The notes under the pieces: model-generated
What the model was told of the DNA's origin: nothing
The model's input: the letters and a program-made list of their open reading frames with translations, nothing else
Database searches by the model: none
Assembly: GCA_018826255.1 (NCBI GenBank)
Contig: JAHJZO010000042.1
Span: 1-33,972 of the forward strand
Source: Patescibacteria group bacterium
GTDB taxonomy: Bacteria; Patescibacteriota; Minisyncoccia; UBA10092
Direction of reading: 5' to 3'
Length of the DNA: 33,972 bases
Shown here: one piece after another, positions 1 to 33,972 of the stretch
How positions within the stretch are numbered: the stretch's first letter is position 1
Layout of the letters: every line of letters begins with the position of its first letter
Position numbers and translations under genes: made by a program

Positions 1-713
1 GCCTGTCTTATCCACCAGGTGGCGTAAGTTGAAAATTTAAAACCCCGGCGGTAATCAAATTTATCAACCGCCCGCGCCAATCCCATATTTCCTTCTTGGA
101 TCAGATCCAAAAGAGTCAAATTCGGACTGCGGCCGATATAGCGCTTGGCAATTGAAACAACCAGCCGCAAGTTTGACTGAATCAATTTGTTGCGCGCTTC
201 AAGATCGCCCTTTTCATTTTTTTTCGCCAGTTCTTTTTCTTCGTCGCTTGTTAAAAGCGGAGTTTTGCCGATTTCCCGGAGATATAATTGCACCGAATCA
301 AAAGCTGCCGTGTCGTCCGCCTCAATATTCAACGCTCTGTTGATTTCCTCTTCGCTCGGTTCTGGTATTACATCTTCTATAAACTCCCGGCTTCCCTCAA
401 CTTTGATATTCGCTTCTTCCAAACGGTCATAGAGACGCTCAAGTCCCGTAATGTCTTTTTCAACATCCGGAAAAAATTTCAAAATTTCCGTTTCGGTAAC
501 AAACCTTCTCTCCCGGCCGCGGTTAATTATGGCCTGGACACGCCCTTCAAAAATCCGATCCTTCTTACTGACTCTTGGCGTTGGCTTTACTTTCTTTTTT
601 GACCGGATTTTTTTCTTGGGACTTGTTTTTTTAATAACCCTTTTTTTCTTTTTGCCAACGGACTTTTTCTTGCCGGTAGAAATTTTTCTCTTTTTTTTAC
701 TTTTTGTTTTCAT
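1..713 (-). CDS. rpoD: RNA polymerase primary sigma factor (sigma70), 5' part; runs off the window start
   Basis: Not in the ORF track. Hand translation from ATG at 713 gives a Lys-rich N-terminus, then [11 protein letters not shown] (region 1.2), [12 protein letters not shown] (2.1), [10 protein letters not shown] (2.2) and [13 protein letters not shown] (2.3/2.4). Directly downstream of dnaG. Confidence 0.96.
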
Positions 714-2466
714 CTATTTTATAGAGTTTATTGGAAACACTTTGAAATTCTTCCATCAGCTGATTCATATCAAGGCCTTCTTCAGCCTCGCATTTTCTTA
801 TTTGCTGACCGATTTTTTGCAAATTTTCTTTGTGGCGTTCGCGTTCGATCTCTTTAATTAAAAGCTTCACTTCTTCGCCGATATCAAAATCGTGATCCGC
901 TTTTTCCAACTCGTAATCGCCGGCGAGGTACAAAAAGTCCAGTCGCGGGCGCAAATCCGGGGAAAGCGCCGCTCTCGTCGCGGAAAATTCATTTTGATTC
1001 GCCGCCAGAGCGCTCAAAATTTCAAAATCGTTTTTGGGCAGAACGGCAGCCGCTTTAATCGCTTCGGCGATTAATTCCGGCTTTTTTAATAATAACGCTA
1101 AAAGGCGTTCGCTCAAAATTTCTTTCCGCCCCCGTGCCGATATTGCCGGTCGTTGAGACGAAGCGACATTGGCCATTTCGGTTTTTTCTATTTCTATTCT
1201 TTCCATCTCTTCTTTTAAATCACTTTCTGAAATACCGAGCCGCAGCGACAATTCCCTGAGCCAGCCGCTTCTTTCCACGGCGCTGGGCAAGCGTTTTATT
1301 TCGGAAAGCAAAGTTAAAGCAATAAATTTTTTCCCTTCGATTTTGTCGGTTGAAAATTTTCCGAACGCCCGGTTGAAATAATATGCCATAATTGGCTGGC
1401 TTTCCGAAACAAGTTTTATAAACTCTCCCGGCCGTTCTTTAACGAAATCGGCGGGGTCTTTACCGGAAGAAATATCCAAAACCGAAACCCCGAATCCCAA
1501 TTCATTAGCCAAATCAACGCCACGTTTGGTGGCGCGAAAACCGGCGTCATCCACATCAAAAGCCAAAATCAAATTATTGGTAAGCCGTTTCAAAATTGAA
1601 AGGTGATTTTCGGTTAAAGCCGTACCCGATGTCGCTACAATATTTTTTATTCCGTCTTGCCATGGCAGAATTGCGTCCATTTGTCCCTCAACCAAAACTA
1701 CTTTGTCGGCTTTTCTGATTTCCGTTTTTGCTTTATCAAAACCGTAAAGAACCTTGCTTTTACTATACAAAATCGTTTCCGGGGAATTAACATATTTACC
1801 GCTGTCGGCTCTTTCGGTTTTTGAAGGTATAACATCGCTCATGATGCGGCCGGAAAAAGCCACCACGCGCCCGTTGGAATCAAAAATCGGGAACATCAGG
1901 CGGTTTCTAAATCGGTCGTGATATCTGTCGCCCCGCAAAATCAAGCCGGCTTTTTCTATTTCCGTTTCGCGATAGCCCTGCTTTAATAAAAATGACAATA
2001 GCGAGCTCCAAGAATCCGGCGCGTAACCGAGACGCCATTCGCTTATGGTTTTCTCTTGTGCTCCCCTTCCGCGAAGATAGTCCAAGATAACGGAAGCGCT
2101 ATTTAATGAAGCGGTAAAAAATTGAGTCGCCTTTTCGCAGATTTCGTAAATTCTGTCTTTTTCGGTCCGCAGTTTCGGATCGCTGTATTTCAAAGCCACT
2201 CCTGCTTTTTCCGCCAAAATTTTCAGCGCTTCCTTGAATTCAACGCCTTCAATTTTTTGAACAAATGTGAAAATGTCGCCACCTTCGGCGCAACCGAAGC
2301 AATGCCAGTTTTGGCGCGACGGCGAAACCATAAATGACGGGGTTTTTTCATTATGAAAAGGACACAATCCTTTGTGGTTGATGCCGGCTTTTTGCAGACG
2401 AATGTAACCGGAAATTACGTCAACTATATTAAGTTTTTCCTTTATCTCTTGAACCTGATCAGACAT
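697..2466 (-). CDS. dnaG: DNA primase
   Basis: CHC2 zinc finger ([16 protein letters not shown]), [31 protein letters not shown] and FDVDDAG; dnaG-rpoD synteny. Confidence 0.98.
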
Positions 2467-2467
2467 A

Positions 2468-2911
2468 TTATTTATACTCTATCTTAACCTGAAGCCACTG
2501 GCCATTACCAACTGTAAAAGAATAGCTGTCGCGAACCGGCGCGATGGGGCCATCGGGGTCCATAGGTTTCAAAATATAAGAACCGGGGCGTAAAGGAATC
2601 TGGAAAGTTCCATCGCTGTGAGTCCGTACTGAAATAAAAGGCGTCGATGAATTGTCGCTCTTGAAAATTTCAAGCGACGCTTCATATTCATATGGCCCGC
2701 CACCCAATAAAACCACTTTGCCGGCGATACCTGAATTAACAATATTGCCCTCCACTGCCGGCGCTTGCGCGGCGGCTTGAATAAAATCATTATTTACCGA
2801 TGGTGAGATGGAATCGTTTTTTGACGTTCTATAAAAATAAAAAACAAGCGCGCCCCCCGCCGCGGCCAAAACAACAAATCCGGTTAAAAATACCAATAGT
2901 TTTTTATTCAT
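2468..2911 (-). CDS. Membrane-anchored hypothetical protein with a beta-sandwich (carboxypeptidase-regulatory-like) domain
   Basis: N-terminal hydrophobic helix; C-terminal GIAGKV...THSDGTFQIPLRPGSYIL pattern typical of prealbumin-like folds; tightly packed in the operon. Confidence 0.65.
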   Translation of the reverse strand: MNKKLLVFLTGFVVLAAAGGALVFYFYRTSKNDSISPSVNNDFIQAAAQAPAVEGNIVNSGIAGKVVLLGGGPYEYEASLEIFKSDNSSTPFISVRTHSDGTFQIPLRPGSYILKPMDPDGPIAPVRDSYSFTVGNGQWLQVKIEYK

Positions 2912-2916
2912 ATCGC

Positions 2917-3183
2917 TTATTTTACTGATTGCAACTGTTCCAAAAGTTTTTGAAAATCCATAGAAGAATCCGTAACACCCTTAAACTGCTGCGCTACCGA
3001 CATTACGCGTTCTATGTACGGCGTAAGAAAATAAAACGCTCCGAAAATAATTCCGATAAAAATAATATATCTAAATATAGTCCAGAACCGCCGCCATTTC
3101 TCCGCCCGCCAGATCTTTTTAACTAAAATTAAAGTTTCTTCTTGCTTAGCCTGAATTTCTTTTAATTCTTCATCATTCACCAA
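2917..3183 (-). CDS. Small single-pass membrane hypothetical protein
   Basis: 88 aa, one TM segment preceded by a WRRFW basic patch; 4-5 bp gaps to both neighbours. Confidence 0.7.
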   Translation of the reverse strand: MVNDEELKEIQAKQEETLILVKKIWRAEKWRRFWTIFRYIIFIGIIFGAFYFLTPYIERVMSVAQQFKGVTDSSMDFQKLLEQLQSVK

Positions 3184-3187
3184 TTTT

Positions 3188-5512
3188 TTATCGATTCCAA
3201 TTAGTAATCAATTTTTGAATTTGATCAAGAGACGCTTTTATGTTTTCAAGCATAGAGGCAGAATATTGGTTGTTCGGTGAAGAACCGTCAATGGAAGATT
3301 CATTTGCCGTCGGCACCCAATCCAGCTTAGTAGAGTCCCAGCGGTAGGATTCCCCATTGCGCCAGATGTTGGTGGCTGAATCTATATATTGTCCCTTATT
3401 ATAACCATAAGCGGTTACCTCAGTTATGTTAATTCGCAGGTCTCTATTAGTGTCGGCTGGGTGGTAGGTTTTGTCCTCACAAGTAGGCTTACTCTGACAA
3501 CCATTAACATCAATACTTCCAGAAACAATCGTTCCGTCACTGCACCAACCAGGAACTGGCGGCGCATATTGAGGACAAGTGTTTGCCGGAGTCACCGCCA
3601 CAATGCTAAACGCCGCATCGGATTCATCTTTAGCCGAATAATTAGTATAAGTCCCCAAATAGACAACTACTTTATAGTTACCCGGAATTGTTGTTGATGG
3701 TATTGTCCAATAAGTTCCGCATTTACTATCAAAACAAGAAGTTATTGCGTTAGATAAAACAGTAGAATAACCCCTATCTGACAAAATACCCACCTCTAGT
3801 TTGGCGGTTAAATCAGAAACATTCCATCGAATAAATTGAGTAGAGCCAACTTGCCACGCCTCTCCCCCGTTCGGCGAAAGCACGGTGATGGAAGGAGTTT
3901 TGGAAGAAATGACGGTCATGATGTTTCCATACACAGGCATTCCAGATGTTTTTGCTCCCGGAGAAACGAAGTTAAGTCCAGGAATCCCTAAACGAATGGG
4001 TATACTAGGTCCACTTCCTACAGAAGCACGAACATCGGCACTAACGGCCAAAGTTTTTGACGAGTAAGCAGGAATCGTAAGGTTATCCACATCAATCCAC
4101 TGATAGTAATAATTGCCATTGTAAGTCAATATACTCGCGGTTGCACCTAATTGAGACCCGGATGTAGAATCAACAACTTTTATATTTTGAACGAAGTCAG
4201 AAGCATTTGGCGTATCAGAACCGACTTGAATTGAATTTACGCTAACATCGCTGGCGCCGGCTGATAATCTTATCTTCGCGAATGGCACATTTGCTCGTCC
4301 GGGTGTGATATCGCCACCTGCTGGAGTCGAAGAGTCCAAGGAGACATTAACCGAAGAAATGTTTGCCGATGCGATTTTGAAGTAGCTATCGCTTGAGTCG
4401 CATGTCGTGGTTTCAGTTCTGCAAACTTGAATGGTGTATGAACCATCAGAGGCGAGCGCATTATCCAAGCCATCAAGCGCTCCAACCGACCATGAGTATG
4501 AAAGACCAGCTACATTCTTCGCGATCGTATAAGAACATGTGACGCCCCCGGCGCACTGCGGAGATGTTGCTACGAGTTTAATGTAATAAGAACTCGGCGG
4601 AGGCATACAGGTTTTTTCAGCCGGGCATGCCGGTGTGGGTGTGTTGTCCTGCCACTTAATTGTCTGCTTTGTACCACTTGTCCATGTCTCCCCGCCGTTT
4701 GGGGAAGTAACGGTGATGGTGGAAGTGGGGATTGTATCTCCAACATTTACGCTTATGCTAGTTTGGGCGGAAAGACCTTGATTATCGGTGACGGTAAAAG
4801 TTGGGCTGAAGGCGCCGCCTCTGCTATAGGAATGAGTGAAAGTAGTGGTTTGGGTATAAGTTGTTGATTTTGGCGCAAGAGTTGAAGCGCCGTATGTCAA
4901 TTCGTCTCCCCAAACGACTGAATAAGTTAGTACGCCCTGCTCCGAATCACTAGCTTTGACTGTCCAAGTTCCGATTTCGTTAATCTTAAGAGTTATCGGT
5001 CCACTAACCGCATTGATTGTTGGTGGCTGATTTTGCATTGGCTGAGTTGGCTGAGGAGGAACAATTCCGCACCCATACAAACTATTCAACTTTGCACGCG
5101 TTGATTTTCCAACAAAACCGGTACCATATTTAAGTCCGTAAGAAGCCAAAACTTCACTGCGGTATTTTTCCTGAAAAGCGGTAACGACAGAAGCTACTTG
5201 CTCATCAAAGTCAGCCTCGTGTTCTGTAATTAAAGTTTCTTTTTGTAGGGCTATAATTAAATTTGCTACCTCATCACCGCTTTTCCCTATTCCCAAATTC
5301 GCGTTAAAATCATGGCACCAAGCAGTTGTTCCTTGCTGGGCTTGCAACTGCCGAATTTGCTGCTGAAGCGCCTGAATCTGCTGCATTAACGCATTTATTT
5401 GGGCTTGCACTTCCGCGGTTACAGCGTTAGCTTTGGGCGCACCGCCCGTCAGAGACAAACTAAGAACCACTGCCAACGCTATTAGCAACGAATACTTAAA
5501 ATATTTTTTCAT
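3188..5512 (-). CDS. Large secreted modular surface protein (signal peptide, coiled coil, peptidoglycan-binding-like domain, PKD/Ig-like domains, two SPNGGE beta domains, dockerin/EF-hand-like tail)
   Basis: Start moved to ATG 5512 (MKKYFK..., signal peptide ending ANA). Motifs: Gln-rich coil, 'NLGIG..G.EV..L...TGFVGKSTRAKLN', PKD-like 'YSVVWGD...HSY..GG.F...FTVTD', two 'ITV.SPNGGE.W..G....I.W', and 'ADTNRDLRINITEV'. Confidence 0.8.
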   Translation of the reverse strand: MKKYFKYSLLIALAVVLSLSLTGGAPKANAVTAEVQAQINALMQQIQALQQQIRQLQAQQGTTAWCHDFNANLGIGKSGDEVANLIIALQKETLITEHEADFDEQVASVVTAFQEKYRSEVLASYGLKYGTGFVGKSTRAKLNSLYGCGIVPPQPTQPMQNQPPTINAVSGPITLKINEIGTWTVKASDSEQGVLTYSVVWGDELTYGASTLAPKSTTYTQTTTFTHSYSRGGAFSPTFTVTDNQGLSAQTSISVNVGDTIPTSTITVTSPNGGETWTSGTKQTIKWQDNTPTPACPAEKTCMPPPSSYYIKLVATSPQCAGGVTCSYTIAKNVAGLSYSWSVGALDGLDNALASDGSYTIQVCRTETTTCDSSDSYFKIASANISSVNVSLDSSTPAGGDITPGRANVPFAKIRLSAGASDVSVNSIQVGSDTPNASDFVQNIKVVDSTSGSQLGATASILTYNGNYYYQWIDVDNLTIPAYSSKTLAVSADVRASVGSGPSIPIRLGIPGLNFVSPGAKTSGMPVYGNIMTVISSKTPSITVLSPNGGEAWQVGSTQFIRWNVSDLTAKLEVGILSDRGYSTVLSNAITSCFDSKCGTYWTIPSTTIPGNYKVVVYLGTYTNYSAKDESDAAFSIVAVTPANTCPQYAPPVPGWCSDGTIVSGSIDVNGCQSKPTCEDKTYHPADTNRDLRINITEVTAYGYNKGQYIDSATNIWRNGESYRWDSTKLDWVPTANESSIDGSSPNNQYSASMLENIKASLDQIQKLITNWNR

Positions 5513-5611
5513 ATTTTTATTTTTACGCTTAATTTTAATTTTATGATTAATAATAAACCCACAATCTAATAATACCCCCCCCAAGCCAAAAATCAAGCGC
5601 CTGTAGAAAAC

Positions 5612-6850
5612 TTACTCGTACCTCAATGCTTCCATGGGACTTTTGCGGGAGGCCTTGCGGGCCGGATAAATGCCGAAAACAAGGCCGATTAAAGTGGCTA
5701 TGCCAAGTCCTAAAATTATCGCCAGAACTGGAATTGAAAATTGCCACACCAGCGCGAGATAATGCCCCAAAATAAAAGACACTATAAATGAAAGAAAAAT
5801 CCCCAATGCGATGCCAATTATTCCGCCCATAGTTGTGAGCATAATCGCTTCAAGAAGAAATTGAATTAAAATATTCTTGCCGGTGGCGCCGAGAGCTTTA
5901 CGGAGACCGATTTCTCTTGTTCGTTCCGTTACCGACACCAGCATAATATTCATAATGCCGATGCCGCCGACAAAAAGAGAAATCGCGGCGATGGCCGCTA
6001 AAAACAAGGTGAAAATATCCGTTATGGAACTTACCATCTTCAGGGCCTCGGCTTGGGTTTCAACAAAAAAATCATCTTTGGACGAGTCGGATATATTATG
6101 ATTGTTTCTTAAAGTTATTTTTATATCATTAACCGTACGATTGACATTTTCTTCGCTATCGGCTTCAACCACTATGCGGTTAAAATATTTTATTCCGAAA
6201 ATATATTGCTGAGCGGTGGTATAAGGAATAATGGCGATATCGTCAAAATTTAAAAAACTCACTTGTCCCGTTTTGGGAAAAATTCCGATAATCCTGAAGT
6301 TTTTTCCTTTAATTTTAATCCTTTGCCCCAACGCGCTGTCATTGCCGAAAAGCTGATCTTTAACTTTTGAACCGACTATAACCACATCGGCATATCCTTT
6401 AACTTCTTCATCCGTAAAAATTCTGCCTTCCGAAGGATAAATATTATAGATTTTGGTAAAAAGACCGGTTACTCCGAGAATTGTTGGCCGGTAGGCCTCA
6501 TTTTCATAAACAGCAGTTTGGCTTCCAAAAACTATTGGCATGATTTCGGCCAGATGCGGCACATTGTTTTTTTTCTGAAGTTCCGCGACATCTTTTTCTT
6601 TCAGCGAATCCGTAAATGTTGAAAGCATATCGGTGATTCCCTGCGGTTGGCGGCCGGGAGCGATCGCAATAACTTTCGGGCCCATGCTTTGAATCTGACT
6701 TAAAATAAGATTTTGAGCTCCTTGTCCCAAAGACATTATTAAAATAATCGCCGTAATGCCAATCACAATACCGAGCAAAGTTAAAAAACTTCTCATTTTA
6801 TTTATCGTAAGCCCTCTAAACGCGGTTTTTACTGTGTATTTAATATGCAT
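5612..6850 (-). CDS. MacB/FtsX-family ABC transporter permease
   Basis: RSFLTLLGIVIG, large extracytoplasmic domain, GGIGIMNIMLVSVTERTREIGLRKALGA, YPARKAS...P.EALRYE. Confidence 0.95.
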   Translation of the reverse strand: MHIKYTVKTAFRGLTINKMRSFLTLLGIVIGITAIILIMSLGQGAQNLILSQIQSMGPKVIAIAPGRQPQGITDMLSTFTDSLKEKDVAELQKKNNVPHLAEIMPIVFGSQTAVYENEAYRPTILGVTGLFTKIYNIYPSEGRIFTDEEVKGYADVVIVGSKVKDQLFGNDSALGQRIKIKGKNFRIIGIFPKTGQVSFLNFDDIAIIPYTTAQQYIFGIKYFNRIVVEADSEENVNRTVNDIKITLRNNHNISDSSKDDFFVETQAEALKMVSSITDIFTLFLAAIAAISLFVGGIGIMNIMLVSVTERTREIGLRKALGATGKNILIQFLLEAIMLTTMGGIIGIALGIFLSFIVSFILGHYLALVWQFSIPVLAIILGLGIATLIGLVFGIYPARKASRKSPMEALRYE

Positions 6851-6859
6851 AATTATGGA

Positions 6860-7576
6860 TTATTTGAAAAATCCGTTTTGATGTTTGTGCTTTTGTTCAA
6901 CAATTTGGTCAACTTCAATAAGGCCATCTTTAATTTTAATCAGCCGGTGGGCGTATTCGGCAGTATATGTTTCGTGAGTTACCAAAATAATTGTGTGGCC
7001 TTCAATATGGAGTTTTTCCAAAATTTCCATAACTTGGCTTCCGGATTTTGAATCAAGATTACCGGTTGGTTCATCGGCAAAAATCACCGACGGATTATTA
7101 ACTAGGGCGCGCGCTATGGCGATCCTTTGCTTTTCACCGCCGGAAAGATGGGCCGGTTCGTAATCTTTCCTGTGGGACATCCCGACCGAATCAATCGCTT
7201 TCAAAGCCATTTCATCCCAAAGAGATTCTTTGACATCGGAATAAAGCAATGGCAATTTTACATTTTCCAGAACCGAAGTTCTGGGCAAAAGATTGAACGC
7301 TTGAAAAATAAATCCCATTTTTTCATTGCGCACTTGGGCCAATCCCTCGTCGGAATAATCATTCATGCTTTTTTCTTCAAAAAGATAATCCCCGCCCGTG
7401 AGCCGGTCCAGAAATCCCAGAATATGCAAAAGAGTCGACTTGCCGGATCCGGAAGGCCCCATGATTGAAATAAATTCTCCCTTTTCAACGGAAAAATCCA
7501 AGCCGCGCAGAGCTATTGTTTCAATTTCGTCGCGGTAAGTTTTTTCTAATTTTACTGCCTTGATAATAGCCGTCAT
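6860..7576 (-). CDS. MacB/LolD-family ABC transporter ATP-binding protein
   Basis: Walker [10 protein letters not shown], signature LSGGEKQR, Walker B/D-loop [12 protein letters not shown]-loop VTH. Confidence 0.97.
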
Positions 7577-9009
7577 TGAGAAATGACAATTTTGTCGCCT
7601 TCTTTCAAACCTTCCAAAATTTCTATATTTCCGTCAGAACCGCGAAGACCGGTTACAACCTTGAGCCTTGTTACAGTTCCATCTTGAGCGGATGCCGGGT
7701 CATAAATATCCACAAATTTATCGCCATCGGCCGATGTTATGGCTCGTTGCGGAACAATGAGCGCATCATTTTTTTGAGCGGTTAGAATTTCCAAATTGGC
7801 AGTCATCCCAGATTTAATCGGTTTATCGCCCGAATTGAACCGTAAAATTGTTTTATAAGTAGCAACACCTTCAACCATCGTTTCGGCTGGATTTATAGAA
7901 ATTACTTTTGTTTCAAAAACAATATCCCTGCCGTATGCATCAAGAGTCGCCTTGGCGGAATCGCCGATTTTTATTTTTGCGATATCAACTTCGGGAATAA
8001 ACGCTTCAATTTCATAAACAGAAGAAAGAATAGAAACCAGAATGGAACCGGCAGTTGCTATTTCTCCCACTTTTGCATCTTGTTTTATAACGACGCCATT
8101 TATTGGAGAATGAAGAACCGCCTTTGCGATTTGAGCTTCTATACTGCCAACCGAAGCTTCGTATGATTTAATGGAAACTTCTTCGGAAACAATATTCGCG
8201 CCTTGTAAATTAATCGCCTGTTTTTGATCGCTTATATTGGTTAGCGCGGCATTAATATTTGTCCTTGCCGTAGCTACATTCGCCTTATAGGAGTCCAAGG
8301 TTGAAGCTGATAAATTAGTTGCCTTTTCAAGAGCATCCATAGCATCAAATAAGAAATCCCTGATAACTTTAAGATGGGCGTCGCCTTTTGAAAGCGCCGA
8401 ATTTAGTTCATCACGTGAATTTGCATCCAATTTATTAAGTTCGCTCTTCCAGTTATCAAGCTCGGTTCTGGAGGTTAAACGGCCATTTTGCGAGTCGGTT
8501 TGGGCCTGGGAATTAGCGGTCGTAAAATTTAATTTCGGAGTATCGGATTCACCGTCGGAAAAAAAACTGTCTATTTGTTTTTTTACCGCGTCGTCGGCTT
8601 TGGCGTAGGCATCATTTAAAATATTGGCAACGGCCGAATAATAATTGTCCAGAACAATTTTTGATTTGTTAAACTCGGCTTTTTGAGTTTCTAAATCGGC
8701 ATTGGCTTTTTCAAGCTGGCTGTAAAGTTCGGAGTTGTCTTGGCCGACCAATGTGGCGCCGCTTGAGACATAATTGCCAACATCAACCAAGACCAGGGAT
8801 ATTTTTCCGCTTTTTTCAAACGCCAAATCGACGCTTCTGACCGGTTTAACATTGCCGACGACGCTTACTTCTTGAAGAATGGAACCTTTTTTAACAGTGA
8901 TGAATTCCGTTTCAGTTTTTTTGTTTCCGGCAAAAATAAAATAACCGCCCAAAATAATTACCGCGATAACTGTAGTGACTATGAAAATCGGCTTTTTGAA
9001 AAATCTCAT
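7573..9009 (-). CDS. MacA/HlyD-family membrane fusion (adaptor) protein with long coiled coil
   Basis: N-terminal TM, split lipoyl motifs (SGKI..V.V..G..V..G..L and SPINGVV), GMTANLEI; adjacent to the ABC ATPase and permease. Confidence 0.92.
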   Translation of the reverse strand: MRFFKKPIFIVTTVIAVIILGGYFIFAGNKKTETEFITVKKGSILQEVSVVGNVKPVRSVDLAFEKSGKISLVLVDVGNYVSSGATLVGQDNSELYSQLEKANADLETQKAEFNKSKIVLDNYYSAVANILNDAYAKADDAVKKQIDSFFSDGESDTPKLNFTTANSQAQTDSQNGRLTSRTELDNWKSELNKLDANSRDELNSALSKGDAHLKVIRDFLFDAMDALEKATNLSASTLDSYKANVATARTNINAALTNISDQKQAINLQGANIVSEEVSIKSYEASVGSIEAQIAKAVLHSPINGVVIKQDAKVGEIATAGSILVSILSSVYEIEAFIPEVDIAKIKIGDSAKATLDAYGRDIVFETKVISINPAETMVEGVATYKTILRFNSGDKPIKSGMTANLEILTAQKNDALIVPQRAITSADGDKFVDIYDPASAQDGTVTRLKVVTGLRGSDGNIEILEGLKEGDKIVISQ

Positions 9010-9015
9010 TTATAT

Positions 9016-9300
9016 TTATGTTTTTTTAGAAAGTTTTTCCGGATTCAGTTCCGAACCGCGCGCCTTCTGTTCTGCTTCTTCCTCTTTTTCTCGGCGCTTT
9101 TTTTCCTTTTTAGTCAGTTTCGCCATAACATCTATAACTTCTTTTCCATCGTAAAAACCGCAATGGGCGCAAACACGATGCGGCAAAACTTCTCTATCGC
9201 ATTTCTGACATATCGCCAAAAATGTTTTTTTCAAAGCCAAATGAGACCGTCTCCGGTTTCTCTTGCCTTTCGTATGCCTTTTTACCTGTACTCCACCCAT
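9016..9300 (-). CDS. rpmF: 50S ribosomal protein bL32 (zinc-ribbon type, charged C-terminal extension)
   Basis: KR.TK.KRNRRRSH, CQKC...PHRVCAHCGFYDGKEV. Confidence 0.95.
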   Translation of the reverse strand: MGGVQVKRHTKGKRNRRRSHLALKKTFLAICQKCDREVLPHRVCAHCGFYDGKEVIDVMAKLTKKEKKRREKEEEAEQKARGSELNPEKLSKKT

Positions 9301-9315
9301 AAAATTAGTTTTTGG

Positions 9316-9344
9316 ATATTAACATAAAAAATTTTCCTTGGCAA
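9316..9344 (-). promoter_or_regulatory. Putative sigma70 promoter of the rpmF-macAB operon
   Basis: Minus strand TTGCCA-17 bp-TAATAT with TGn extension, ~15 nt upstream of the rpmF ATG. Confidence 0.6.
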
Positions 9345-9356
9345 GATTTTATTACA

Positions 9357-9396
9357 AAATAAAAACCGCCAATCCTGTTTCAGAATTAAGCGGTTT
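9357..9396 (-). terminator. Intrinsic terminator after the small membrane-protein gene
   Basis: Minus strand AAACCGC...GCGGTTT stem with inner (AATT)CTG-AAA-CAG(GATT) pairing, followed by TTATTTT. Confidence 0.65.
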
Positions 9397-9407
9397 CGTC
9401 TGTTCAT

Positions 9408-9614
9408 TTAATTATTGATATGATCTTTGTGCGAAGCTCTAGCTTGGTCTCGCACAAATCCAAGTCTCATCCAGACACCACCCCATACAGCGGCGACAAA
9501 AAAACTTACTGATAGACCAAAATCAAAACTGTCAAAAGCGTAATAATAGAAAATACCGGCGAGAATACAATAAATTGCAACCCCGCCAATTAGTGCTATC
9601 CAATATCGCCACAT
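9408..9614 (-). CDS. Small two-TM hypothetical protein in its own transcription unit
   Basis: AGGAGG 5 nt before ATG 9614 (MWRYW...), two hydrophobic segments, own promoter and terminator. Confidence 0.7.
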   Translation of the reverse strand: MWRYWIALIGGVAIYCILAGIFYYYAFDSFDFGLSVSFFVAAVWGGVWMRLGFVRDQARASHKDHINN

Positions 9615-9665
9615 TGCCACCTCCTTCTTTCAAAATTTATTAAAAGGTTAACGAACTGTATTTAC

Positions 9666-9694
9666 ACTGTAACAAGAATTATATCTCTTGTCAA
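9666..9694 (-). promoter_or_regulatory. sigma70 promoter with overlapping inverted repeat
   Basis: TTGACA-17 bp-TACAGT with TGn; inverted repeat ACAAGA-N8-TCTTGT at 9672-9691. Confidence 0.65.
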
Positions 9695-9700
9695 ATATCA

Positions 9701-9742
9701 AATTACATATCTGATATGCTATAGCATTCTATATATGTAATT
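9701..9742. repeat. 42-bp imperfect palindrome in the divergent intergenic region upstream of dnaE
   Basis: AATTACATAT-ctgat-ATGCTATAGCAT-tctat-ATATGTAATT. Confidence 0.75.
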
Positions 9743-9814
9743 CTGTTTTTGTTGAGAATTTTGAATAAAAAATTTTGATTGGAATTTTTTTAGTGATAGA
9801 ATGAAAATATATTT

Positions 9815-12800
9815 ATGGCAAAATTCGCCCATCTTCATGTTCACTCTCACTACAGCTTGCTTGACGGCTTGGCGAAAATTGACGATCTGGTAAACCGCGC
9901 CAAAGAACTCGGGATGGAAGCTCTGGCATTGACCGATCATGGGACCATTTATGGCGCCGTCGAATTTTTTCAGAAAGCCAAACGAGCGGGGCTTAAGCCG
10001 ATCATTGGTTGCGAATTTTATGTGGCAAACGGCAGCATGGCCGACAAAAATCCCGGGCCCGGTAACAAACGATTTCATTTAACTCTTTTGGTAAAAAACA
10101 AAAACGGATATAAAAATCTGGTTAAATTGATAACCGGCGCTCATCTGGAGGGGTTTTATTACAAGCCAAGAATTGATAAAAATTTGCTGTGCCAGTACGC
10201 CGACGGATTAATTTGTCTTTCCGGCTGCATGCAGGGTGAAATCCCCCATCTGATATCTTCCAATAAAATAGAAACCGCCGAAGAAACAGCGCAAGAGTAT
10301 CAGGATATTTTTGGCAAAGATAATTTTTATATGGAAATCCAGCCGCATTTTGAAAAAGGCGGCAATAAAAATCTTCGCGCCAATTTAATAGAACTTTCAA
10401 AAAAACTTGAAATTCCTCTTGTCGCGTCAAACGATGTTCACTATATTTCAAAAGAAGACGAAGATTATCACGACGCGCTATTGGCAATCGGCACCGGAAA
10501 CAAAATCTCCGACTCAAATCGCTTATCGCTTAAGGGAATGGATTTGTCTTTCCAATCAGAAGAGGAAATGACCAGAATCTTTAGCGATATTCCGGAGGCG
10601 GTTAGCAATTCTCAAAAGATTGTTGATGCCGTTGATTTTGAATTTGAATTCGGCAATCCGCAATTCCCCCACTTTGAATTGCCGGAAGGTGAAACTGCGG
10701 AAAGTTACTTGGAAAAATTGGCGTTTTCTGGTTTTCAGAAAAAATTCAGTTATTCATCTTTAGCTGATGCGTCGCAAGAAATTCTTAACCGTTTCAAATT
10801 TGAACTTGGCGTTATCCAAAAAACCGGATTCGCTTCATATATTTTAATTGTTTGGGACATTGTTAATTGGGCAAAGAATCAAGGGATTGCCGTCGGTCCC
10901 GGCCGCGGTTCGGCCGCCGGTTCGCTAATTTTATATTCAATGGGCATTACCAATCTTGACCCGATAAAATATAACCTTCTTTTTGAAAGATTTTTAAATC
11001 CCGACCGCATAGCGCCGCCGGATATCGACCTTGATTTTGCCGACCACAGACGCAACGAAGTTTTGGAATATATCGCCAAAAAATATGGCCGCGAACATGT
11101 CGCTCAAATCATAACTTTCGGGACAATGGCGGCCCGCGCCGCCATACGCGACGCGGGCCGGGCTCTGGGATTCGGTTATGGTTTTTGCGACACCATCGCC
11201 AAAATGATTCCTTTCAATCCGACCCAAGGAATGAAAACCGGATGGCTTGAAAAATCGCTTCAAAATGTAGCCGAATTGAAACAAGCCGTGGACACCGACC
11301 CGCAAGCCCGTCAGTTGATTGAAACCGCGAAAAAATTGGAAGGTGTCGCCCGTCACGCTTCAACTCACGCTTGCGGAATCGTCATTACTAAAAATCCGAT
11401 TACCGAATACATGCCCCTTCAATGGGCCACCAAATCAAACGGTAAAAAAGACGGCGAGCAGGCGCTTGTGACCCAATACGACATGCGTTCGGTTGAGGCC
11501 TTGGGACTTTTGAAAATGGACATTTTGGGACTGCGGAACCTGACAACAATTGAAAAAACGCTTGAACTTATAGAAAAAAATTACAGCAAAAAAATAGACA
11601 TTTACAATATTCCTTTGGATGACGAAAAAACTTTTGAGCTTTTGAAAAAAGCCAACACTACCGGTGTTTTTCAATTGGAATCCGCCGGAATGCGGCGTTA
11701 TCTGAAAGAATTAAAGCCGACCACTTTGGAAGATATTATCGTTATGGTGGCGGCGTTTCGCCCCGGTCCGATGGAATTTATCCCCACTTATATCGCGCGA
11801 AAAAATGGCCTGGAAAGAGTCGAGTACCTGCATCCGAAATTGAAACCTATTTTGGAAAGCACTTACGGCGTCGCCATTTATCAAGAACAAGTCATTAAAA
11901 TTGCCAATCAAATGGCCGGCTTCACTCTTTCGGAAGCCGATGTCTTGAGAAAGGCTGTCGGTAAAAAAATAAAAAAGCTTCTTGATGAACAGTCGGAGAA
12001 ATTTATAAGCGGGCTTGTCACCAATGGCATTAGCTTGGCAACCGCGGAAAAAATATGGCAATTTATAGAACCGTTCGCGCGCTATGGCTTCAACAGGTCG
12101 CACGCCGCCTGTTACGCGCTTATCGCCTACCAAACGGCTTATCTAAAAACAAATTACCCGGCAGAATTTATGGCTTCTCTTCTGAATACGGAAAGTTTTG
12201 ATATGGATCGTGTCGCCATATTGATGAACGGAGCCAAAAAGATGGGCATAGATATTCTGCCCCCGGATATTAACGAAAGCCTGGAAAATTTCACTCTGGT
12301 TAAACATGAAAATGAAGGAATAAAAATCAGATTTGGTTTTTCGGCGGTAAAAAATTTGAGCGGGAACGCCATTTCAAGCATTATCGAAAAAAGAGAAAAT
12401 AACGGAAAATTTTTATCATTACAAAATTTTCTTGAAAGAACCCCCTCAACAAATTTAAATAAAAAGTCTCTTGAAGCGCTTACAAAATGCGGAGCTTTAG
12501 ATGCTTTTAACGAAAGACGAATGCTTAATAACAACATAGAAGAAATTCTGCGGTACTTAAGAGACGCCAACAAAAGCGCCGGGACTCCCCAAACAGGACT
12601 TTTTGAATCATATTCAACCGTCGCGCCGCTAAAATTAGCGAATGTTGAGCCGGCGGCAAAAAAAGAAAAACTGGCTTGGGAAAAAGAATTTTTGGGACTA
12701 TATATTCAGAACATCCGATGCAGGATTATCGTGAAATTATGGAGAAAAAATCGCTGATGATTCAAAAAATAAAACCTGCGTTGGTCGGACAAAAAATCGC

Positions 12801-13053
12801 CATCGGCGGCCTGATTTCCGGCATACAGAAGTTCGTCACCAAAAATGGCCGCTTGATGCTCTTTACAAAACTTGAGGATTGGGCTAATAAGATAGAGATA
12901 GTTGTTTTCCCCAATATATTGGAAAAAAATCCCGACATTTGGCGGGAAGACAATATTATTATCGTTCAGGGAAAAGTTTCTCAGCGCAATGGAACGCTTA
13001 GCGTAATTTGCGATGGCGCTCGGGAGTTTTTAATAAATGGAAAAAGAACTTAA
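9815..13053 (+). CDS. dnaE: DNA polymerase III alpha subunit, split by a 1-bp deletion near 12705 (track ORFs 9815..12757 and 12676..13053)
   Basis: PHP domain HLHVHS/TDH, GPGRGSAAGS, PDIDLD, LLKMDILGL, YGFNRSHA. The conserved E.LGLYIS.HP motif is restored by adding one T (TAT ATT [T]CA GAA CAT CCG); the downstream frame is the OB fold. Confidence 0.95.
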
Positions 13054-13068
13054 AAAATAAATATTAAA

Positions 13069-14826
13069 ATGAAAAAATCAACAAAAATAGATACTATTCG
13101 CCACTCGTTGTCGCATTTAATGAGTATGGCGGTGCAAGAGCTTTATCCGAAGGTCGGATTGGGTGTCGGTCCGTTTATCGAAAACGGTTTTTATCAGGAT
13201 TACGATTTGCCGGAAGTTATTACGCCGGAAATTTTACCTTCACTTGAAAAGCGGATGAAGGAGCTGATCAAGGAGAATACTAAATTTGAACAGCACAACA
13301 TGGATTTTGATGAGGCCTATAAGTTTTATAAGCGCGACCCTTACAAAACAGGATTTATCGATGACTTAAAAGCCGCCGGAGAGAAAAAAGTCAGTTTTTA
13401 CAAATCCGGTTGGTTCGACAATCTCTGCGCCGGCCCGCATGTCAGTTCGGCTAAAGAAATTAATCCCGATGCTTTCAAGCTGATCTCAATCGCCGGCGCC
13501 TACTGGCGCGGAGACGAAAAAAACAAGATGCTCACCCGTATATATGGCGTGGCTTTTGAAACCGAAAAAGAACTGGAACATTATTTGTGGCAGCAGGAAG
13601 AGGCCAAAAAAAGGGATCATCGTATTATTGGAAAAAATTTAGACCTTTTCACTTTTTCCGATTTAGTCGGTAAGGGCCTGCCACTCTTTACCGAGAAGGG
13701 CTCCATAATCCGGCGCGAACTTGAAAGATTTATTGTTGACGAAGAAATAAAACGCGGATATAAGCATGTTTACACTCCGGAATTGGCAAAAGTAGAGCTT
13801 TACAAAACTTCCGGCCATTATCCCTATTACAAAGATACGATGTATCCCGTTATGAAAATTGATGAGGAAGAATTAATTTTGCGCCCTATGACTTGTCCGC
13901 ACCACTTCCAACTTTACGCCAGTAAACCCCATTCCTATAAAGAATTACCGCTCCGGATTGCCGAATTAGCCAAACAATTCCGCTATGAAAAATCCGGTGA
14001 ATTAACCGGTTTAATGCGCGTCCGCAGTTTCTGTTTGGCCGATGCCCATATTATCTGCCAAAAAGAACAAGCTACCGACGAAATTAATAGCGTGCTTGAT
14101 TTAATCGAATATGCCGCTTCCGCGTTGGGATTAAAAAAAGAAGAAAATTATCGGTATCGCCTATCTTTAGGCGATAGGACAGATACTAAAAAATATTATA
14201 AAGACGACCAGGCCTGGAATTTTGCCGAAAACATTTTACGTTCGGTATTAAAAGATAGAAAATCTCCGTTTTTTGAAGAAGAAAATGAGGCCGCTTTTTA
14301 CGGACCAAAAATAGACATTCAAATGAAGACCTTTTCTGGCAAAGAAGATACGGCTTTTACCGTTCAATACGATTTTGTTATGCCCAAAAGATTTAATCTT
14401 ACTTATATTGATGAGGCGGGCAAAAAACAAGAACCGATCGTTATTCATCGCTCGTCTATTGGAGCGATAGAACGGGTAATGGCCTTTTTAATCGAACACT
14501 ATGCCGGCGCTTTTCCGGTTTGGCTTTCCCCTGTTCAGGTAAAAATTCTTAATATAACTGACCGTAATTTGAAATATTCTGAAAAAATTCTGGAAGAACT
14601 TAAAAAAGAAGGAATTCGGACAGAATTAGGCAGCGACAATGAAACTATCGGAAAAAAGATTCGCGAATCTGAACTTGAAAAAATTCCCTATATTTTAATA
14701 GCCGGCGACAAAGAAGAAAAAAATGATTCAGTCGCGGTTCGCGAGAGAGGCAAAGGCGATCTGGGCGCGATGGAATTGAAAAAATTCATTGAAAAAATCA
14801 AAAAAGAAATTGAAAGCAAAAAATAA
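13069..14826 (+). CDS. thrS: Threonine--tRNA ligase (no N-terminal TGS domain)
   Basis: RHSLSHL, LCAGPHV, GAYWRGD, RDHR..G, LRPMTCPHH, AAFYGPKID, IHRSSIG, EHYAGAFPVWLSPVQ. Confidence 0.98.
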   Translation: MKKSTKIDTIRHSLSHLMSMAVQELYPKVGLGVGPFIENGFYQDYDLPEVITPEILPSLEKRMKELIKENTKFEQHNMDFDEAYKFYKRDPYKTGFIDDLKAAGEKKVSFYKSGWFDNLCAGPHVSSAKEINPDAFKLISIAGAYWRGDEKNKMLTRIYGVAFETEKELEHYLWQQEEAKKRDHRIIGKNLDLFTFSDLVGKGLPLFTEKGSIIRRELERFIVDEEIKRGYKHVYTPELAKVELYKTSGHYPYYKDTMYPVMKIDEEELILRPMTCPHHFQLYASKPHSYKELPLRIAELAKQFRYEKSGELTGLMRVRSFCLADAHIICQKEQATDEINSVLDLIEYAASALGLKKEENYRYRLSLGDRTDTKKYYKDDQAWNFAENILRSVLKDRKSPFFEEENEAAFYGPKIDIQMKTFSGKEDTAFTVQYDFVMPKRFNLTYIDEAGKKQEPIVIHRSSIGAIERVMAFLIEHYAGAFPVWLSPVQVKILNITDRNLKYSEKILEELKKEGIRTELGSDNETIGKKIRESELEKIPYILIAGDKEEKNDSVAVRERGKGDLGAMELKKFIEKIKKEIESKK

Positions 14827-15703
14827 AATAATCGTGGTTGTTGGGCCAACGGCTTCCGGGAAAAGCGCGCTTGCGATAAAACTCGCCAAAAAATTTGGCG
14901 GTGAAATTATTTCCGCCGATTCGCGGCAAGTTTATGAAAGGATGGATATCGGTACCGGCAAAATTACCAAAAAAGAGATGACGAAAATCCCCCATCACCT
15001 TCTAGATGCCGCCAATCCCAAAAGGCAATTTTCCGTTGCCCAATACAAACGATTGGCCAATAAAGAAATTAAAAAAATAATTCGCCGTGGGAAAATTCCC
15101 ATTATTTGCGGCGGAACAGGCTTTTATATTCAATCAATAACGGAAAATATTTCCATTCCGGAAATAAAGCCCGATAAAAAATTAAGGGCTACGCTTGAGA
15201 AAAAAACAACAAAAGAATTGTTTAGCCAATTAAAGAAACTGGACCCACGGCGGGCAAAAAACATAGACCGGAACAATCGCCGCCGTTTAATTAGAGCGTT
15301 GGAAATAATTATTAAATCCGGAAATAAAGTTCCTCCGCTTAAATCCACGCCCGAATATGAAGCGTTATTTATCGGCATAAGACGCGGTATGAAAGAGTTG
15401 AAAGAATTAATAAAAACACGACTTTTGAAACGACTTAAAATAGGAATGGTTAAAGAAGTTATAAATCTGAAAAAATCCGGCTTGAGTTGGAAGCGACTTG
15501 AGGATTTCGGCCTGGAATACCGCTATGTCGCCTATTATCTTCAAAACAAGTTGTCTTACGATGAAATGATTGCCAAGCTTCAAAAAGAAATAGAGCATTA
15601 CGCCAAGCGCCAAATGACTTGGTTCAATCGCAACAAAAAAATTCGCTGGGTTGCGAATTCAAAACAAGTCGGAAAATTAACTAAAAAATTCTTACTTCAG
15701 TAA
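14810..15703 (+). CDS. miaA: tRNA dimethylallyltransferase
   Basis: GPTASGKS, IISADSRQVY..MDIGTGK, PHHL, GGTGFY, YAKRQMTWF. Start uncertain (TTG 14810 or 14789). Confidence 0.97.
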   Translation: MKAKNKIIVVVGPTASGKSALAIKLAKKFGGEIISADSRQVYERMDIGTGKITKKEMTKIPHHLLDAANPKRQFSVAQYKRLANKEIKKIIRRGKIPIICGGTGFYIQSITENISIPEIKPDKKLRATLEKKTTKELFSQLKKLDPRRAKNIDRNNRRRLIRALEIIIKSGNKVPPLKSTPEYEALFIGIRRGMKELKELIKTRLLKRLKIGMVKEVINLKKSGLSWKRLEDFGLEYRYVAYYLQNKLSYDEMIAKLQKEIEHYAKRQMTWFNRNKKIRWVANSKQVGKLTKKFLLQ

Positions 15704-17146
15704 TTTTTTGAGAATATCGGAAATGATTTCCGGATTGGCTTTGCCGCGAGTGACGGCCATAACCTGCCCGATTAAAAATTGCAAAGACGCTTCTTTGCCC
15801 TTTTTATAATCTGCAACTGCCGCTTGATTTTTACTTATTATTTTTTCAGCGGCTTTCTTGAGCTCATCAGTATCTTGAACCTGTCCCAAATCTTTTTCAT
15901 CAATAATATTGGAAGGGTCTTTTCCGGTTGCCCACATCTCTTTAAGAACTTCTTTAGCGGCCGACGTGGTTATGTCTCCTTTATGGACTAGACCAACCAA
16001 TTCGGCAAAATCTTCAGCGGTTATTCTGGTGTCATCAACTTCGGCCGAGGATTTGTTCAAAAGCCCTAAAAAATCACCTAAAATATAATTGGCGGATAAA
16101 TTGGCAAGCTTGTTTTTGTCGCCACTTTCCAAGTTCATAAGTTCACTTAAAACATTTTCAAAAAACCCTGCGAGCTTTTTATTATTAACCAAAATATTAA
16201 TCTGATTATCTGTCAATCCGTATTCTGATTTAAATCTTTTCCTTTTGCCACTTGGCAATTCGGGTAATCCGGTTTCGATTTCTTTAACCAATTCGACGTT
16301 AGTTTTCAAGAGCGGTAAATCCGGTTCGGGGAAATATCTGTAATCATGGGACTCTTCCTTGGTTCTTTGCAATACCGTTTCCCCTTTTGATTCGTTCCAG
16401 CCGTATGTTTGCTGAACAATTTTTTCGCCGCGCTCAAGAATTTTCGTCTGCCGCTTTATTTCAAAATCTATCGCATCGCGGACCGCTTTAAAAGAATTTA
16501 AGTTTTTAACTTCAACTTTAGTGCCAAGTTCTTTAGCGCCAACCGGCTTTAATGAGAGATTGGCCTCTACCCGCAATTGTCCTTTTTCCATATCCGCATC
16601 GGAAACCCCTAGATATCTCAAAGCTAATTGAAGCTCTTGGGCAAAGGCGACGGCTTCTTTCCCGGAAGTTATGTCGGGCTCAGTGACGAGCTCCATCAAA
16701 GGCACGCCCGCACGGTTAAAGTCAACCAAAGAATGACCAATATGGCCGAAATGAATCAGCCGGCCGGTATCCTCTTCAAGATGCACCCGTGTTATTTTTA
16801 TTTTTTTTGCTATGCCCGGGATACTTAATTCTCCGCCCAAACAAATCGGCTTATCGTATTGAGATATTTGATAACCCTTCGGTAAATCGGGATAGAAATA
16901 ATTTTTTCTGTCCCATTTGGTAATTTCCGGAATTTTACTTTTCAAAGCTAAACCGACTTTTATAACTTTATCAACCGCCTCTCTGTTTATAACGGGCAAA
17001 GTCCCCGGCTGGCCGGTGCAGATAGGGCAAATATTAAAATTGGGATGATGTTCGTCCGGGTCGTTTTTACAGGCACAAAACATCTTTGTTTTCGTCTTCA
17101 GTTCCGCGTGTATTTCCAACCCGATAACTGGTTCGTATTTTGTCAT
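15692..17146 (-). CDS. gatB: Asp/Glu-tRNA amidotransferase subunit B
   Basis: VIGLEIHAEL.TKTKMFC, RKNYFYPDLPKGYQISQ, HLEEDTG, DYRYFPEPDL; start ATG 17146. Confidence 0.98.
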   Translation of the reverse strand: MTKYEPVIGLEIHAELKTKTKMFCACKNDPDEHHPNFNICPICTGQPGTLPVINREAVDKVIKVGLALKSKIPEITKWDRKNYFYPDLPKGYQISQYDKPICLGGELSIPGIAKKIKITRVHLEEDTGRLIHFGHIGHSLVDFNRAGVPLMELVTEPDITSGKEAVAFAQELQLALRYLGVSDADMEKGQLRVEANLSLKPVGAKELGTKVEVKNLNSFKAVRDAIDFEIKRQTKILERGEKIVQQTYGWNESKGETVLQRTKEESHDYRYFPEPDLPLLKTNVELVKEIETGLPELPSGKRKRFKSEYGLTDNQINILVNNKKLAGFFENVLSELMNLESGDKNKLANLSANYILGDFLGLLNKSSAEVDDTRITAEDFAELVGLVHKGDITTSAAKEVLKEMWATGKDPSNIIDEKDLGQVQDTDELKKAAEKIISKNQAAVADYKKGKEASLQFLIGQVMAVTRGKANPEIISDILKKLLK

Positions 17147-17164
17147 GACTCCAGAATACCACAA

Positions 17165-17590
17165 TTACTTCTGGATTTCGATTCCCATTGAACGGGCGGT
17201 GCCCATGATGATTTTTTCCGCAGCGCCAATATCATTGGCGTTTAAATCAACCATTTTCTTTTCGGCAATTTCACGAATTTGCGCCATAGTGACTTTACCA
17301 ACTTTGATCTTCTTCGGATTAGCGCTGGCCTTTTCAATGCCCGCCGCTTTTTTAAGTAAAGACGCCGCCGGTGATGTTTTGAATCTCATATCAAAAGTTC
17401 GGTCTTCATAAACCGTAACTTCAACCGGAATAATATCACCGGCCATTTCTTTGGTAGCGACATTAAATTTGCTGACAAACTCGCCGATATTAAGGCCGTG
17501 CGGGCCCAAGGCCGTGCCAACCGGCGGCTGGGCTGTCGCCGCTCCGGCGGGAATTTGTATTTTTATAATTGTTTTTATTTTCTTTGCCAT
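17165..17590 (-). CDS. rplK: 50S ribosomal protein uL11
   Basis: [24 protein letters not shown]; follows nusG. Confidence 0.98.
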
Positions 17591-17593
17591 ATT

Positions 17594-18136
17594 TTATAAT
17601 TTTTTTATTTGAAGCGAGTCAAGTTCAACCGCCGTTTCGCGACCGAACATTGAAATTAATACTTTAACCTTGCCATGGTCTTCATCTACTTCATTAACTT
17701 TGCCGTCAAAATCTTTAAATGGCCCATCAACTATTTTAACCGGATCGCCGACCGAAAATTCAATTTTGTATTTTGATTCTCCGCCGCTCATCCGTCTTTG
17801 AAGGTCAGTTATTTCCCCTGCCGAAACCGGAATGGGCATCGTCCCCGAACCGATAAAGCCGGTAACGCGCGGCGTGTTTCTGACCACATACCACGAATCA
17901 TCGGTAACAATCATCTCAACCAAAACATAGCCCGGATAAATTTTTTCTTCAATTACCCGCCGTTTGCCGTCTTTAATCTTAATTTTCTTTTCTTTCGGAA
18001 CCAGAACATTAAAAATTTTATCCTGCATATCCAGGGATTCAATTCTCTGTTTCAAATTGCGCGCCACCGCGTCTTCATAACCGGAATAGGTATGAAGCAC
18101 GTACCAGTTTCTGCCTTGTGACTGTTGCCGTGTCAT
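17594..18136 (-). CDS. nusG: Transcription termination/antitermination factor NusG
   Basis: WYVLHTYSGYE, YPGYVLVEM, VRNTPRVTGF, KOW motif GD.V.I.DGPF, FGRET.VEL. Confidence 0.98.
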   Translation of the reverse strand: MTRQQSQGRNWYVLHTYSGYEDAVARNLKQRIESLDMQDKIFNVLVPKEKKIKIKDGKRRVIEEKIYPGYVLVEMIVTDDSWYVVRNTPRVTGFIGSGTMPIPVSAGEITDLQRRMSGGESKYKIEFSVGDPVKIVDGPFKDFDGKVNEVDEDHGKVKVLISMFGRETAVELDSLQIKKL

Positions 18137-18139
18137 AGT

Positions 18140-18334
18140 TTATCTAAATAGAAAAATGTCCAGGCCCAAGCCGAAAAAGTAGTCTAAGACGCTCAAAAAT
18201 ACCGCCGTAGTAGCAGAAACACCGATAACTATCAATGTATACTTAACAGTAGTGTCTTTGGATGGCCACTCAACTTTGCTCATTTCAACTTTTACTTCTT
18301 TGAAATAATTTTTTATTTTTTCCAAATTGCCCAT
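18140..18334 (-). CDS. secE: Preprotein translocase subunit SecE
   Basis: EMSKVEWP motif plus a single TM; secE-nusG-rplK order. Confidence 0.95.
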   Translation of the reverse strand: MGNLEKIKNYFKEVKVEMSKVEWPSKDTTVKYTLIVIGVSATTAVFLSVLDYFFGLGLDIFLFR

Positions 18335-18364
18335 AAATCGGGTGTTAGAATAACAAATAATAAA

Positions 18365-20317
18365 TTAAATGTCAAGGTTTTTGACTGTTTTGGCATGTAG
18401 CTGGATGAACCTCTTACGTGGGGCTACTTCGTCGCCCATTAATATATCAAACACTTTATCGGCTTTATCGGCGTCTTCAACACTGATTTGCTTCATGCTT
18501 CTGCTTTCCGGATTCATTGTCGTTTCCCAAAGTTGATCGGGATTCATTTCGCCCAAACCTTTATAGCGTTGAATGTTGGGATTTAATATTTTGTCTTTTT
18601 TGAAATCCCCCAAAATTTCCGCCTTATCTTCATCGGTATAGGCGTACTCGGATCTTTTTCCGCTTGAAATTTTATAAAGCGGCGGCTCGGCTACGTATAT
18701 GTGCCCCTGGTTTATCAATTCCGGAAAATAGCGAAAAAATAAGGTTAAAAGCAGCGTTCTAATGTGCGCGCCGTCAACATCCGCATCGGTCATAATTATA
18801 ATCCGTCCATAACGCAACTTCGAAATATCAAACTCTTCGGCAATGGCCGTGCCAAGCGCGATAACCAGCGCCCTGATTTCTTTGAAAGCCAATATCTTGT
18901 CAATTCTTGCTTTTTCAACATTTAAAATCTTGCCGCGCAGAGGCAAAATTGCCTGGAATTTCCTATCGCGCCCCTGTTTTGCCGAACCACCGGCCGAATC
19001 GCCTTCAACAATAAATAATTCCGATTCCACGGGGTCGTCGCTAGAACAGTCGGCCAATTTGCCGGGCAAGGCCAATCCTTCCATAATTCCTTTTCTCAAC
19101 ACTGTTTCCCGCGCCGCTTTAGCCGCTTTTCTGGCTTTCGACGCTAAAATTGTTCTTTCTAAAATTTTCTTCGCATCAGATGGATTTTTTTCAAGCCACT
19201 CTCCCAAGGACTCTCCAATTACCGCTTCTGTGGCGGTTCTGGCTTCAGGATTTCCCAATTTTGCCTTGGTTTGTCCCTCAAATTGCGGTTCTTGTAATTT
19301 AACGCTTATAGCGACCGTAAGCCCTTCACGCACATCTTCACCGGTAAGATTATCTTCCGAATCTTTTACATAACCATTTTTGCGGGCATAGTCGTTAAGC
19401 GTCCTTGTAAGCGCGGTCCTAAAACCTGTGGCATGCATTCCGCCCTCCCCCGTGTGGATGTTATTGGCAAAACTTAACTCCTCGGTCTGCATGTCTTCGG
19501 TATATTGAAATGCCGTTTCCACCACTATGTCATCATAAGTTTTTTCAACATAAAAAATATTTTCCTGAATGGGTTTTTCATTTTTATTTAAAAAGCGAAT
19601 GAAAGAAATTAAACCGCCCTCAAAATAAAAGGTGAAAGAGACGGGAATTTTTTTCCTTTCATCGCGGAAAATTATTTTAACGCCCTTTGTTAAATAAGCT
19701 TGTTCGCGCAAGTGTTCCAAAATTCTTTTTTCGTCAAACCACTCCCCTCCTTTTTCAAAAGTATTGAAAATTTCCTGATCGGGCTCAAAAGTAACTATAG
19801 TACCAGTTATTTTAGAAGTGCCGGTTTTTTTAACTTTTCCGGTTGGCTTGCCTCGTTCGTATTCTTGAGTCCAAATAGCGCCATCCCGGCAGACATCAAC
19901 CTTCAGCCAGCGCGATAAAGCGTTAACAACTGAAACACCGACTCCGTGAAGACCACCGGAAATTTTATATGACTCGCCGCCGAACTTGCCACCCGCGTGA
20001 AGAGTGGTCATAACCGTTTCAAGGGCCGATTTTTTGGTTTGTTTGTGAGTTTCAACCGGAATACCGCGTCCGTCATCAGTTACTTTAACTTTATTTTCTG
20101 GAAGTAAAACAATTTCTATATTTTTGGCATATCCTCCCATTGCTTCGTCCAGAGAGTTGTCAAAAACTTCCCAAACCAAATGATGCAGACCGTCAGGACC
20201 TGTTGAACCAATATACATCCCCGGCCGTTTTCTGACCGGATCAAGGCCTTCCAAAACATAAATGTCTTTGGCTGTATATGTTGGTTCTTTTTTTGTTTTT
20301 ATTTTTTCTTTTGCCAT
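18365..20317 (-). CDS. gyrB: DNA gyrase subunit B
   Basis: VRKRPGMYIG, LHAGGKF, SGGLHGVG, PQFEGQTK.KL, VEGDSAGGSAKQGR, PLRGKILN, MTDADVDG, QRYKGLGEMN. Confidence 0.95.
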   Translation of the reverse strand: MAKEKIKTKKEPTYTAKDIYVLEGLDPVRKRPGMYIGSTGPDGLHHLVWEVFDNSLDEAMGGYAKNIEIVLLPENKVKVTDDGRGIPVETHKQTKKSALETVMTTLHAGGKFGGESYKISGGLHGVGVSVVNALSRWLKVDVCRDGAIWTQEYERGKPTGKVKKTGTSKITGTIVTFEPDQEIFNTFEKGGEWFDEKRILEHLREQAYLTKGVKIIFRDERKKIPVSFTFYFEGGLISFIRFLNKNEKPIQENIFYVEKTYDDIVVETAFQYTEDMQTEELSFANNIHTGEGGMHATGFRTALTRTLNDYARKNGYVKDSEDNLTGEDVREGLTVAISVKLQEPQFEGQTKAKLGNPEARTATEAVIGESLGEWLEKNPSDAKKILERTILASKARKAAKAARETVLRKGIMEGLALPGKLADCSSDDPVESELFIVEGDSAGGSAKQGRDRKFQAILPLRGKILNVEKARIDKILAFKEIRALVIALGTAIAEEFDISKLRYGRIIIMTDADVDGAHIRTLLLTLFFRYFPELINQGHIYVAEPPLYKISSGKRSEYAYTDEDKAEILGDFKKDKILNPNIQRYKGLGEMNPDQLWETTMNPESRSMKQISVEDADKADKVFDILMGDEVAPRKRFIQLHAKTVKNLDI

Positions 20318-22338
20318 TATCTTATTTCGGCATTTAATTCTTTAATCAGCGCATTTTTAATTTTTTCCTCTTCGTGACGGACTTCTTCATTAATTAGCGT
20401 GCGCTCGGCTTGATAGATAATATGGAAAGCCAGATTTTTCCTGCCTTCGGGAAGTTCTTCCCCCTCGTAATAATCAAATAAATCGACACCTTTAACCAAT
20501 TCGGCGCCAGCGCCGTGAATCACATTCAGGACATCGTCTACTTTTGTCTCTCTGCCAACCAAAATAGAAATGTCTCTGATAACCGCCGGAAATTTTGAAA
20601 TCGGAGAAAATTCCCTTTCCTCTTCCACGATTTCAATTAGTTTTTCAAAGTCCAAGTGAAACATCGCGACTCGGCCGGGAATATCCAAAACTGCGAGCGT
20701 GGCCGGATTGACTTCACCGATAATTCCCAAAAAATTTTCACCGTATTTTATATGGGCAAATCGGCCGGGATGCCACCACTTGCTAACCGCCGAGTTATAT
20801 TGGCAATCCGTAATACCCAGATTTTCAAACAAAACATCAAGATCGCCTTTCAGTTCAAAAAATCTTCTGCCGGCTACATTTTCCTTGCTCTCTTTTACGG
20901 CGTAAATTCCGGCCAAACTAAGCCGTTCGGAAGCGGAAGCGGAAAAAACTTTTCCTGATTCAAAAAATTTCACCTTTTCGAAAAAACGAAAATTATTTTT
21001 TATATTTTTCAAAAGACCGAAAGTCAATTCCGGCCGCAGAAATTTAAAATCTTCGCTCGCTGGATTTTGAATTTCTATCAACTTACTTTTGTAATCTTCA
21101 CTGATATCCTTATCACCGACAAAAGAATAATTATAAACTTCGCTGAAACCGACGCCGGTTAAAATATCTCTGGTTTTATTGATTAAAAAATTAACATCAT
21201 TTTTTTTCGGAATAGTTATGGCGGCCACCGGCATTTGGCCTTTGAGATTCATACAGCCGTAAATTCGAAAGACCTCTTCAATCAAGTCCTCTTCTATTTC
21301 CAAATCAAGCCGCGCCGTCGGAACGGTGACAAAAAATAGTTTTTTACCTACGATTTTAATTTTGGCTCCCAGCGATTCCAGAGTTATTTTGACGAATTCC
21401 GGCTTAATATTTTCGCCGACTAATTTGTTTAAATAATCCAGATTCAGTTTTATTGTTCTGAGTAAAAATTTCTTCGGATAAATATCAATTTTGCCGCTCG
21501 CAATTTTAACGCCGGGAATAATTTCTTGAATCAAAGCGCAAACCCTGTTCATGCCAAATTCGGTCAAATTCGGGTCAATGCCGTAAGAAAAGCGGATGGC
21601 GGCATCAGTGTTCAACCCCAAAGTCCGGCTGGTTCGCTTGATGGCGCCCGATTCAAAATTAGCCGATTCAATAACGATTGTTCTTGTTTTTTCAGATATG
21701 CCAGTTTCCAGCCCGCCTTTGATTCCGGCAATAGCGGCGGGTTTTTTGCTGTCGGCGATTACCAAAACATCTTCATCCAAATCATAACGGCCGCCGTCAA
21801 GTGTATTGATTTTTTCGCCTTTTCGCGCAGTTCTTACGATAATTTTTTTGCCGTCTAACTTGTCATAATCAAAAGCGTGCAGCGGCTGGCCGATTTCAAG
21901 CATTACATAATTCAAAATATCCACGATATTGTTGTGAGAATTTATATTGAATTCGGCAAGCGCGTTTTTTAGCCATTTTGGAGAATGCCCGATTTTAACA
22001 TCAGTCAGGACTTTGGCGATATAGCGCGGACACAAATTTTTTTCAGTAACGCTTACTGAAATAAAATCGCCGGATTTAATTTTTGAATCTTCCCGAAATT
22101 TGGTTTTTAATTTTTTCAGCGGCTTTTTGGTCAACGTGGCAATTTCTTTCACTAGACCGTAATGCGACAGCGCGTCATGGGAACGATTGGGCAAAATATC
22201 AACATCCAAAATAGAATCGTTGTCGGTTTTTCTGAAGACCGCACATTCGAAAGAATGCATAGTCAGCAACTCCGCCAGTTTTTCAGGCGTTAATTTTATA
22301 TCAATATATTTTTTTAAAAAGTTATAAGAAAATTTCAT
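20317..22338 (-). CDS. pheT: Phenylalanine--tRNA ligase beta subunit (short form lacking the B2 OB domain)
   Basis: PNR.DALSH.G, GQPLHAFD, R.DL..EEDLIEEV.RIYG, C-terminal SKFPAVIRDIS (FDX-ACB); follows pheS. Confidence 0.95.
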   Translation of the reverse strand: MKFSYNFLKKYIDIKLTPEKLAELLTMHSFECAVFRKTDNDSILDVDILPNRSHDALSHYGLVKEIATLTKKPLKKLKTKFREDSKIKSGDFISVSVTEKNLCPRYIAKVLTDVKIGHSPKWLKNALAEFNINSHNNIVDILNYVMLEIGQPLHAFDYDKLDGKKIIVRTARKGEKINTLDGGRYDLDEDVLVIADSKKPAAIAGIKGGLETGISEKTRTIVIESANFESGAIKRTSRTLGLNTDAAIRFSYGIDPNLTEFGMNRVCALIQEIIPGVKIASGKIDIYPKKFLLRTIKLNLDYLNKLVGENIKPEFVKITLESLGAKIKIVGKKLFFVTVPTARLDLEIEEDLIEEVFRIYGCMNLKGQMPVAAITIPKKNDVNFLINKTRDILTGVGFSEVYNYSFVGDKDISEDYKSKLIEIQNPASEDFKFLRPELTFGLLKNIKNNFRFFEKVKFFESGKVFSASASERLSLAGIYAVKESKENVAGRRFFELKGDLDVLFENLGITDCQYNSAVSKWWHPGRFAHIKYGENFLGIIGEVNPATLAVLDIPGRVAMFHLDFEKLIEIVEEEREFSPISKFPAVIRDISILVGRETKVDDVLNVIHGAGAELVKGVDLFDYYEGEELPEGRKNLAFHIIYQAERTLINEEVRHEEEKIKNALIKELNAEIR

Positions 22339-22342
22339 GCTA

Positions 22343-23380
22343 TCAAAATTGTTTTAAGAATCTAAAGTCGCTTGAATAAAAAAGCCGGATATCGCTTATG
22401 CCGTAATAAATCATGGATAAGCGGTCTAAGCCAACGCCGAAAGCGAATCCTTGCTGTTTGCCCGGAATATAGCCCGCCGCCTTAAAAACTTTGGGATGAA
22501 CCATGCCGGCTCCGGCCACTTCAAGCCATTTGGAACCGGTCTCCAGCTTAATATCCACTTCAATGCCCGGTTCAACAAAGGGAAAATATCCCGGCCTAAA
22601 TCTGATTTCAACCTTCTTTTTATTAAAAAATCTTTTAAAAAATTCTTCAAAAATGGCTTTCAGATTGGCCAGAGAAATATCTTCGCCGACCATAAGCCCT
22701 TCAATCTGATGGAATTGAATTTCATGGGAAGCGTCGGTGGCTTCATGGCGATAAACGCGGCCGGGGACGATAATCCGCAATGGAGGATTATTTTTTTCCA
22801 TATAACGCGCCTGCATCGGACTGGTGTGGGTTCTTAACAACAAATGTTGTTTCGGATTTTGGATTTCAGATTTCGGATTTTTAATCCAGAATGTGTCCTG
22901 CATCTCTCGCGCCGGATGGTCTTTGGAGATATTCAAAGCGTCAAAATTATAATATTCGCTTTCAATTTCCGAACCGAAAACAACCGAAAAACCCATTGAT
23001 TGGAAAATGTCCTCAATGCGGCGTTCGACTTTTGTCAAAGGATGAAGATGCCCCAGCGAAACACTCCTGCCGGGCATGGTAACATCAATTCCCTCTTTCT
23101 TAAGTTTTTCTTCAACAAATTTGTCTTTCAATTCTACCGATTTTTTGTTGATTAAATTTTCTAAGTCATTCCTTACGGAATTGAGACGGCGGCCGTTATG
23201 GGCTTTCAACTCTTCGGGAATGCCCGGGAGTTCTTTAATAAGGTCATTTAACTCGCCTTTGCGGCCGAGATATTTGACCCTTATCTCGTCAAGACGCACT
23301 AAATCAAGCGCTCGGCTCACCGCTTCTTTCACTTTTTTTTCCAAGATATTTATTTTTTCATCAAAATTTTCAACTGCCAT
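22343..23380 (-). CDS. pheS: Phenylalanine--tRNA ligase alpha subunit
   Basis: HPAREMQDTF, LRTHTSP.Q, FHQIEGL, FRPGYFPFVEP, GAGMVHP, GFAFG.G.DR; start ATG 23380. Confidence 0.98.
   Translation of the reverse strand: MAVENFDEKINILEKKVKEAVSRALDLVRLDEIRVKYLGRKGELNDLIKELPGIPEELKAHNGRRLNSVRNDLENLINKKSVELKDKFVEEKLKKEGIDVTMPGRSVSLGHLHPLTKVERRIEDIFQSMGFSVVFGSEIESEYYNFDALNISKDHPAREMQDTFWIKNPKSEIQNPKQHLLLRTHTSPMQARYMEKNNPPLRIIVPGRVYRHEATDASHEIQFHQIEGLMVGEDISLANLKAIFEEFFKRFFNKKKVEIRFRPGYFPFVEPGIEVDIKLETGSKWLEVAGAGMVHPKVFKAAGYIPGKQQGFAFGVGLDRLSMIYYGISDIRLFYSSDFRFLKQF
22853..22880 (-). repeat. Four tandem heptamers inside pheS
   Basis: Minus strand AAATCCG AAATCTG AAATCCA AAATCCG, read as NPKSEIQNPK. 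Confidence 0.8.
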
Positions 23381-23556
23381 ATTAAGAGTCCGAAACAAAC
23401 CAATCCTATTACCAAACTTACGCATAAAACAACGGCGCCGAACACGCCGGCATTTTGGGGGTTAGTCAGTAAAATAACGCTAAAAAAAGACGCCCAAGCC
23501 AAGATATTCGCGAAAATTAGGGCTATTAAATGCGCTTTTCCACCATCCCAAAACAT
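23350..23556 (-). CDS. Small two-TM hypothetical protein, first gene of the pheST operon
   Basis: Two hydrophobic helices around NP; consensus promoter directly upstream; overlaps the pheS start. Confidence 0.65.
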   Translation of the reverse strand: MFWDGGKAHLIALIFANILAWASFFSVILLTNPQNAGVFGAVVLCVSLVIGLVCFGLLIWQLKILMKK

Positions 23557-23562
23557 GCTTGA

Positions 23563-23591
23563 ATTATATCAAATTTGCGCATCAAAAGCAA
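23563..23591 (-). promoter_or_regulatory. sigma70 promoter (leaderless geometry)
   Basis: TTGCTT-17 bp-TATAAT with TGn, 6 nt before ATG 23556. Confidence 0.7.
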
Positions 23592-23637
23592 TAAGTGTTG
23601 CGGGGGTTGGATTTGAACCAACGACCTCAAGGTTATG

Positions 23638-24300
23638 CTTACTCTCTACAGCTTCCGCTGCTCCGCCATAATGGCGAATTTGGAGTCTGGACTTTCTCTT
23701 CGCCCCCTATAAATATAGGTTGGGCGCCTGCCGTTAAGTCTCTACACCTTTCCATCCTTTTGATATCAGGAGGACTTGGCTCGGGATTGCCCATTTTGGG
23801 TTTCCCCGAATTTGACAGGTTATCACGCGCGAATTTCTTCGCGCGCAGCCCATTGCAAAATTAAATCCCAAGCGTCGCGATAATCTGCCGAGAGAGGTTT
23901 TCTTTGACGCTTCTTTTCCTCAACAAAATGGATAACACTGCCGTAGGCGATAAACGCCTCAATGGGTAAAACATAAAATATGTTTGGCCCATTTAGATAA
24001 ATTACGGCAAAGTCAAAATCGGATTTTTTGTATGGTTCGCGCAACATAAGGCGTCTATTTGTCTTAGTTCTGCGATTATCTACAACAAAATTTCCTGACT
24101 TTTTATCCAACCATGCTGATTTGATTTGGATTTTTACCAGCTTGCCCCTTACATCCAAAACTAAATCATATGGAAGCCGATCGCCTAAAGGTTTTAGTAC
24201 TGCCCAGCCGTGTTCTAAAGTCCTCATAATCACGGCCTGTTCAGCTATGTCTCCTTTAAGTTTTGTATCCATTATTCAGGATTTTAATTTTGCGGAATCG
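23638..24300 (-). mobile_element. Group I self-splicing intron (663 nt) between U33 and C34 of tRNA-fMet
   Basis: 5' exon ends in U and the intron ends in G. IGS AUG-GGCU (23853-23847), P2 GCGCGAA-GAAA-UUCGCGC, P3 CCUGUC/GGCAGG, P4 UUCGGG/CCCGAG, P5 CCCA/UGGG, R element GUAGAGACU, S element AAGAGAAAGUCC, P8 CGCCC/GGGCG, P9 hairpins. Confidence 0.95.
23823..24272 (-). CDS. Group I intron-encoded PD-(D/E)XK homing endonuclease, I-Ssp6803I-like
   Basis: 149 aa: TKLKGDIAEQ, PLGDRLPYDLV.D, KIQIKS, VDNRRTKTNRR, Y...DFDF, KRQRKP. This matches my recollection of the Synechocystis tRNA-fMet intron endonuclease in length, motifs and location. Confidence 0.92.
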   Translation of the reverse strand: MDTKLKGDIAEQAVIMRTLEHGWAVLKPLGDRLPYDLVLDVRGKLVKIQIKSAWLDKKSGNFVVDNRRTKTNRRLMLREPYKKSDFDFAVIYLNGPNIFYVLPIEAFIAYGSVIHFVEEKKRQRKPLSADYRDAWDLILQWAAREEIRA

Positions 24301-24334
24301 AGCCTTGCGAGCTACCAGGCTGCTCTACCCCGCA

Positions 24335-24369
24335 TTGAAATTATAGAATAATTCTGATAATATGGTCAA
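24335..24369. promoter_or_regulatory. Overlapping divergent sigma70 promoters for the tRNA genes
   Basis: Plus: TTGAAA(24335)-17-TAATAT(24358) with TGn. Minus: TTGACC(24369)-18-TATAAT(24345). Confidence 0.65.
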
Positions 24370-24375
24370 ATATTG

Positions 24376-24450
24376 GCCAGCGTAGCTCAGTGGTAGAGCA
24401 CCGCCCTCATAAAGCGGTCGTCACAGGTTCAATTCCTGTCGCTGGCACCA
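24376..24450 (+). tRNA. tRNA-Met(CAT), probably elongator (Ile2 not excluded)
   Basis: GCCAGCG/CGCTGGC acceptor stem, GCTC/GAGC D stem, CT-CAT-AA loop, ACAGG-TTCAATT-CCTGT T arm, encoded ACCA. Confidence 0.9.
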
Positions 24451-24463
24451 AAAATCAATATAT

Positions 24464-24539
24464 GCGGTGGTAGCTTAGCCCGGTTTAAAGCGCCTCCCTG
24501 TCACGGAGGAGATCGTGGGTTCGAATCCCATCCACCGCG
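24464..24539 (+). tRNA. tRNA-Asp(GTC)
   Basis: GCGGTGG/CCACCGC acceptor, CCTCC-CT-GTC-AC-GGAGG anticodon arm, TTCGAAT T loop, G73. Confidence 0.95.
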
Positions 24540-24622
24540 CATTTGACAAGACAATATTAAAGTGCCATTATTTAGGCATTGTTCTTCTCAAAAAAATGAC
24601 GAAGGAGGATCTGATATGAGAT

Positions 24623-24643
24623 GCCAAGCAATGGCTTTTTTTT
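24623..24643 (+). terminator. Possible intrinsic terminator downstream of the tRNA pair
   Basis: GCCA-AGCAA-TGGC followed by T8; the stem is short. Confidence 0.45.
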
Positions 24644-25175
24644 AATCAATAAACTTTAGTTCTTTGAGAGCTTTTTCGTAGACGCGGACGCCGAATTCTA
24701 TTTCGCTTCTGGCAATTGGATATTCCGAACTATGCACCAGCTGATTTCTCAATTTATGCGCCTGCCAAATTTCTTCTATATTGGAAACCTGGGCGGAGTT
24801 CAAATATTTCAACCTGTCGGCCATTGACTCTCCCGGAAGCCCCATTAGTTTTAATAAACCGTCAAAAATATTATCGGCTTCTATCAACGCCAGCCGTAAA
24901 TTGGCTTCATCGCTTTGTTTTAAGCGCGAAAGAATCTTTTGCCACGAAGCGTTCAAATTCTTTTTTGGAGTTTTACCACCTTTCAAAAAATTGCTTGTTG
25001 CTTTGGAAAATTTGTTTAATACGCCAATTTTGTTTATTAAAATTATAACCAAAAAACCAAAAAACAGTGTCAAAAAAATACCTAGCGACCTAAGATAAGC
25101 GGTCCACTCCGAAGCGCCAAAATTAATAACGCTTAAACGGAGATTACTTGTTATGTCGGCTATTAAATCAATCAT
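24642..25175 (-). CDS. Conserved-looking hypothetical membrane protein
   Basis: One TM, then W..I..RL...LALIEAD..FD..L...G.PGESMADRLK...WQAHKLRNQLVH (an RNxxxH motif, HEPN-like by inference). Confidence 0.75.
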   Translation of the reverse strand: MIDLIADITSNLRLSVINFGASEWTAYLRSLGIFLTLFFGFLVIILINKIGVLNKFSKATSNFLKGGKTPKKNLNASWQKILSRLKQSDEANLRLALIEADNIFDGLLKLMGLPGESMADRLKYLNSAQVSNIEEIWQAHKLRNQLVHSSEYPIARSEIEFGVRVYEKALKELKFID

Positions 25176-25182
25176 ATAAAGT

Positions 25183-26625
25183 TTATTTACTCATATCTTC
25201 AACTATTTTGGCAATTTTTAGTAATTTAATATCTTCAAAATTATTGCCGATAATCTGGAGTCCGGCCGGCAGTCCATTTACTTCTTTTATAGGAATGGAA
25301 ATCGCGGGAACCCCCGCCAAATTAATTGAAACCGTGTAAATATCCGCCAGATACATTGATAGCGGATCGTGAGTTTTTTCTCCAAACTTAAAGGCAGTTG
25401 TCGGAGAAGTGGGGGTTATAATCGCGTCAACTTCTTTAAAGGCGTGGGTAAAATCTTGTTTTATAAGCCGTCTGACTTTTTGGGCTTTTGCATAATACGC
25501 ATCGTAATATCCGGCCGAAAGAACATAAGTGCCAAGCATTATTCTCCGCCTCGCTTCTGCGCCAAACCCCTCTCCCCTGCTTTCAAGATAAATATTAAGC
25601 AAGTTTTGCAGTTTCTCATTTTTATTTATTTTGGAGCGTCCGTATTTGATACCATCAAACCTTGCAAGATTAGCCGATACTTCGGCGGGCATAATAATAT
25701 AATAAGCTGCCAATGCCCACTCGCTGTAAGGCAAAGAAATTTCTTCTATTTGCGCGCCTTCTTTTTCCAGTTTTGATATTACCGATTTTATGTTTTTTTC
25801 TATTTCCGGGTCCAGACCATGGGTAAAATATTCTCGAGGAACGCCAAATTTTATTTCTTCTATATCCACCGGTTTATCGGAATAACTTTGCCATTCTCTG
25901 TCGGCGCTTGTTGAGTCCAATGTATCAACGCCGCGAATAATTTCAAAAACCGTAGCGGCATCGTCTACGCATTTGGTAATCGGTCCGATTTGGTCTAAGG
26001 ATGAGGCCATGGCCATCAATCCATGGCGGGAAACGGCGCCGTAAGAAGGCTTAAAGCCGACAACGCCGCAAAAACCAGCTGGCTGGCGGATCGAACCGCC
26101 CGTATCAGAACCCAGCGCGTAAACGGAAAATCCGGCCTTAACTGCGGCGGCAGAGCCGCCGGAAGAGCCACCGGGTACTCTGTCCAGAGCAGCCGGATTT
26201 TTTGTCGGGCCAAAAGCGGAATTCTCGGTTGAGCTGCCCATAGCGAATTCATCCATATTTGTTTTGCCGACAAATACGGCTTCCTCTTCTTTGAGTTTTT
26301 TAATTACCGTTGCATCGTAAGGCGCTGTATAATTTTCAAGAATTTTTGAAGCGGCTGTAGCTTTAATGTCACGAATCAAAATATTATCTTTAATTGCTAC
26401 CGGAATTCCGGCCAACATTTCAATCGGCTCGCCTTTGGAAATTCTGGCATCAACTTTTTTTGCCGATTCAATCGCCTCTTCTTCGGCCAACGATAAAAAT
26501 GCATGAATATCGCCGTCATTTTTTTTAATCTCGTCAAAATGCGCTCGGGTCAATTCACTAGAAGTTACCTCCCTTTTTTCAAGAAGCTCATGAGCTTGTT
26601 TAATTGTCAGTTCTTTTAAGTTCAT
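25183..26625 (-). CDS. gatA: Asp/Glu-tRNA amidotransferase subunit A
   Basis: Amidase signature GKTNMDEFAMGSS, PGGSSGGSAAAV, GSDTGGSIRQPA; RRRIMLGTYVLSAGYYDAYY. Confidence 0.98.
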   Translation of the reverse strand: MNLKELTIKQAHELLEKREVTSSELTRAHFDEIKKNDGDIHAFLSLAEEEAIESAKKVDARISKGEPIEMLAGIPVAIKDNILIRDIKATAASKILENYTAPYDATVIKKLKEEEAVFVGKTNMDEFAMGSSTENSAFGPTKNPAALDRVPGGSSGGSAAAVKAGFSVYALGSDTGGSIRQPAGFCGVVGFKPSYGAVSRHGLMAMASSLDQIGPITKCVDDAATVFEIIRGVDTLDSTSADREWQSYSDKPVDIEEIKFGVPREYFTHGLDPEIEKNIKSVISKLEKEGAQIEEISLPYSEWALAAYYIIMPAEVSANLARFDGIKYGRSKINKNEKLQNLLNIYLESRGEGFGAEARRRIMLGTYVLSAGYYDAYYAKAQKVRRLIKQDFTHAFKEVDAIITPTSPTTAFKFGEKTHDPLSMYLADIYTVSINLAGVPAISIPIKEVNGLPAGLQIIGNNFEDIKLLKIAKIVEDMSK

Positions 26626-26917
26626 TCCAAAATTGATGGGACCTTAAAATAATCTTCTTCACGATTCGGAGCGGCATCTAAAATTTGTTTTCGCATTTCA
26701 GGGTCAGAAATAACTTTTGTTTCATCATCTTGTCTGGTAACGCTCTCCAAATCCGTGCCTCCGGTCATCGGCTCAACTTTTTCAACATTAACTTCCGATA
26801 ATTTTTGAATATAGCCAATAATCAAAGATAAATCTTCGGCAAATTTTTCTTTTTCTTTTTCTTCCAGTTTCAATCTGGCCAGTTCGGCAATTTTTTCAAC
26901 CTCTTTTTTTGTAAGCA

Positions 26918-26918
<1 letters not shown>
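26622..26918 (-). CDS. gatC: Asp/Glu-tRNA amidotransferase subunit C
   Basis: EV.KIA.LARL, C-terminal AP.....YFKVP; upstream of gatA. Confidence 0.95.
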
Positions 26919-29076
<2,158 letters not shown>

Positions 29077-29083
29077 TCAAATT

Positions 29084-29127
29084 TCCCCATTTCTGACTAC
29101 TTATATCCCCATCTCTGATTACTTATT
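29084..29127. repeat. 2 x 22-bp tandem direct repeat upstream of ligA
   Basis: TCCCCATTTCTGACTACTTATA / TCCCCATCTCTGATTACTTATT (19/22 identical). Confidence 0.8.
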
Positions 29128-29162
29128 TCTTCACGCCTAATTTTGATTATCTGTCCAACCAG

Positions 29163-29200
29163 TTGTATCACAAGATGCCTCGAGGTTAGTTATGATACAA
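29163..29200. repeat. Palindromic repeat copy 1, downstream of the PaaX/Cas2-like gene
   Basis: TTGTATCACAA-gatg-CCTCGAGG-ttag-TTATGATACAA. Confidence 0.85.
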
Positions 29201-29244
29201 GAATAAGATATTTAAAATAAAAGCTTATGAGAGTTCAAGAAACC

Positions 29245-29811
29245 TTATAAAAGTTTAAGATTGAAAATTTTATACAAATCCCCCTCCCTCTTATCTACGG
29301 ACTCAACAATACAATAATTAACAAATCGATTAATTGATAAAAATTCACAGATAAAATCTATTTCATCGCGACAATCATGCGGATAAATAAAGACACTTTC
29401 TTGCAACGCGTAAAAACCAATGTCTTTTAATTTTTTAGAAATGGCTCGTCTTTCTTTTCTCTTTTTGTCGGGGATATCAAAAATTACTAGCCGCCATTTT
29501 TTATCCCAAGCTTTGGGTTTTATCAATTCCATATTATCGTAATCAAAATTTTTTATTACTTTTTTTCCATTGCTGGTAATTTTTATATAAAGCTTGTCAT
29601 TTTTCTCCACTAATTCAACTAATCTTTTTTGATTCAATCGCCTTATGGCATTGTAAATAAGACGGCGATCTATTTTGTTCCAATTCTTGCGCCATTTGAT
29701 TAACGGTTTTAACATTTGAGCCGCATTCGGTAAAAATAATGAAGACAATACAACTGGACCGGCGGCAGCTATAAATAAAATTTCTCTGGTCAATGATTTG
29801 CCTCGTAACAT
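29245..29811 (-). CDS. PaaX-family-like regulator (winged helix plus Cas2-like ferredoxin domain)
   Basis: wHTH-like YNAIRRL.QKRLV...IKIT.NG, then WDKKWRLVIFDIP..KR.ER....KL...GF..LQESVF.YP. Confidence 0.85.
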   Translation of the reverse strand: MLRGKSLTREILFIAAAGPVVLSSLFLPNAAQMLKPLIKWRKNWNKIDRRLIYNAIRRLNQKRLVELVEKNDKLYIKITSNGKKVIKNFDYDNMELIKPKAWDKKWRLVIFDIPDKKRKERRAISKKLKDIGFYALQESVFIYPHDCRDEIDFICEFLSINRFVNYCIVESVDKREGDLYKIFNLKLL

Positions 29812-29855
29812 AATTTCAGAATCTTGTAGTTTATTTTTTAATAATTTTTCTTTAA

Positions 29856-29884
29856 TTATAATACATACTTTTTGTAATCACAAG
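29856..29884 (-). promoter_or_regulatory. sigma70 promoter of the PaaX-like gene, with -35 inside repeat copy 2
   Basis: Minus strand TTGTGA-17 bp-TATAAT. Confidence 0.65.
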
Positions 29885-29910
29885 CGACCTCGAGGTTAAT
29901 TGTGATACTA
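29872..29910. repeat. Palindromic repeat copy 2, upstream of the PaaX/Cas2-like gene
   Basis: TTGTA-ATCACAA-gcg-ACCTCGAGGT-taa-TTGTGAT-ACTA; same orientation as copy 1. Confidence 0.85.
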
Positions 29911-29924
29911 GAAAATATTGAATA

Positions 29925-29955
29925 TAAAAATGCCTCTTCCGAAGAAGAGGCATTT
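29925..29955 (-). terminator. Strong intrinsic terminator
   Basis: Minus strand AAATGCCTCTTC-TTCG-GAAGAGGCATTT then TTA: 12-bp stem with a C(UUCG)G loop. Confidence 0.85.
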
Positions 29956-30111
29956 GCCTTTTTATGTTCCATAGCTATTTCTAGCCAGAGGCAGAATTTT
30001 ACTTGGCGCCCTCTCCAAGGTTCTTTATCGTCTAATGACCATCACCTCCTTTTCATCTCAAGCCGCAGGGCACTGATGGCAACACTGCGGCCACTAAAAA
30101 ACTTCACTGTA
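29925..30111 (-). ncRNA. Candidate ~185-nt structured small RNA or leader of unknown family
   Basis: Bounded by a consensus promoter and a strong terminator; several hairpins; only 4-5 codon ORFs wholly within it. Confidence 0.45.
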
Positions 30112-30116
30112 TTTGC

Positions 30117-30145
30117 AGTATAGCACAAACAATAATGTTTGTCAA
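30117..30145 (-). promoter_or_regulatory. Near-consensus sigma70 promoter with overlapping inverted repeat
   Basis: TTGACA-17 bp-TATACT with TGn; ACAAACA-N4-TGTTTGT at 30125-30142. Confidence 0.75.
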
Positions 30146-30175
30146 TAGTTTAAGCAATATATACCACAATATGGC

Positions 30176-31165
30176 TTATTTGAGGTAAATCGCTCTGTTT
30201 TGATTGTGTTCTTCGAGGGTTTTGGAAAAAATGGTTATGCCGTCTTTGGCGGAGAGATAATACCAATACGGGCTCGCTTCCGGAGAAAGCGCCGCCTTGA
30301 TAGCGGAGATGCCCGGGTTGGCAATAGGCCCCTTTGGCAAACCGCGGTAAAAATAGGTATTGTATCGCGAATCTATTTTCTTGTCGGAGGCAACAATTTC
30401 ATTGCGGCCGGTGATATAAACCAGCGTGGCATCAACCTGTAGAGGAATATTCGCTTTAAGTCGTTTCCATAATATGCCGGAAACAATTAACCGGTCTGAA
30501 TCTTTTGGAATCTCTTTTTCAATCAGAGAAGCCATAGTTAAAATCTCATATGTGCTGTAAGAAGAAGTTTTTATGGCCGTCTTCAAATCCGGAGTTAATT
30601 TATTATTAAGATTACCAACCATTTTACCAACTATATCAGACAAAGCTGCGTCCTTGAAAAAACGGTAGGAATCGGGGAATAAATATCCTTCCAGAGATGC
30701 GGTCTTTGGCTTGTCGGATAAGATTTCCGAAATATTTTCCAAAAATTTAAAACTCGCTAGTGCGTTCGGATTGGTCAAATTAGCCCTTATTAATCTATCC
30801 TCAATTTGTTTTAAATTAAACCCCTCAGGAATTACGATTAAGACCTCGTTGGTGCCGCCCAGAGCCAATATATCTCCAATATCGCGAACGGACATTTTTG
30901 GCGATAATTTATATTCTCCTGGTTTCAAATCATACTGATTCAAAGACAAGAAAACATAAAGGCGGAAAAGAAAGGGGCTTTTTATCAATCCGGCATTTTT
31001 TAAATTTTCGGCGATTGTCTGGGCCGACTCCCCTTTTTCAACTTTCAAGATTATTGTTTCGCCCGAACTGCTTAACGGCGTTCTTATTTTCCACCAAAAA
31101 ATAAAAAGCGTGGCAAAAATAATAACAAAAAATATTAAAATGACATATGCGATTTTTTTACTCAT
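30176..31165 (-). CDS. mltG: Endolytic transglycosylase MltG (YceG family)
   Basis: N-terminal TM, IPEG, LEGYLFPDSY, MASLIEKE, LQVDAT..Y, YNTY...GLP.GPI.NPG. Confidence 0.96.
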   Translation of the reverse strand: MSKKIAYVILIFFVIIFATLFIFWWKIRTPLSSSGETIILKVEKGESAQTIAENLKNAGLIKSPFLFRLYVFLSLNQYDLKPGEYKLSPKMSVRDIGDILALGGTNEVLIVIPEGFNLKQIEDRLIRANLTNPNALASFKFLENISEILSDKPKTASLEGYLFPDSYRFFKDAALSDIVGKMVGNLNNKLTPDLKTAIKTSSYSTYEILTMASLIEKEIPKDSDRLIVSGILWKRLKANIPLQVDATLVYITGRNEIVASDKKIDSRYNTYFYRGLPKGPIANPGISAIKAALSPEASPYWYYLSAKDGITIFSKTLEEHNQNRAIYLK

Positions 31166-31913
31166 TTTTTTCCGCCGCTTTTATTATTTTTATAAAACTC
31201 TGGAGTTCAAGAGACGCGCCGCCCACTAAGGCGCCGTCAATTCCATTTTGCGCGATAAAATCAGCTGCATTTTCTTCCGAAACCGACCCGCCGTAAAGAA
31301 CCGGCATATCACTTGCCCATTCGGGTCCGTAGAGGCGGCTTATGATTTTTCTTATTAAAAGCGCCGCCGAAAGGGCATGGTCTGAAGTATCGGCTAAGCC
31401 CGTCCCGATGGCCCAAACCGGCTCATAGGCGATAATCAATCGATTGATTTCCGAAACGCCAACTCCTTCTAGAGCGCTCTCAATTTGTCGGGACAATACC
31501 TTGGAGATATCGTCATTTTGTTCTTTTTCACCCACGGCCAAAATAACCGTTAATCCGATTCTAAGAGCGGTTTTTAATTTCAGATTTATTATTTCCTCCG
31601 TTTCTCCCATGATATACCGCCTTTCGGAATGGCCAATGATCACATGATTACAACCGAGATTTTTCAACATCAATCCCGATATTTCTCCGGTATAAGCGCC
31701 GCGCTCGGCCCAGCTGATATTTTGGGCTGCCAATTTTATTTCTTTCCCGCAATTTTTCTTTAACAACTCAAGATAAACAAACGGCGGAGCGATTATCAAT
31801 TCAATATTTTTCGGCAAGCGCTGAGCCAAAACCCCCTGCACAAAACGCAAGGCCTCGTCAGCCGTTTGAGGATTCATTTTCCAATTAGCGATGATTATCT
31901 TTTTTGCGCTCAT
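31158..31913 (-). CDS. tpiA: Triosephosphate isomerase
   Basis: ANWKMN, GAYTGEIS, IIGHSERR, AYEPVWAIGTG, LYGGSV, DGALVGGASL. Confidence 0.98.
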   Translation of the reverse strand: MSAKKIIIANWKMNPQTADEALRFVQGVLAQRLPKNIELIIAPPFVYLELLKKNCGKEIKLAAQNISWAERGAYTGEISGLMLKNLGCNHVIIGHSERRYIMGETEEIINLKLKTALRIGLTVILAVGEKEQNDDISKVLSRQIESALEGVGVSEINRLIIAYEPVWAIGTGLADTSDHALSAALLIRKIISRLYGPEWASDMPVLYGGSVSEENAADFIAQNGIDGALVGGASLELQSFIKIIKAAEKNE

Positions 31914-32386
31914 AATAAAAATAAATATTTAAAAATATTTTCGCCAAATACAGTCATGCCGGTAACTATCAAACCGGCGGCTAAAACTCCCAAAACAATA
32001 GACCAAAAGGCATGAGTTTTCGAGATTCCGAAAACAAAAGCGGCCGCCACTCCGGAATAAGCGCCGGTTAACGGTAGTGGAATGGCAACAAACATAAAAA
32101 GCGCCCAATTTTTCCAACATGCAAAATGTTCGGTATGTTTTATTCTCGTTCTCTCAAATAACCAAGAAAAAAATTTGTTAAACCAATAAAATTTGCGACT
32201 TAAATATTCCGATATTTTTTCCAAACCGAATAGAAGCGGCAGTATCGGCAAAATATTCCCCAAAACACCCAAGACAAACGCTTTATATGGATTAAAGCCA
32301 AATTTTAAAATTGCCAAAGGGATAGCTCCTCTAAGCTCGCTTAAAGGCAAGGTGGCGGTAAAAAATGTGATTGATTCATTAAGCAT
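31910..32386 (-). CDS. Putative small multi-drug export family membrane protein (COG2426-like)
   Basis: P.SELRGAIP, FVAIPLP.TGA.SG motifs; four TM segments. Confidence 0.85.
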   Translation of the reverse strand: MLNESITFFTATLPLSELRGAIPLAILKFGFNPYKAFVLGVLGNILPILPLLFGLEKISEYLSRKFYWFNKFFSWLFERTRIKHTEHFACWKNWALFMFVAIPLPLTGAYSGVAAAFVFGISKTHAFWSIVLGVLAAGLIVTGMTVFGENIFKYLFLL

Positions 32387-33339
32387 TATTTTCTAAAAAT
32401 TTCCGCGGCTTCTTCCGGATAAACGGCGACAATATCAAGCCCGGTGCTTAATTCAAAGCCGCCGATGATATCAAATTTTGGCATAATCTCCATATGCCAG
32501 TGATAATGGCCGTAACTTGAACTCCTGTCCACCGGCGCCGTATGGATGAAAAAATTGAAAGCGGGGTCTTTCAGTTTTTTATAAATTTGAGAAAGAGATA
32601 CTTTCAAAGCATCGGCAAGCGCGAATAATTCCGGTTCTTTAATTTTTTCAAAATAAGCAAAATGTTTTTTTGGTAAAATCGCCAATTCAAATTCCGCCCG
32701 CGAGGCAAAGGGAGCAATGACAACCATGTCGCTGTTTTGATAGACTACTCTCTTTTTTTCTTTTAATTCCTTACTAAGCATCCGACAATGCGTGCATTTA
32801 TTATGTTCTTGAAAATAGCGCCGCGAGGCGTCAACACTGCGGGTGATATAAGGCGGCAGTATCGGCAAAGCCAAAATCTGCGAATGAGGATGGGGTATGG
32901 ATGAACCCGCTTCTTTTCCATGATTATGGAAAATCGATATATATTTTATATTTTTTTCTTCGGCCAAACTTTTATAGCGTTCTTGGAAAGCCGCTAAGAC
33001 CGTTTTTATTTCTTCTTTGGTAAAATCAGCCAAATAGCGTTCATGGTCTCTATAAATCACAACATCGTGAGAGCCTAATCCTGGCCCAACCGCCGGATTT
33101 TTATTCGGGATTATCTGCAAAAACCAATCGTTTTTTGTCTTATCTTGATAAACCAAAACTGGCGGTTTGTTTCCGAATTTAGCGGGATTTTCAAAAGGGC
33201 ATTTGTTTTTGGCAAGTTCTGTTTTCGCTCTGTCTTCAAATTTATGTCCCGCGCTGCGAAGCGGCGCGAACAAAATCCAATCACCTGAAATTGAGTCCTG
33301 GCGAAATTCTGATGTAGATTCGGTTTTTTTATTCTTCAT
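32386..33339 (-). CDS. galT: Galactose-1-phosphate uridylyltransferase family (HIT/GalT) protein
   Basis: EFRQD..SG.W, NHG..AGSS..HPHSQ catalytic motif, HWHMEI.P, GGFEL.TG; likely start ATG 33339. Confidence 0.85.
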   Translation of the reverse strand: MKNKKTESTSEFRQDSISGDWILFAPLRSAGHKFEDRAKTELAKNKCPFENPAKFGNKPPVLVYQDKTKNDWFLQIIPNKNPAVGPGLGSHDVVIYRDHERYLADFTKEEIKTVLAAFQERYKSLAEEKNIKYISIFHNHGKEAGSSIPHPHSQILALPILPPYITRSVDASRRYFQEHNKCTHCRMLSKELKEKKRVVYQNSDMVVIAPFASRAEFELAILPKKHFAYFEKIKEPELFALADALKVSLSQIYKKLKDPAFNFFIHTAPVDRSSSYGHYHWHMEIMPKFDIIGGFELSTGLDIVAVYPEEAAEIFRK

Positions 33340-33972
33340 AATTTGTATTTGCCCGTCCACAAACGCCATCTAATTTTGAATAGATCTTTTAATACCTGAA
33401 AATAACTTGAAAAATGTACTGTCGAATTGCCGGAGTTATTCCAGATAACCGGCAATTCTTTTATTTTATAGTTAAACTTCTTGGCTAAAACCAGAACTTC
33501 AATATCAAAGGCAAAGCGGTTAATTTTCGTCCTGGAAAAAATATCATTGGCTGCTTTGGCGGTGAAAAGCTTAAAAGCCCTTTGGGAATCATGAATATCC
33601 CACAATCCGGCAATAATCCTGATGAGATATTTCGAATACTTCCCCAAAAACCGACGATACCATTGAGCATTCTCATTTATTACCGACCCTGGCAGTTCAA
33701 TTGAGCCAATAACAATGTCATAGCCTTCATTGGAGTACGGCCAGAATTTTTCAATTTGCTCCATTGAAATAGCATTATCGGCATCTACAAAAATACGATA
33801 ATCGCCAGTCGCGACAAGCATCCCCTGTTTAACAACATAGCCCTTGCCATGATTTTGAGTATTGGCAATCAGGCTGAATTCCGGTTTATTGCTGATAAAT
33901 TCAGAGACCACTTCAACTGTTTTGTCGGAACCTCCGTCAGAAACCACAATCGCCTCCCAAGAATAATTTAGA
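33336..33972 (-). CDS. Glycosyltransferase family 2 (polyprenol-phosphate glycosyltransferase-like), 5' end beyond the window
   Basis: VVSDGGSD.T, N.GKG..V..G, FVDAD, DSQ..FKLF, FAFDIEVL, ELPV.W; frame stays open to the window end. Confidence 0.9.
   Translation of the reverse strand, partial: LNYSWEAIVVSDGGSDKTVEVVSEFISNKPEFSLIANTQNHGKGYVVKQGMLVATGDYRIFVDADNAISMEQIEKFWPYSNEGYDIVIGSIELPGSVINENAQWYRRFLGKYSKYLIRIIAGLWDIHDSQRAFKLFTAKAANDIFSRTKINRFAFDIEVLVLAKKFNYKIKELPVIWNNSGNSTVHFSSYFQVLKDLFKIRWRLWTGKYKL

Follow-up and report, generated by a model that had tools for sequence, protein, structure and literature searches.

The intron in the tRNA-fMet gene of Synechocystis sp. PCC 6803, with its endonuclease I-Ssp6803I (PDB 2OST), shares with the locus analysed here both the host gene and the endonuclease family. 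The sizes are nearly identical as well, with an intron of 655 nt and an endonuclease of 150 aa in Synechocystis, as given in PMC1995217, and 663 nt and 149 aa in the window, as we call the whole stretch of 33,972 nucleotides that was analysed. The host, in contrast, is a CPR bacterium with a genome of 537 kb, and the anticodon stem of the target reads CAAGG/CCUUG in the window versus UCGGG/CCCGA in the 31 cyanobacterial loci examined. The insertion site is that of these 31 loci, and we take the Synechocystis intron to occupy the same one.

Other described introns resemble the present one in part. Those of Azoarcus tRNA-Ile(CAU) and of cyanobacterial and plastid tRNA-Leu(UAA) are likewise small, Rfam-matched and placed in a tRNA anticodon loop with a very short P1; they are ORF-less, belong to subgroup IC3 and, unlike the intron in the window, interrupt other tRNAs at other loop positions. 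CPR 16S and 23S genes carry group I introns that encode LAGLIDADG endonucleases (see PMC11270868); these are also selfish elements of a structural RNA gene in the same host group, but differ in target gene and endonuclease family. A 23S intron is also present in the genome of the window's host. Group I introns in CPR tRNAs have already been noted by Lui et al. 2021 (PMC8172020), whose accessible portion gives no tRNA species, endonuclease or distribution. Finally, in the so-called collaborative homing of phage T4 mobE and cyanophage F-CphI, a free-standing endonuclease stands beside an intron. Of the 80 related loci described below, 38 have a comparable layout, with the endonuclease gene outside an ORF-less tRNA-fMet intron, whereas in the window the ORF lies inside the intron; the endonucleases of the phages are also of other families.

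We conclude with high confidence that the only initiator-type tRNA(CAU) gene of this CPR bacterium, a relative of Candidatus Azambacteria, is host to a mobile group I intron of the type found in cyanobacterial tRNA-fMet. The gene (24334..23597, reverse strand) is broken between nucleotides 33 and 34 by an insert of 663 nt (24300..23638). ARAGORN with the intron option, a check proposed by the first-pass annotation, joins the two halves that the annotation had placed 663 nt apart into a tRNA-Met(cat) of 75 nt, c[23597,24334], with a 663-nt intron at 'aggct-Intron-cataa'. Plain ARAGORN and the Rfam tRNA model made no call of the split gene, and the expectation that standard annotation would probably miss it is correct for these two. 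Default tRNA finders likewise report tRNA-Phe as missing from the host genome. The 5' exon (24301..24334, reverse strand, delimited by ARAGORN -i) contains the acceptor 5' strand, the D arm with A11:U24, the anticodon-stem 5' strand, C32 and U33, and the 3' exon (23597..23637, reverse strand) the CAU anticodon, A37, A38, the anticodon-stem 3' strand, the variable loop, the T arm, the acceptor 3' strand and A73; CCA is not encoded, and this exon has one copy in the genome. A promoter-like site, TTGACC-18 nt-TATAAT (24340..24369, reverse strand), is located upstream of the gene, with 5 nt between its -10 hexamer and the 5' end of the tRNA. It is a consensus match only (11 of 12 positions), with 3 such sites in the region against 2.1 expected, and the TATAAT is found at the same place in family relatives.

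The insert starts with C24300 and ends with G23638 (omega-G), directly after the terminal U24301 of the 5' exon. These boundaries, with the U at the 5' splice site and the terminal G already pointed out from the letters alone, are identical in 78 of the 80 related loci, and the G preceding CATAACC is invariant in all 79 aligned introns. A search with the Rfam covariance model RF00028 (Intron_gpI) gave a match at 23892..23664 on the reverse strand, covering model positions 1-253 with 64.8 bits (E 1.9e-14; gathering score 50), and the match recurs in a search of the host's own genome. This stretch constitutes the ribozyme core, in which the consensus fold places helices P3 to P9.

P1 is formed by a 5' side (24279..24304, reverse strand) and a 3' side (23847..23869, reverse strand). 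On the 5' side the exon GGCU occupies 24304-24301, and the first strand of an extension (GCAAAAUUAAAAUCC) comes after it at 24293-24279; on the 3' side the second strand of the extension lies at 23869-23855 and the internal guide GGCU at 23850-23847. P1 proper has only 4 bp, two of them G-U, and the extension 14 bp; the splice-site U24301 pairs with G23850 of the guide in the minimum-energy duplex. P1 and its extension fold with -20.5 kcal/mol, whereas 500 shuffles averaged -8.9 and one of them was as low, and both strands of the extension change together in the related loci L002, L003, L004, L010, L011, L019 and L078. P10 has only 3 bp, as AUG (23853-23851) can pair with the CAU of the 3' exon; P1 and P10 helices as short as these are usual in tRNA group I introns. 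The P2 hairpin (GCGCGCGA / UCGCGCGU, 23825..23846, reverse strand) has 7 of its 8 pairs changed on both sides, with 98.7% of the cells paired. GGGC is conserved in the alignment of the 79 introns, throughout which 36 of the 48 consensus pairs, in helices P2 to P9, carry compensatory changes, and 98.3% of the cells are paired, versus 33-40% with slid partners (none of 500 shuffles as high). The consensus fold of 48 pairs excludes the P7 pseudoknot, whose strands are nearly invariant.

The loop of the P1 extension holds an ORF of 149 aa without internal stops (23823..24272, reverse strand). Its intactness and its resemblance to I-Ssp6803I, both suggested previously, are supported by the matches to PDB 2OST (E 7.9e-60, residues 2-145, that is, 144 residues) and to Pfam PF11645, PDDEXK_5 (163.2 bits, cut-off 26.1 bits; profile positions 1-137 of 138). 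At least 97% of 78 homologues share each of E11, D36, Q49 and K51 with the window, where the last three stand in P34-Y-D36 and Q49-I-K51; the catalytic residues of the PD-(D/E)XK type are presumably among them. The ORF is under purifying selection, with dN/dS values of 0.112 and 0.116 against its two closest relatives, L001 and L002. The final ~22 codons overlap the P1 extension, the guide sequence and P2, so that the P1 3' side, the guide and the AUG of P10 all lie inside coding sequence, and the stop codon (23825-23823) falls in the 3' strand of P2.

The joined tRNA is a perfect cloverleaf that displays the CAU anticodon and, in the D stem, A11:U24, which is a mark of bacterial initiators. 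Instead of three consecutive G:C pairs, the anticodon stem has only G30:C40 and G31:C39, with A:U at 29:41; the same or similar two-pair stems are found in L001, L002, L053, L069 and L072, and natural initiators with a variant 29:41 pair exist. Position 1:72, expected to be free of a Watson-Crick pair, is occupied by U1:A72, a weak pair. The 11 orthologues in the host's family all have A72, with C1 in five of them and U1 in the rest, and both states occur among the uninterrupted ones. The earlier description as a perfect tRNA-fMet therefore stands as regards the cloverleaf and A11:U24, but not as regards the C-A mismatch and the third G:C pair.

A U1:A72 able to pair and an anticodon stem closed by only two G:C pairs are also what an elongator tRNA-Met or a tRNA-Ile2(CAU) could show, and a group I intron in the latter has its parallel in Azoarcus tRNA-Ile(CAU). 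We regard this identity of the split gene as very improbable. The Azoarcus intron lies after the anticodon and not before it; A11:U24 is present; the exons align over their full length with genes of the type CGCGGGG...GGGCU|CAUAACCC from 78 other loci; and C1 stands opposite A72 in the five orthologues cited above. Moreover, the only other CAU tRNA of the genome (24376-24450), 42 nt from the split gene, has G1:C72, fmt is present (268 bits), and so is tRNA-Ile(UAU), while the TilS family was not found in the host genome. Given the lack of TilS and the presence of tRNA-Ile(UAU), the intact CAU tRNA would be the elongator and the split one the initiator. In view of U1:A72, what is claimed is an orthologue of the initiator tRNA that, judging from these features, most likely works as one, and not a canonical initiator. 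No second copy of the 3' exon was found in the 96.84%-complete assembly, and a further initiator gene in the missing ~3% of the 49-contig MAG is possible. With fmt present, and with neither TilS nor another copy of this tRNA in the genome, splicing of the intron is to be presumed.

The flanks of the window, which could have classified outside CPR, are collinear with two CPR MAG contigs, one labelled Azambacteria (84-85% nt identity) and the other Parcubacteria (73-79%), which confirms the CPR-like genome proposed at first sight. With this, each part of the original heading gave a positive result: the tRNA is split and of initiator type, the insert is a group I intron, its I-Ssp6803I-type ORF is intact, and the host belongs to CPR. 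The locus comprising tRNA-Asp, tRNA-Met and the split tRNA is syntenic in the window, L001 and L002. As the host genome is a MAG in 49 contigs, and as some labels in the comparison set of MAGs look wrong, a dead gene or an artefact of assembly or binning, such as a foreign contig, with the working initiator elsewhere, has to be weighed; its probability appears minimal. The two collinear MAG contigs were assembled independently of this 34-kb contig, the contamination of the genome is 0.19%, and groundwater runs of several different studies contain the stretch. In addition, none of its parts (ribozyme core, ORF, exons) is damaged, and the assembly has no second exon copy.

The anatomy of the locus suggests how the element may operate. 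Transcription from the gene's own promoter-like site would yield a precursor of 738 nt, within which the intron is predicted to fold as a group I ribozyme, the exon GGCU and the internal guide GGCU forming P1 and the 14-bp extension lengthening it, with the endonuclease ORF in the extension loop and P2 to P9 downstream of the ORF. Self-excision would proceed by two guanosine-initiated transesterifications, with a cut after U33 and the subsequent exon ligation at omega-G23638, aided by the short P10; this ligation would restore the CUCAUAA anticodon loop, and the joined tRNA could then be formylated by the genome's Fmt and used for translation start. The 149-aa protein, for its part, would cut the anticodon-arm sequence of intron-less tRNA-fMet genes at an uninterrupted site of the GCTCGCAAGGCT-CATAACCTTGAGGTC type, such as is present in sister species, and repair off the intron-bearing copy would place a copy of the intron there (homing). 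Splicing, cleavage and homing are predictions made from sequence features.

Contigs of RNA runs X16 and X24 and of DNA runs X3 and X4 were compared with the locus at likeness 90. A joint skipping exactly 663 nt, as spliced RNA would show, was carried by one RNA contig with a depth of 43, but equally by two DNA contigs with a depth of 502. Because of its far higher depth in DNA, this joint is assigned to intron-less genes of relatives in the community and is not taken as proof of splicing. An RNA-library contig of 357 nt lies on the ORF (23925-24281) with 12 differences and comes from a related strain; DNA carry-over is possible.

Relatives of the endonuclease were found at 147 places in a search of 185,579 species genomes. 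All the 80 loci examined, among which the Synechocystis sequence does not figure, lie within or beside a tRNA-fMet gene that is interrupted between GGCU and CAUAA; a script located this split in 78 of them and the other two fit when read by eye. According to the record titles, they belong to about ten phyla, with Chloroflexota, Acidobacteriota, Nitrospirota, Omnitrophota, Pseudomonadota, Bacteroidota, Planctomycetota, Thermodesulfobacteriota and Cyanobacteriota represented, plus three CPR groups. Some labels of the comparison MAGs (L044 and L013) look wrong. The intron in the split tRNA is a further member of an already known kind of element, whose wide distribution over many phyla is shown here. 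Our literature search, supplements lying outside it, found no description of this intron and endonuclease in CPR or of their multi-phylum spread; a prior report is possible.

Two layouts, counted by intron length, can be distinguished among these loci. In 38 of the 80 the endonuclease gene is free-standing, outside an ORF-less tRNA-fMet intron and just downstream of the tRNA; every one of the 31 cyanobacterial loci has this layout, as do at least five of Bacteroidota. Truncated ORFs are found in 3 of the 80 loci, and groundwater contigs contain ORF-less variants of the intron, which is consistent with a cycle of gain, decay and loss. Closer to the host the element is patchy. Close homologues of the endonuclease occur in 3 of 401 sampled CPR genomes, and in the host's family (12 species genomes, 11 of them with the 3' exon) three have intron and ORF and seven an uninterrupted gene. 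Two congeners have an empty site identical to the exons of the window, two other uninterrupted alleles of sister species are C33 variants, and the 5' leader and 3' trailer of the window's gene are unlike those of its relatives.

The first-pass annotation had offered cross-phylum homing or a much wider distribution to explain the same element at the same site in a distant phylum. The second was observed; cross-phylum homing is an inference only. The patchy distribution of PF11645 was already noted in 2012 as suggesting HGT (PMC3424549), and a 2014 review found 'little evidence' for horizontal movement of bacterial group I introns (PMC3984707). The endonuclease is 65-73% identical across phyla, versus 43-55% for GatA of the same genomes, a comparison that is suggestive only, since it covers 5 of the 80 host genomes and sets one housekeeping protein against a short, target-constrained one. 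The endonuclease tree clusters largely by phylum, with a weak backbone, and a single CPR clade was not rejected by the AU test (p 0.673), the constrained tree being 9.9 log-likelihood units higher; with CPR monophyly unrejected, the tree does not prove that the element entered CPR more than once. The claim of transfer was to be dropped should the tree simply follow host phylogeny, and this was nearly the case, yet patchiness and identity favour transfer. Two points make transfer the likelier history: the occurrence of the element is scarce and patchy, with 3 of 401 sampled CPR genomes and 3 of 11 members of the family carrying it, and its endonuclease is more alike across phyla than GatA.

A recent homing event into CPR from cyanobacteria or another phylum is a different matter, and we consider it improbable. 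These same identities and the scarcity of close homologues in CPR would fit it, as would the position of L003, the nearest non-CPR row, which joins the window's clade with an SH-aLRT of 88, but the backbone of that tree is weak and allows a single CPR clade. No near-identical copy exists in another phylum, the best non-CPR endonuclease match being 73%, and the ribozyme core has only 63-72% identity with all the non-CPR introns. A vector was not found either: phage records gave only partial endonuclease matches with at most 42% identity (21 records), plasmid records none, and IMG/VR one viral contig with a 54% homologue. Intron and flanks diverge in step (85% versus 84% nt and 79% versus 73% for the window against L001 and L002, respectively), which indicates that there was no recent mobility in the window's lineage.

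This parallel divergence, together with the synteny of the locus, the clustering of the endonuclease by phylum and the unrejected single CPR clade, would also be expected of an immobile resident inherited vertically, whose ribozyme still splices, as it has to, and whose ORF no longer drives homing. The ORF would then be kept for another role or as a part of P1 and P2, with which its last ~22 codons overlap, and the patchiness would result from repeated precise losses only. We judge this history to be unlikely, while leaving it a share of the probability. The low dN/dS (0.11) extends across all the 149 codons, beyond the overlap, and E11, D36, Q49 and K51 of the motif show conservation; intact target sites, identical and empty, remain in congeners; and the ORF-less and ORF-truncated versions found elsewhere show that the ribozyme does not need the ORF. 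The preferred reading is that of a mobile intron, which in the lineage of the window has diverged together with its surroundings.

For the host, a selfish ribozyme in a single-copy gene that is needed for every translation initiation, in a minimal genome, implies efficient splicing in vivo. As default finders miss the initiator tRNA of a 96.8%-complete genome, surveys of 'missing' tRNAs in CPR need an intron-aware pass. On a wider scale, the tRNA-fMet intron and its I-Ssp6803I-type endonuclease might be a pan-bacterial selfish element that has repeatedly crossed phyla and reached CPR genomes of 0.5 Mb, its gene switching between intron-borne and free-standing states, a proposal that we put forward tentatively and with somewhat less than even confidence. 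Such an element would exploit an anticodon arm that initiator tRNA genes share almost universally, and in the CPR host it sits in the only initiator gene; if this proposal is true, its two layouts would constitute a natural record of the assembly and dismantling of mobile introns. Sister species that have or lack the intron, the empty sites being identical, along with the two layouts over about ten phyla, provide good material for studies of the homing cycle, and an element of this kind also suits the long-debated question of the horizontal movement of bacterial group I introns.

ARAGORN with the intron option called a split tRNA-Met(cat) on the minus strand (c[23597,24334]), 75 nt long without its 663-nt intron and with the intron placed as 'aggct-Intron-cataa'. 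The 5' exon (24334..24301) ends with U, the intron (24300..23638) ends with G and the 3' exon covers 23637..23597, and a promoter-like TTGACC-18-TATAAT element, a consensus match only (11 of 12 positions), lies upstream on the same strand and stops 5 nt short of the tRNA. Plain ARAGORN and the Rfam tRNA model both reported just tRNA-Met(cat) (24376-24450) and tRNA-Asp (24464-24540) in this region and missed the split gene, as the first-pass annotation had expected of standard annotation.

The Rfam Intron_gpI covariance model matched the intron end to end at 23892..23664 (-) with 64.8 bits (E 1.9e-14), above the gathering score of 50. In P1 the exon sequence GGCU (24304-24301) pairs with GGCU at 23850-23847, with G23850 facing the splice-site U24301. 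Beyond a small internal loop this helix is prolonged by a 14-bp extension (24293-24279 with 23869-23855), and the whole duplex reaches -20.5 kcal/mol against -8.9 in shuffles, 1 of 500 being equally low. The ORF starts 28 nt into the intron and occupies the loop of the P1 extension, and its last ~22 codons also supply the second strand of that extension, together with the guide sequence and P2 up to the stop codon (23825-23823). The AUG at 23853-23851 is able to pair with the CAU of the 3' exon, forming a P10 of 3 bp.

For 79 introns (the window and 78 other loci), the final ~233 nt were aligned with 8 exon nucleotides. RNAalifold gave 48 pairs in 10 helices, 36 of them with changes on both sides, and standard pairs fill 98.3% of the cells compared with 33-40% after the partners are shifted by 1-3 columns; no shuffled alignment out of 500 attained any of the five measures. 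The consensus structure came from the alignment on which it was scored and is somewhat favoured by this, with a large margin. Two blocks are near-invariant, GGUGUAGAGACU and AGUCCAGAC. The strands of the P1 extension covary, both having changed together in other loci, and the duplex beats the shuffled mean by 3 kcal/mol or more in 72 of the 79 loci, a set in which the values for the window and its closest collinear locus (L001) are invalid owing to a misanchored guide sequence.

The sole long same-strand ORF of the insert (24272..23823 (-), 149 aa) is under constraint relative to its two closest relatives (dN/dS 0.112 and 0.116). Residues E11, D36, Q49 and K51, which are putatively catalytic, are kept in 97% or more of 78 homologues and fit the P-x-D ... 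x-K pattern. The ORF matches Pfam PF11645 (PDDEXK_5) with 163 bits, and its residues 2-145 match PDB 2OST (E 7.9e-60), deposited as a 'putative endonuclease' and referred to as I-Ssp6803I in papers citing it. Every element of the first-pass description, a tRNA-fMet split by a group I intron with an I-Ssp6803I-like ORF, is thus borne out by ARAGORN, Intron_gpI, 2OST and PF11645. The element is real and intact and, as a mobile group I intron encoding an endonuclease of the I-Ssp6803I type, very probably functional. Shortened ORFs were seen in three of 80 related loci (L050, L055 and L079); they stop at 34, 53 and 21 codons, respectively, with the tblastn match continuing beyond. These are decaying copies, in line with the prediction of a homing cycle.

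The split tRNA folds into a regular cloverleaf with A11:U24. It lacks two textbook initiator marks, as positions 1:72 are U:A and 29:41 are A:U, so that the 'perfect' tRNA-fMet proposed initially holds for the fold and A11:U24 but not for these two pairs. Both C1 and U1 are found opposite A72 in the uninterrupted orthologues of the host family; U1 is therefore characteristic of the lineage and does not indicate decay. The host genome (536,896 bp in 49 contigs, completeness 96.84%, contamination 0.19%) holds 40 tRNAs seen by plain detection, including one other CAU tRNA and tRNA-Ile(UAU). A search of this genome for the TilS family found none, and the intact CAU tRNA is therefore the elongator; fmt is present (268 bits) and the 3' exon of the split tRNA occurs once. 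On these observations the split gene is an initiator tRNA orthologue and most likely the working initiator of the cell, which implies that the intron is spliced. Given the tRNA-Ile(UAU) gene (C32:163-237) and the lack of a TilS match, AUA is probably read without lysidine.

Two further group I introns, both ORF-less, were seen in the same genome. One, of 214 nt (Rfam 63.6 bits), splits tRNA-Phe(GAA) (C29:5008-5294 (+), L082:1481-1767) and is read as lying between nucleotides 33 and 34, with the exon ending in CCU and the intron in AUG; plain ARAGORN missed this gene as well. The other is in the 23S rRNA gene (C28:15268-15482 (-), L083; 50.8 bits).

The window stretch is present in groundwater metagenomes of several studies. 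Among contigs from two RNA runs and two DNA runs, a joint skipping exactly the intron was seen; its occurrence in DNA contigs indicates intron-less relatives, and ruled out the RNA-contig joint as proof of splicing. Variants of the intron devoid of the ORF were also detected, with 441 nt skipped in a DNA contig (23854-24296, run X3) and 385 nt in an RNA-library contig (23871-24257, run X24); ORF-less relatives therefore share the same habitats. Another DNA contig carries 34 other letters in place of 23824-24300.

The assignment of the host to the CPR stands, the window being collinear with L001 (titled Candidatus Azambacteria bacterium, 84-85% nt) and L002 (Parcubacteria group bacterium, 73-79% nt), with the order tRNA-Asp, tRNA-Met and split tRNA common to the three. 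About 3 kb of the window (20291-23347, including a pheS-like ORF at 22343-23425) have no counterpart in L001, where ~1.2 kb (L001:3956-5134) take their place. The 3' exon was found in 11 of 12 species genomes of the host family. Intron and ORF are present in three (the host, its congener G010, and G004 from a different genus), the gene is uninterrupted in seven (G001, G002, G003, G006, G007, G008 and G009), and in two congeners the empty site is identical to the exons of the window. The one odd case is G011, of the same genus. Its locus (L108:1-300; Rfam tRNA score 25.7 bits, under the cut-off) retains the 3' half of tRNA-fMet, with a 5' side that is not tRNA-like past the anticodon stem (GGGGGCGGAACAAACGAGGCT followed by CATAACC...), and no group I intron was found in the 257 nt available upstream. 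The uninterrupted alleles of G002 and G009 (L099 and L106) have C33 (GGCC before CATAA) versus the near-universal U33; the U needed at the group I 5' splice site is thus lost and the middle of the putative endonuclease target site altered, and these alleles may be homing-resistant. In an even sample of the phylum (401 genomes), close homologues (at least 60% identity) are restricted to three genomes, the host included, and seven more have matches at 26-35% only.

Relatives of the ORF were found at 147 places in a search of one genome for each of 185,579 species. Among the best 80 of the 147, a pattern search found a tRNA-fMet-type gene split between GGCT and CATAA in 78, across about ten phyla, which establishes the much wider distribution that had been suggested. 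For the remaining two, inspection by eye showed the 5' exon with an intron-borne ORF at L021, which is cut by the contig end, and an ORF directly after a tRNA 3' end at L058. By record title these 80 loci belong to Cyanobacteriota (31), Bacteroidota (22), Pseudomonadota (6), Acidobacteriota (4), Chloroflexota (3), Nitrospirota (3), Planctomycetota (2), Uhrbacteria (2), Azambacteria (1), Omnitrophota (1) and Thermodesulfobacteriota (1), with four titles lacking a phylum and the labels of L044, L008 and L013 doubtful. L044 ('Acetobacteraceae') and L008 ('uncultured bacterium') have Nostocales-type exons and are nested among Nostoc, and the partner of L013 ('Proteobacteria') is a Ktedonobacterales locus with the same unusual D loop; these labels are at odds with the locus content, likely through mis-binning.

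A different layout was seen in 38 of the 80 loci (all 31 cyanobacterial ones, L008, L044 and five of Bacteroidota, namely L060, L063, L065, L073 and L076; probably L058 too). Here the intron in tRNA-fMet has no ORF (240-340 nt), and a free-standing I-Ssp6803I-type gene follows the tRNA on the same strand, mostly at a distance of 50-150 nt but as far as ~2 kb. In the ORF-less intron the P1 extension loop retains a relic of the ORF 3' end (ACGCTT...), the free-standing ORF retains an intron-derived AATTTT.CAA tail, and in Calothrix (L014:2600-3459) a hairpin with a T run precedes the free-standing gene. The literature search found no paper on this layout.

Cross-phylum homing, the other part of the initial proposal, is plausible but unproven. 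In a quick-search tree of 78 endonucleases, from which the three truncated ORFs were omitted, 27 of 29 cyanobacterial rows, the four Acidobacteriota rows and, on one side, all 21 Bacteroidota rows each form a group. The window falls in a clade with L001 and L002 (99*), to which L003 is sister (88), and the two Uhrbacteria rows are placed apart on long branches. The backbone is weak, a single clade of all five CPR rows is not rejected (AU test, p 0.673), the tree constrained to such a clade outscored the free search, and intron divergence keeps pace with that of the flanks in the Azambacteria-like lineage; the tree therefore gives no demonstration of transfer between phyla. Two observations favour occasional transfer of the element: its extreme patchiness, and an endonuclease identity of 65-73% when the window is compared with five genomes from other groups (five of 80 host genomes), against 43-55% for GatA. 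Phage, plasmid and viral records searched for a vector revealed none. An IMG/VR viral contig of 4.3 kb (L109:1374-1999) carries a free-standing homologue (54% identity) between an uninterrupted tRNA-Met(CAU) and a UUA-anticodon tRNA (ARAGORN 'tRNA-Stop'), and may connect the endonuclease family to phages.

The element resembles the tRNA-fMet intron of Synechocystis PCC 6803 in host gene, endonuclease family and size (655 nt and 150 aa there, according to PMC1995217; 663 nt and 149 aa here). Earlier work describes a patchy distribution of PF11645 suggesting HGT (2012 survey, PMC3424549), unspecified group I introns in CPR tRNAs (Lui et al. 2021, PMC8172020) and little evidence for horizontal movement of group I introns among bacterial species (2014 review, PMC3984707). 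The literature searched, with founding papers and supplements outside the search, gave no description of the element in CPR or of its recurrence at one site in about ten phyla. The type of element is already known; its occurrence here, in the only initiator-type tRNA gene that this CPR bacterium has, adds another instance.

Follow-up and report, generated by a model that had tools for sequence, protein, structure and literature searches.

Why would a single small gene, coding for a protein that resembles both PaaX and Cas2, stand between two copies of one palindrome? The question is raised by a block between ligA and mltG in a 33,972-nt stretch of DNA (the window), which is contig C15 of G000, the genome of an ultra-small, uncultured groundwater bacterium of the Patescibacteria (536,896 bases in 49 contigs, 40% GC, 96.8% complete). 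The initial annotation of the window had placed two answers side by side: the repeats could be operators bound by the protein, the second of them facing ligA-gatCA, or they could be the recombination sites of a one-gene cassette. It had also remarked on a resemblance to CRISPR repeats. We weighed these readings against the paralogs of the gene and against related genomes. Gene calls made outside the tools applied to the window are crude open reading frame (ORF) calls.

The palindrome pair and the gene between its copies

The repeat search found one family of direct repeats in the window, with 29167-29203 and 29877-29913 identical at 31/37 positions (84% of 37 nt), the same count that had been given for two copies of about 38 bp. 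Both copies form a 30-bp dyad, ATCAYAA-N4-CCTCGAGG-N4-TTRTGAT, and bracket a gene of 188 aa. The symmetry was as first described, with ATCACAA arms, asymmetric 4-nt linkers and the CCTCGAGG core in both copies. The full repeat is longer than had been seen, since 29872-29929 aligns with 29163-29222 (local alignment score of 26). The features of the locus are as follows.

29146..29173, minus strand: weak second promoter-like match, TTGTGA-16-GATAAT (9/12 consensus matches), directed towards ligA (ATG at 29058)
29167..29196, no strand: downstream palindrome, ATCACAA-GATG-CCTCGAGG-TTAG-TTATGAT, 49 nt past the stop codon, with one C.A mismatch in the arms
29245-29811, minus strand: mini-PaaX gene, 188 aa, with a predicted winged helix (aa ~7-88) and PaaX_M (aa ~100-176) and without PaaX_C
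29855..29883, minus strand: promoter-like match, TTGTGA-17-TATAAT (10/12 consensus matches), 43 nt upstream of the ATG at 29811
29872..29929, no strand: full upstream repeat copy (AT-rich lead plus palindrome), aligning with 29163-29222 with two small gaps
29877..29906, no strand: upstream palindrome, a candidate operator, ATCACAA-GCGA-CCTCGAGG-TTAA-TTGTGAT, with perfect arms
29928..29955, no strand: bidirectional terminator hairpin with a 12-bp stem, closing the upstream transcription unit

Exactly one gene lies between the copies, as claimed (the single ORF at 29245-29811 on the minus strand), and the block between ligA and mltG is indeed AT-rich (29-32% GC, compared with 40% in G000). The terminator hairpin lies 22 nt before the upstream palindrome and is also present in the related genome G010, despite the absence there of the site-gene-site block. 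With up to three mismatches allowed, the pattern matched only these two positions in the window and none in 100 shuffles. A search of the whole G000 genome gave three copies, the third at G000:C11:1122-1151, and none with the backwards control. The core CCTCGAGG occurs four times in the genome, three of them within the motif. In L066, a relative whose protein is 91% identical, 29/30 positions of the upstream palindrome and 30/30 of the downstream palindrome are conserved. The core differs with the ortholog: 3/3 sites in G000 carry CCTCGAGG, and 3/3 sites in G004, where the ortholog is 78% identical, carry CCTATAGG.

The promoters discussed here are consensus matches only, and the region holds eight of them against 4.9 expected. 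The match in front of the mini-PaaX gene takes its -35 hexamer, TTGTGA, from the promoter-proximal arm of the upstream palindrome, and its -10 is conserved in L066. The earlier statement that the upstream copy contains the -35 box of the gene is thus borne out (TTGTGA of the TTGTGA-17-TATAAT match, 29883..29855). The function of the second match (29146..29173) is doubtful; its GATAAT -10 is not clearly conserved in L066. About 85 nt beyond the downstream palindrome, immediately in front of the ligA ATG, lies a conserved promoter-like block that belongs to ligA itself and is shared by relatives whether or not they carry the cassette. At gathering thresholds, Rfam found nothing in the window and 12 further G000 stretches beyond rRNA, tRNAs and one group I intron, and a permissive search of 29000-30250 gave sub-threshold matches at chance level only. 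Elsewhere in the window, a PD-(D/E)XK endonuclease ORF (23823-24272) adjoins the group I intron.

The protein is a two-domain "mini-PaaX" of the PaaX lineage, a predicted winged helix followed by a Cas2-like domain. Its strongest Pfam match was PaaX_M (PF20803; aa 100-176, 76.6 bits, E = 1.6e-21, profile positions 2-78 of 83). Two Cas2 models also passed their cut-offs, Pfam CRISPR_Cas2 (PF09827; 8.3e-07, 29.5 bits against 23.8) and NCBIfam cas2 (TIGR01573; 28.8 bits against 24.5), and would lead automatic annotation to call the protein Cas2. The NCBIfam equivalog for PaaX itself (TIGR02277) gave 35.4 bits, below its cut-off of 264.55. The chain ends 12 residues past PaaX_M, PaaX_C (PF08223) had no match in the protein or anywhere in the G000 genome, and PaaX_N (PF07848) was absent from the Pfam matches of the protein at E up to 1. 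The two-domain description rests on this early end of the chain and on the lack of PaaX_C and Cas1 in the genome. Searches for a transposase, integrase or HUH domain in the protein came up empty: only PaaX_M and Cas2 passed in Pfam, and NCBIfam added nothing.

We modeled the structure with AlphaFold2 from an alignment of 28 family sequences. The C-terminal beta-alpha-beta-beta-alpha-beta domain was predicted at a pLDDT of 80 to 94, and the N-terminal helix-helix-helix-hairpin (aa 7-88) at low confidence (pLDDT of about 42 to 66). The best Foldseek match in the PDB was E. coli PaaX (8a39; E = 7.9e-6, 192 columns, TM = 0.38), followed at ranks 2 to 12 by matches that include Cas2 structures; the PaaX-like Rv0674 also came after 8a39. 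Residues D112, S139, C147 and E150 are invariant in the Cas2-like domain across the family alignment and may have a catalytic role. The homodimer prediction (score of 0.17, with the mark at 0.42) weighs neither way. When core bases were compared with protein columns in 51 related sequences, the ten best columns were all N-terminal (aa 13-62) and none lay in the Cas2-like domain, in a comparison that is confounded by descent.

The initial annotation had found no cas1 in the window, and this extends to the whole of G000. The resemblance to CRISPR repeats did not survive. Cas1 is missing from G000, which is 96.8% complete, and the motif occurs as three dispersed copies and not as an array, so CRISPR-repeat identity of the palindromes is rejected.

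Private palindrome pairs across the family

A tblastn search of G000 returned seven paralogs with 34 to 68% identity to the query, the closest at 68%. In 7/7, a palindrome of the paralog's own, different from that of the others, stands upstream of the start and again just after the stop; the upstream copy that belongs to the C11 paralog is separated from it by a contig break and stands at the end of C1. Searches with arms and core gave the following numbers of sites per palindrome type in G000.

C15-type (the window locus): 3
C47-type: 7
C32-type: 5
C33-type: 5-7
C28-type: 3-5
C5-type: about 5
C11-type: 3

Each type has one to five solo sites, placed away from the pair. Of 35 sites in G000, whose sequence is 93% coding, 33 fall outside the crude ORFs.

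As a control, we scored the similarity between 130 nt upstream and 130 nt downstream of 514 crude ORFs (median of 8, 99th percentile of 20.5). Five G000 paralogs ranked 2nd, 3rd, 4th, 7th and 10th, and the C32 paralog scored 32.5 once its start was corrected. The remaining top scores in G000 belonged to two IS200/RAYT-like genes that are flanked by hairpins, which indicates that the flank scan detects such layouts.

The pairs extend well beyond one genome, although related genomes are nonindependent samples in all family counts. Among 12 genomes of the taxonomic family, 62 matches were found in 10 genomes, with up to 11 per genome, and 24/29 loci examined had a clear palindrome pair. A survey of Patescibacteria with a single peptide pattern yielded at least 587 relatives, from which 80 loci were kept, 79 of them with both flanks. 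Flank similarity exceeded the 99th percentile of 469 mismatched-locus controls at 65/79 loci and the control maximum at 41/79. The check that had been proposed, to see whether each paralog has paired palindromes of its own, therefore came out in favor of the pairing at every level (7/7 in G000, 24/29 in the family and 65/79 in Patescibacteria).

The window locus combines a predicted winged helix-turn-helix and PaaX_M, in a chain of the ~180 to 200 aa size class, with the same private palindrome upstream and after the stop. Self-bracketed mini-PaaX genes apparently form a large, undescribed family with a private palindrome for each gene. No such family is described in the available portions of the literature on PaaX and Cas2 in the Candidate Phyla Radiation (CPR), Patescibacteria, Saccharibacteria and Parcubacteria, PMC13059738 included.

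Anatomy and placement of the sites

To describe the sites jointly, we centered 64 pairs and dropped those with fewer than 24/40 identical positions (8/64), which left 56. Counted outward from the center, cells were complementary in 85 to 98% of cases at positions 1 to 4, in 40 to 63% at positions 5 to 8 and in 72 to 83% at positions 9 to 17. The commonest core hexamers were CGATCG (51), CTATAG (18) and the hybrids CTATCG and CGATAG (17). A palindromic center with free linkers is a sequence pattern in keeping with recognition of double-stranded DNA by a protein of two-fold symmetry. It argues against a hairpin loop, in which symmetry at the center would be needless.

The two copies of a pair differ mostly in the linkers, a distribution that selection on the contacted positions would produce. 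Mirrored double differences numbered 110, with 65 expected, and 45/110 preserved the dyad, compared with 4 to 11 of 42 to 71 in shifted controls. This excess of dyad-preserving changes is not predicted by simple half-site recognition. Template-switch correction of quasipalindromes is a mutational route to symmetric double changes. Downstream copies were slightly more symmetric than upstream copies (31 versus 15; Wilcoxon P = 0.02, from relatives that are not independent). The paired sites, spaced ~585 to 860 bp from center to center, had no helical phasing (Rayleigh P = 0.39 to 0.89).

Upstream and downstream copies differ in their surroundings. A -10-like hexamer, 12 to 45 nt from the center, lies on the gene side of 35/56 upstream copies and on the mirror side of 18/56. 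Downstream copies had no such enrichment (forward side, 15/56; mirror side, 16/56). They are placed close to the regulator's stop codon, with a median of 37 nt from stop to center (interquartile range of 29 to 56), and the gap to the next start has a median of 194 nt. The next gene is codirectional in 49/75 cases, compared with 152/217 for the other neighbors at the same loci (65% versus 70%).

These numbers bear on the suggestion that the downstream copy controls a second promoter for ligA-gatCA and that the protein is a dedicated regulator of ligase and amidotransferase. At the window locus the case has some substance: TTGTGA-16-GATAAT sits in the register of the gene's own promoter and is aimed at ligA, the G004 ortholog is likewise upstream of ligA, and the next gene is codirectional in 7/7 G000 paralogs (ligA, ftsZ, lepA, ileS and others). 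A run of this kind would arise in about 8% of cases from the 70% baseline, however, and the absence of both -10 enrichment and orientation bias at downstream copies means that acting as an operator for the next gene is not the rule in the family. The position of the site goes with the regulator's stop rather than with the next start, ligA has a promoter-like block of its own, and L066 does not clearly preserve the GATAAT box. We therefore regard a dedicated ligA operator as quite improbable. The operator reading of the initial annotation is supported for the upstream copy at the promoter and gained from the private pairs; its second half, in which the second copy serves ligA-gatCA, does not stand as a general rule.

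The solo sites add to this picture. One C33-type site lies within the window.

9701-9742: C33-type solo site; in G000, G010 and G011 alike, the dnaE start follows after 93-94 nt

This site occupies a divergent promoter region in all three genomes. Further C33-type sites take up the convergent junction downstream of jag (G000 and G011) and, in G011, the 47 nt that separate the stop codons of gatB and miaA. C15-type solo sites stand 8 to 12 nt past the comEC stop in G008 and G006, which belong to two genera and have different neighbors downstream. By crude ORF calls, the 19 solo sites of G000 are in 10 convergent, 2 divergent and 7 tandem gaps, and the genome as a whole has 58 convergent, 58 divergent and 414 tandem gaps (convergent versus divergent, Fisher P = 0.03 to 0.055). 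A preference for convergent gaps, with only 2/19 solo sites in divergent ones, is odd for a classical repressor and suggests that many sites act at gene ends. Within 2.5 kb of 56 relatives, three extra copies turned up, a number too small to use.

Sites at gene ends could also be read as RNA or single-strand hairpins, such as terminators or stabilizers, with an indirect link to the gene. The three C15-type sites do fold as RNA, into modest hairpins (-9.5 to -11.9 kcal/mol; z of -2.1 to -5.9). Sites follow stop codons or lie between convergent genes, double changes preserve the dyad, and the Rho RNA-binding domain was not found in the G000 genome. The details are hard to reconcile with a transcript, however. 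The center is palindromic exactly where a loop would be free (85 to 98% at positions 1 to 4), the linkers are noncomplementary and no T-run follows the sites. The upstream copy precedes the -10 box and so lies outside the transcript of its own gene, and the C33-type site before dnaE is in a divergent promoter region in three genomes. The hairpin reading leaves unexplained that every palindrome type goes together with one particular paralog. A hairpin role is thus very improbable.

Mobility, proposed autoregulation and known counterparts

Is the block a mobile element? On this reading, which we consider improbable, it would be a module of the IS or REP-RAYT type, with mini-PaaX as a site-specific nuclease or recombination factor and the palindromes as element ends. 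Equally improbable, as parts of that account, are that the solo palindromes are nonautonomous copies or footprints of deletion between repeats, and that autoregulation is a by-product; in insertion sequences, autoregulation through an end that overlaps the promoter is common.

The distribution of the block is what one would look for in such an element. G010 keeps the upstream GC-rich stretch, the terminator and the ligA promoter and lacks ~840 nt that correspond to the site-gene-site block, mltG abuts ligA in G005, G006, G007, G008 and G011, and contigs of ~90%-alike relatives in two sequencing runs skip the block. Homology between L066 and G000 begins and stops at the outer edges of the palindromes. 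Where the relative orientation of paired copies could be decided (30/56 pairs, with 26 undecidable), 24 were direct and 6 inverted. Solo sites favor convergent junctions, like REPs and MITEs, and three C47-type solo copies are identical over 39 to 44 nt. The aspartate after strand 1 is invariant, as in Cas2, the block is low in GC, and two true IS200/RAYT-like genes with flanking hairpins were caught by the same flank scan.

Against mobility, mini-PaaX lacks a transposase, integrase or HUH domain, near-identical gene copies are absent (paralogs are at most 68% identical), and no target duplication was seen. Nucleotide identity between G000 and G004 is 75.6% in the block, compared with 73% in mltG and 75 to 79% in ligA. 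This flank-like divergence, together with an ortholog in another genus (G004), points to vertical descent with repeated loss. The neighbors of most paralogs are stable across genomes (ftsA-ftsZ, glyQS, gpmI-rpsL and mutM-holA), with presence or absence at the mltG-ligA locus as the one hint of a changed location, solo-site positions are conserved across genera, and the differences between copies lie mostly in the linkers. None of the contigs from four DNA sequencing runs had a spanning piece or joint to indicate excision within the strain itself, and the two joints at which the block is skipped come from the ~90%-alike relatives. The earlier proposal to look for empty ligA-mltG sites that retain one repeat gave empty sites, none of which has a palindrome. 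The cassette idea was thus right that some relatives are without the whole block and is weakened by the lack of a leftover solo repeat, by the flank-like divergence and by the conserved synteny.

The reading that we prefer is autoregulation. Mini-PaaX probably binds its private dyad and represses its own gene at the upstream site, with the downstream copy and the one on C11 as further candidate sites. In molecular terms, a symmetric oligomer of the protein, probably a dimer joined through the Cas2-like domain, would bind the 30-bp dyad ATCAYAA-N4-CCTCGAGG-N4-TTRTGAT, an oligomeric state and a contact that we infer from the symmetry. The inner arm of the upstream copy doubles as the -35 hexamer, and occupation of this copy would then shut off the gene's own promoter. 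The copies past the stop codon and on C11 would be further sites for the same protein, and the downstream one would act on the regulator's own transcription unit. Two ways of doing so come into question: the bound protein may form a roadblock that keeps transcription from running on into ligA-gatCA, or the downstream and upstream sites may join in a repression loop. The position of downstream copies near the gene's own stop, along with solo sites at convergent ends, suggests one of these two roles, and a roadblock or looping partner is most likely favored over a dedicated ligA operator.

A bolder version, which is unlikely in our view, makes the mini-PaaX family a multiparalog roadblock or insulator system that marks gene ends and gates read-through into ligA, ftsZ, lepA and ileS. 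In that same unlikely scenario, each paralog, besides repressing itself, would set transcription stops in Rho-less Patescibacteria, possibly conditionally, through private palindromes at the 3' end of its own gene and at a few other gene ends, many of them convergent. With solo sites at gene ends and no Rho found in the genome, a role in roadblock termination is testable.

Patescibacteria (CPR) have tiny genomes with few recognizable regulators, to which mini-PaaX adds seven genes in 537 kb and up to 11 in relatives. Each has its own site of 30 to 42 bp and few candidate targets, which lie beside ligA, ftsZ, dnaE, lepA, ileS, glyQS, rpsL and infB. If the proposed binding is true, the family would provide the first tractable regulatory code for uncultured Patescibacteria and a natural panel of orthogonal repressor-operator pairs. 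It would also correct a widespread misannotation as "Cas2" and pose the puzzle of what a site downstream of its own stop codon does for a regulator.

Among known systems, the REP/RAYT pairs have a comparable layout: a gene is flanked by palindromes that its product recognizes, and the same palindrome occurs in intergenic DNA, often at the 3' ends of genes. Like these and insertion sequences whose terminal repeats overlap a promoter, the mini-PaaX gene is flanked by palindromes that are also scattered between genes. It differs in having neither an HUH/Y1 nor a DDE domain and in having only one to five solo copies per type, a palindromic center and stable synteny. Lambda CI has operators on both sides of its own gene, OR and OL, which cooperate by DNA looping. 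The candidate sites of mini-PaaX likewise flank their own gene, one of them over the promoter, but the second lies 17 to 50 nt past the stop of a single small gene, and the spacing of about 585 to 860 bp has no helical phasing. As in Cas2, the C-terminal domain passes the PF09827 and TIGR01573 cut-offs and matches Cas2 structures; unlike Cas2, it is fused to a predicted winged helix, in a genome without Cas1 and with no repeat array.

PaaX is a phenylacetyl-CoA-responsive repressor of paa operons and consists of the Pfam domains PaaX_N, PaaX_M and PaaX_C. Mini-PaaX shares with it (E. coli W structure 8a39) the Cas2-like middle domain and, by prediction, a winged helix in front of it, a long dyad operator whose arms stand far apart, and repression of its own promoter. 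It is shorter (188 aa versus about 305 to 316), lacks the PaaX_C effector domain, scores 35.4 bits where the PaaX equivalog TIGR02277 demands 264.55, and carries a Cas2-type aspartate (FDIP) where E. coli PaaX has LLLSEG. According to the review PMC9493321, E. coli PaaX recognizes TGATTC(N27)GAATCA, a long palindrome with a wide spacer, and blocks its own promoter through steric hindrance. This gives a precedent for both the form of the site and the proposed mode of autorepression. What sets mini-PaaX apart from this precedent is its arrangement: seven paralogs in a 537-kb genome, each with private sites and each gene bracketed by two of them.

Palindromes outside the mini-PaaX cassettes

Palindromes of the mini-PaaX family, typed by the contig of the 536,896-base genome (G000) that holds the paralog they bracket, also occur away from these genes. 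At 9701-9742, the window carries a 42-bp C33-type palindrome; on contig C33, the paralog flanked by this type stands between ftsA and ftsZ. The start of dnaE (9815) follows the palindrome at 73 nt, and the spacing is the same in the relatives G010 and G011. A third C15-type palindrome is found on contig C11 (stretch L003, 1122-1151), 70 nt past the stop of the following gene:

1221-1841 of L003, minus strand: IrrE/ImmA-like Peptidase_M78 gene

The 5' end of the 23S rRNA (488, minus strand) is located approximately 630 nt downstream of this palindrome, and a 96-aa ORF between the two had no match in a family search.

On contig C47, two identical C47-type palindromes stand 1.1 kb apart (C47:23031-24310; about 3030-4310 of stretch L044) and enclose no mini-PaaX gene. 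The enclosed DNA, which had no Rfam match, contains small minus-strand ORFs after AGGAGG-like sites within a GC-richer stretch, and also a segment of approximately 100 nt that is repeated at C47:11562-11821 and C46:2879-2985 (72-83% identity).

Long perfect palindromes of the family are situated at contig breaks in two assemblies, those of G011 (contig ends L152 and L155) and G000 (ends of C1 and C11). Such sites therefore fragment assemblies, and the site counts for the family are lower bounds.

Intergenic DNA around the cassette and the ligA reading frame

Between mltG and the cassette, we observed a candidate small RNA gene (29956-30145, minus strand). Its promoter match is strong (30145..30117, TTGACA-17-TATACT including a TG; 11/12) and is followed by a GC-richer stretch of approximately 160 nt and then a 12-bp terminator at 29928-29955. 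G010 keeps the candidate in part (88% over 69 nt). The Rfam search yielded no family match here, and the opposite strand carries a 73-aa ORF without a Pfam match. On the other side of the cassette, between the ligA promoter and the downstream palindrome, there is a tandem pair of 22-nt units that are 86% alike (29081-29124). L066, the relative with a 91% identical mini-PaaX protein, has sequence for just one of the two.

Around 28411-28582, ligA is made up of two ORFs (28573-29058 and 26918-28411, both on the minus strand). The split is most likely a frameshift in the assembly or a minor variant and not a broken gene, because contigs from three of four public runs have an extra base (A or G) after 28582, at most or all of the depth, and because ligA of the relatives is a single frame of about 705 aa.

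Group I intron and IS200/RAYT-like genes

Directly upstream of pheS (22343-23425), two overlapping features span 23664-24272, where ARAGORN found no tRNA:

23664-23892, minus strand: group I intron (Rfam, 64.8 bits)
23823-24272, minus strand: PD-(D/E)XK endonuclease ORF (PDDEXK_5 at 4.4e-48)

Elsewhere in G000, two 226-aa genes appear, from their sequences, to be IS200/RAYT-like (C1:45770-46450 and C8:4796-5476). An HUH-type motif is visible on translation of both, and each is flanked by short hairpin repeats private to that gene. These putative IS200/RAYT-like genes were among the top scorers when similarity between upstream and downstream flanks was scored over the crude ORFs of G000.
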